Shown piece by piece: positions 1 through 64,000 of a stretch of 64,000 nt of DNA (positions are counted from its first letter, which is position 1; every line of letters begins with the position of its first letter). The translations under genes were made by a program, and so were the position numbers. This DNA comes from Balamuthia mandrillaris. Its lineage: Eukaryota. Below the pieces are notes generated by a model that saw nothing but the letters and a program-made list of their open reading frames with translations, did not search any database and was not told the DNA's origin. The stretch spans positions 496,001-560,000 of the forward strand of contig JAVKOQ020000001.1 of NCBI GenBank assembly GCA_031835245.2, written 5' to 3'.

Positions 1-641
1 TACAAAGGCCTCGAACGCTTCCTTGACCGCATGCGTAAAGCTCGGCTCATCTCTGAATGCCTGATGAAGGATCAACATGAGCTTCGCCCTAAAGTCCAAC
101 AGTCTTTGCACCATGAGAGCGTCTCTCTCCTCATCCATGACAATATCCGTTCCTGCAGATTTGATGTAGGCTGTCCACGCCGTTTTCAACTGAGGCAGTG
201 CTTGTACGCGTAGGAAGAGGGAGTACATGCGTGTCAAATCCTCGCGACGGTCGTTCTCGAGGAGGAAGTTGGTGCCTTTAGCGATGAGAGTGTCGACGTG
301 AGCAGCGATGAGCTGTTTTTCCACGACAGAGATAAGGGGTCGCTTGGTGACCTCGCTGAGGTAGTGCTGAATTCTTTGTTCTTCGTGGCGAAGTCTTTCT
401 TCTACATGTTTGAGATAGTCTGCCGTCTGTTGAGGGAGAGGGAGAGGAGAGAGAGAGAGAGATAGAGAATGAGTGACTGAGATCGGAGGCTGAAGGATGA
501 AGATAGTAACCTCCATATCGAGAATGCATTGTGATCCCTCTTTAGCGTAGAAACTTTCGCTTGCTCTTAAAAATACTGGTTCCAATTCTGTCATATATAT
601 CTATTGAGGAACCAAAGTCAATAAGTGTTTTAAAAAAAGTT

Positions 642-672
<31 letters not shown>

Positions 673-1514
673 GAATCGGTTTTTTAAAGTGTGGGGTTCA
701 AACCTGAAGAGCAATAAACATGTCGGAGAGAGACTTCAAGAGCATCCGATCTACTGTTTCTCCCAACCTCTCCTTCTCTATCAGCGTTAGTATTCCGGAT
801 ACTACTCTGCCTTTGACTTGAGGATGAACAGCAATGTGGTCTCTGAATTGATTTAGGCCCATGTCCCTGTGTTTTTCAAAAGAAACACAACCAAAAAGGT
901 GTAAGTTAAAAGAAGACCAAGAAAATAATAAGAACAAGAAGGAAATAGGAAAAGCAATACCATAGGGAACACACCTCCGCGTTTTGTAGCACATAAGTAC
1001 GGTCCAAATACAGAAAAATGCTTCGTATAAACAACTTTTTTAAAAGAGAATGTAAGCAATGTGAATGGGCCATAGCAAGGAATACAAAAGATGAAAGGAG
1101 TTACACGAGTTCACGAAATAACAAAAGGCGATTTTTAAAAGAAAAACACTAACCATGTTTGCACAGTGGTCCTTCCAGCAATTATTTACAAGATAAAGAA
1201 ACGACCCCTCTAATTCAAGCTGTTGGCTATTTTGTGCTTGTCTGAAAGGAGAGAGGGAGAGAGACAGCGAAGGATTAAGTGAGTTGAGATGAATAGGGAA
1301 TTATTTCGGCTGAGGAAATAACAACGAGAGAGAGAGAGAACGAGAGAGAGAGAGAGAGAGAGAGAGATACTTACGCTAACAAACGGGATAGCACTTCTTG
1401 AACGTGAAGCTTGCATTCCGCTTCTATCTTTTTGTACAAGGAACCTCCCAACTTATTTGAACACAAATTCTCTGTCGCCTAGATGTATACAGAGCAGCAT
1501 ACCATCCATATCAG

Positions 1515-1556
<42 letters not shown>

Positions 1557-2166
1557 GACCTTGTACAACTCCTCTTCTCCATAGTGAACGGGCTGCTTTT
1601 TATGAACGGCTTGCACTGCCAACTTCAACTTCTCCCACGTTGTTTGCTCAAAATCCTGTGGCAATTGAGGCCGCACTGCATGTTTTCGTTTTAGCTTTTT
1701 AATCAACGCACGAAGAAATGAGAGAAGCCGATAGAGGGAGAAACGGAGAGAAACGGAGAAGAGAGGGAGAGAAGAGCGGAGTGAGAGCACAGAGGATAGA
1801 GAAGGGAAAAGGCGGATGGAAAAGTGAGAACATACCTGAAAGGCCTTTGATGGTGAGCTTCTTAACGGGCTGCTTTCTCTGAGGGCCGTTCATGGAAGTT
1901 CGAGAGGGAGACGCAGAGCTGCCACTGGACATCATTCTGGCTTTCTTTAGGCTGGAAGGAAGCGAAGAGGGTGAAGATGAGGATGAGGATGAAGCAGCAC
2001 TCGGAGAAGAAGGCGCTCCTCTCTTTTTGGGGTTTGTGTTGGAATTTCGGTCAGAAGCAGATGAGGAGGAAGAAGAAGTCGCAACAGACTCAGAAGAAGA
2101 AGATGATGAGGCGGAATGTTTTCGCTTTTTGCTGCTGCTGTTGTTGTTGTGCGAACGAAAAGACAT
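1..2166 (-). CDS. CUL4: Cullin-4 (multi-exon; 3' part runs off the left edge)
   Basis: Exons give KKLTIKGL..RPQLPQDFEQTTWEKLKLAVQAVH..EELYK and DMGLNQFRDHI..GILTLIEKERLGETVDRMLLKSL, typical of the CUL4 N-terminal repeats. A Ser-rich N-terminal extension carries KKRK. Confidence 0.9.
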
Positions 2167-2620
2167 TCAGTCGTGCCAGCGGGAAAAAAAAAATCTGATC
2201 ACACTCGCCCGATCCCACTCCACTACACCACTCGTTTTCTTCTCTTGCTTTCTGCGCAACGAAGGAGGGGAAGGAAGGAGGAGAGGGGGAGGGGAAAAAA
2301 GAAAGAAAGAAAGAAAGTTCGGTGCCAAAAGGGCAACACACACCAAAGCGTTGGAAAGCAAGTTGCTTTGAGGGAGGGATAGATAAGAGAGAGAACTTTT
2401 TTTGTGCTTTGGTAACACGTCAGCTTGGTAGTGGTTTCTTAGGGGACGGGCAAAAAATGTCTCCCTCCTTCTATCCCTTCCGAGTAGACGGATACTAGCG
2501 AAAAATAGTCTTGAGGGAGGTTCAGCAGGGCGTTACGAAACTCGCGTCGACATGAGTGGAAGGGGAAGAAAAACCAGCAAAGAGGAGAGGAGAGGAGAGA
2601 AGAGAGGAGAGAGAAGCGAG

Positions 2621-3286
2621 ATGGAAAAAGAAGTAGCAGAGTGGGAAGACTTTGCCAAGGAGGTTTGGCGACACAATGTGGAGAGCTGGAAGGAGTTCAT
2701 GGCCTTCGTGGAGGATGTGAACTGGACGGAGCCGTGGTTGGTGGCCTTGGGTGGCTTGCACCTCCTCCTGCTGCTCGTCATCTTGAGCACGCGCAACCAG
2801 TTCTACTCGCAGCTTGCCCTATGGGCATTCCTTTGTGCGTTCTTTCTCTCCTTTGTTTGTTGTTGTCGTTGTTGTCGTTGACTCTTGGTATGTTTGTTCG
2901 TACAGTGGGTACCGTGTTCTCAGCTGAGTGGATCAACACGTGGTGCATGCATAACTGGCAACGGTTCGCAACGCAGCCCTATTTCTCTGCCAATGGTGCC
3001 TTTATTTCCCTCGTTCTGTGCGCTCCCTTCATTTTGCTCTCCTTGGTTATCACGGTATTGCCTCGCTTCTCTCTCTCTCTCTGTTTCTTTTTCTCTTGTC
3101 TAAAACGTTGTCGTCAACGTTTATTTCTCTGGCCCTTTTGCTCTGCTCCTCTCTCCTCTCCTCTCCTCTCCTCTCCCCTCCTCTCCCATGCTCTTCTACC
3201 TTCAGATCAACTTCTTGCGGATGGTTGTCCAGATGATGGTGGTGGTGAAGCGGGCACAACTTCGCAACAAGAAGAAGGAGGAATGA
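2621..3286 (+). CDS. TMEM18: Transmembrane protein 18 homolog (3 exons)
   Basis: VNWTEPWLVALGGLH..AEWINTWCMHNWQRFATQPYFSANGAFISLVLCAP..VKRAQLRNKKKEE* matches the TMEM18 pattern, including the basic C-terminus. Confidence 0.85.
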
Positions 3287-3459
3287 CCGAATGAAACGAG
3301 AAAGCCCACACACTTTTGGTACAACCACACCCCCTTCCCTTTCCCCTTTTCTTCTCTTCTTTTTAAAGTATGTAAGATCTTTTTTTACCCCTTCCCCCAA
3401 CAACCCATCGAAGACATTCCATTGCCACACATTCCCAGACTAAGGTTCTGTGTACCTTC

Positions 3460-3559
3460 TAAGGCGGCGCCAAGATCAAGCCGATCCATGGGACAACGAA
3501 AATAAAGCAAAATTAGTAAAAGATTAGTAAAACAAAAAACAGATCTTTGCGCCGCCTTA
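3460..3559. mobile_element. Possible ~100 bp MITE-like element
   Basis: 16-bp inverted repeats aggcggcgccaagatc (3462-3477) and gatctttgcgccgcct (3542-3557), one mismatch, each flanked by TA, with an AT-rich interior. Confidence 0.35.
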
Positions 3560-3587
3560 ATTCCCAGACCGCTGCCTTCTCGACAAG

Positions 3588-3650
<63 letters not shown>

Positions 3651-3854
3651 CAGAGAGAAGGGTGTGCAGTAGAAAGGCATTTGTTGTCCTTGTCCGAGTC
3701 CACACCGATGGCGGATATTACACTAATTTTACCTGGTGAAAGTTAAGCGGTGGGGATGGGTCCCTCCCTTGGCGTTGCCTTTGGTTAAAAATCATCATTT
3801 TGGCGCCAACGGCTCCTCAGGCGACAATCAAAGAAAAGAAAAGAAGAGAGAGAG

Positions 3855-4761
3855 ATGGAGGACATGGAGGAAGGGCTCTCTTCTGCCTCGCTGTGGGACG
3901 TGCTGCGGCAAGAGGACGTGTTACAATGCTGCAAGGCCAATAGCTTGTCCCTTATTCAATTGTACTTTAATTTTTTCCTCTCTCCTCCAATTTTTAAGAA
4001 AAAAATCTGAATGAATGACAATTGGTTGCATCCAAACAAAAAAAAAAAGCCTCACAGAGACATCTCGGTTCGAACAGTTGCTCGACCTGGTAACAACGGG
4101 ACTGTCCTTGAAGCAAGAGGAGGACGATGAGGAGGAGCGGAGGCTTCGCCTCGTGGCGCTACAGATCTTGCTGCTTTGCGAGGAGGTCTCTGCCCTTCAG
4201 GAGCCCTTTTTCTTCCGGCCAGAAGCCACGCTGGGAAAATTGTTTGCTTGCTTGCTTGGTGAAGTACAGCAACAGCAAGGCGAGGCAGAGGAGCGAGGGT
4301 CGAGTGCTAATGCTCAGCTTGCCGCTACGTTTGCGAGTCAGGTCATCATTGCGCTCGCCAAAGGCAACGTTCAGAAGGTGCTTTCTTTCTTCTTCGTGCT
4401 TCTTTGCTTCTTCTTCCTCCTCGCTCGCTTCCTCTTCTTCTTCTGCTTACTATTGTGCTCTATTGATTTTTAGGTAGGAGACTATATGCAACGGCATCGA
4501 GAATTGGAAGCGATGTTATACAAGCTGGAAAGTGAGGCCGTTGCTGCAGTCATTGCTAAGCTCCTTGAGGAGGACCAATGGAACCATCACGAACAAACTT
4601 TATTGGATGAGGTCTCTTGAACTTCTCTACTATCTTCTCTCTTCTCTCTTCCCTGTTATTTCTGATGGCAAGGAATTTTTATTAAAGTGGTTGGAAACTT
4701 CGGGTCTCGTTCGTGCTTTGGTGACTAAGTTTGATCCGTCAAATGCTCCCGCGGTTTGCTA

Positions 4762-4811
<50 letters not shown>

Positions 4812-6310
4812 CTCTCTCTATCTCTCTCTCGTTAGCAGTATTGACAAAAGAGAATGAAAAAACAAACAAAACAGGTTCATGATCACGCAGCATCACTATT
4901 GCTCAGTATTGTGGAGCCATCGAGTGGAAAAATGTCAGAACTCGCTCACATGCAGTCAAATGGAGCAGCCTCGCCACGGCAGATAACTGGCCTGTGGCGG
5001 CAGTTGTTGCAGGAAGAAAACCTCGTTTTGCTCTTTCAGACCATGTTGGGAAATATTAAGGAGGATGACGTTAGTTTTTCTTTCTTCTGTCTGCTGTCTT
5101 CTGCTTCTGAATTCTTTATACTTTTCTTGTCTAGGAGGAAGCTGTAAATAATGCAAGTTCATCGTCTGCTTGTAAACACGGTCTCTCGGTGATTATCTCA
5201 TTGTTGGCAGACTACAACAAACGTGCACCAGAAAATGGAGGAGAATCCCCTTTGATCTCAGTGACGCTTCGGTGGCTCCCAACTTTGTTGCGGATCTTAA
5301 CTTCTTCGCAAGGCAAATCCGTTCCTACCACGACTGGACTCGTGGCACGTGGACTTGGCTTTGTCCGCCTCCACATTATTAAGTTGTTGGAGTGTTTAGT
5401 AGAGGTCGAGAATCCTACCGTCGATGAAGCGTTGTTTCGTCCAACGGTCTTTCCTGCTCTACTCGTAAGTTTTCTTAGTCGTCTTCTATTCCTTTCTTGC
5501 AACTGCACTAACGACAACAAAACGAAGAACTTGTTTTTAGGATATCCTTGGAACAACATATTGCATCATGCTGTAACTTCTATGATTCTCTCTGTAATAT
5601 CTTCTTCCTCGCCAACCAGACAATCTTTTACCACCATTGTACGTTAACAATCACTTGTTATCAGAATATCTTTCCTAAACAAAACCCTCACCAACAACAG
5701 CTTCTCAAAGATTATCGATTGGTTGACATCCTACTCCGGTTAGATAACGAAACAGAACGCAAAAAATGGTTCGTTTTATCTTGCTTTTCTCATTGCTTTG
5801 TAACGACTTTATAAAAAACAACAGCGGAGGAACAGTTGGCTTTTTGATAAAGATTGCACGGCGCTTAGAAGAAGTTGCTGCCAGTCGTCCACCAGTCAAG
5901 CAATATTTAAATGGTTAATCTTCTTTCTTTTCCTTCCCTTCTTTCTGTCGCGACTCTTACTTTTTTTGTTACAAAAACAGAACACACGGGATGGAAAGCT
6001 TTTGTAGGAGGTTCATTCTTGCTTTTGAAGAAAGAACAAGATTTAATGCTGGGAGGCGGTCCCCCCAGTCGTAACTTTGGACAGGAGACCTACAGCAGCG
6101 AGGACGAAGGCGACTATAGCTCAGCGAACGGCCTTAAATTTTCTCCTATTGTACTTTATGGCTTTTCCTTCTCTACTACTCTCTGTTCTCTTTCCTTCCT
6201 TGTAGTCCTCTCTTTTGATATCAAATGCTGACTTGGTGAATAAGTTTGCTTTTCCAGATACGAACAGCTTCTTCTCCAACAGCTTTGATATGTTGCCTCC
6301 TGATGAGTAA
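3855..6310 (+). CDS. SIT4/PP6 phosphatase-associated (SAPS domain) protein, multi-exon; last exon approximate
   Basis: N-terminal LWDVLRQEDVLQCCKANSLSLI, plus GLGFVRLHIIKLLECL and LFLGYPWNNILHHAV, are characteristic SAPS segments. Confidence 0.75.
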
Positions 6311-6358
6311 CTCCTTTCTTCTGTTCTCCTTTCTGCACTGAATCCTTCTCCCTCTTTG

Positions 6359-6401
<43 letters not shown>

Positions 6402-7075
6402 CTCTTAGTTCTTTATTAATAATGAGCCAATGCAACAAAAAAACATAGTGCACCAGCGAGCATCCCTCAACTGGACCCCATGGCAGACCTCTCCCAACCA
6501 TTTTTCATGGAAGACAGTTTCTTCTCTTTCCTTTGTTCTTGAATTCACCTCTGTCTCCTCCAACAAAAAAAAATCCTGTTTTACTTTACCTCTTTCAAGA
6601 CGACATGAAAAAATCGTCGTGTGACGACACGGAAATAGCCCATAATCGAAAAGCGATGGATGCAACACTGCAAATAAACGGCGGAAGGGAGAGCCTCAGT
6701 AAAGATAAGGCCAAGCCGTAATTCTCGTTTTTTGTCCCAATCACCGCTTCGCTCTGCGAGGCATTCAGGCCCGCGAGGAGGAGTTTTAACCTACCTCGTG
6801 TTGCTGTAGGTGGGGCAAACGACGGCAAGGTCAGACCGATCTTACCTGATTAATCGCATGGTCTTTTTACGGAGAGGGTTTACTCTCTCTGTCCACAAAG
6901 TATCGTGTTTCATGAACAGGTTACAATTCTTTTGTTGCGTTTTCATTCTTTCATTTTATTTTGTTTATTCTTTTTGTGGGATGTGTGTTGTTTCTATGAG
7001 TAGAGAGAATGAATATTTACTCAGATTTTAAACAAACAGCAAAAAGCAAACAAAAAATTCAGACAGGGGAGTGGT

Positions 7076-9864
7076 TTAAGTCCGCTTCCAGATGGTAAGT
7101 TGGCTGATGCCAAACTGAAACTTTCGTTTGTGCTCCCGAAGGAGGAATGGAATGTCCTTTGGTTCGCCCACCATCTCAAAGGAGGGAGCGAGGAGCTTCT
7201 CTAACTCTGTGAGGGAGGCATGCGCTCCATCCCCGCTGCCCAACCACTTTTCTTTTGGTGTGTACTGCTCCTCCCAGCTCCATGGTGAGGCCACCACCAA
7301 CAAGCCCCCTTTGTTGATTATCTTTGGAAGGGACTATTTAAAGAAATGATTAGAATCGGTTGTTGTGAAGAAAGAAGGAAGAAGGAAGAAGGAAGAAGGA
7401 AGGAGGAAGGAGGAAGGAGGAAAAGACATACGGCAATGCAAGCTTGGGGATTAGAGAGACGGTCGAACAAGTTGGAGCAAAGAACTAAGTCGAAATGACC
7501 GATGGTGGGAGGAAGATTGCAGGCATCCGCCTGCTTGAACTCCACTCTTGAGGTGTCTATGTCGTCAGCAAGTGTTGCTGTGCATTTGACCTGAATTGTG
7601 CCTTCCTCTTGTTTCACGTAGTCAATGCTGCGCTGCTCTTGAAGACGACAACCAGTGCCCACGAAGCGAACGCTAAAGTCAAGGCCCAGTACGAAAGGAA
7701 TTCCTCTTGAAAGTTCGAACGTTGCTCGCCCTACGCTGCACCCGAGATCCAACGCCCGTTTTACTTCTCTCTCAGCATATGCTACACAATAGAATGTAAT
7801 AAGACAATAGGAATAATAGTAAACAAAGAGTAGGAAGAAGAATAGGAACAAACCATCGACAGCATCAAGACACTCTTTGGCAATTCGGCTGTGAAAATTC
7901 AAGCCCGCGCTGATTCCATCATAGGAATAAGGAAAGATATCCTCCTTCTCTCCATAGTGGAAGAGAATATACTGAGACACACCCAGATCAGTCTCATAAA
8001 AGGCGTTCGGTCGGATGCTCTGATCGTTGGCCGGCATGAACTCAGATTTGACGTAACGGAAGCCAAGGTGTTGGAAGAAGTGTCTACGGAATGCGTATCT
8101 GGCGAAGATGCTGGCTTCATCCCCAGTGGATATCCAGGAACCGCCCATGATCATGTTGTGCTCGCTATCGAAGCAGGGAGTCGAGAAGTCGTCGTAGAGA
8201 GGGTGAGTCTCGAAGCCGGGAAGTCCATAGAAGTAATCTTCTGCCCATTCCCATACATTTCCATGTACATCATATACGCCAGCCTCAGTGGGAGGAAACA
8301 TATCAACCGGAGAGGCACTCCCGTAGGACATGTTCAAGTTGGCCTTTAAATCTTTGGAAAAGATGATATCACGTTCTACTCCGACGTCGTTGTCAGAGGA
8401 ATCTCTGCAACGATGCCATTCGGCTTCGGTGATTACACGATAATCTTTGCCCTTCCAGGCACAAAAGGCCTTTGCCTCGTGAAAGTTTATGTCAACGGGC
8501 CAATCCCATGGCATCTCGCGAATATCAAACATTGCTTTTCAAAGAAAAACATAGAACGGTGAGGAACTGCACCATAAGCTCCGCTGAGCATAACGAATAC
8601 GAAAGTGTACCTCTGTATTTGAAAGAGTTGCCATTTTTCTTCCAGAAAACTGGATGTTCAGCCTTTTTGAGAGAGAAAGAAGTCAGAGAGATGGAACTGA
8701 TAGTGAACATACAAAAAGAAAAGCAACGAAAAATACGTTTTTATAAGTAACCCAGTTCCATCCCTCTTCGGTCCACAGCTCCTTTCGTTTGTAACCATCG
8801 TCTCGCACAAAGTCCAAGAACTCATAGTTAGTGACAAGGAACTTGGACACCAAAAAGCGAGGCACTGTCACTTCCTTCTTCCCATACTCGTTATCCCATC
8901 CTTTTTACCATGTACAGGCATCAGCAACGAGAGAAGAGTACGAGCGCATAGAAAGCGAGAAGGAGAACAACAGAGATAGGAGAGAACACACAAAGGAAAG
9001 AGAGAAACGAAGAAGGCAAAGAGCTACCATAAGAAGGGAAGTCCAAGGGTTTGCCCAGAGTGACACGACCATCAGGTATCTCCACAAGCTCGTTGCGGGG
9101 AGGCACGCCAAAGCTCTCCGCATCTACCCAGCTCTCCGGTCTTCGCAGGAACTCCACGGGTAGCTCTCGCATCAAGACGCTGGACGTTTCCAAGTGGATG
9201 CGATGGTGCTCCATGCCCATGGCCAAGGCCCACCACGCTGACTTTTGTGTGATGGGCAGCTTCAACTCTGCGTTGGCGATCACATCGCTCACGGTGTCAA
9301 ATACCTCAAAAAAAAAAAAGGATCCAATGAGATGTGTCAGAGAGAAAGTAGTGAAGAAAAAAGTACTTTTTGGCGGTACTCTCGAATCTCCTGCGCAGCA
9401 GGGAAGACACACTTGCTGTTCAGATCTTGGTCATCCTTTTTTTGTTTTAGGACACCCGCAAAAGACGGTGAGCCAAAAAAAAACACGAAAAATAATCTTT
9501 TCTCACAAACAGGACATACCCAAGACATCTCGTCCACGCCCACGGCAAAAAGACTCTCCCACTCAGGATGGACTCGGTCCTGCACCAAGCCGGAGAGCAG
9601 CATCTTGTTCACATAGCTGACCGCGGTGTGCGCGTAATAAAAGATGAGAGGGCGCCGCAGCGGGTTGGCTTCCTTCTGGAAGACCGAGTCGTCCTTGAGG
9701 GCAGAGAAGAGGGTCTCCTCCAGGCCCCACGTGTTCTCCAGGTACTCCTGCAGCTCCTCCCTCGTGCAGGTGGCCAGGTTGGGCGGAGGGATGGAGTGCA
9801 CCGTGCCCACCAAGCTTTCCAGCCGTTTGGCGCTGGCCGTCGTCCTTTGGGGGGTTTTTGGCAT
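7076..9864 (-). CDS. ovoA: Ovothiol biosynthesis enzyme OvoA (5-histidylcysteine sulfoxide synthase plus SAM methyltransferase), multi-exon
   Basis: DinB-like LRRPLIFYYAHTA and MGMEHHRIHLETSSVL (HX3HXE iron motif); FGE-like DVHGNVWEW, HPLYDDFSTPCFD and RYAFRRHFFQHLGFRY; C-terminal methyltransferase RALDLGCSVGRATFELSR. Confidence 0.92.
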
Positions 9865-10269
9865 GGTTGTTTGAAATCGTCGTTCTTGAGCAGCTCTAAA
9901 AACAAAACACACACACGGGAGTCACTTGGAACCAGCGAAACGGAGAGAGACGAGAGAGAGGGGGGGGGAAGAGAAGGCCAAGAGAGAGAGAGAGAGAGAG
10001 AGAGCGCTCGTCTGGTTGGATGAACTGCAAGACGTCCTTGGCGGAAGAGCGGGAAAATCGATTGGTCAATCGATAACGTCAATTGGTCACCTCCGTGGCG
10101 TCATCATTAATGTACCGAGCCAATCGGAATGTTTACCAGGTAAATTAGGGTTTAGTGATGCTAACATAACTATTCCGTGGTATAGCGTAGACCCACCAAA
10201 CGGAGGCGGAAGCCTAGGGGTTTTTATTTTTCCTTGCGTTGCAGGAAAATGTAACGTTACAAAGACGAA

Positions 10270-10333
10270 GGCCAAACGTGCTACGGTTGACCAAAGCATT
10301 CCTTCTGGTGGCGTCATGCAGCGCACAACAAAG
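10270..10333 (+). repeat. 64-bp direct repeat, copy 1
   Basis: ggccaaacgtgctacggttgaccaaagcattccttctggtggcgtcatgcagcgcacaacaaag; second copy at 12706-12769 with 4 mismatches by hand count. Confidence 0.9.
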
Positions 10334-10945
10334 GCGGTAATCAAGGGATAAGCAGTGATGATGATGATGGTAGTGCGGGTGGACGTAGTTATTGTGCTCC
10401 TCCCCCATCGCACCAACAACAACGCTCTGGTCAATTCGAGTCGAGTTTTAGCGTGAACCTAACGTTTTTCTTGTTCTTTTTCTTCTTCTTCCCTCTTTTC
10501 AAGTATGTTTTGTGATAAAGCCAATCAAAAATAATCATCAATTATTATTAATAATTCAAAGCTATAAGCAAAATAATCCTAATTCAGTAGCCCTGCAATA
10601 TCTTAGTCACGCTTTTCCCTTTGTTTCAGTGGGAAAATACATGACTCCTCAATACTAATTGATATTAGCTCGTGGGGGTCCCTTTGGAAAACAGAATGAA
10701 TTTTCGTTTAAGGTGATTCATGTCGTCCTTGATCTTCCAATGTCGTCATTAATTCACCAAGCGCGAAAAGAAAAAAAGACAGAGAAAAAAAATAATACAG
10801 AGCCAAGCAAAAGTTACGGCCTTGCTTTTATAAGCCCCGTCTTGGTTGGGAAGTGAACCCTTGCCGGGTTTCAAACCGTAGTTTGCATGGGAGTACCTGG
10901 ATGGTGTAGCAATTGAGGATTTTTTGGAGGGCATCTAGTGCTGTG

Positions 10946-11130
10946 CAAGGTGTAGAAGGCGTAGAAGGTGTAGAAGGTGTAGAAGGTGTAGAAGGCGTTG
11001 AGGGTGTAGAAGGCGTATGTGAAGGCGTAGAAGGCGTCGAAGGCATAGACGGCGTCAAAGGCATAGAAGGCGTTGAAGGCGTAAAAGGCGTAGAAGGTGT
11101 ATGTGCAGGCGTAGAAGCAGAAGGCGTAGG
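10946..11130. repeat. Degenerate 9-bp tandem repeat (GTAGAAGGY)n
   Basis: About 20 units; reads (VEG)n on + and (TPS)n on -. Confidence 0.9.
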
Positions 11131-11375
11131 TGGCATTCGTCGTGCACGTTTTTTTTTCTCTGTGACCTTTTTTTCCGCTCGTTTTGTTCTCTTTTTCGCT
11201 CGTTCCAACGTCTTTTCAGCGCTGAGCAGCCAGTTGTCGTTGCCTTTCCGCCTTTTCTAGTTGTTGCTGTTCCTCTTGTTCCTTCTCCTCCCGTTCTGTT
11301 CTCTTTTTTGCTCGCCACTGAAGAACGCCCTGAATTATCAATTATGTGCGGCAGTAATACTAACGGGCAAGAAGG

Positions 11376-12455
11376 ATGGACATGGAGGCCAGACCAGTCT
11401 ACCTGAAAGTCCCAGAAGGACAAACGCGCTACACCAAGCGGCAACTCGCTCAACTACCGTTGCGCTACTGGTTAGTGCCCTCGGGCAGCAACACTGATTG
11501 GGACCAACCAGAATTTATTTTGCTGGAACCACCTCCGGAGGTTTAACAACAAGTCACAAACCAAGTAGCGGAGAGCCAGGCCAAAGAGATCAACACAACA
11601 CAAAAGAGAAGGGTGCTTACTCTATTTTGATCTCTGTTTGTTCCTTTCGCACAACAAACAACTGGCCTTACTCACTTCTTAATGTAGCAACGTAGGAAAA
11701 AACATGCAGCAGCAGCAGCCAAAGCGACTACAACGGAACCGCTCCAGGACGAATACAAGCCCCTAGCAAAGCAAGCTGACGATCTGTTGCCAAAACTTAA
11801 AAAGTGCGAGGAAGAAAACGAGGTCTTGCGGGCTCAACTCGCGGCTGCCAATCAACTAGTAGCGCAAGCTGCTGCCTTGGATCAGGACCCTTCAAACTTG
11901 CAAAGCCCTGCTTCTCCTCTTGATGACCACACCATCATTGCGCGCTTGGTTGTTAGCAACGATCAAACGGAGAAAAACCTTTGCGCCAATTTGCTGCTCG
12001 CTCGGACCCAACAAAAGGACGCGGAGATGCAGCTTAAGGATCGGGAGAGGGAACTTTCAAAGCTCAAAGAGGAGATTGGTATGTTGCATTGCCGCTTGCT
12101 CTTGGAGCAGTTGCGCGACCTCTTTGTGAAGCTACACGAACAAATGAAGTGTGAAGATTGCGACTGGCCCTCAGAAGAGGGCTTTGGGGCAAAGGACAAA
12201 GTGCACTTCTTGAGCTTTGTTTACCACTACGACAACTGCTGCTTCAACGTGGAAGAAATCTTCTCCTTTAAGGATGTTTCCTCTGCGGAACTATCGAATG
12301 GCCTTCGTGATTTATGGCAAATGACCTGCGCCTACATTCACTCACATATCCCTTCAACATTTTACATCCCAACACGCTTCCTGCCATCTACGTCTATCAA
12401 GGTGCTGCAACGCTTTGCTGAGGCACAAAATTTCAAAGCCACTTTGGTAGAATAA
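11376..12455 (+). CDS. Orphan coiled-coil protein (2 exons) or pseudogene
   Basis: ATG at 11376 (MDMEARPVYLKVPEG..) can splice in frame to the acceptor at 11687 and a ~255-codon exon with coiled-coil segments and a Cys-containing tail. There is an in-frame TAA at 11544-11546 unless the GT at 11541 is the donor. Confidence 0.45.
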
Positions 12456-12705
12456 TCTTTCATTCTTGTTCTCTTTCCTTCATGTTGTTAATTTTTTATA
12501 AAGTTCTGTTCTTCCTACTTCTTACATACAATTATATACAATAGCAAGAACTCCACCTCTGGCATATCTCTGTGTTCTTCTCTCTTTAAAAGCTTTAAAG
12601 AGAAGCTGCTTCGAGATCATCGAGGAAACCAACCAACGCTTCCCTCAACTCATCCAAAAAATCGAATAACTGCAAAGGTGGTAATGCAAAGAGGAAGGGC
12701 AAGGT

Positions 12706-12769
12706 GGCCAAACGTGCTATGGTTGACCAAAGCATTCCCTCCGGTGGCGTCATGCAGCGCTCAACAAAG
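12706..12769 (+). repeat. 64-bp direct repeat, copy 2
   Basis: Near-identical to 10270-10333. Confidence 0.9.
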
Positions 12770-12823
12770 CCGCAGGACAAACGAGTGATACAGATAATTA
12801 TTTTTCGTTTCGTGCTTTGCTCT

Positions 12824-15800
12824 TTATTGTGATTTTGGTGGGGTTTGCTGCTGCTGTTCGCTCAGTTTTGATGTTACAAGCTGGACCAAAAGCTCAGAGT
12901 AGTTTTCCAGCAATCGCTCATGGCGACGTGCCACTACGCTCTGCTCGTCCTCGTCTTCGTCATCCTCTTGATTTCTCCTCCCACGATGATTGTGTTGATG
13001 ATGGCGTAATCTTTTCTTTCTGTGGTTGTTGTTGTTGATGTCGATGTCTTCCAGTCTTTGCTGCATATTGGCAAACAAGTTGCTAAAGTTTCGATGAAGA
13101 AGAACCGCAGTAGCATGCTCCTCTTTGTCATTCTCGTGTTCGTTCTCTGCTTCTTCCCTGCCCTCTCCCTTTGATGACATTCGTTGTCCCAACTCTTGAT
13201 ATAGTTCCAAACTGATGTCAAAGAGTTGTTCCAAATTATTTAAAGCTTGCTCGTACGTTTGTAACGAGTGATGCAGTCCGTTTTTTTGTTCATCAATCCT
13301 GTCATTTCCCCTTTCTTCTTCCTCCCGTTCAACTTCGTCTCCCATGTCTTCTGCTCTCAACGAAGAAGTTGCCGATGACGTAGTTGGTGTGGAAAAGGGA
13401 CTTGAGTCTCCTACAGACGATGATTGCGTTGGTGCCGACAAAGGCGAAGAAGAAGCGGAGGAAGAGGGCGGTGAGGCAATAAGTCCCATGGTGGCAAGCT
13501 TCTGTCTAGCTTTGGCCACCTCCTCCGCCATTTTTTCCTGCCTGTTCATCTGAACAGGTTTATCACTGGTGGGCAACGAAGATGCAGCCAAACGAAGGGC
13601 GTGTTCAGTAGGGCTGGGCGCCATCTTTTTGCTTGCTGTTGTCCTGCGATTAGCAAAGAGGAACTTGCTGGAAAGACTGAGACGGCCTGGATGAGAAGGA
13701 GAGGGAGGAGTTTCCTCGCCTTTCGTGATACTAACATAACTTTCTTCTTCTTGTCCCTCTGTGTTATTTGGCTGCCCTTCCTCCTCTGGAGTTGAAGTAA
13801 AGTCGAAATGGTCCTTCAAAAAGCGGTTGTGGAGGCTCTCCTCAAAGGCTTCTTCCGAAGTGGCGGCGGTGCTAGCGGTGAGGTCAGTGCTGCTGTTATT
13901 GTGGCTATTGTCCAAGAAGCTGGGTTCTTCCTCCGGTTCGTCTTCATCATCTGCTTGCTGCTGAATCTCCTCGATGACCGTTTCTTTTATGTCGCATTCG
14001 TCATCGCTAATCATTGTGGTTGATTCCGCATTTTCAAAATAATAAATGGTGTCTTCCGTTGATTTCGACAGCGTTGTTGAAACGTCCTCTTCTTCGTCAT
14101 CGTCATCAACTCCTTCTATTCCTTCTTCGCCTTTGGAGGATAACAACAAGGAGGCAGCGCTGGAGGGTTCTATGGTGAATCTTCTTGTGTCAATCTGGAA
14201 GGGATTAACGACCAGGTTTTCTTCTTTGCCAACGTCCGAGAACAGAGTAAAGCCACTTTGGCCAATTCGTTGTGCCCATTTGCCTCGAACGGGACCTTGT
14301 TTGTTAACAGGTGGTGCTAGTGGTAGAGGATCATTCGTTATAGAGATCTCTGCTTTGTCCTCGCCATTTAGCCACGGCGCCAAAGCAGAAGAGGATGGAG
14401 AATGAAGAGGAAGAGAGGAAGCCGCATCGGCAGCTTCATGAGTGACTCGATTAGATGTCGATTGTGTTGGAGCTAATGATGGTTGAGTAGGCAGGTGATC
14501 ATCGGCGAATCGCACCACTGGTTGCTCCTCACCAGCAGTCGGCGCACTTTGACCAACAGGTTGCCTATGAGAGGTGGCTGTAGTCGCTGATGCAGGCCGT
14601 TGTTGAAGAGAGGGAGAATAAAATACTCCGAGTCGCCAGACAAAGATGCAACCATCCCCAGAGACTGTCACCAACCGCAGCTGTCCGTTACTCAGCGGCA
14701 AGAACTTTATACCGGTGAGTACTTCCGAGTGGCCGCTGGGAAGGTCCGCCACGCAGCGTCCTGATGCCCATTCAAAGAGGCGAATGTGTTTGTCGGAGCA
14801 GCTGGCGGCTACAAACGTGCCACTTGGGTCAACCACCGCTTTGATAAAGTCTTGATTGACTTGTGCAGCAGTGGTAGATGCAGGTGTATTGTCAGAAGTT
14901 GAAGAAGAAGAGGACGTAGTAGAGGATGAAGTGAAATAGTTAAGGCCAAAAGAGAAGACGCGTTGATGTTTGCCGGTTGCCACGTCGAACACGCGCAGCC
15001 TTTTGTCCTGCGAAGCCAAGACGTATCGTTGGGAGGGATGGATGTCCATGTCATAGATTGTACCATGGCCATGCGATGCTGTGTGATAGCGAACAACCTC
15101 CAACAAACTCTTCGCGTCGTCAGCAGTGAAAGAGGTTTCAGAAGTTGTTGCACCGGATGCGGGGACTTGCTTCACTGTCCGAAAGATCAAGGATTTGTCG
15201 GCGCTGCCACTGATGAGATAAAGTTGAAATTGTTGGCTCTGTTCTTGATCGAAACCGGCTTCTTCCCTTTCCGTCAAGGGAGCAGAAGCAAGCGCTGGTT
15301 GACAAACAGCAAAGACCAGGGAGGTGATGGAGGAGGAGTGATCGTCTAATGTATGAAGGAGGGGATAATCATTGGAAGATGTGTCCAAAAGGTGGATTAA
15401 TCTATCTCTCCCTGCAGAGGCGAGAAAAGGTCCTATTCTATCGACATCACGATGTTCAGCTTCCAGAGAGGAAGACTTTTCTTCGGTTGGGTTCCCAAAG
15501 AATTGTAATGCTAAGATCTCAGCGTCGTGGGCTTCCTTAAAGAACACTTGCTCAAAGTTATCCAACTCATGAACGCTTTTTACAACAAATTCTCTAATGA
15601 GTAAAGCAAACGAAGAAAAGAAAAGAAAAGGATTACTCACCGAAGATTGCCAAGTCGGTCACCACTTGCTAGATATTTGCCGTTTGGGCTTAATTCAATT
15701 CGACGAACTCCTCCTTCTGCTCTGATACTGTTACTGTCACCGTTGTTTTCTGTTGCGTTTAGAAATAACGATTTAGAGGAGACGATAACTAAAGCATGAA

Positions 15801-17915
15801 AAAAGCAATAAAAGAGGAAGAGGGATCAAACTGTGATATGAAGCAAGGTCAGCCTTCTTTACTGAAGCTATTTCTGATGGATCTTCAGAGACATGGATAA
15901 TGTGCAACAACTCTTTAGCATAGAGATTCTTCTCTTTGGCGCAGGAAGAGGAGCACGACTTCATAAGAGAAGATGCAGATGATGTACGAACATTATCCTC
16001 CAAATTCCAAAAGCGAATGGTATTATCCGCAGCACACGTTATAAATGTTCCTTCAGGAAGACACTGCTCTTTCTCAATAGTGGGGGAAACGTGTTACCAA
16101 AAAAAGTCAAGGAAACTAACATTCGCCAGAAGAGAGAGAGAGAGAGAGAGAGAGATGAAAAGGATATAGCTAGGTCCCAGATGCAAGCGCAATGACACAA
16201 ATAGGAGCGTACTTTCCCCACTTTGTTTGGATTGGAGATGTCCCAAACATAAACACTTCGGTCGCTGTAGACGCATGTTACCCTGGAATTGTCACTAGAT
16301 ATCTCGCAACTCATTACGTCCGGATAAGTGATGCCCTTGGTGCCAGAGGAAGGCGAGGGAGAGATGCTGTGGTAAAAAATGAAGGAATGATTTGTGATCT
16401 TCTCAGTAGAAGTACCAATATTGGGAGGTAAGCATGTACCTTGAACAAACTTCGTTGCCCAAAGCATGAGGACGTGGCAACGTGGCAACCGAGCGTAGAG
16501 TTGTTTGATCAAAAATTCTGTTATGCAGAGAGAGTCGCTAGTATCACCAACATGGATCCAGAGAAGGATAATTGAGTGAGACCGTACCTAACAATACCAT
16601 CGGTACATGCACAAACAATGTAACGATCACTGACCGAAATAGAGAAAGCGGCAGCCGTCTAATCATGAAACGAATTTAGAGATGTCAGAGAGGAGGCAAT
16701 TACACCTCTCTGTTTAAGAAAGCAAGAACTCACCCTTAGATTTACAAACTTCTCCATGGCACGCGAAGACGGGTTGAAGAGGTGAATATTTCCTGCAGTT
16801 GTTATGGCGTAAATATGGCCTCCACGAGAGCCAGCATCGGTGAACGTTGTATCCTTAGCGGTCCCCAACATGGCCATCCTACCTTCCAGCTGGCCTCTCT
16901 TTCCTCCGTCAATCTTGAGGGAACGAATGTTCCATATCTTCAAATGTCTGTAGCCACATGTGACAAAGTAAGTGCCATCTTCTCCAAAACGTACTGCATA
17001 AACCTAGGGTGCAACGTGTGCATCAGTACCGCACAAATGCACGTGCTTTTTTTGTGAAGAGAGAAAGCGAGAAGGAAGCATACTTTGGTGGTTATTTTGT
17101 TGCTAGCAACGGCCTTACGAGTCTTCCAGTCCCAAAGGTGCACAAAACCATCATGCTGAACCCCTACCGAGACGATGGCCTTTGAATCTGGAGAGAAGGC
17201 GAGGCAGGCCACACCGTACTTATGTCCTCTGAGCTCCGCTACCACCTTTGGAAGGGAGGCATTGGTAGGTCCGGGCGATAGATCCCACACGACAACAGCG
17301 GGCTGTCGTCCGCTCTAAAAGGAGTCATAATTAGCAGAAACAAAAGAAAAGAGAAAAAAAGAAATGCTGAAGGGAGAACAAGCGAAGAGAATAATGAATA
17401 TAGAAGCGAGGAACTAGAACGACGAAGAGGATGAGAGACTGGAAGAGAGCAACGAGCAAGAAGAAAAAAGAGGAACAAGACACAGAAGAAGACAGGAGAA
17501 GAAAAAGGAGTTGCGAGGGAAACCTCTCCAACGGCCAAATATTTTCCGTTGCTCGAGTAGCACAAACAAGTGAGGGGCTTGTTGGTGCTACGAGTCAAAA
17601 AGCGCTGCGCATTGGTCTTTGGGTCAACAAGCACAACCAAACAGCCCGCCGCGTAGGCTATCTCGTTGTTGATCGGATTACAAGCGAAACCAGAGTTGTG
17701 GTGCGTTGTGTTGCCGATGACTCTTTCCAGCGATAACGAGATCTTTTTAACGCATGGGTCAATTCAAAAAAAAGGATGAAGATGGAGAAGTTAAAAAAAC
17801 AAAAGGGTTCGGTTAGTACTTTATGTTCGTTGTCTTCTTTGCTCCTTGCGGTGGCGGTAGATCGCCGAGACGACCTCCCCTGCGCAGGTCTCGACGTGGC
17901 GGTAACCGTTGCCAT
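12824..17915 (-). CDS. WD40 protein of the WDR62/MAPKBP1 family, multi-exon
   Basis: [75 protein letters not shown] and [12 protein letters not shown], followed by a long disordered C-terminus with a terminal helical segment. Confidence 0.85.
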
Positions 17916-18285
17916 AGATCAGAGCTTACCTCTTTTTTTCTGTAAAGAGCTCTCTTCTCAAAGTGGCGCCTTTTTTGTTCTTCTTTTGGGGTGGAGTTAA
18001 CAAAAATTGGCGGGAAACCAGCAATCACGTCGTCACGTCTTTTGCGGAAGAGCTGCGGAGGGCGATGACCCCCCGTTTTGTAAATGATGGGTTCCTTCTT
18101 TGGGTGTTTGCTTGTCTAACCGACTCAACCAAAGTAACCTTTACACACATTTGGAGGGGGCAAAGTAAAGACTAAAGTTCTTTTCTGTTCTTTTGTTTTG
18201 GTAGTTTTTTGTTGAGAATGGAATGCAGCAAACAACAAGAGGAGAGGAGGAAGGTAAGGAAACGTGTTTTTCTTTTTTCGTTAGG

Positions 18286-19565
18286 TTACTTGGAAGCAGG
18301 GCGGTACACTCCCACAACAACGGCATGGTCACGCTCGTAGGGCTCCAATGTGATCTGTTCCAAGGGCTTAAAGTTCTCCTGTCGCAGTTTGGTGACCTCT
18401 TTGGCAAAGACGGCTTCAGCGGGGGCAGTGGAGTCGATACAGTTGGCTTTGATGGAGATGATAAAGTGTCCCTCGTTCTTCAAAAAGTGGTGAGCATTGA
18501 TGGCCACGATACGGGCTTGATCGGGCTGGGCGACGTCGGCGAAGATGACGTCCACCATGCCTACCAGCATCCTGTATTTGCCGGGATAACGGGCGTCCTC
18601 AATGATGGGGATGACGTTGGTTCGCTTCTTGGCCACGTTGATCAGGTCACGGCCAGAACGGTGAGAAAACTCCACTGCATAGACTACTCCTTTCTGTAAG
18701 GTTGAAGACGTGATGAGAAAAAAGACGATTCCCTGGAGAGCGAAATGAAAACAGCGTACCGGGCCAACGAGATCAGAAACATGAGAAACGGAGGTGCCAG
18801 AAGCGGCACCGAGGTAGAGCACTTTGGATTCGGGCTTCATGTAAATGTTTTCAACTCCTCCAATAATGGCAGCGGCCAACTTGGACCGGAAAGGATTCCA
18901 TACTCTGTACTCTACTTTGGTTCCATCGGCCATCTGCTCAATGACAAAAATAAAAAATCCATTGTGTTAGTAAAATAATAAAACAAGCAAAAAAAAGGGA
19001 AAGAAAGTACCTCAGATGCAACTCTCTTCTCACCGTAAACAGACTCTCCTTCCACCAAGTTGCGAGTACAGAGAGCGTCCTCCTTTCCTCTGGCGATGAA
19101 CACGCCCTCTAGCCTGTGTTGCTCAATCACTACCTTCTTTCCTCCCTTCATGCCTCCCTTGGCGCCGCCACGGCCACCCCCTCGGCCTCCACGGCCACCA
19201 CGACCGCCGCCGCCTCCTCGGCCGCCGCCTCCTCTGCCGCCGCCTCCTGCGCCTCCACGGCCGCCACGGCCACCTGGGCCGCCAAATCCACTACCACCGC
19301 GTCCGCCTCCGCGACCGCCTCCGCGACCGCCTCCTCTACCACCACCACCACCGCCAAATCCGCCTAGAAAAGATAAATTAGAATCGAGATTATAAGAAAA
19401 AAGAACAAAAGGGGAGTGAGATTTGATATGAGAGAGCGAAAGATATCTCCGATTATTATTATTTATCTTTTTAAAAAAAAACACACACACACAAGAGACG
19501 GAACACAAGGATGCAACAAAAAACGTAGAACACAATGCGAGAAAAAAAAGCGTACCTCTGGGCAT
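18286..19565 (-). CDS. FBL: Fibrillarin, rRNA 2'-O-methyltransferase
   Basis: RGG-rich GAR domain; [45 protein letters not shown] and [13 protein letters not shown]. Confidence 0.97.
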
Positions 19566-19907
19566 TTTGTGTGCAAAGGATACGAAGGGGTTTAAAAAAA
19601 AGGTCGGTGGAGCGGTGCTGCTGCTGCCTGTTCTGGCTGACTGAAAGGGGCAAAAAAAAAAATAAAACCAAAAAGAAAAAAATGCGAAAGGCCGACAATT
19701 GTTGCTGGTGAGGAAGAAAGCAAGAATAGCTCGATCTCCTCCAATCAACAATCAAAAGTAGGAAAATTGATCAGAGTGTATAGAAGATCATTATGGTTTG
19801 TCGACAATAAACACAAATTTTGTGTTTGTGAGAGGAGAACAAGAGGGTGAGGCAGGAGTAAAAGAAAAGAGCGAAAAAACAAATAAAAGTTTTTTGGAGG
19901 ATTAGAG

Positions 19908-20717
19908 ATGTCTCTTTCGCGCGCCGTTCGAGCGAGGTCCTTGCTGTCTTCTCGTGTGCAGCCGCTGCGTGGCGTTGTGGCCACTCACAGCCGCACGCTC
20001 TTTGCTGGTTCCATGGTTCGCTACCCCCTTTTTTATCTTTATATTTTTTTTATCTCTTCGCTGCTACTTTGAACTGTAGTTGTGATGGATATTTTTTTTT
20101 TCACTTTCACTCATCAATTCTCGTTTCTCTCTCCACCTTTTTTTCTCTACGTAAAGAGGGGATATGCTACCTCCTTCCACGAGATTGATCAGGACCTGCT
20201 TCCTCCCTCCAACCCTACCCCGGAGGACTTTGAGGCCATCAAAACTGAGACCATCAGCCCCGAGGAGGAGGCCCTGAGAAAGAAAATCACTCCTGTACGC
20301 AGAAGAAAGCTTTCTTTTGACAACTCTACATTCTTTTTTTAAACGACAAAATCCCCCCAAAATAGGCTCCTATCAAGTTTGTGGGTGCCTCTGGTCGTGC
20401 TGCTGCCCAACTGTTCGAGATGGCCTCCATCAACCAGGAGTTTGATACCGTTGAGGGTGACTTGAAGAAGATTGTTGAGGCTTTGCAGCAGGACGAGGAG
20501 CTTCAAGCCGTCATTGTATCGTGCGCCGCCCCCAGAGAGGACATTGTGGAGTTCACCAAGGGCCTTGTCCCCAGACTCAACCTTAGCGCAACCACCGCCA
20601 AGTGGATCGGTGAATTTCTCTTTGCTCTCATCTTTTCGCCTTCTTTCTCTCTCTCTCTCTCCCTCTCTCTCTCTCTCTCTAATTGTTGTCCTGTTGCTTC
20701 CTTCCCTCTCCCTCTTT

Positions 20718-20762
<45 letters not shown>

Positions 20763-21509
20763 AACTAACCTGTTTTCTCTCCGCTTTACAACAATTAAAA
20801 CAGACCAAATTTTGGAGGACCACGTCTCCCAACATTTGCCCAAGATCTATGGTCACTTCAAACAGCTCCTGTCGGTCCACCGACGTGAGACCCCAGTTAC
20901 CTTCACATTTGCTAAGGTACGATAAAAACAGCACTTAACCGCTTAAGAAACTGGCTTCTTATTCTTTGCCCTTCTCTTCAAACCCAAAAGATCCCCGAGA
21001 AGCAAACCCTGGAGTTCATCGTGGACCGCGTGCTCTCTACCAGAATGCCCCGTGGCGCCCGCCCCTTGCTTAACATCCAAGAGGACCCCAAGCTGCTGGA
21101 CGGCTTCAAGGTGGAGATCGCCGACACCTGGTCTGAGGACTATACCGGTGCTGCCCTTAAGGCCGAGAGTGAGGCCCTGCTGCGCGACGCCTACAACGCC
21201 AATGTGGAGGACGTCCTCAAGAACAAGCCTGAGTTTATGCAGGAGACCAGCCTGGAGGGCTTCTCCGCCCTGACCGCGCCCAACGCGGCCGAGCTCTTCG
21301 GCGCCTATGACCCCGCTTGGTTGCAAGGTAAGCTCAGCATCTCGCCGGTCTCCAGGGAGCAGCGGATCAAGGACTTGGCGGAGAGCATGAAGAGCGTAGC
21401 TGCTGCCGTGCAGTCTAACCGCAACCTGGGCGAGGTTGCCAAGGAATACCACAAGGTCGACTTTTTGTTGAAGCAGATCGTGCTCGCTCAGCAACCGAAC
21501 CAAGCTTAA
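19908..21509 (+). CDS. Mitochondrial ATP synthase OSCP (delta) subunit with extensions
   Basis: Arg/Ser-rich presequence MSLSRAVRARSLLSSR; APIKFVGASGRAAAQLF, FKQLLSVHRRETPVTFTFAK and EDPKLLDGFKVEIAD follow the OSCP pattern; strong C-ending codon bias. Confidence 0.75.
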
Positions 21510-21737
21510 ACAACCAAACAAACACTTCATTTGCGTAGGATGACACCTTTCTTTTTTCTTCTTGAAAACCCCTTTTTTCTTTGTAACAGTTGCAACTGTT
21601 TTTTTTGCTTGGCATGTCATTCTTCCTCTGCTCTGTACTCCTCCCTTCTCTGCTCTCTCGTCTCTCCTCTTTGCTTTCCCCTCAAACAACGTGTTGATTG
21701 TTTACAGTGACAAAGAGAAAAATGAGAAAACACAAAA

Positions 21738-21974
21738 TCAAGAAGAGAGAGACTTGAGACGAGCCTCCAAAGCCTTGTCCTCTTCGCTGATCTCCACTGT
21801 CTCTGTGGCGGTAGGGAGGGAGGTGATGGGAGCGGGCACCATGCCGGCCGTAAGCTCGTCGATCACCTTGTTGACTTCCTCCTCAGCTTCCTCTTCCACC
21901 TCTTCGTCGTCCCACATGTCTTCCACCATCTCTTCTATCATTCCCGCCTTTATAGAAAACAAAGAGAACAACAT

Positions 21975-22015
<41 letters not shown>

Positions 22016-22716
22016 CTGTGTTCGAGAATGACTTGTGCATACCTTCTCCATTTCACGTTGCATGGTTTGGATAGTCTGCATGATGGGTCCGACTTTCACC
22101 AACCTATTCATGGAACCCATCACCTGGGCGCTCTTGGCCAAGCAGCCCGATACCTTCAGCGTTGCTGTTTGTTTGTTTTTATTTTTAGAGTTTGTTGAAA
22201 AAGAAAGAAATGACAAGAAAGAAACAAGGTGGTACAGCAAGTAGAAGATGATGAACGCAACAAGAATTTTTTTTAAAGAAAACCAAAAGAGCAGAATCGC
22301 AAACGTACCAAGTTGTTGGGACAACAACATAGAGACCGAGTTGAGCTCTGCTTTGGACTTGTAAAGCCTTTCCTTTGCTTTGCGTGACTGCACTATTTGT
22401 TTGGCCAGGATCCGAACCACCGAGTATTCTTTCTTTGTTGCTGCCATTTTGATCTCTCTCTTCACTTTTTGTTCTTCCCGTTCAATCTCTTGGAGGGAGG
22501 GAGGGAGAGAGAGAGAAAGGAGAGAGAGAGAGAGAGAGAGACAGAGAGAGAGAGAGAGAAGGAAAAAGATGAATGAGTAATCACAAAAAAAAAAAAAACA
22601 AGGAGAACTAACTCACCTCGAATGGACCGTTCAATGATCCGCTCCTGTCTTTTCAGCTCTCTCTTCCATGTCCTGACCCTCTCCTCAGGGGTGGGCACCT
22701 TCCCAAAGAGAAACAT
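21738..22716 (-). CDS. VPS24: ESCRT-III subunit VPS24/CHMP3
   Basis: PEERVRTWKRELKRQER, RILAKQIVQSRKAKERLYKSKAELNSVSM, KAGMIEEMVED, C-terminal MIM-like LEARLKSLSS. Confidence 0.9.
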
Positions 22717-23237
22717 CGCTGCTCTGCTGCCGTTGGTCTCTCTTCTTCTTTTGTTGTTCGGCTTCTTCTTGCTGCGGGCCTCGAAAAGTTGGAAATTTCC
22801 TCGCTATTTCCATGTCGTCACGATCATCCTTATTTCCATTCGACCAGCCCGAGATCATCGTGCACTTGTCCTGGTAACCAGGTGTCCCATAACCTTGAAC
22901 GGCATGGACTAATTCTTCCCTCTTTCGTAGTTCAACTGCCACACAAACAAAAAAGAAAGAAAGAGAAAAGAAAGAAAGAAAGGACACACTTGACACCGCC
23001 GCACATTTTTTTTTTGAATCTCACCGTTTTATTTTTATTTTTTTTTGTTTTTGTTTTTGTTTTTGTTATAAACGAAAGATTTTTATGCTTTGCATCCTTT
23101 TCCCTTTATATTTTTATTTTTTGCCTTCTTTTTAGTTTTTATTGTATTTTTTTCTTTTTTTTCTTTTCTTTTTTTTTTTTTTGTAACACGATAACAACAA
23201 ACAAAAAGAAGTGGAGCTACGTCAGTGACGACTCGGT

Positions 23238-26200
23238 ATGACACGGCCACCGCTCTATGATGTATTGGTGACGACAGCCGTTGTGCTGGTGCTTTCATCG
23301 TTTGCTCTCGCTGTCACTCCTCAGCCGTCTCTCACTGCAACGAGAGGCGGCACCGGCGGTGCGGAAAGAACTACCCATGTCTACATGATCCCGCACAGCC
23401 ACTGCGACCCCGGTTGGTTGTTAACCTTTGAAGTAAGTGTGCTCTTTTTTTTCTTGGATTAGCACCATGAGCTAACACTTGACTCTCTCTCTCTCTCTCT
23501 TTTCCTAGCAATATCACCAACAACAAGTGGCGACCATTCTGACAAATGTGGTGCAAGCTCTCAATGGCCAGCCTCATAGACGTTTTGTTTGGGCTGAAAT
23601 GTTTGTCTCTTTCTCCCTTTCTTTTATTTATTTTATTTATGTAATTTCTGTTTTGTAGATCTTTTTTCAGTCGTTGGTTTGATGCACAGGAACTCTCTGT
23701 GCAAGCCACCGTTAAGAAGCTGCTACAGAACAAACAGTTTGAATTCGTTGAAGGCATTTATACACTCTTTGCTTTGTTCCTGTGCTTCTTGTTGCTTCTT
23801 GCTTCTTGCTTCTTCTTCTTGCTTCTTGCTTCTTCTTCTTCTTCTTTCTTGTTTTGCTTCGTTCCTGTTTCTTCTTCTTTCTAACTTATTCGAAACTTTA
23901 ACTTGCAAATAAAGGAGGATGGGTACAACCGGACGAGGCCAACACCAACTTCGACGTGCTCATTAATCAGATAACAGAGGGACACGACTACATCCTCAAA
24001 CATTTTGGCGATGGCGCTCGTCCACGGATAGCATGGCAGATAGATCCCTTTGGCCATTCCTCCATGACGCCTACTCTTGCCTCGCTCGTGGGGTTTGACG
24101 CTCTTGTCATTAACCGAATTCACTTTGGCCTCAAGGTATCGTTCTAGTTTCTTTCTCCTTCCAGGCTCTCCTTTCTCTTATCTGTGCTCTGTTTCTTTTT
24201 TTCGTGAACAGGAACGCTTCAAACAAACGAAGCATATGGAGTTTGTGTGGCAGGGCTCTCCCACGCTCGGAAACCACAGCGAAATCTTTACGCACGTGTT
24301 GCACACGCATTACTCTGCGCCTGAGGGCTTTGACTTTGAGAATGTTCGTGTTACCCTTGGACCTAGTAACTTGAAAAGATACGCTGACAAACTCGTTTCA
24401 ATGCTCAAGGTTCTCTCTCTCTCTCTCTCTTTTGTTTATTGCTAACAAAACAAAACAAGGGTCGTAGTCACGCTTATAAAACGAATAATTTGTTGGTGCC
24501 ATTTGGTGATGACTTCAAGTTTCGAAAAGCAGATACACAGTTTAGCAACATGGACATGCTCATCGGTGAGAGCATTTGCCCTTATTTGCTTCTCCTTTAC
24601 CTTTTTGTTCTTCCTTTACTAATTGATATGCACCTTCTGCAATTGTTTTAAAAAACACTAAATAGAATACATCAACGCCCATTCTGATGAGTATAACCTT
24701 GATATTCGCTATGCGACCGTTTCGGAGTATTTTGATGCTGTCCATCAAGAGCAAGCCGCTTTTCCTCTCTACAAAGGGGATTTCTTCCCTTACGCTGATA
24801 ACAAAGATAGCTACTGGACTGTAAGCATTTCCTTTTGTTGTTCATTGTTTTTTATGTAGTTGTCTCTCAGGACATGGACTTCGCTCTCTTTTTCTTTCTT
24901 GTTTTCGCTTAACTGTTTGTTGCTCTCTCTCTCTTACCTTTTTATTCTATGTAGGGCTATTATACTACTCGACCACGATTGAAGAGGTTAACGCGGACGG
25001 CATTCTCTCTGTTGCACTCAGCAGAAAGTGCGTTCGTCTTTGCTCGCTCGGCCTACAATATGTGGCAGAACGAACTTGACAACGATGCCAGACCCCAAAC
25101 TATACTGCCCTGGACCACATATTTCAGAGATCTCTCTCAAGCAAGAAAGGTTAGACTTTGTTTTATCGTTTCTTTTTTCTCTCGTTTGTTGCTTCCTTCC
25201 TTGTCTTTCTTTCTTTTTAAATCCAAAGAGAATACTCAGCTTTGACCCTAAAAAAAAAAAACAGGATACAGCGTTGGTGTTGCATCACGATGGCATCACT
25301 GGAACTGCAAAGAAACATGTAGCCCAAGACTACATTACCCGTTTAGAAGAAGCAGAGAGCCATTCTAAAAAGGTCCTTCTTTTGTCAGTGTATAAGCGTT
25401 ATTCACTGCCCTAACCATCACCTGGTGGATTTTCCCCTTCGTTTATCATTTAGATATTGTTGGATTCAACAAAGTACTTGTTGCAAAAGAGTTCTTCAGA
25501 CGCCTCTCAGCTTCCACCCCTGCAATATAATGTGGATACTCCAATCGCATTTTCAGACAATTACTTTGAGGTTTGAAGCTTTCTTAAATTCTCGCTCTCC
25601 TTTTTGCGCATTTACTAACTAATCCTTCAACCATGCGAAAAAGGAATATCCTGTTGTGGTACATAATTCTTTGGGATGGACCAGGTACCAATATATCAAA
25701 GTGCCTATCAGGACTATCGACATAGCTGCATTACGTGTCTTCGATGCTGATGGTAGAGCTGTTCCGTCTCAGGTAACCTTAATAATCTCCTTTGTTTCAG
25801 TTATCTTACTCTAACGCTTCACTGTTGAATCTCTCTTGAAAAGATCACTCCAGTCGTTGCGTTTGATGGATCAGACAACTCGTTCACTGTTCGATCTGAG
25901 CAGTTCTATCTCAACTTCATGGCGGTGGCCCCTCCATTGGGTTATAGCACCTATTACATTCAAGCTAACTCACCAAGAATGGATGAAACATCACCACCTT
26001 TTGGATATTCTGGATTCTCGGCAGACAGAGGTAACAAACATTTTTAAACTTGTTCAAGAACATATGCTAAGTACTCAATCATTTGTTTGGTTAAAAAAAA
26101 AAACACACATAACGAAAGGCGAAACCTCCATTGAAAATGCGTTTCTAGAAGTCAAGTTCTCTACCACGCCATGGGGCTTGTCATCTATCAGACATAAGAC

Positions 26201-27532
26201 CACATCCAAGAGCACAACCTTACAGCAATATGTATTTACGCTTCTCTTTCTCACTTGTTTTCCGTCGCTTTTTTGCTCATTTTCTTGTTCTGGATGGAAT
26301 GCCGTCTTTTTATATCAGTATGCCGCATACAAAACACAGAAAAGTGGAGCCTACCTGTTTATCCCCTCGGGTCAGAAGGCAGTCACTAGGAGCTACCAGC
26401 AGGGGGTTGTATTCCATGGCCCTTTAGTGCAGGAAGCTCACATCGTTTCCAACAAGATGCACGCCAGTTTCCGTCTCTACAATCCATCCGTGGACGAACC
26501 GTTGTTGTTGCCTGAAGTGGGCAACTTCGTCGAAGTGCAACATCATGTCACTGCCGCCGAGAATGAAGAAGTTATCACTCGGTAATTGCTTCTTCTCTTT
26601 CTTCTCCTTGTGCTGATTACCTAACCCAAAAAAAAAAACTAAATGCAGCTACGAAACTGGTCTCTCTTCTGGTCCTAATTTCTTTACAGACAACGGTTTA
26701 GAGATGCAAAAGAGAGCTCGCGAGCCAGAGCTGAATCTTCGCAGCCATATTCCAGAAGGAGCCTCTCAGCGCATTGAGACGGCCTACTATCCCGTCATCT
26801 CCACTGCATTGCTCAGAGACAGCGACAACCGACTCCAATTCACGGTGTTGGTCAACCAGCCAATGGGTTGCAGCAGTCCTCGAGAGGGCCATTTGGAGTT
26901 CATGCTTGCTCGACACTTAAAGCAAGATGATGGAAGAGGCTTGGGAGAGGGCGTGCGTGATACTGATAGCCTTGTCATTTCGCATTGGCTGCTTATGGGT
27001 CCACCTGAAGAGGCAGAGACTCATCGACGACGAATGGCTTTGCAAATGGATCACCCTCTTTCAGTTCTCTCTCCTGCAAGCGAGCCCTTGGTACCCTCTG
27101 ATTGGAAAGCGGCCTACCATGAAACCTTCCAACCACTCAAAGGTTCGAAGAAAACCTTCTCTCCTTTGTCTTGTCTTTTTTTCCCTTGTGCTTCTTCTAT
27201 GAGTATCCTAACTTATTCTACAACAATACATAGAGGATTTGCCATTCAACATACATCTATTCACACTAAGAGCTGACACCGCCACCGACGAAGTGGTACT
27301 ACGGTTATTGCACCTGAGCGAGGGCACGGCTGGCCCTTTGGCCGCATCTCATCTGCCCTCTGGAGACATGAGGGCCTCGCATACCATCTCCTTGTCCAAC
27401 CTGTGGGATGTCTCTAATGCCATTTCATGGTTTACTGTGGACTCACAAGAACGGTCCCTCTCACTTTATTATGGTATGTATTTCTTTTTATTTGCTTTTT
27501 TTCTTTCTTTCTTTCTTTTCTTTTCTTTTCCT

Positions 27533-27628
<96 letters not shown>

Positions 27629-29210
27629 GCAGTTTTGTTCTTTCTGATCCTGTTATTGCCATACATTTTTTAAAAAATGAATTGCAGATGTGGAAAACAT
27701 TCCGCGAAGACTAGTGTACGATAAATCGGTAGGAATCCAAAACATTGGTAGCACCAATAAACCTACTGGCACACAAACACCGCTTGTATCCCAAAACACA
27801 AGTAATCTCTCACCCTCTCCCTCTCTTCATCTCTTTCCTTTGCTCTGCCTCACTTGTTACTCTTCATTCTCACCTTCTTACCCAACAAAAATAAACAAAA
27901 ACAAACAAAAACAAAACAGAGGAGCAAGGAGTGTTTATATCTGATGCTGCTTTGCAGCTTCAACAACAAGCAAACCCTGAACCAGAGCCTGAGCGAGAAC
28001 AGCGAGCATCCAGATGGCCATCCAATCCAGTAACTCTTTCCCGTCTTTTTCTCTTTCTATTTGCATTACCAGTCCCACCCACAACATTTTCTCTCCCCTC
28101 TTTCTCCCTTTTCCTTCACACAGTCAACCCCATCACCAAGCCAAACCATAACAACAACAAAACAAGAAAGGCCGGTGTCTCGTTTTATGACGAGCCCCAC
28201 AACACCTAGAAGACAGCTTTTGAGCTTGTTGGACATGAATGGCGGTGGTGGGATGGACCCACATGCGCCACTCTCTTCACAGTCTGCTGTCCACCTCTCT
28301 CCTTTGCAGATGAAGTCGTTTGTGTTCACATTGGCCTCTGCCTATCAGCCAAACGTGAGTTTCTCATATTCTCTTCTTCCTGTGCTTCTGCTTCTTGCTT
28401 CTTGCTTCTTCTTCTTCTTCTTCTTCTTCTTCTTCTTCTTCTCCTTCTTCTTCTTCTCACATTTTGAAGAACTGACAAAACTCTAAGCAGCGAATGCAGG
28501 AAATGGAACAGCTTTTGCCGTATCAAATGGAGAAGGAAGAAGAGGAAGAGACGTTAGAACAACAACAAGCAGAGGTAGACGAACAAAGAATGGAAGAAGA
28601 AGAGGAGGAGCAAGCAAATGAGGACTTTTATCGGAAACTTTACGAAACACAAGAGAAAGGGAACGTGGATGAAGAGAGAGTGGGGGGCGGGGTGGTGTTG
28701 GAAGAGGTCGGCGGAGACCGGCACGGTGAAGACGATGCTGCAGCAGGAGAGGAGATTGTTATGGACCATTTGGACAAGGGGGTGGAGGAAGAAAAGGAGA
28801 CGAAGCATAGATTGCTGAACAATAACGTTGGTCTAGAGAAGACTTACGATACCAACAACGTGGTTGAGATTGGACGGACAGCAAAGCCGCCTATGAGCAA
28901 TCTCTTAGTGCCCTCTGGTATTACCTCGTACACCTTTAATCCTTCTTTCTTCTTTGCTCTGGACTATGCTCATAGACACACAAAAAAACCTATATACTCA
29001 GAGCGAGAGTTCTTTGAGACGATGGCGCGGGAGACCGCGAGTGAGCTAGAGTGGGAGCGGCCGCTCATGCTGTTGCTGAGCATTTTGAACATTGGCCTGC
29101 TGGTGGCGCTCTACATACAGATCCACCGCAAGACCTCTTCCTTCCTGAGCAAAGCGACGAGCACCAGCAACACAGCGCTCAGCGAGGAACAGATGCTCAA
29201 GATGGTGTGA
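23238..29210 (+). CDS. GH38 alpha-mannosidase with signal peptide and C-terminal membrane anchor, many exons
   Basis: IPHSHCDPGWLLTF, FVEGGWVQPDEA, AWQIDPFGHS, VPFGDDF, DFFPYADNKDSYWTGYYTTRP, HHDGITGT and QDDGRGLGEG. Confidence 0.92.
27500..27628 (+). repeat. (TTTC)n microsatellite in an intron
   Basis: Direct inspection. Confidence 0.95.
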
Positions 29211-29469
29211 GCACACAGCACGAAAGGGTTTGTCCCTTGTTCTTCTTTTTTGTTTTCCATTTCTTTTTTTTTGGCCCCTCATTTTGGGCTGACGTAATAT
29301 ATGAAAATCGATTGGACTAAAAGTCCGATTTTTTAAAACTCCGGCCTTTTCCCATTTTCTTCCTTTGGGTTGTTTTTTTTTTGCCCCTCATTTTTCCCCC
29401 TTTCTATTTTTTTTTTCAGTCCAGCCAAAAAAGTAGGAGGTAGCACTACTGTTCCGCTGATCCGTCAAC

Positions 29470-30165
29470 ATGGTAGGTCTTCATGGAGCGGCTGTTGTTG
29501 TTTTTTGTGTAGTGTGGGAGGGATATTTTTGTTGTGTGTGACGCTCGAAGATCTCTCTCTGTTGTGGGAGATGAGACCTCACGCTTGATTGATTTTGGCA
29601 AAATTAATTGTGAGTCGTGTTGGTGGTGGTAAAATTCATGATTGTTGATTTTCTTGGGGCTCATTCTCGTTGTCTTTTTTTTGTTTCACTAGCCGAAGGC
29701 CGCCGCGAAGGGAAAGGGAGACGATAAGAAGGGAGGAAAGAGCAAGCAGATCCAAGCCTCCAAGGCTGCTCAGAAGAAGGCTTCCGGAGGAAAGCAGAAG
29801 AAGAAGGTTTGTCGTGATTCTTCTTCTTTCTTCATTACTCCTGTGTGCCATCGTTCTTTTTGGTCACCAAGTCTTACCCCCAATTCTCTCTTTTTTGTTT
29901 TTTACAAATCGAGTAGAAGTGGTCCAAGGGAAAGACAAAGGAAAAGTTGAACAACCAGGTTCTCTTTGACCAGGCCACTTATGACAAGCTCCTCAAGGAG
30001 GTTCCCTCCTACAAGCTGATCACCCCCGCCGTCATTTCTGAGCGCTTGAAGATCAACGGCAGCTTGGCTCGCAGCGCCATCAAGGAGCTCATGGCCAAGG
30101 GATTGATCCGTGAGGTGTGTACCCACGGCTCCGTCTCCATCTACACAAGGGCCACCGCCTCCTAA
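29470..30165 (+). CDS. RPS25: 40S ribosomal protein S25 (eS25)
   Basis: ATG-only first coding exon at 29470, then [63 protein letters not shown]. Confidence 0.95.
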
Positions 30166-30562
30166 ATAGATGAGATTTGAACCGCTCCCTACAACAAAGC
30201 TCTCTTGTTCCAACCGCGATTTTCCTTCTTGGCGTCTCTGCGTGAAGGAAAAGCTCGAAAAAGAGAGGAGGTGGAGAGTTACGGAACAAAAAACAATTCG
30301 ACGATCTTGGATCGGAGGGAGATAGTTGGCAGTTAGTGGGTTCAACACCACTAGGTGCTGCTATTTGTCTTACTTTTTTTTTCTTGTGCTTTCTCTTTCT
30401 CTCTTTTGTCTTTTCTTTCACAAAGTGCTATCCACCCTACTTTTCTTTTTGTCTCCCTTTGCCTTTCCCCGTCTCTCTCCTTGCGTCACGCTACTGTTTT
30501 TCACTTTTATTTGTTGGTTGAACACGCAACAATGGGAATGGGTCGGTTTGCAAGGTGGAGGC

Positions 30563-30993
30563 TTACTCCGGTTTTCGCTCTTCTTCTTGTTGCTGCCGCC
30601 GTTGATCAGGTTGTGGGAAGGAAGTTGGGGGAGGAGGAAGTTGCCAAAATTCTCGCATCTTTCTATCTTTGTACCGCCGCAACTAAAAAAATGGAGTCAA
30701 TATTCCGTGGGGTGGATGTTGTTGTAATGCCGAAAGATAGGAGAGAGACAGAGAGAGGAAGTGAAACGAAAGGTACGTACGGCAGAAAAAGCATGTTCAC
30801 CTTGGATTTGCTCGTATTCGGCGTGGAAGACCATGTAGTAGAAGACGTAGGCGGAAAGGACAAACGTTCCATACTTCCACCATCTGTGCCACCGCGGTGG
30901 GGGAGCCATCTCCACTTCGATGCGACGACGATCGAACCCGCTCTTCCACGAAGGCCCCACCCGGGCCTCTTGCCTCTCTGGATCAATCCCCAT
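30563..30993 (-). CDS. Small single-pass membrane protein (2 exons, ~110 aa), function unknown
   Basis: MGIDPER..WWKYGTFVLSAYVFYYMVFHAEYEQIQGEHAFSA | LRRYKDRKMREFWQL..*, joined in frame by a GT-AG intron at ~30683-30780. Confidence 0.6.
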
Positions 30994-31498
30994 GTGTGCG
31001 CTGTTGTTGCTTTCTTTCTTTTCCGTTTGTTCTTGTCGACGTTTTGTTTTACGTCGACAGCTTTGTTCTTGGAAAATATTCCCATAAAAGGGTCCAATTT
31101 TCGACTTTTTCCATTTTTCCATCGAATTTTCGAATGTTGGCAACTTTATTTTCTCCCTCCTTGCGAAAGGCCACCCCTCGCGTGTTGTTGGCGATAAGAA
31201 ATCGTAAACGAAAAGGAGCGAAGAAGAAAGAAGCCAAGACGCCGAGGAACTTCTACTTCACTTCTGTCGAGTTCTCATCTCTTTTGAGTAAGAGGTATGT
31301 GATAGCGTTTTTTGTTTTTAAACCAGTCCAACGACTAACTTTTTTTTTCTTTCGTTTGTTTTATATTTTTTTGTATTTTTCATATTTCTCCTCGGAAGTA
31401 AAAGAGAGGCTTCGATCTGCTGTGGTATCCTTTAAAAAAAAAAACATCCTCCTCCCTTCTTGAGAGATCGGAAGGGCACGACCCTATAGCAGCCAAGT

Positions 31499-31836
31499 AT
31501 GTGGTCGGGCGTGAGGGGCTTTTTCGACTTTAACCGTGGGGCCATCGACATATTGGTAGTGAGACAGGACGATGGCACGCTCGCCTCTACTCCGTTTCAC
31601 GTTCGCTTTGGCAAAGGCCAACTATCTCCGGAAGAGAACAAGGTAGCCTTTTTGTTTTTAAAACCTGCTTCAACCAAACAACTTTGATCTGAAACGATTT
31701 GTTGTTTGGCAGGTTGAAATTGCAGTGAACGACACTCCTATTCCTGTTTTTATGCACGTTGGCGAGGCCGGAGAAGCTTACTTTGAGAGCAAACCCGAAA
31801 CAGAGGTCTCTACTCTTTATTCTCCTTTCTCTATTC

Positions 31837-31878
<42 letters not shown>

Positions 31879-33890
31879 CACTATTCCTCGCTGCTCTTCT
31901 TCTCTTTTCGTTTGCAACATTCTGAAACCATTTTTGTAAAGACGGAAGAAGAAGGAACCTTGCAACAGCAGAAAAAAGAAGAGGACGCCGAAAAACAAGC
32001 TCACCCTGCCCAAGAAGCCAAAGAGGAAGCCAAAGAAGTTAAACAAGCAAGGGAAGAGGCCAAAGAAGAGATAGCGGAAGGCAAACTACCCAAACCTCCC
32101 ATCGATGATGCTAACCTTCTCAAAGAAGGCAAAGAGGTGAGAACCGTTCTATTCTTTTCTTTCGTTATTTATGCTTTTCGCTTATCATTTGTTTTTCTTG
32201 AAACGAAAAGACCTCACAACAGGGTTCGGGATGGACGTGGGGATGGGGGGTACTTCCTTACAAACGTAACAACAAGGACTCTCCCTCCACCTCTGTGAGC
32301 CCCTCCGCCTCTCCCTCTCTCAGTTCTTCGATGGTCGAACTGCCTGAATTTGAAAGCTTAACCCCATCATCGTCATTCCCCTCCTCATCTACTGCTTCCT
32401 CCAAACAGAGTTCTACGACGTCTTTGTCATCCTCAGCAGAGAATAAGAAGGATGATACCTCTTCTTCCTCTCAACCAAGCAAAGCGTTGGCGATTCCGAA
32501 CAACAAAGAAGAAAGCGCTGCCGCGGCGAAGTCAAGCAGTCCAAATCTGACACAAGGTTCCAAGAAATGGGATATGGGTTCCTTCTTCCGACTATTCAAA
32601 AAGTCAGGGATAGAACCCTATCAAGAGGAACCAATCTATCTCATCAAACCCATCGATGAGGAGCTCTATTATAGCATGTTTGAAAAGGACGAGTTGGAAA
32701 ATGGTGGCGACAAAGGAGGAGAAGACGAGTTGATAGATGAGTACTTTTACAGTGCCATGCACTCTCCTCGGGAACCATCCTCTCCTTCTCCTAGTCATTC
32801 TTTTTATCGGAGAAACAGCTTGCGTGGTAGAAGTAGCAGCAACGGCTTCAACAATTTTGATGACAGTTCGGATAGTGATGATGAAGGTGGATCTGGTTTT
32901 GCTTTTTTGAGAGAAAACGAAAAGGAAAAAGAAGTAGTGAAGGAAGAGAAAGAAGAGAAGAACGCGCTGTTGAAAATGGAAGAGAAATGCAAGGATGAGG
33001 TTATCACGGAGACCAGTAACAAGGAAAATGATGAAAAGAAGGAAAACGGCTTCGTACAAAACGGCCATTCTGACACCTCAAATGAAAAAAGAGAAGGAAA
33101 AGAAAAGGAGGAGGACATCACGATAACGGACTTGGAGGAAAAACACGACGCAGAAGCAAAAGAGCGGAGAGAAAAACTTTTGGATGAAAAGCTGGATCAT
33201 TCCTGCACAGAAGAAACACAACAACAAGGAAAGAAAGAATCAGACGAAAATGGTGTCACTCAGCCGTACAGAATTCCAGTGCCTTTAATTCCATTGAACG
33301 ATGAGAAGCGAGAACAGCACAAGTCCGAGAATAACTCAAAAGCATCAACCAGTGATGCTTCTCATTCAATGGAGAGCGAATGTCACTGGACGGTACACGA
33401 ACTAAGACAACAACTTAATGGACAATCATCGAAAGAAATTGGACATAAGAGCGAAAAACAACAAGAAGAGGACAAGAAAGAACGCAAAGAAGATAAAGTT
33501 GAACAAGAGGAAGAAGAGATTTCTGTCGATCAAATCAAGATAGAGATGTCGTTATGCGGTCATCTACTGCCAAAGTGGACCACTTCCAGCAATCAATTAA
33601 CAACTCCAGCGACAACAGCGACAAATGGAACCAAAAACATTCCAGCCGTTGTTTCTGCTTCTTTGAAAGGAGACGTTATTGCACCTTCCACATCTGTTGA
33701 AGCAAAAGACAACAAGATAGTCAGCACTGTATCGCCACCTGCGGAGAAAGGCGCTGCTCCAGGTGATAGCAAAACGGAGTCTTCTTCGAAAGCTATCGCC
33801 GCACCAAACTCGCCACCCAACTCAGCCGCTGTAAGTATTTGTGCTGTAAGTTCCTTTCTTGTGCTTGATTTTCTCTCTTTTTTGACGTTC

Positions 33891-33932
<42 letters not shown>

Positions 33933-34423
33933 GAATGAAGTGGTTACCAAAGATGCAAGCAAAGAAGGATTGGATGAAATCTTTCGGAAGCATTTGGTAA
34001 CGTACGCTGAATTCTCTAAGAACCCATCCTTGTTGTGGAACAACAACTTGGTATTCAAGATTCAAGACAAGTACGCGTAGCTTCACATCTGCTGCACACA
34101 AAATTAAGCAATACACTTACAGACGAAACAAACTAGATATTATCCACAGACAATAGCAGCACCATTGATGATTTCATTGCTGGTGTTTCGTCGCCCGTTA
34201 CCTCGCTCCGTAATTGAGGACTTGGAGAAAGCTTACATGGCCAAATCCAGTTCAGAAGTTTCTGGCAGGAAAGGGTGGCGAGGGTGGTGGTGGTCTTCTT
34301 CTGCCTCTTCATCCGCTTCCTCCTCTATGACTTCGGTTGGCGATGCAGTGAAAGCGGCTCCTCAGAAGCAAGCTCCAATTGTACGATTGGCTACACTTTT
34401 TTTCTTGTACACCCATGAGTTCT

Positions 34424-34476
<53 letters not shown>

Positions 34477-35717
34477 GCTCTCCCTCTCGCAATTTCCAGA
34501 AATCCGCCAAAGAAGAAATTGCTGAAACGCGTACCTTACGACCCACTTCAGAGCAATTGGTATGTTTATTCATTGTGTTCTCCTTTTGCTTGAACTTATC
34601 TTACTTTTCTTCACTAACCTTTTCTCTATTTCATTAGGTGATGATGAACCTTCGTGAAGGAAAGAATAAGATCACGTTTTCGGTGCGGTTAGGGGATGTT
34701 GTCACACAGGAGGTCACTGCCACCATTTTCCTATGGGGCAGCGATGTCAAGATTGTGATTTCCGACATTGACGGGACCATTACCAAGTACCTACTTCTTC
34801 TTGTTTTTCCTCGTTTCTCTCATCTCTTGTTCTTGTTCTCTCTTCCCGCACACCAAAAGCATTGCGAATAACCAAAATTCACAACATAAAATAGGTCTGA
34901 TTTATTTGGTCATATACTCCCTATATTAGGGAAGGATTGGTCCCATTCAGGAGTGGCGCAGCTTTACTCCAACATTTATGAGAATGGCTATAAAATCTTG
35001 TACCTTTCTTCCCGTTCTATCGGCCAGGTACTATTTCTTTCTTTGTATTTTTTTCCCTATTCTTTTTCTCTTGATTTTTGTTCTAAAGTTTTTCTAAAAA
35101 AGACGAACATAACGAGAGGATTTTTGAGCACTTTGAGACAAGAGGATATCAGCTTACCAGAGGGTCCTGTCTTTACTGCTCCGAATGGCCTTTTGACATC
35201 TGTACATAGAGAAGTACGTCTATGATGCCTATTCTCGTAGCTTCTTTCTTCTTCTAACTGTTCGTTTTATTCTGTTGAAAAGGTAATACGAAGAAAGCCG
35301 GAGGAGTTCAAGATCGCTTGCTTGAAAGACATAAGCGGTCTCTTCCCAAAGAGAAGACCTTATTATGCCGGTTTTGGAAACCGTACAAGCGTAAGCTTTC
35401 TCTCCTATTCTACCAACTCCTTTGCTTTCTTTTGTTCCTTTTTTTTCTCTTTTTGGAGATTAACTTTTTTGTAATAGGATGTAATATCGTATAAGGCGGT
35501 GGGAGTCCCCTCCGGAAAGATATTCACCATCAACCAAAAGGGAGAAATCACCATCACCAACAAAGCCTACAAAAAGTCGTACATGAAACTCAACGATCTT
35601 GTCCATGAAATGTTTCCATCAGTGGGACGGCCTCACGTTCACGAAGAGTTCAACAACTATCAGTACTGGAAACCGCCTTTGCCCGAGTTGGGCGATGAAC
35701 TGGAGGAGTTGGATTAG
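31499..35717 (+). CDS. Lipin / phosphatidate phosphatase PAH1
   Basis: [34 protein letters not shown] catalytic [23 protein letters not shown] and YAGFGNR. Confidence 0.95.
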
Positions 35718-35950
35718 AAAAAAAACAAACAAATAAAAACTTAACGATAGTAGACTCTACGCCACGGTTTTTTTTTTTTGGGTAAACCGAAGGAGTTGCG
35801 CGCATCTCAACCAGGACAGCACAAACGGAGAGAGCCAAGAGAGAGGAGAGCAATCCCTGTATGCGAACGGAGACATAATAAGGCGGCAAAGATCATAAGA
35901 TCTAAGGACAACGAAAAAAGAAATCACACTTGCCGTATTCATTTTGTTGT

Positions 35951-38877
35951 TTAGCTCGTGAAGAGGGGGTGAAGAAAAGCAAAAGTGTGATGCATGCGTT
36001 GAATGGTGGCCAGCTTTTGGTGCACCGACAGACCTTCGGCCTCGAGGTCATGCAAGTCCTCCAAGAAGAGCAGCCGCTGTTCCCCTCTTTCTCTCAGCTG
36101 GGAGGCAGCATTCAACATATCATTCACGTCCAGAATGAGTCTTCCAGACTCCTCAAATCCGAGAAATGTTGGCCCTCTGTCTCCTCCTCTAGTTTGTTTC
36201 TCTTTCTCTTTCTCTTTTTCTTTTCCTTTCTCTGTATGTTGAATTTGTTGATTTTGTTGTTGCGGTAATAGAAGAGGATGATGGTGATGATGGAGATTGA
36301 GAGTGAGTAGACGTTCGAGATCACGCAGCTTTCGACGAAGATGGGAGTGAATATTGCGTCTTAAGTTGATGTGAGTTATCCGTCTATAGACAGTTGTTAA
36401 AAAAGTTCCCAACAGTAACAACACCGGAGTTATTGCCAACAGTTGAAAGTTTAACTCTATGTTCATCGTGCGAATAACGAATAAAAAATTAAATAAAATA
36501 AAAGAAAAGAAAGAGAAAAAAAATGGTACCATTGGAACGCATGAGTTTGTCCAGTACAAGCATCGTTCTGGAGACGTCCACTTTAAGTTTTTGAACTTGA
36601 ATGAGCATAAGCTGAAGCAGATGACCAAACATAGCGTTCACCAACGGGCTCTGTATCTCCTTCTCATAAAGCGGCCTTCAAACAAAGAGCAAGTTAGAGA
36701 TAGAAGAACTAAAGGAGGAGAAGCAATGAAGAAGGTACATGATGGCGGACAAGTCTCCTTCATCGACTTGGTGGATGATGTTCTGTATGTGCATTTCTTG
36801 CCGCGCCAACTTGCTCTGAGTGATGAATTCCTCCACCATTCTTCTCAGCGACTGCGCTTCTGCTGCCATGGCTCTAAAAAAAAAAAAAAAGGACGAACAT
36901 TTTAAAACAACAACTTTCGCAAAAGAATGAGGGGAGAAGATTACGCGTCGCTCATGATCACAAAGGAATGGCGGTTGTAGCGAACTGTGCGGTAGACATC
37001 TTGAAGTGGACGGACCACCCAATTCTTCAGCAGATTGACAGAGGTGACCTGTAGTGCTTGTATACTCTCCATGATCGTAACTCTGTTGTACATAACAGAC
37101 CATACCAAACCTGTATGAAGAGGCTCATGAGTATCATAGCAGAAATTCTAAGAAGGGAGAGAAGGGAATCAAGAAGTAAGTTACCAGAGATGCCAGCGGT
37201 AATGGCGGTATACTTCATCCAATGAGCGGACAGGCGAGAGGGACGGGCATACCGACGGCTCAGCTGCTCCAAGTCTTGAAACATCGTATAAGTAGCCCTA
37301 CAGTTGGCCAACATGATTGAATATGCGTCTATTATAGGGGTGGATGTTCCATTTATTTCTTGTTCTTCGTGTTCCTGTTCTTCGTTGTTTTCATCAAAGG
37401 AGTAAATGTCTTGAAAGATGTCCTCTCCTAAATTTTTGTTCCAATCGTCCATCCAGTCCCGATGGAAGGAAGTGGGAGAATACGTGGAGTACGATGAAGA
37501 GAAGGACGAAAAGAATCCAGCAATCCCTTTTGGCATTTCAGATGATGGTGAATCCAATTGCCTGTACACGATTCATAAAAAGTTAAGCGGGAAAGGGGCA
37601 AACAAGAAGTGGGGATGGAGGAGCATTACAGCAGTTGTGGCAACTCGAAGAATTGAGCCAAAAGCGCTTTAGATTAAAAGCGGGTAAGAAATATGAAAGA
37701 GAAGAGAAGAGAAGAGAAGAGAGGAGAGCAGAGCAGAACTAGAAGTAGAGAAGCAGAGAAGAACACTGTACAATGATTGGCGTATATCAAAGGAGATAGG
37801 CTTGCTTTGCTGGGAGCAATGTCGTAACGAGACATGGCACGAGCCACAACGCCCAACAACGTGAGGACATTTTTCTCCAACATGCTCAAGTGCTGTTGAG
37901 TTCGGGCAAGTGTTATCCATCAAGAAGAAAAAAGAAGGAAGAAGACAGCAGATAAGAACCAAGAAGAACGAAACAAACGAGAGAGAGAGAGAGAAGAAGA
38001 GATGAACAAAGAAGGGAGCCATAATCATTACCAACACGTTTCTGCGGAGCTCTTGGCTAGGATGCAGCATTACAGGCCGCTTCTCCCCTCTTCTTTCTCG
38101 CTGCCTTCTTCCTCCCCTTCTCCTCCGTTCCTCTCCTTCTTTGTGCCTCTCCTCCTTCCTCCACCCAAACCACAGCCTTTGCGCAACATTCCGAGATCCT
38201 TCCATTCCCTCGTCGTCATCCTCCTCCTCCTCCGAAGCATGCACGTTTCGTTGCAACCAGAACCACCCATAGCGCAGCCAGAAAAAGGGAGTCTTCTCGT
38301 AGAGGTACCAATAAGAGGAGGAACGATCGGCCGCCTCCTCCCTCTCCCTCCAACCGCTCAGGTCGGAGGACATGCGGAGGGCCAAAGGCAAGAGGCACTG
38401 GCCCAGGCACTGGTTGAAGGCAATGGCGGAGAGGGCCAGCAGGTAGCGTTGAGCGTCCTTCAGCACCTCATCTTCTGCTGCTGCTTCACTCTCATCGGGT
38501 GAAGATTTGAAGAAAAAAGAGCGCAACTCAGAGAGAAGGTCCTCCAAGCGAAGAAAGAAAGCCTTGGAGGAGAGCAAAGCAGTGAGAGAGGTGTCCTCTT
38601 CTTGCGTGTTGTTGTGGGCGTTGTTGTTGCCATTGTTGTTGTTGGTAAAAGCGGATTCCTTTCGAAGAGCGGCAAAGAAAGCGAGCGCCTCGCTCAGCTT
38701 TTTTTGCTCTTCGCTCGATAAGACTTGTTGTGAGGATGAAGAAGCTCCCTCTGAAGATTGAGAAGGAGAGGGAGGAGGGGGGAGCTGAACGGTGCCTCGC
38801 TGTTGTTCGATCCAGGCGTAGCCAGCAAACAAGCTATCCAGGTGTCGCCTGTTCCGTTCTGCTTTGGTGGCGAACAT
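35951..38877 (-). CDS. NCA2 / DGS1-like mitochondrial membrane protein, multi-exon
   Basis: RPSRLSAHWMKY, EAQSLRRMVEEF, ELNFQLLAITP, GRLILDVN and LEDLHDL..SVHQKLATIQRMHHTFAFL resemble the NCA2 domain. Confidence 0.7.
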
Positions 38878-39099
38878 CCTTCTCTTGTTGCTTTTTTCTT
38901 CTATTTGCCGACTGTTGGGGTTTTTGCCGACTTTTTAGACAATTTTTTGCCGCATCGGAAGTTTTTTTCAGCGCTGACATCATCCAACGGAGCGGAAAAG
39001 TCGTGGTGCCTGCCGATGAAATCCCCGTTCATGCACTTTGGAGAGGGCAACAACACTGGAGATTCAAGAAAGTTTACTCTAAGAAAAAGTGGGGGGCGG

Positions 39100-39712
39100 C
39101 TAGTTGATCCCAACAAGGAGGTCCTTGTGCATAGCGGGAGTAGGTTGCTTCTCCACCATCACCACCACCGCAAAGCTGATTTTCAGCAACAACCAGTCAC
39201 AATCCTGGCTCTGCCACTGCCCCTGGAACACTGGGGGACGCCTCAGCACGCACTGACAGTCGGGCGGCCCGTTCTCCTCGCAGAGGTTGGGGCTGAAGGC
39301 GGGGCTCCCGCCTACTACGGTCCAGTTGCCGGTGGTTGTGGTGGCGCAGTTGTCTAAAAGGGAGTCCAGGACGAAGAGGGAGTAGTCGCCAGGGCCGGCC
39401 TCCATGACCAACGTGTAGTAATAGGTCCCTTTGGCACCTTCGCGTGTGCCTTTGTATACGCCGCGAGGGTCACAAACCTTCCCGTCGTTGGCTCCCTCGT
39501 AAGCATGACTGAGGAAAGAAGGTCATGAAGAGCATGGGGATGGGGTAAGGAAAATACAGCCAATATAGCAGAAAAAACAAAAAAAAAAAAAAAACAAACA
39601 AACGAAAACTGTACCGTGCTGGGCGAGCATTCGCGGACAACACAACGGTCGTAAGACTTAAGGCCAGGATCACTAATAATACTACTTTGAGCATGTTGCT
39701 TTGTTTCTTCAT
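39100..39712 (-). CDS. Hypothetical secreted Cys-containing protein (2 exons)
   Basis: Signal-peptide-like MLKVVLLVILALSLTTVVLSA; splice ~39614 to 39509 gives HAYEGANDGKVCDPRGVYKG..CEENGPPDCQC. Confidence 0.55.
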
Positions 39713-40089
39713 CCAAGCGTTAAGGGTTGTTGCCTGTTCTATATACAGTTGCGCGAAGCGACGCTTTAGTGGTACCTTAAAATTATAAGGCGTTTCCTGC
39801 AAAAATGCTGAAATAGTTGTGCACCAACGGAGCACAACTGTTAATGCCTTCCACGACGACGTGATGAGGACTCCCTGAAGAAGAAAGCAAAGAAAAAGTA
39901 GAAGTGGGAATAAGTCGATCTGCGCCCTTCGATCCCGCGATAACAGAATCGAAGAAGAACTCCCCCCTCTAAGGCCCCTTTTGAAAAGAGTTTTTAGAGA
40001 AACTCAAGAGCTAGCCATAAAGCCCAATTTTTGATTTTTTTTTTTTTTCGGTGGAGACAAATCTTTTTCTTTCTTTCTTTTGATCCCAA

Positions 40090-41308
40090 ATGTCGACGGC
40101 GACGAGAGTGCAATGCCCCATTTGCAACGTGATGATAGAGGCTTCAGGTGAGGCCGCCGTCAACAGACACATCGACGAGTGCCTCACCCTACAGTGCCTT
40201 CGAGAGGAGGGCAGCAGCACCCCCACAACAACAAACCACAATGACAGCGACATCAGTAACGAACAATCGGAGGATATGTCTCTCATTCAAGCTCTCATGC
40301 TGTTCGTATTGCTCCTCTTCCATTCTTCATTCTTCTTCTTCCTTCCTTCTTCTTTTGCTTCTCTCCCCTTTTCTTCCTTCCGTCACTTTCTCCTCCTGTT
40401 TCCTATAGTAGTACTCATATAAGTTCCATTCGATATGACGCACCAAAAAAAATAAATAAAAATAAAAACGAAGTGGAGAAGAGAACATGGTTGAAACGAC
40501 CAGCGCCTATACGGGGCCGCAAGTGACGTGCCCTTATCCCGCTTGTGGCCAGGCTTTGGACACCTATGACTTTCCTTCTCATGCTCAAAACTTTCATTCT
40601 TCCTGCAACCAACAACTTGCCTGCCCCATCTGCTTCCTTGAAACGGTCTGTTGCTTGTTCTCTTCTCTTCTTATTCTCCCTTCTTCTTGCTGTTTGTTCT
40701 TTTTGTTCTGGTTCTTCTTCTTCTTCTTTGTTCATTCTTTTGTTTTCTCTTCTTTCTATTTTTGATTTTTAGGGAGAACTCTTTAGCCCAAACGAAAACA
40801 CAAACTTGTTATCCCATCTGAACCAAACCCATCGGGACGCTGCTGAGCTGCGAAAAGCCATTATGGAGTCAGAACGGGCGTTTCTCAACCAACAGCGTGG
40901 CTTTGTGGAGCTTCCTACCACCATTGGCAAAGGCTATATGGGTAACACCTTCTTTTCTATTTTCTCGTATTTCGTTTGATATTTGTTTTCCTTTTATTAT
41001 TTCTTCTTCTCTTATGGTGGTTGCTCTTTTTTCTTCTCTTCAGCGCATACATTGGACAAAGATTTGGAACAAGAGTGTATAATCTGCACCGATGAATTCG
41101 CCAAAGGTTTCTTTCCCTTCGTTTCTTTCTTCTTCTTTCTCTATCTCACATCGAGTTGTGTCTTTCTCCTGCAGGAGACACAGTGGCGCGATTGGAGTGC
41201 TTCTGTGTGTTTCACCAAGAGTGTATAGATGGATGGTTCAAGAAGAGCGAGAAACGACTTTGTCCTGTACATAGAGATGAGGAAAACAAAGCTGCCGCCA
41301 CCACATAA
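40090..41308 (+). CDS. RING-H2 E3 ligase with N-terminal UBZ-type and central Zn fingers
   Basis: CPICN..VNRHIDECL (UBZ4-like); CPYPAC..HAQNFH..ACPIC; CIICTDEFAKGDTVARLECFCVFHQECIDGWF..CPVH (ZNRF-like RING-H2). Confidence 0.8.
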
Positions 41309-41413
41309 CGAACTCTTGTTTTGTTTTCCTTTTTGTATTTGCTTCATTTTTTATTTTCTTTTCTTATTAAAAAAAACTATTTAAACGCAGAATCAGCTTT
41401 CAAGTTGTTCTGT

Positions 41414-41914
41414 TTACACAACGTGAACCACCGAGGAAGATCCTCTTCCAAAGGTCTCTGGTTGATACATCTCCTCCACTTTCGGAGGCGGCGCCACGAA
41501 CCTTCCCAGGGTGGTCGCTCTCGCCAAGTAACTGTACTTAACGACGCCACCACAAAGGAAAGAAGAGAAGACTTCCACTCGATCATCCCTCAAGCTCTCG
41601 TGGTCGAACCACCTGCCGCTCCACCCTTGGCAAAAGCCGACCGCAAAGCCTCTGCCCAACGCCAAGAGCTCCATGAGGAGAGTGGATTGTTTGGATGGAG
41701 GAGAGGCATGGTCGGAAGATTGTTTAAGTTCGGGGTTGAGTATCTCCAGACCGGCAGGCAAGGAATCCGTCATGGCGATGTGATGGCGGCTCTCGTGGGT
41801 AGAGATGGAGAGAACAATGCGAACGCGAGTTCCAGCTTTCACTTTGATGATATGTTGTTCTCCTTCTTCGCCTTCTTCTTCAATAGTTACGCTGAACATT
41901 TCATTTGATTAGAT

Positions 41915-41963
<49 letters not shown>

Positions 41964-44900
41964 GACGAGAGAAGAAAGTTACTCTGAAGGATCGTCAACG
42001 GCCTCGAAGGTGCGGCGAATGGTGAAGCCTTTGTCAATTGGCTTTAAGAAGGACACTCCAGTGAGGGCGTATTTCAGGCCAATGCGGTAATAACAACGGC
42101 CAGCACCACTCTTATGCAGCAAAAGAGGCAACATTTGCGCTATTTAAACAAGACAAAAGCAAATGAGGATTAAACACGGGTTGAAAGAAGAAAGAAAGTT
42201 AGGAGAACAAACCTGTATCTGCAACAGAATGGAGCCTTTTTGCTTCCTCACGAATCAGCTCTCTTTCATCGCAACCAGCATGCTTCATGTGTAAAGCCCA
42301 CATGGGCACTTCCACCACCTGCTCCTCGAAGGAACGTCCCTCAAACTGCTTCACTCCCAACAAAGAGTTATTCAACCACGCTCTCACCTTCATGTCCGGT
42401 TCCTCTCTTTCCAAAGCGTTAAAGTATTGACGGAAGGCGAGCAGCACCCAGACATTCTCCTGCGTGTTGTTCCAGTGACCTTCTTTCCTTCTAGAGGACT
42501 GCAAGCCTTTCATCAGCTTTGGGATGAGCGAGTGCGTCGGTTGGATTTGAATGAGGCCGCTGAGAAGGATGGCCTCAGTCCTGCGGTTGGAGTGAAGGAT
42601 GAGATAGGAACCCCCGTCGCGGTGGATGTAGTCACTGCTCTCGTGAAAGTGGGCTTCGCTTGCGGTTTCCGTGGCTCTATTGCAGAGGTAGCGAACTTCG
42701 TCTTCCATTATGTCTTGTACCTGCTCTTCATGTTCCGCGAAAGTGTGACGACGACGGATGTTGAAGACAAGTGGAAGTAAGAGACCATATGCCTCCAATG
42801 GCAATTTCTCAGGTCCTTTGGAAAACAACATGATGATATGTTCCTCGATTTCCTCGGCATGACCCATTAAAGTAAGCACGTGCTAAAGTTTGGAGAACAA
42901 AGGTTAGAAGGAGAGGAACAAAGAAGAAGAACAAGAGGAGGGACGCCTAGAACAAACCATGGCATAGGCCTTGATGATGTAGCGCGTCCATTTGGGGTAT
43001 TTCTTCAGTGGTGGTTCGGCATTAGCATTATCATTGTACGTGCGGAAACCTTCGTGAATACAAAGTTATTGGTCGGGCCAGAGAATAGCTTAAATAGAAC
43101 GAGAAGAAGGCATACCAAAGCCAAAACGAGGCTGTTGTTGTTGTTGTTCAATACCAAGTAACTTCATCAAATAGGATGCACTCTGTTTGAGCATCTTGCT
43201 GCCAGCAATATCCGCATTCATGCCACACATCAAGGCGAGGGCGTGCCCCACGTGCACGCTAATATAAGGCCACGAAATACTCTCATGATTGTTGCCACCG
43301 TAGTAGCCCATGCCGTACATTTCAGCTCCTTTGGGTCTTGTGTTCCAAAAGCCAAAACCTCCGTCTTGGTTTTGGGCGGCATCTAACTTCTTCAGGTCGC
43401 GTCGGAACGTTTTGGCCACTTTCTCTGCTGAAGGCATCTCTTTGTCTGCAAGTTAAGTAGACAAATGTGAACACAACAATAAACAAAAACTATGGTTTGA
43501 GAACAGAAGCCATACCTTTAAAGTCTTCTAAGAGATCCTGCAATTGAAGAGTGGCAATCAGACGAGACGCCACCTGCTCGTTGCACTCATATGGATAATT
43601 CATCAAATAGACAAAGGCATCCGAGAGGCTATGCAAATTTGTGGAAGTGGTTCGTATCTCCAATCCCCCGAAACGACCATCTACCACCATGCTTCCCTTG
43701 CCTATAACACCTTCTTCTGCTTTAGCAAAGGAGGAAGAGACGTTAATAGGTTGAATGATTGCCGATCGGTTGTTGTCCAGATGTCCATATGTGGCGAAGC
43801 TCTCGGAGATCATTGGCTTACGAACAGGGAAAGTGATGCGAGCAGCATCCGAATGGATACCACAAGTTGAGCAAACGATGGCCTCAACGGTAGCGGAGGA
43901 AGATACTGTTGCTGCTGCCAGCTCGAACAACACTTCCACTCTGTATGAGAAACTAGTAAGCTTTGGAAATAAAAGAAAACCAAAGAGATCAAAAAAAGCT
44001 AAGAACCTGTTGTTGGCAGCAACAAAAACTCGTTTGGCCGCAGCTCCTTCAATAAAGAGATGTTTAGCTCTCAATCCCACTTTTGCCTGTTTTATTAACA
44101 ATTATAAGAAGGAAGACAAACAGTAAAAGAAGAAAACTAGGCATACCTGCATCGGAGCATCGGTATTATTGTGTACCACAAGGCTTTGTAAGAACTTATC
44201 ACCAATGGATATAAAGCGAGGAGGAGATGGCTTCAGCATTAACGGCAGTCTAACAGTGATATTGCTCTCCAAAATACCAAATCTGTTGCCTTTGTTCGCA
44301 ATAACCATTATACGATAGCTGATTTGCAATGAATGTTAATCACAAGAAGGAACGCAAACGGGCAAGATGAACCATGTACCGTGTCAAGTTATCCGGAAGA
44401 CTGAAACTCACTTTGACCTTTCCTTCTGCATCCGATTGGAGATGTCCTTGGAAAGTGGCCAGAGGATCGAAGTCACTCCTAACCACTGTCCTGGCTGATG
44501 AACCACCGCCACCTCCTCGCAGACGCAAGACCTAATTTTTGAATATAACAAGAAAGACAAGAGTGAAACGTTAAGAAACGACAAGAAAGAAACAACAAGA
44601 AAGAAACGACAAAAAAAAGTGTACCAAGTGAAGGGTTGACTCTTGCTGGATGTTGTAGTCGAGCAAGGTGCGACCATCTTCGAGCTGTATGCCAGCGAAA
44701 ATTAGCCGCTGTTGATCCGGAGGAATTCCTTCTTTATCTTGAATGGCCACCTTCAGCTCTTCTACTGTAGACCAGCTTGCCACCCTATTATTAGAGAAAA
44801 GCGCAAGTATGTTAAGGGCAAGAAGAAAAGTAATGAAAGGGAGAGAAGTAAAAAATGACAGGGAGGAGAGGTGTACTCTAAAGTGATGGTTTTGCCAGTA

Positions 44901-46331
44901 AGAGTCTTCACATAGATAGTGATCATGGCGCCAGAGCCGACGACCTTGGTACGCGTAGAATGGTTGGCGTTAAAGCACTTGAGCCTTCCCTCACCCTCCC
45001 GCCCATAAAATGTTTCCAATGGATCCTTCAGCGTGTAATGCGCCAAGAAGAGCACCGCCTCATCCACAACGTACACCGTACAATCAACATCGTTGGCTGG
45101 CTGCATTCTTCCAGATGAAGGTTTCGCCGTCACTTGTGTGACGGTGTTGGCGCCGCCATCAGAGCTTGTGGCAACGGCAGAGGGAACAATGGATGGCTTC
45201 TCCAAGAGTTGCAACTCGAACTGGACGATATCTTGCGGTTGGTACACTGCCTGATAGCCAGGAACCATTTTGACTTGGATCTTTTGTTGTCTGTTGACAA
45301 TCACTGGAATGAATATCGATTTCGGCATGATCCAAGGAACTCCCCTTGCCTGTGCATCAGAAGAGGCTTCCCCTCTTTCTTCTTGTTGTTCTGGAGGACA
45401 AGGAATGACGCTGACTTCCACATGCAAGCCAGGAAGACTCTTCTCTTCGAGAGGAATAGGCAGTTCCAGCACGTGAGCAGGGCCATCCATGTGAAAAGGT
45501 GTTACTCGAGCGAGACCATGCCCGCCCACTGAAAGCAAGCCTTGGCAGGGGTATATGGGAGCATGCACCAACAGATGCGCCGTTTCTCCCAATTCGTACT
45601 CGTTCTTGTCGGCGAGAAGACGAAGGGTAAATTTGTTGCCTCCGCTTTTGTTGGAAGGAGGATAGAGAATGCGGTTCAGGCCGCGGAAGGCATAAACCGT
45701 GATGCTGCTGACATTTTTCCTGCCATGAGAGTCCATTACTTCTGCGTAAATATCTGCACAGTAACCTTCCTTCCACTCCCCAAAGTCCACCACAAAAATA
45801 CCCGGCAAGGATCCTTCTTCTGGTTGATATGCTTCTTCTTGTTCCACTTTCATGTTTTCGTCGTTTTCGCCACCATTCAAAGCGAATCTCTTCACAACGA
45901 CATCGCCGGTAACTTTTTCATGGAAACCAGTTTCCTCATTCTTGCGCCACAAACGTTCTTTCTTTCTCAGCAATACTCGTACGCCTTTAGCGTGTTCATC
46001 ATTGCTGTTGAGATGCAGTCTTTCTCCATCGATGGTGCTCACCACCAACTCGCAGCGAAGCGGTGCGCCCACTCCTACCAAATACTCCGTTTGAGGTCGC
46101 AAACCTATGTAGAGGGAAGCTGGATGTATGATGATTGGGTTGACTGTGGCTGTTAGGGATTGCCTATTGAGGTCTACCGTGGTCACGTCGGCGTTGAGCT
46201 TGATGGGTGCGACGAGCTTGCCTTCATGAGACAACTGGAAACGTACACGATTTGTGCCTGCTGCATCGGTTTTGGCTGCGAGACCAGATAAAATAAGTAA
46301 TAAATAAATAAATAAATAAATCAATAAATAA

Positions 46332-46366
<35 letters not shown>

Positions 46367-49300
46367 ATGAGGGGGAGAGAGAGAGCACCTTTATGGGTTT
46401 GGAAAGGGAAGCGTCCATGAGCATGGGTGGTAAAGGTGAAGCCTGAATTGTTGGGTGGACGGTAGGTCGTTTGCGTGGTCATAAAAGTCCACGATATATC
46501 TGTAAATGGTAAGCTACAGCCAGTAAAGTATCTATTGTTTTGTGGTAGCAACATTAGAAACGCAAACAAATGGCCAAAGAGATAACATTTTCAATGTAAT
46601 GAAACGTACTTCGCTTCGGCAGAAAAGTCTATTGGTTCGTCAACCAAAAACGGTCCACCGTCGGTCACATTAGCGCTCATCTCAAATTCAGGACGTCTAT
46701 ATTTATCAAACAGCAAGGGAAGAGGTAAGGAAAAAAGAAGAACGAAGGACAAGAAGAATAAAGTGTGAGCCGTTACCTAAACTCCTGAATCTCCAAGTCA
46801 TGCGTGTAAATGTACTGACTGGCGACTTGTTGCGAGGTAGACATAAAGGCCATCATTTCGTTAAACGAGTCTATCAACACCAACTCCAAATGGGCTTTTC
46901 CCAAAGCCATGTTGCTGGGCAACGTAAAGGTAAGCTCGAAGCAATTGCCTTCGCTCAGAGTTCGAACGCCTTTGGCATAAGGCCCCCGCCGCATCTCGTC
47001 CTTTAGCACATAGTACACACCAAGGCTTGTCACTGGCGTAATCTCTCCCGAGCGCCTTAACTTACGAACCCATCCTTTCACCACTACGTCTTCTCCAGGT
47101 CGGTACAATCCTCGGTCGTTGATAACATACCTTTTTACAAAACAAGCGGTTCGATAAGATGCCAAAAAGGAGGGAAGCAGAAGCAGATGTTACCATAAAA
47201 ACTTATCTTGGTAACCTCGCGACGAAGCTAAAGTAGATGGAGCATACAGGACACTGTCTTTGCCCTTCTTTGCTTCCAGTATTTTGGCGCGGTGTGTTGC
47301 CTGGAAGAAAAGAAACAATGCAGAAGCATACCAAAGAGCCGTCATTTAATTAAAAACGTCCCTTTCGAGTTAAAAGTCTTTTTGTCATTGAAAAAATGAA
47401 ACGGGCACGTACCACTCGAGGAATAGTAAGGTTGTAAACCATACCGTCCTTGTCAGATACACCGTAACCAAAGCCGTCCAAGAAATTAACTGCGCAATCG
47501 CTTACAGCTAAAAATAAACAAGTCGTCAGCAAAGAAATAAACAAGTGATTAAGTCGTTACTCACGCGTTCCATCCACCAGAGAAGTCACAAGAGCATTCA
47601 AGCATTTAAGGTCACTCGTTATATCGAGGGCAAGATCTGCAATGAGAGATAATATAGGGTCAAATTTAGAAATGCAACAGTGTGCCAAAGTAACGAACCT
47701 GATCTACATATCCATGAATAAGCTGTAAGCTTTTTTGTTTTAAAAAAACTTAAGTTAGCATCATCACCCATTTTAAGAGTTGGGCACCTACAATAACAAC
47801 AGTAAAGAGACTTACCGTTGGAGCAGTTACACAGAGTACATAGTGCCCGTAATCACTAAGTTGAGAGAGATCAATGTTGGTGCGAATATTGTTGTCGGGT
47901 GTGCCCTGAATATTTAATTGTTGTGAAAAGACTCTTCGCATGGAGCCCTGGCAGAAGCTTTCCACTTGATCAGCCGAAAGACTAGAGTAGGAATGCCACA
48001 TGACAGTATTTGTTTTAAAAACTTGCACGTGCACCTTATCTAAATTACATGTAACGGCTGTAACCACATTGCTATTTTTGCATTAAGAGAATAAAGTGGT
48101 AAGAAACGAGAGAGAGAGAGAGAGAGGAAAGAGCAGAAAGCAGACAAAGAGGAGGAAAGTAGTACCCCAAGTCTACAAAAGAAGGTAAAACAACGTATTT
48201 GGCGCAGCTAAGATACAATCTCGAGCTTAAAACATTTCGTGGCGTGGTGAATGAATATTCCAAGGCTTCTGAGGAAGGAAGCGTTTGGCCGAAGCAGTCT
48301 TTGATGCCTGGCGAAAGTGTTACTATGTAAGTTGCTTCTCGTTCTAAAGAGCCTTCTATAGTGAGAGTATAGCCTGAAATGATGACGTTCCATTCTTTTG
48401 GTTCTTTTGTTGTTGCATGAGAATGTCAACTACTTGAAACAAAACACAAAAACAAGAGAGAGAGAGCGAGAGCTAGAGCGGCAGAGAGAGAGAGAGAGAA
48501 TGAGAAGACCTAGAGAGAGAAACAAACCTGGTTGAATGGTGACCAACTTTTTCCTTTCTTCTTGGTCATCCACTTCAGCTAGATGGTTGCTAAAGGTAAA
48601 CGCTTTTTGGTCATGTGCTTCCACCAAGAAGGGTCCATACGTCTATGTATACCGAATGAATGAGAGAAAGAGAGGGAGTGATAGAAGAGAAATACAAACC
48701 GAAAAGGGAATCGAAGAGGCTTCCGTAGTGGTGAGAGGCCCCTCCGCAGAAGGGCAGCCAGGATTCAACTTCAAAGTTAAAGAGGTAGCGTAAGGAAGAA
48801 GCTCCACTGGTGTAACAGCAATGCAACGACCATCCTCCGCATCAGCAATGGCAGACGCAATGGACTCATCTTCTGCCAACTCCTCCGAAGTGGCCAAACG
48901 AAACACAAAGCCCTTGGTCTCCTCAGCTGTGAAAGAAAGGTAATAGCAAATAAATAAAGCATAGAGGAGAATTGGAGAAGCAAAACAAGATAAGACATGA
49001 ATAAGGAACACCAACCAACGGCCTCCAAGAATGGAATAACATCATCAGCCACCACCTTTTGGTTAAATCTAAGCAGGATAAGAGGCTGCTGAGAGCAGTG
49101 CTTTGCGTCCTGATCTCCCGCAAAACGATGGCTTTCAATCTTGACTCGCTCCGTACTGAAGCAGAACGTTACATCTTCTGCGAGAGAATTGCCCAATGCG
49201 CTTGCACATTCTTCCGCTGCGATTTTAACTGTAAACTCAGTCGAAAGTGGAAATCTGCATGGAAAAAAACTGTCAGCAGAGAAAGAGATAGGAAAGTAAG

Positions 49301-50513
49301 AACAACAGGAATTACCTGTCCCAAACCTCAAAGACAAGAGTTTGGGTGTTTATCCAACTCCAAGAACCGAACTCCTCACCGTTGGATGGATCCACGTTTG
49401 GGGATAGTGTGACACCAGGGAGACCTGCATCCTTTATCCCCTGGTCCAGTTGCTCGTGAGACGTTAGCGACACCATTGCCTCCGAGAAAGTTATGGCTAT
49501 TTGAGTAATGCCACCAGTTAAAGCCCCAGAGGGGCTATAACGAAGAACCTTGAGAGAAGCACCCTTGCTCTTGTCCTCTCCTTCTTCTTCCAAATGCATG
49601 GAGCTTGCTGCGCCATCTCCCCCAGAGTCTATTTCTACAGAAGGAGAAGGAGGAAAGATGGACATCTTTTGCAAATCGCCAGAAAGGATATCCTCTTCCA
49701 CTTCCATCCCGTGTCTCCTTTTCTTGTGTTGAGGCACAGTAGTTTGACACTCTTTAAACAGCTTCTCTCGGACAGCCTCATCCTCTTCTGTTTCTTCCTG
49801 AAAACTGTATCGCGCTTCTTTCTGGTCTTCTTCCTCTCCATCCTTTTCTCCATTACCCTCCTCGTCGTTGGGCATCGCTGCAAGAAGCTCTTCCGTCTCC
49901 ACCTCCGAAAGCGGAACAGCTTCCTCCGTTTCGTCTTTCTCCTTTTGTTTGTCTTCGGTCTCCCCATCATGAGGAAAAGTGGTATCCACCACGCTGCACT
50001 TTATCGATATGCTGCTCTTGGGAGCGTGAGTGCCAGGGAGTGGAGCCAGTCCAGCCGCATTGCGTAGGCGCAGCACCAGGTGCAGCGTTGCCCCATCAGG
50101 GATATCGTAGTCTGAAAGTTTGAAGTCCGGCTAAAGACATTCAATAAAAAAACGGTTAGAGAGGTAACAAAGAAAGAAAGTAACGACAAGAAAGATGTGA
50201 AGTAAAGAGAGAATAAAATAACAACTTCAAAATAAAAGAAAGAGTTGAAACGAACATTTAAAGAACGACCAGCATGGATGAGGTTTTGTTGGTCCACCGG
50301 AACGCCATCCTTCTCCTGGATGCTCTGCATGACCGCTTTGATGGTTGGGAAACGTCCCTGCACGGTGATGGTCTTGCCAGTGAGGGTCTTCACCTCCAGC
50401 CTGCGAAAGGGCACGCGTTTGTTTGTATTGGTGGTGGCCGTGGAAGCGGGCGAGCCGCTGGCCTCATCCTTCTTTTCCTCTGTTTCAATCGCCTTCTCCT
50501 TTTCTATCTCCAT
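41414..50513 (-). CDS. Bacterial-type alpha-2-macroglobulin with an N-terminal ubiquitin-like domain and an internal ubiquitin in the bait position (~23 introns)
   Basis: Ig-like [101 protein letters not shown]; thioester [77 protein letters not shown]. Confidence 0.9.
44511..44926 (-). other. Embedded ubiquitin domain, split by introns 44532-44624 and 44785-44876
   Basis: Spliced: [77 protein letters not shown]; 61/76 identical to canonical ubiquitin by hand alignment. Confidence 0.95.
46288..46368 (+). repeat. (TAAA)n microsatellite in an intron
   Basis: Direct inspection. Confidence 0.9.
50056..50402 (-). other. N-terminal ubiquitin-like domain of the A2M gene (intron 50131-50255)
   Basis: [74 protein letters not shown]; no terminal GG. 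Confidence 0.9.
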
Positions 50514-50749
50514 CTTAAAAACATCGAAACAAAAAGAAAAATAACAACAAGAGAGAACAAAGAAGAAGGATCGAAGAAGAAAGAAGCAAAAATGTTAACC
50601 GTGCTTTTTCGAAGGCAACCAAACTACTACTGTAAAGTATTTCTTCTCTGTTGGAGTTTTTTTTGTTAACGGAAAGGGTAAAATATTTCTTGGAAAATTT
50701 TGTCGACAATTTATGAATTTGTCGACCGAAAAGAATTGGAAGGGAGAAG

Positions 50750-51192
50750 ATGAGGACTGCAGCGAGACGGAGTAGCGCTGCCGGCTTGCCTATTCCTCGT
50801 TGCCCTTTGTGGTTGCAACGCTCTCGTTTGAGCTGTTTCGCTTCTGCGCAAGTTGCCTCGCTACGGCGTAGGCCGTCGGAGCACTTGGCCGCCGCGACAA
50901 GTACTTGCCGCTCCTCATCTCTTTCGTCATTTCGCTGTTTCAGCAGCAACGGTAAAGCTCTTTAGAAAGTCTTTCTACTCCACTTCTTGTTTAATACTTG
51001 TGTAGGAACCGGAAGGCCGTTGCCTCCGTTCGTTCAACGACGGCTGCGGCTGTGGCAAGAGGAGCAAGCACGACAGCAACATGCCGAGACGCGTGATGCG
51101 GTTGCTGCTACCGCCATAACCATCACGCTGCCGGATGGCTCCCGCCTTGAGTGTCCGTCTGGCACCACTGCCTTGGATGTTGCCGCTGGTAT

Positions 51193-51227
<35 letters not shown>

Positions 51228-53804
51228 GCTCTTTTCTCTTCTACTTCAGCTTGTTGCTAGCTCTTGGTCCAGACATAATTCGCGTTACGTTTGTATATCC
51301 CGACAACAGGGTTATCGACTGGACTAGCGAGGGAAGTAGTGGTGGCCAGAGTGAACGGTCAGTTGAGAGATCTAACAAGAGCCTTAGACGAGGACTGCTC
51401 TTTGGAGCTGCTCAAGTTTGACAGTAAAGAGGGCAAGCAGGTGTTTTGGCATTCCTCCTCTCACATCCTTGGTCAAGCCTTGGAGCAGCATTATTACACA
51501 CCTGAAGCAAAAGAAGGAGAAGAAGAGAAAACAAACATACAGTTGTGTGATGGACCGGCATTGGATGAGGACAAAGGAGGTGGCGGCTTCTTTTACGAGT
51601 TTCTACTAGCGAAAAAAATAAAGGGAGAAGGAACATCTGTCTCTTCGGAGGAGTTCGGCGACTTGGAAAAGAGGATGCAGGAAATATTGAAGAGCAAACA
51701 ACTCTTTGAGAGAATGAAAGTGTCCAAGGAATTTGCTCTCAAAATGTTTACCTATAACAAATTCAAAAGGTACCTTTCTTCCTTTCTCTCTTTTGTTCTC
51801 CTTTTTTCTTTCTTTCTGTTCTCCTTCTCTATTCTTATTTCTTTGTTTGTGTTGCTTAATTTGTTAAATCTAGGGAGCTTATAGAAAGTTTACCAGAGGG
51901 TGAAGAGATAACTCTCTATCGTTGTGGCGACTTTGTGGACCTTTGCAGAGGACCCCACATTCCTCATACTGTATCTCTCCTCTCTCTCTCTCTCTCTCTC
52001 CCCTCGCTGTTCGCTTGTTCTCTTCTCTGCCTCTATTGTCCAAGGCTGAAATAGCCCTACATAACAACAGGGTATGATCAAAGCTTTTTCTGTGCTGAAG
52101 GCCTCTGGCGCTTACTGGAAAGGAGATGCACAAAACGAATTGCTGCAACGGGTCTATGCCATATCATTCCCAAAAGCAACTCAACTCAAAGAATGGACTA
52201 CGATGAGGGAAGAAGCCATGAAACGGGATCATCGCCTTCTCATCAAAAACCAAAACTTGGTCATGTTCAGTCCCCTAAGTCCCGGCAGCCCTTTCTTCCT
52301 CCCTCATGGAACTCGCATTTACAACAGGTCCCTATCTTATCTTTTGGTTTGTTTATGGTTGTTGTTTCTTCAATCTGAACAATTGCCGGATATAGGTTGG
52401 TGAACTTTTTGCGAGATGAATACAGGAAAAGAGGCTACGAGGAAGTCATCACGCCATTGGTCTTTCACAAGGAACTATGGGAAACGTCAGGCCATTGGCA
52501 AAACTACAAAGATGACATGTTCATCGTCTCCTCCCCTCATCATGGTCAATCTCAGTACGTACGAGCGAGCGTTCACACCCATGCCTTGTTATTTGTTTAT
52601 TTGTTGTCATTAACACATATTCATTCGTTTAGCGGTTCTCATGATCATAATCAGAATCCAGAGAACAAAGAAGATACGATAATGGGACTGAAGCCAATGA
52701 ATTGTCCTGGCCACTGCCTCATTTTTGCCAATGAAGCTCGCTCTTACCGAGATCTCCCAGTTCGATTTGCAGACTTTGGAGTTCTCCATCGCAACGAGTT
52801 ATCTGGAACACTCACTGGTCTAACCCGCGTACGACGCTTCCAACAAGGTCCTTTTCTTGTTTCTTGATTCTTTATTTGTTTCTGACATTATCCTTTGTCC
52901 AGATGATGCACACATCTTTTGTACAGAAGAACAAATGGAGTCTGAGATCATGGCCTGCCTTGAGTTCATGCAGCACGTCTACAGTGTCTTTGGATTTGAG
53001 CTCTTTCTCTCCCTCTCCACTCGACCCACGGACAAATACTTAGGCGATCTTTCCCTTTGGGACAAAGCCGAAAACGCATTGCGACGCTGCCTGGATCGCA
53101 TCACCTCTACTTCTGCGTCTTCTCAAGATAAAGGAGAACGAGGATGGAAAGTAGCTCCAGGAGAAGGAGCTTTCTACGGCCCCAAGATCGACGTTCAAGT
53201 GAGCGATTCTCTCGGCAGACGCCATCAATGCGCCACCATCCAATTGGACTTCAACCTGCCGCACCGCTTCGGACTCTCCTACGCCACCAAGCAAGGCTCC
53301 CTCGAACGGCCCGTCCTCATCCACCGTGCCATCTTTGGCTCCATCGAGCGGATGATTGGCATCTTGACGGAGCATGTGGCCGGCAAGTGGCCCTTCTGGT
53401 TGAACCCTCGCCAGGTGCTCGTCGTGCCCATTCGCAGCGACAGTGAGAAGCAAGTGGAGTACGCCAGGCGCGTGTGGAGACGGTTGCAGAGGGAAGGTTA
53501 TCATGTGGATCTGGAGGACAGCGAGCGGACCAGTTTTGCCAAGAAGATCAAGGAAGGGCAGAGCTTGCAGTATAACTTCATGTTGGTGGTGGGAGAGGAG
53601 GAAGCGGACTCTTACAAGAAGGGTGCCCGAGTGTGGAGGGAGAAGAGTGAAGGAGAAGAAGCAAGAGAAGGAGAAGAGGGAGCAGAGGGAGGAGCAGAAG
53701 AGAATGTGGTGAGCGTAAGAACACGAGATAATGTAGTACATGGCAAGAAGCCCTTGGCTGACCTTCTGTCCGAACTTGCAACCTTGCAACGAACCTTTCA
53801 ATAA
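50750..53804 (+). CDS. Threonyl-tRNA synthetase, probably mitochondrion-targeted
   Basis: TGS domain, editing [10 protein letters not shown] and [80 protein letters not shown]; Arg/Ser-rich N-terminus. Confidence 0.96.
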
Positions 53805-53906
53805 AAAAGAAAGGGGTCCTGCTCCCACCCTTCTTTGTTTCTCAGAAGAGCAAAAAAACACCCCATCGTTCTCTTTGGCCAAACGGAGGAATCATAACCC
53901 GAGAGA

Positions 53907-55261
53907 ATGGAGGAGGACCTGAACAGGCAGCAGCAGTGGGATGGAGCAGCATCTGCCCTGGTGAGTTACTACTGCTGCCTCAACGGGGTGGCAAGTGCAA
54001 GCGAAAGAAGCAAAGCTGCAACCAAAAAGAACGCACGCCGCTCTCAACAACAACCAGCTAAGAAGAAAGCGCCGCCCAGTAAAGATCCCCTCTTTCATCT
54101 TCCAGCGTTGCTTCAAGGAAGAGGAGCCGATGAGGAACGAACGGAACGCTTCGTTGCTGAGTGCTTGGACAAGATCGACATGGAGCGGTGGCTGCTCAAC
54201 GTTCGGCTTTTAGCTTCCTTCAACCGCTACAGTTTTGGCTACGACCAAGTGCGACCTACCCAGCGGCTCCCCGTTGGAGCTGGCGCTACCTGTGGAGTCG
54301 ACCAAGCCCGTGATGAGCTGGTAGGTTTGTTGCAGGGTATGCCGGGTATGCAGGTGGAAGTTGAACCCTTTCAAGTGAGAGGGCTGCAAGGCTTCAACGT
54401 CATTGCAACGTTGTCTCCTTCAAAGGAGGAAAGCAAAGAAGGAGAGCCGCTAGAAGGAGGAGCAAGAGAAGAGAGGAGAACGAAACTGGATGAACGTCAT
54501 GTTATAGTGGGAGCTCACTACGACTCCATCTCCAAGAGTCCAATGGAAGCAGCGCCTGGTGCTGTGGACAACGCCAGCGGCACCGCTGCCGTGCTCGAGA
54601 TGGCATACATCTTCTCAGAGATGCAAATGAAGGCTACCCAGAGCAACAAGGATACTGTTGGGGAGACGCCATGCCTGCAATGGCCTGTCAAGTTTATCCT
54701 CTTTTCAGGTTTGAAACAAGCAGCCAGGGGGGACCCTGTTATGAGTAACTGATCTGTACGTCTTTCTTCTTCGTTGAAAATAGGAGAAGAACAGGGTCTA
54801 AGAGGAAGTTATCACCACGCGACAGAGCTCAAACGCCAAGGCAAAGCGGATACCGTCCTGTTGATGATCAACATGGACATGATTGCATGGCGCCGACCGC
54901 CAGGTCTTGCTCATTCTGCTGTCTTTCTTTCTTTCTTACTGACTGTAACAAAACAGACTTTGGAGAAGACGTGATGAAGGTCGAATCGGAACCTCCTCAT
55001 GATTGGGCCATAGAGCTTGTGTGCAGGGAAGCCCAAACGCATTCAACCCTGCCCACCTGGATCAAACGAACAGCAGCTGGCTCCGACCACACTTCCTTCA
55101 TCGAGGCAAACATCCCTGCTGTCTCCACCGGTAACAAGGACTGTGCGCTCTACGAGTTCTATCACACCACCAAAGACGACGTGAATCAAGTGGATGTGGA
55201 GATTGCAACGCAGTTCGTTCGCACCATTGCTGCCACTATTGCACGGATTGCCTTCTCTTGA
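53907..55261 (+). CDS. M28 family metallopeptidase
   Basis: IVGAHYDS, APGAVDNASGTAAVLE, FSGEEQGLRGS, NMDMI, GSDHTSF and YHTTKD Zn-ligand motifs. Confidence 0.9.
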
Positions 55262-55377
55262 ATAATGCCGGTTATGGTTCGCTCGTTTTCTTTTGCTCAC
55301 TCTCTCTCTCTCTCTCTCTCTCGCAATGAATGGTGCGTCTATCTTTTATTCAATGTATAAAACTCATCCAAAACAAC

Positions 55378-56334
55378 TTAGTGGTCGTGCTTAACCACGT
55401 CATCATGCTCAGTGCCAATCGAGAGGTCCTTCCACTCCTCCAACAACGCCAACGACGCTTCCATCTTTTTCTTTATGAGCTCCAGGGCATCTCTTCCCAG
55501 CGCAAGCCGAACAGGGATCTCCTTGCGACCCTCTGCAGAGCCCGAGAGTGTGAGCACGTCAACCGTCCTCTGTGCAGCTTTGACAGGGTCTCCTGGCTGC
55601 TTGCCATCATACTCTCGCAGCATCTTCAGTACAGCACCAGCGGTGGGCTCATAGTCAGGAATGGTGGTGTTGCCAACCACGAAGTTGGAACCCTGGTTGA
55701 GAAGAGAGGTACGGAAGTAGCCAAGCTCCAACACCGTCACCGCGATGCCCAATGGAGCCAACTCAGCATGCAGAGCCTCTGCCAGCCCCTCGAGAGTGAA
55801 CTTGGTGGAGCAGTAGATACCGCAGCCAGGATAGCTGACCCAACCGCCCACGCTGCCGATGAGGGCGATGACACCGGTCTTGCGCTCACGCATGTGCGGC
55901 AGGAAGACCCGCGTCACGTTCAGCAGCCCAAGCACATTCGTATCGAACTGGGCAAGCGTTTGCTCGGGCCTTTGAAGAGGAATAAATCAGATCTCCTTTG
56001 CCATTGGTTTTAAACAGGCACAGAGCGCCATAAGTACGTACGTGGTCTCTTCTACAGCCCCAGCAAGGAGATAACCAGCATTGTTGACAAGGATGTCCAC
56101 TTGGCCATAGACTTTGATGGCCTCGTCGGCAAGGGCTTGCAGCTCGGGCAGCGGGCTGGTCACGTCCAGGGCAAGGGCATGAGCGCCAGCGTCGCGCAGC
56201 TCGGCGAGCTTGTCCGCGTTACGTGCGGTGGCAATGACCTTGTCGCCACGCTTGAGCGCGGCCAGAGCTACCTCCTTGCCAAAGCCTGCGGAACAGCCGG
56301 TGATCAACCAAACCTTGGGCTCGTTCGTCGCCAT
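55378..56334 (-). CDS. Short-chain dehydrogenase/reductase (one intron)
   Basis: WLITGCSAGFG, DILVNNAGY, catalytic YCSTK, QPGDPVKAA. Confidence 0.93.
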
Positions 56335-56828
56335 CTTTCTGAGTCGAGCAGTCACAGCGGTGTGGTGGTTTTTGTCCCTCACAAAGAATACAGTTGCAAG
56401 CGTCCAAGCCTCACACAGACCTTTTTAATAGGGAGTGCCAGCAAAAGCTGTGCTGGCTGAGCGCGGGGGGCATGTAGGGTTTCATAGGAGCGTGTAGCCG
56501 GTCCACACCACCATCATCACCCGTGTCTTTGGAACATTCGTGCTGGTGGTTATGGCGCGTGAGTAGTGCCGTTAACCGTGGTTTTTTGTCGACCCGCCAT
56601 CTCCCGCCGACGCACAAAATTCATGACGACGTGGATATCTATGAAGAATCTTTGCGGAACACAGAACCCTCAGACAGTGTCGCTGAAAAAGAAAGGGGAG
56701 GCGGAAAGCGCTAGGAAAAAAAGAGAGAGAGAGGGAGGGGGTGCACTAAATTTTGTAGCAGACTTCTTTTTTTTTTTTTTAAGTTGGTGGTTCGTTTCAG
56801 TTGAAAAAAGCAAACACGACAAAGCAAC

Positions 56829-57301
56829 ATGGCAAGCACAACGACGACGTCTTCGCAGGGAGAAACGAAACCTGCTCACACAACGAAAGATGACGGAGTG
56901 AAGGAGGAGGAGCTGGCTCAAAATAATAATAATGCCACAACAGCGCCTGGCGCAAGCAAAGAGAGCAGCGATGACACACCAAACAGCTCTTCGTCTCCCC
57001 AGGCCTCTTCTTCCTCTTCCTCCGATTCTTTGCTTCCCCTTCCCACACCCGGCGATCAATACCAACTGGTTCCTGGTGGCTCTACCTCCTCTTCCTCTAC
57101 CGCTTTTGCCGACCCTACAAACTTCGACATCAAACATCCCCTCCAAAATCGGTGGACCATGTGGTATGACAACCCTAAAACAAAAGCCATTTCCAAGGAC
57201 ACTTGGGGCAACTTCCTCAAAGAAATCATTGAATTTGACACTGTACTGTTCCTCTTCACTCTCTCCTCTTACTGAAAATTTGTGTTCTTACTTTTTTCAT
57301 C

Positions 57302-57337
<36 letters not shown>

Positions 57338-58218
57338 ACTTGCTCACTCTTACTTCCTCTTCTTTCCTTTCACCTCTTGTTACCTGCTTTTTCTCTTTCA
57401 TTCTTTCTTTCGCTTTGGCAAACAGGTGGAGGACTTTTGGGGGTGTGTATCTTCCTCTGCCTTTTATTTACTTATGCAAAACAATCGATCTCACGTTCCG
57501 TTCACCATATCACATGGTAAAACACGCACTGCAGGCTGTACAATAACGTGGTACCGGCGAGCGCATTGAGCGTGGGGAGCAACTATCATCTTTTCAAGGC
57601 AGGGATCGAACCCAAATGGGAGGACCCTGCCAACGAGAAGGGCGGAAAGTGGGTGCTCAGCGTACCTGCTTCCCAGCGCAGAGATAAGCTTGATAAACTT
57701 TGGCTTTATTCTGTGCGGCTTTCTTTTCTCTTCTTTCTGTTCTCTCTGCTCTCTTCTCTTTCTATTCTCTGTCGTTCTCTTCTTCGCTCGTATTTCTAAC
57801 CCTTTAAATGCTTTTCTGCTCTACAGTTGCTCGCGTGTATCGGAGAGGCCTTTGATGATGATGGAAATGAAATCTGCGGAGTGGTGGTCAGCCTTCGTAG
57901 AGCCCAGGACCGAATAGCGCTTTGGACAAGAACGGCAACCAAAGAAACTGCAGTCAAGAATATTGGGTATGTTTTCTCTTTCTCCTCTCGTTTGCTACCT
58001 TTGTGCTTCTCTCTTCCTTTTGGATGGTGCTTCATCTTCTTGCACTTTTCTTCACTTTTTTTTAACTGTTCCATCAACCACTCTTCTTTCTCCACGTTAG
58101 ACGAACTTTTAAACAAGCGTTGGAGCTACCGAGCAACTCGCTTTTGGGTTACCAATGCCACGCCGATAGTATGCGAAGGAATTCGAGCTTTTCCAACAAA
58201 CCCCGTTACGAAGTTTAA
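56829..58218 (+). CDS. Translation initiation factor eIF4E
   Basis: KHPLQNRWTMWYD, FDT|VEDFWG|LYNN (17-nt exon 57426-57442), YHLFKAGIEPKWEDPANEKGGKW, EICGVVVSLR..DRIALWT. Confidence 0.95.
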
Positions 58219-58434
58219 GCAGCTTTGTCAACACTCCACAAACATCGACCAGACCACTCTTCAGCTTGTTTGGTTTTCGCCGTTTTTATTTTTATTATTA
58301 TGTTATTTTTTGTTCGGACCCGTTATGTTTCTATGTTCCAAAACTTAATCGCGGTTTCCATCGATTGTATCTTCCTCCCTCCCGCTCTCCTGAGACAGTC
58401 CATCTTGAGTAACGGGCTTTTCTTCCCTTTATGC

Positions 58435-58941
58435 CTCTCTCTCTCTCTTCTCTCCTTCTCCTTCTCCTTCTCCTTCTCCTTCTCCTTCTCCTTCTCCTTC
58501 TCCTTCTCCTTCTCCTTCTCCTTCTCCTTCTCCTTCTCCTTCTCCTTCTCCTTCTCCTTCTCCTTCTCCTTCTCCTTCTCCTTCTCCTTCTCCTTCTCCT
58601 TCTCCTTCTCCTTCTCCTTCTCCTTCTCCTTCTCCGTCTCCTCCTTCTCCTCCTTCTCCTTCTCCTTCTCCTTCTCCGTCTCCTCCTTCTCCTCCTTCTC
58701 CTCCTCCTCCTTTTCCTCCTTCTCCTCCTTCTCCTCCTCCTCCTCCTTCCTTCTCTCCTCCTCCTCCTCCTCCTCCTCCTCCTCCTCCTCCTCCTCCTCC
58801 TCCTCCTCCTCCTCCTCCTCCTCCTCCTCCTCCTCCTCCTCCTCCTCCTCCTCCTCCTCCTCCTCCTCCTCCTCCCTCCTCCTCCTCCTCCTCCTCCCCT
58901 CCTCCTCCTTCTCCTTCTTCTTCTCCTTCTCCTTCTCCTTC
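58435..58941 (+). repeat. ~500 bp near-pure polypyrimidine tract, (CTCCTT)n grading into (CTC)n
   Basis: Direct inspection; only a couple of purines across ~500 nt. Confidence 0.95.
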
Positions 58942-58973
58942 TGTCGACAGGATTGTTACGCTAGAGAGGGAAG

Positions 58974-59545
58974 ATGGAGGAAAGCGGAAGAGAGGCAGGC
59001 TTTGGGCTGCTGCCGAACGAAGTGGTGATGCACGTGCTCTCCTTTCTGGACTTTAGGGAGCTGAAGCAAGTGAGCAGAAGCAGCAAGCACCTGCGTGCCT
59101 TGGTTCGTGCCCTCCCTCCGCGCCTCCATCTCAAAGTCCTCCTCACAAACAAGGAGAGCAAGCATCTGCACACGGGTTCGCTTCTTCCGTTGGTGTCCTC
59201 CTCCTCGTCTCTTACAGTGGAGGTCTTTTCCTTGCCGCCATATTGCACGGCAGAAGTTCTGCTTCAAAGAGCCATGCGGCATTATGTCAACTCAAAGAAG
59301 AGGATGAAGCAGCAGCAGGAGGAGGAAGCAAGTCTATTAGCTGAGAAAGAAAAAGAGAGAGACTTGGCGGATGGAGATGAGGAGGGTGGTAGTGGGGGTA
59401 GTAGTTGTTGGAGCAGGAGAAAGGAATGGGGCTTGTTGCAGCGGTTGAAGCCGCAGAAAGGGGGCGGTTATTCCACTGCCCGGTGGTTATGCCTTCACAG
59501 GACTCTTTCTGAGCACAACCTTTGTTCTGGGGTTTGGCCCCCTCT

Positions 59546-59592
<47 letters not shown>

Positions 59593-60587
59593 GCTTTCCC
59601 TTCTTATCTCACCATTTGGTTTCGTGGCGAGTAGGACGAGTTGATCTTCAAAAGAAAGCAAGTCTTGCAGAAGGTGAAGGTGGAGGGCAGCTCCAAGCCT
59701 ATCACCGTTTACTTGGACGAGACGGCCAGCCTCGGGGGCATACAGCGTTACCTCTGCGTGCCGTTGCACCTTGAATGCTTTCGTCTTCGGCTGGGACCCG
59801 CCAAGAACGATGGTAACTTTTTTGTTCTTTCTTTCTCAGCGTCTGCTCTTCTTTTATCGTTATCCCTGTTGGCCTTCGCTAATGCACAGGTTGGCCACCC
59901 ACAACAGAATGGCTTAGCCAGCGGCTGACACTGTACGAACATGGATTCGAAACCGAGGATACCCTTTTGTTTGCTCAGGACTACTTTCTCCAAACTGGAA
60001 ACTCAGCTGCAGGTCTAGATGGCGCTTGTGCCCATCCTTCCGCCGCAGTTCGTTCTTCCGCGGTAACAACGACACGGCACCCCACCACAACCTTCCATTC
60101 ACGACAACCCTTCTCCTCGTCCTCTTCGTCATCTTCAGGCTCCTCGTCTCCCTCTCCTCAATACCGACGTCCACAATTGGAGCTGCAACACCAGCATTTG
60201 ACGTATCTCCGTGTTCAACACGCCGTAGTCTCGGCTCTACCTTGCGATGCTTCTCCTTCGTCATCCATTCAGAACCAAGATACTCTCATTATACCCAACG
60301 GATTGTCCAGGAGCCAAGCGATGGGCTTTGCTGCTTTGCAAGCAATCATAGAACATCAGTTGGAAGCCTCCCCCACGGTCATTCGGAGGTATCTACCCTC
60401 TCACTTTGTGGAAGAAGACAAAGGCGGTCGTGCTCTTATCGACGAAGTCATAGAGCATGCTCGCGCCTTGAGGAGTTGCTTGAACGCCAACTCTGCCGAA
60501 GTTGAGTACATCAGTCGTTACGCGCTGCTCATTCGACAAAGACAACAGCAGCAACAACAACAACACATGGAAGACGAAAACCATTAG
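58974..60587 (+). CDS. F-box protein with FERM/talin-head-like subdomains (3 exons)
   Basis: F-box LLPNEVVMHVLSFLDFRELKQVSRSSKHLR; two WLxxxxTLxE(H/Q) motifs; FERM-central-like SRSQAMGFAALQ..RYLPSHF..SAEVEYI. Confidence 0.65.
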
Positions 60588-61119
60588 CACACAACCAAAG
60601 AGGGTTCGGTTTATTGCTCGATGTTGCGGCTCCAACACGCCGCAATGTTGCATAATGGCAGTTTGTGAGGTGCATCATGCTATCCTCATTTCTCTTCTGC
60701 AAGGAGAGAAAGACAGAGAGAGAGAGAGAGAGTGTGTGTGTGTGTGTCAGTTCTTCTACTATTGGCGACGGTAAAGAAGTCAAAGGAGAAAAAAGGGAGA
60801 GAGGGAGAGAGAGAGGGGAGAGAGAGAAAAAGAGAGAGAGAGAGAGAAAGAACGAGAGGCCACAAACGCCTTCTCCAAAAATATTCTCGGAAAAAGCGAA
60901 AGTAAACCAACCCCATGCAGTGCAACTCGTTTTGTTTTAAAAGAAACGAGAAGAACTAACCATTGCCACGGCTGACCACACAAACGGACTGTAAAAATGA
61001 GAACCTTGCAAACCCCACGAGCGTCAGCCCTGAAAACGACGGGCCGGACCACTTTGATCGTTGGTGCGTTACTTGGAGTGCTGCTTTTTGTCTTTTTTTT
61101 TTTTTGTAACAGTTTAGTA

Positions 61120-61157
<38 letters not shown>

Positions 61158-61186
61158 CCTTTCTTCTCGTACTCTCTCTCTCTCTC

Positions 61187-61224
<38 letters not shown>

Positions 61225-61259
61225 TTCCTTGCCCCCCCCCTTCAAAAACCGTTGCAGAG

Positions 61260-63124
61260 ATGCCAGGCGCAACTACACACGAAGACGTTGCGAGGATCTT
61301 TTCGACCGCGCAAGGCTATTCCTTTGAATACCAAAATGAAGAAGAAAAAGAGGAAGAAGACGGAGGAACCGGAGAAGGAGGCGCCGATCGAAACGTGAAG
61401 AACGTACAGGTGTACTACCTGCACGCGGAAGAGGCCCGCCAGGCCTATGCCCAGTTGCACGATACCTTCTCCATTAGGATCTCACCAACGGGAGGGGCCG
61501 CTACCGAAAATGAGCTCACAGCGCTGCCCACGGAGGACTCCTTTGGTGAACTGGCCGACCTGATCGACAACAAGCTGAGCTTTCCTGATGTGGTTCTCCT
61601 TTTATCCGACCAACGGATCTACGCCCACCAGTGAGTCGCTAGTTCTGTTCATTGTGTTTTACCTATTCAGCTATTAACTTACATGCTTTTTTGTTTCTCA
61701 TTGCAAGGGCCATCTTAGGAAGGAAAAGTGGATGGTTCGCGCAATGGTTTAAACAACTCAGACAAACATCTGAGAAGAACGAGGACACACAGCAACAGCA
61801 TTGTGAGAAGAAGGACGAAGATGGACTACCTATATTGGATCTCACCGAGAAACTGTCACCTTCTACAAAGTTTGTTGTTCTTGCGGTTTTTCTTTATTGT
61901 GGATGTTTACTTCTTTCCTTCTCTCTCTTCTCCCCTCTCCTCTTCTTCAGTCTCTACGCTTAACTTTTATGCTTCTAAATAGCTTGGAAACATTTCGTGC
62001 ATTACTGCAGTATTGTTACACCAACAAGATAGAGCGGAGCAAAGTAAGTCTGGATTTGCTATTGTTGGCACGATCAGTGAGCTTTTGGGGATTGGCCCTT
62101 TTCTGCGAACATTCGGCAGTGTTGGAGATGGAGCTGGAACCTGCTCTGCGGGAACGTGGTGTGTTTCCCATTTGTAGATTAGACCCTTCGCTCAACATTT
62201 TTCAATTGTTAAAGGTTCGATTCTGCTTCTCTCTCCTCTGCTCCTCTTCTCTCCCCGAAATGTCCTCATTTTCTTAGGCGTAATCAACAGACAGCAACTA
62301 AACACGAGTTGAATGGATTGAAAAACTTTTGTATGGATTATTTGCTGTTGCACTTTGACACGTTATTGCCTGACTATGAAGAGGAATGCGCCAACATCGA
62401 TGATGATCTCCTTGACACCATCCTTCAGGCCGGAATGAACCATAAGGCCCTACGTATTTCCTACATCGACAATATCCCCTCATCTGCATCCGGTGTAAGT
62501 CTTATTCGTCCCTGTTCTGCTGTTCCCTTTCTCACTTATAATTGGCCCTAACAAATAAACAGCAGAAGGCAGTGACGGACCAGCTGCGGGATTCGTTAAC
62601 AAAAAGCAGTGACCACCAGCTCCCCACTGTGTGGTTCGATACAGACACTGCCACAAACCAAGCCTGCCTCATCAGCCAACCGCACGCATTGCCACTCTCC
62701 GTGGTCTGCGAAAACGAAGTCCGAAGCAGACAAGCCACTCCATTAGACCGGCTCTTGCAATTGGGCGTTGCAGTAGTGCGTGTAAGCAACATCCCACCAA
62801 GTTGGAGTGGACACTACGTCTACAAGTTCTTTTCCGAGTGTGGGCTGTTGCCTTATCCTTCCTTAGGGTGGCAACCCTCTGACTATAGTCCTACGGGGCA
62901 ACTGAAAGTGGCTCGGAACCCAAAGTTTCCGGCCGAGTCATGTACGTCCTTGCTCTCTCTCGTTCTCTCTCTCTCTCTCTCGCTGCTATCTTAGCTGACT
63001 CTCATGCTTTGTAGTAAAAGTGGCCTTGTGGACGTTGGATGGAATGAAGGTGGAAGATGGGTACTCTTTGCAATGGGAACCTTATCTGGAGTTTGCCTTT
63101 GGAGAGCACACAAAAGAGGGTTAA
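61260..63124 (+). CDS. BTB/POZ-domain protein with possible RRM-like termini, multi-exon
   Basis: FPDVVLLLSDQRIYAHQ|AILGRKSGWF, TFRALLQYCYT and LKNFCMDYLLLHFD (BTB/BACK-like). Confidence 0.75.
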
Positions 63125-63188
63125 GTTATTATTGTTTGAACATATTATTATCTGAACTTTTAAAAGACAAGAAAGAATGAAGGTTTGT

Positions 63189-63420
63189 TCATGCTGCCAA
63201 AGAGGGGATGGGGTCCAATGGGAAGGTGGTTTTCGCTCCACGCAAGACCTTGTCCACAAACTCGTTGATGTTGGTGGCCTCGAAGGCACCCTTAAAGTCA
63301 GCTGCCCGTTTCTTGTGAGGACTCAACAACACCAATCCCGGCAAGTTATCCGACACTCCAAAGTCGTTCCTAAACTTGCTTTCCTTCTCTGTTGTCGTTA
63401 AGAAATCTTGAGCAAAGGCG

Positions 63421-63464
<44 letters not shown>

Positions 63465-64000
63465 AAACCTCCATCAATCCACAAAAATACAACAGCTCCA
63501 TTTGACCGACGATCCGCAGCCAATTGCTCCACCAAAGAGACATACTTCTCTCTGTCTTCGCTAGGGAGGAATGCCAGCCCGCAAAGCGCCCTTTGAGAGA
63601 GACACTTGACCTCCCAATCCTTTTGTGTGACTACCTGCAATCCTTCCGTGTCGGGTTCCACCTTTGGTTTGGTCTCCGCAGCGGGAGGAGGATTGCTGCT
63701 GCCCTTCTTGGAGGAGGATGAAGCGGAGCCAGAGAAAGGAGCGGCATAACCCTGAAGGAACTTCTCAATGTCGGAATATTGCAGCTCTCCTTGGTATGGC
63801 ACTTGCTCTCCTTCCTTAGTAATTACCATCAAGGTTGGGAACTTCTCCACGCTGAACCTAGTCACTATCATTTTTGTGATAACGAGTCAGACGATGAAAG
63901 GAGAAAAGGAAACGCAAAGCAGATAAAATACCAAGCTCGGCCTCTGTGTTTTGAACGTCTCCGAATTGGAGGCGACCAGCAAAGTTGTTGGCAAGAGCCT
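63189..64000 (-). CDS. Thioredoxin-fold / PDI (PDIA6-like) protein, C-terminal part; 5' end off the right edge
   Basis: RFSVEKFPTLMV, CLSQRALCGLAFLP, FLWIDG, LPGLVLLSPHKKRAADFKGAFEATNINEFVDKVLRG resemble non-catalytic thioredoxin-like b domains. Confidence 0.65.

What the first reader, a model, noticed from the sequence alone, without database searches (positions are those of the whole stretch)
44381..45075. Ubiquitin occupies the bait region of an alpha-2-macroglobulin: candidate deubiquitinase trap
Seen: a ~80% ubiquitin-identical domain lies between [16 protein letters not shown] and [19 protein letters not shown]. It ends LRLRGG and is followed by a flexible GGGSS linker. Both fusion junctions fall inside exons, and the two introns within the Ub splice in frame, so an assembly chimera is unlikely. 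Known: in A2M-family proteins this interval is the unstructured bait, whose cleavage triggers cage closure and thioester attack on the protease, and DUBs cleave after LRLRGG. Inference: the protein is an A2M re-targeted to capture ubiquitin-specific proteases, for example DUB effectors from intracellular bacteria or giant viruses, or it is switched on by host DUBs. I am not aware of a described natural A2M with a ubiquitin bait.
Basis: partly seen in the sequence, partly recalled or inferred. Interest (0 to 1): 0.95.

Follow-up and report, generated by a model that had tools for sequence, protein, structure and literature searches.

The report
Ubiquitin-baited protease trap in amoebae
An amoeba expresses a giant bacterial-type protease-trap protein (alpha-2-macroglobulin) with no export signal, whose trigger loop is replaced by an almost normal ubiquitin, an arrangement shared by two other species' genes; it likely works inside the cell and would snap shut on enzymes that cut ubiquitin off proteins.

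Summary
Confirmed. The window encodes a 25-exon, 2383-aa bacterial-type alpha-2-macroglobulin (A2M), identical to an NCBI protein named 'Polyubiquitin [Balamuthia mandrillaris]'. Residues 1464-1539 are ubiquitin (61/76 identical, intact LRLRGG) in the slot where most bacterial relatives have a low-complexity bait. Spliced contigs from two studies join scaffold, ubiquitin and scaffold; genomic contigs from two more studies exclude a chimera. Acanthamoeba castellanii and an unnamed eukaryote transcriptome have orthologues with the same layout. All three keep the GG tail, the thioester motif and most of its guard residues, lack a signal peptide, and carry a second, N-terminal ubiquitin-like domain that has lost GG. 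Best reading: a cytosolic thioester trap sprung by cleavage after ubiquitin Gly76 (about 0.55). Main objection: host deubiquitinases normally cut such fusions during translation, so the cutter may be the host's own, and a pathogen target is unproven. No cleavage, thioester, location or structure was shown. Ten paper searches found no description. The scan noted intein-plus-ubiquitin and other decoy baits in A2Ms of other genomes (unchecked notes).

The parts
41414..50513 (-). Whole gene: 25 exons, 2383-aa leaderless bacterial-type alpha-2-macroglobulin with two ubiquitin-fold domains
   Evidence: Gene model; identical to P0145; 15 introns listed as RNA joints (10 more joints not shown); Pfam
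50062..50405 (-). N-terminal ubiquitin-like domain (aa ~37-109, split by intron 50131-50255); lacks the GG tail
   Evidence: 40 of 69 identical to ubiquitin; Pfam PF00240; same in both orthologues
45044..45625 (-). Scaffold before the bait (Pfam A2M_BRD, aa 1230-1423)
   Evidence: window coordinates worked out from the exon table
44877..44923 (-). Bait ubiquitin, first piece (from aa 1464), same exon as the upstream scaffold
44785..44876 (-). Intron 1 inside ubiquitin (92 nt, GT-AG)
   Evidence: spliced in X11, X5 contigs and X17 reads
44625..44784 (-). Bait ubiquitin, middle exon
   Evidence: PF00240 E 7.5e-21
44532..44624 (-). Intron 2 inside ubiquitin (93 nt, GT-AG)
44511..44531 (-). Ubiquitin tail ending LRLRGG (Gly76 = aa 1539); predicted scissile bond follows
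   Evidence: cleavage itself is inferred
44469..44510 (-). 10-residue Gly/Ser-rich linker and the conserved Arg1550..Phe1553 pair, the likely counterpart of the alpha'NT plug
   Evidence: alignment; plug model from PMC9352918; equivalence inferred
44075..44453 (-). Scaffold after the bait (Pfam A2M PF00207, aa 1559-1644, over three exons)
43574..43597 (-). Thioester site: Tyr1782, Tyr1784, Cys1786-x-Glu-Gln1789
41414..41891 (-). Last exon: C-terminal macroglobulin domain (bMG10) with the thioester-guarding Met2366-Tyr2367
   Evidence: PF17973 E 5e-30; guard residues per PMC4498604

Best explanation
The protein is a leaderless, likely cytosolic, bacterial-type alpha-2-macroglobulin whose bait is a ubiquitin, and it likely works as a covalent trap that would be sprung when a deubiquitinase cuts after Gly76. 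Shown: one spliced gene; ubiquitin in the bait slot; intact tail; thioester motif and guard residues; no signal peptide; same layout in three species. Inferred steps: (1) the protein folds into the native A2M state with a thioester; (2) a deubiquitinase docks on the conserved ubiquitin face and cuts the tail; (3) the freed 10-13-residue plug pulls out of its channel, the thioester is exposed and acylates the enzyme; (4) a cut before the ubiquitin would leave a folded stopper on the plug, as the anaphylatoxin domain does in complement C3, which would make the trap selective for tail-cutting enzymes; (5) the two ubiquitin-fold domains left on the N-terminal chain may route the adduct to disposal. 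Whether the prey is a host enzyme or one from an intracellular bacterium or giant virus is open.
For: Position: between A2M_BRD and A2M Pfam domains; 0 of 289 other hits carry ubiquitin, and the 256 of them with a delimited bait have 36-172 (median 81) mostly low-complexity residues there; flanks align to the two sides of the E. coli YfhM bait through homologue P0002. Selection on cleavability: tail 70-76, loop 6-12 and the Ile44 and Ile36 patches are invariant in 3 of 3 orthologues that are only about 40% identical overall, changes cluster in residues 13-33, and the N-terminal ubiquitin-like domain lost GG in 3 of 3. 0 of 21 exonic strain differences in 43900-45500 fall in the ubiquitin, about 4 expected by length (weak). 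Thioester CxEQ, the two flanking aromatic residues and the C-terminal Met-Tyr are kept in 3 of 3, the guard set described for bacterial A2M (PMC4498604). Gly76 lies 10, 12 and 13 residues before the conserved Arg..Phe pair, as the plug-in-channel trigger needs (PMC9352918). Bait swapping retargets E. coli A2M (PMC9918453). No hydrophobic leader in 3 of 3, against 95 of 118 full-length relatives. Parasites of amoebae encode such enzymes (PMC7542358; PMC13365592).
Against: Linear ubiquitin fusions, internal ones included, are cut co-translationally by host deubiquitinases unless proline follows Gly76 (PMC3692480); here glycine follows, so an armed cytosolic trap needs a shielding or selectivity mechanism that I could not show. 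A folded insert in the bait is not unique: 6 bacterial relatives carry an inserted domain there (CarboxypepD_reg confirmed for P0357 only), so the slot tolerates passengers. One of the two C-terminal motifs named in PMC4498604 is degenerate in P0144. Ubiquitin's conserved face also binds E1, E3s and ubiquitin-binding domains (established knowledge), so its conservation is not specific to deubiquitinases. Only three species; expression in raw reads is low (about 1x). No structure, biochemistry or localisation.
Confidence: 0.55

Rival explanations
1. Deubiquitinase-triggered, complement-like tagger: the cut exposes the thioester, which attaches mainly to bystander surfaces (a vacuole or microbe being stripped of ubiquitin) rather than to the enzyme, and the ubiquitin-fold domains then mark that surface for autophagy or the proteasome.
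For: A folded ~76-residue domain cut at its C-terminal end mirrors the anaphylatoxin domain of C3, where the thioester binds surfaces (PMC9352918). The N-terminal ubiquitin-like domain is kept in 3 of 3.
Against: The scaffold groups with bacterial protease-inhibitor-type A2Ms; the histidine that gives C3 its hydroxyl reactivity (PMC7864068) could not be located by alignment.
Confidence: 0.2
2. Built-in processing site: host deubiquitinases cut the protein constitutively into two chains; the N-terminal chain then ends in a free ubiquitin tail and might be activated by E1 and conjugated like a giant ubiquitin.
For: This is the default fate of internal ubiquitin fusions (PMC3692480). Lys63 is replaced in 3 of 3 and Lys48 in the window's copy, much as engineered reference fusions drop Lys48.
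Against: Bait continuity is needed for the native A2M state (PMC9352918); constitutive cutting would make the thioester and its guards useless, yet they are kept in 3 of 3.
Confidence: 0.12
3. The ubiquitin is a binding or decoy module that is not cut by deubiquitinases: it recruits ubiquitin-binding proteins or other ubiquitin-modifying enzymes, and an ordinary protease cuts the short linker.
For: Ile44 patch invariant; a short flexible linker remains after Gly76.
Against: Binding alone does not need GG, and the N-terminal domain shows that GG is lost when cleavage is not needed; the low-complexity bait of bacterial relatives is gone.
Confidence: 0.1
4. Neutral passenger insertion or assembly artefact.
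For: The slot tolerates inserts in bacteria.
Against: Four studies' contigs confirm the junctions; three species share the layout and form one clade (SH-like 100, FastTree, long branches); the bait ubiquitin is 75-88% conserved against about 40% for the whole protein.
Confidence: 0.03

Closest known systems
Type I bacterial alpha-2-macroglobulins: E. coli ECAM/YfhM (PDB 5a42, 4ziq, 4rtd), Salmonella SaA2M (4u48), and the ~2000-aa subfamily of Acidobacteria, Myxococcota and others found
   Same: Domain order, thioester motif, guard residues, bait slot; 30-35% identity to subfamily members
   Different: No signal peptide; intron-rich eukaryotic gene; bait replaced by ubiquitin; extra N-terminal ubiquitin-like domain
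Complement C3/C4 (anaphylatoxin domain)
   Same: A folded small domain occupies the cleavable slot, followed by a short plug with a conserved Arg and Phe (PMC9352918 passages)
   Different: C3 is secreted, furin-processed and cut by a convertase; it did not appear among the PDB sequence matches of the bacterial-type homologue
Dictyostelium DdiCPRas2 (PMC2430557)
   Same: Amoebozoan bacterial-type (COG2373) A2M with a folded eukaryotic domain inserted between two scaffold blocks; the published coordinates are compatible with the bait slot (my inference, untested)
   Different: The insert is a permuted Ras GTPase; the paper does not discuss bait, thioester or trapping in the parts read
Bait-engineered A2Ms (A2Mcap, PMC9918453; PMC8267569 seen in a search listing only)
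   Same: Bait replacement redirects capture to a chosen protease
   Different: Engineered short peptide sites, not a natural folded ubiquitin; no deubiquitinase in the passages read
Ubiquitin fusion precursors and the ubiquitin reference technique (PMC3692480)
   Same: Linear ubiquitin with intact Gly76 inside a longer chain
   Different: There cutting only releases parts; here it would be coupled to a thioester switch

Membership tests
Type I bacterial-type alpha-2-macroglobulin | MG-domain array, A2M_BRD, A2M and C-terminal bMG10 in order | tested here: met
   Pfam
Type I bacterial-type alpha-2-macroglobulin | CxEQ thioester motif | tested here: met
   Cys1786-Asn-Glu-Gln1789; 3 of 3 amoebal and 133 of 140 other aligned proteins
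Type I bacterial-type alpha-2-macroglobulin | Thioester guard pocket (two aromatic residues by the motif, C-terminal Met-Tyr) | tested here: met
   against PMC4498604; sequence level only
Type I bacterial-type alpha-2-macroglobulin | Unstructured, broadly cleavable bait | tested here: not met
   Replaced by ubiquitin plus a 10-residue linker; hence filed as a variant
Type I bacterial-type alpha-2-macroglobulin | Export signal or lipoprotein anchor | tested here: not met
   Peak N-terminal hydropathy -0.38 against median 2.6 in 118 relatives; hydropathy only, no dedicated predictor
Type I bacterial-type alpha-2-macroglobulin | Thioester forms; cleavage triggers conformational change and covalent capture | not testable with these tools
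   needs biochemistry
Type I bacterial-type alpha-2-macroglobulin | Native fold with the plug threaded through its channel | not tested
   no structure model was obtained
Cleavable ubiquitin (deubiquitinase substrate) | Ubiquitin sequence with LRLRGG and no proline after Gly76 | tested here: met
   61/76, 57/76, 67/76 identity; tail intact and Gly next in 3 of 3
Cleavable ubiquitin (deubiquitinase substrate) | Tail accessible to an enzyme in the folded protein | not testable with these tools
   needs structure or assay
Complement C3-like opsonin | Histidine giving hydroxyl reactivity | tested here: inconclusive
   I could not assign the equivalent loop in these sequences by eye; feature from PMC7864068
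Polyubiquitin (the NCBI name of P0145) | Head-to-tail ubiquitin repeats | tested here: not met
   two separate ubiquitin-fold domains 1350 residues apart

The most novel reading that the evidence does not exclude
Free-living amoebae turned a bacterial periplasmic protease trap into a cytosolic immune sentinel with an integrated ubiquitin decoy: it resists the cell's own deubiquitinases, is cut by those of intracellular bacteria or giant viruses, binds them covalently and flags them for destruction. It would be a natural suicide trap for deubiquitinases and one case of a wider class of intracellular A2Ms baited with host proteins.
Probability: 0.3. Interest if true: 0.95.

Novelty: new variant of a known kind. 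Interest (0 to 1): 0.82.

Why it matters
A2M-family proteins are known as extracellular or periplasmic traps with floppy baits. A cytosolic one wired to ubiquitin would link thioester capture to the ubiquitin system in a single-celled eukaryote, give a testable candidate for amoebal defence against parasites that strip ubiquitin, and offer a genetically encoded covalent probe for deubiquitinase activity. It also poses a sharp question: how an intact ubiquitin fusion survives in a cytosol full of deubiquitinases.

Tried and rejected
No whole genome is held, so paralogues in this species were not surveyed. A homologue search centred on the bait was flooded by polyubiquitins: of 120 listed only P0001 was an A2M. 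The 50%-representative search returned none of the three amoebal proteins and no ubiquitin in its 150 rows, so it says little on eukaryotic spread. The species behind P0144 is unknown (cluster look-up unavailable). The atlas look-up did not run. No structure or complex model was obtained, so placement of the ubiquitin rests on sequence and Pfam boundaries, and its docking or shielding is untested. The mixture-model tree did not finish; FastTree was used (56 rows, a subset of the 143 aligned), and it does not identify a donor. No run was on record as an RNA holder; evidence for splicing comes from laying the runs. Rejected: assembly chimera, exon skipping as the main form (no skipping joint among the 5 listed; contigs drop rare forms), polyubiquitin gene, and the CAGE complex (different fold; 10.1101/2025.09.22.677704 passages). 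I found no list of deubiquitinase contact residues in PMC7047443, so the patch definitions are recalled.

Full report
Observation. The finding lies in a minus-strand gene from 50513 to 41414. Fifteen introns were taken from RNA joints and nine from frame and homology; the result is 25 exons and one open frame of 2383 aa. It is identical at all 2383 residues to P0145, which NCBI names 'Polyubiquitin [Balamuthia mandrillaris]'. Residues 1464-1539 match the commonest unit of named animal polyubiquitins at 61 of 76 positions and end LRLRGG (the species' own ubiquitin was not available for comparison). Pfam places it between A2M_BRD (1230-1423) and A2M (1559-1644).

It is one transcript and not a chimera. 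A 1988-nt contig of run X11 runs from the upstream scaffold exon through both ubiquitin introns into the downstream scaffold. A 7271-nt contig of X5 (labelled 'DNA?' but lacking all five introns of the stretch laid) does the same; its offset of 102 nt and its length fit a full-length mRNA (7254 nt to the stop), although only 43900-45500 was laid for it. Raw RNA reads of X17 show each ubiquitin intron twice; depth in X16-X18 is only about 1x in the 3-5% of each run read. Unspliced contigs of X3 and X10 cross both junctions. These four contig sets come from four studies.

Relatives. Searches with ubiquitin-free parts found two orthologues: P0001 from Acanthamoeba castellanii and P0144 from an unnamed eukaryote transcriptome. 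They are 3 of the 120 proteins listed and the only ones with a ubiquitin domain; across 292 proteins, only these 3 have one. They are about 40% identical and form one clade apart from the 53 other rows of the tree (FastTree, long branches, midpoint root). All named other hits are bacterial. All three have an N-terminal ubiquitin-like domain (40/69, 35/64, 30/68 identical to ubiquitin) without GG and a bait ubiquitin (61, 57, 67 of 76) with it. In the bait copies residues 5-12, 34-42 and 64-76 are invariant; 14 of the 22 changed positions lie in 13-33; Lys63 is replaced in all three and Lys48 in the window's copy. None has a hydrophobic leader, against 95 of 118 full-length relatives.

The slot. 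In the 256 non-amoebal proteins whose bait could be delimited (of 289), the interval holds 36-172 residues, mostly low-complexity. Through homologue P0002 its flanks align with both sides of the E. coli YfhM bait, where residues 923-963 are the disordered and cleaved region (PMC4498604, parts 2 and 3 of the text). Six of the longest bacterial baits hold an inserted domain followed by a long low-complexity stretch (CarboxypepD_reg for P0357); in the amoebae the low-complexity stretch is gone, and Gly76 lies 10-13 residues before the conserved Arg..Phe pair.

The trap machinery. The CxEQ motif, its two flanking aromatic residues and the C-terminal Met-Tyr, the guard pocket described for bacterial A2M, are present in all three. 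The other C-terminal motif named in that paper is intact here, has one change in P0001 and is degenerate in P0144.

Mechanism. PMC9352918 (first part and passages) shows that a break in the bait lets the downstream plug, with a conserved Arg and Phe, retract from a channel and trigger the change, and that complement C3 has a folded domain in the same slot. I infer that a cut in the ubiquitin tail frees the plug, while a cut upstream would leave a folded stopper, giving selectivity for tail-cutting enzymes. Bait swapping is enough to retarget E. coli A2M (PMC9918453 passages), and monomeric A2Ms appear to need covalent capture (PMC7864068 passages). Candidate foreign cutters exist in amoebal parasites (PMC7542358 and PMC13365592 passages). 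Against this stands the rule that host deubiquitinases cut linear fusions during translation unless proline follows (PMC3692480 passages). The retained thioester suggests an uncut pool exists, and the altered residues 13-33 could dock or detune the ubiquitin, but that is speculation. I give the trap 0.55, a complement-like tagger 0.2, constitutive processing 0.12, an uncut binding module 0.1 and a passenger 0.03.

What is known. Ten full-text searches, seven of them aimed at this protein or its architecture, gave no description of an A2M with a ubiquitin bait; I saw listings and abstract starts for most hits, and the library lacks most subscription papers and I read no supplements. The one 'macroglobulin' passage in PMC7235994 is unrelated. 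The nearest printed precedent is Dictyostelium DdiCPRas2, a permuted Ras domain inserted in a bacterial-type A2M (PMC2430557, passages and the second part of its Findings). The sequences and both Pfam domains are in public databases, under names that hide the layout. The scan's own unchecked notes report leaderless A2Ms baited with intein plus ubiquitin, SNARE, actin, PilB or cysteine clusters in other genomes; look-ups by sequence and place found no look-alike of this gene. I did not test those notes and take them as leads only. Ubiquitin patch definitions (Ile44, Ile36) are recalled.

Verdict. Real, expressed, conserved in three species, and apparently undescribed: a new variant of the A2M family. 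The trap reading is well motivated by sequence but untested, and the pathogen-defence reading is the bolder part of it.

Noticed in passing
window 49815-50496 (runs X11, X17; table 5c): A joint that goes back from 50496 to 49815 with 25 new letters suggests that another strain, allele or paralogue has the N-terminal ubiquitin-like segment tandemly duplicated.
   Followed up: no
window 41858, 41881, 42447, 49797, 49841 (X11 loose ends): Contigs that match briefly and run on unlike the window may be A2M paralogues in the same species.
   Followed up: no
window ~40093-41310, + strand: Small gene with an N-terminal zinc-finger-like motif and a C-terminal RING finger (zf-RING_2 E 7e-6, just under the cut-off), tail to tail with the A2M gene; possible ubiquitin ligase neighbour, probably chance.
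   Followed up: partly
P0357, P0355, P0274, P0282, P0288, P0341: Bacterial A2Ms with a folded insert (CarboxypepD_reg-like in P0357) at the start of the bait; several other bacterial baits share a short conserved-looking segment of unknown origin.
   Followed up: partly
P0001 ~1890-1990 and P0144 ~1940-2040: Both orthologues have a long charged insertion in the thioester domain that the window's protein lacks.
   Followed up: no
window ~50966-53804, + strand: Gene that looks like a threonyl-tRNA synthetase (by eye), divergent from the A2M gene.
   Followed up: no
window ~7318-9921, - strand: Gene that seems to fuse a formylglycine-generating-enzyme-like domain to a methyltransferase (by eye), as in ergothioneine/ovothiol enzymes (recalled).
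   Followed up: no
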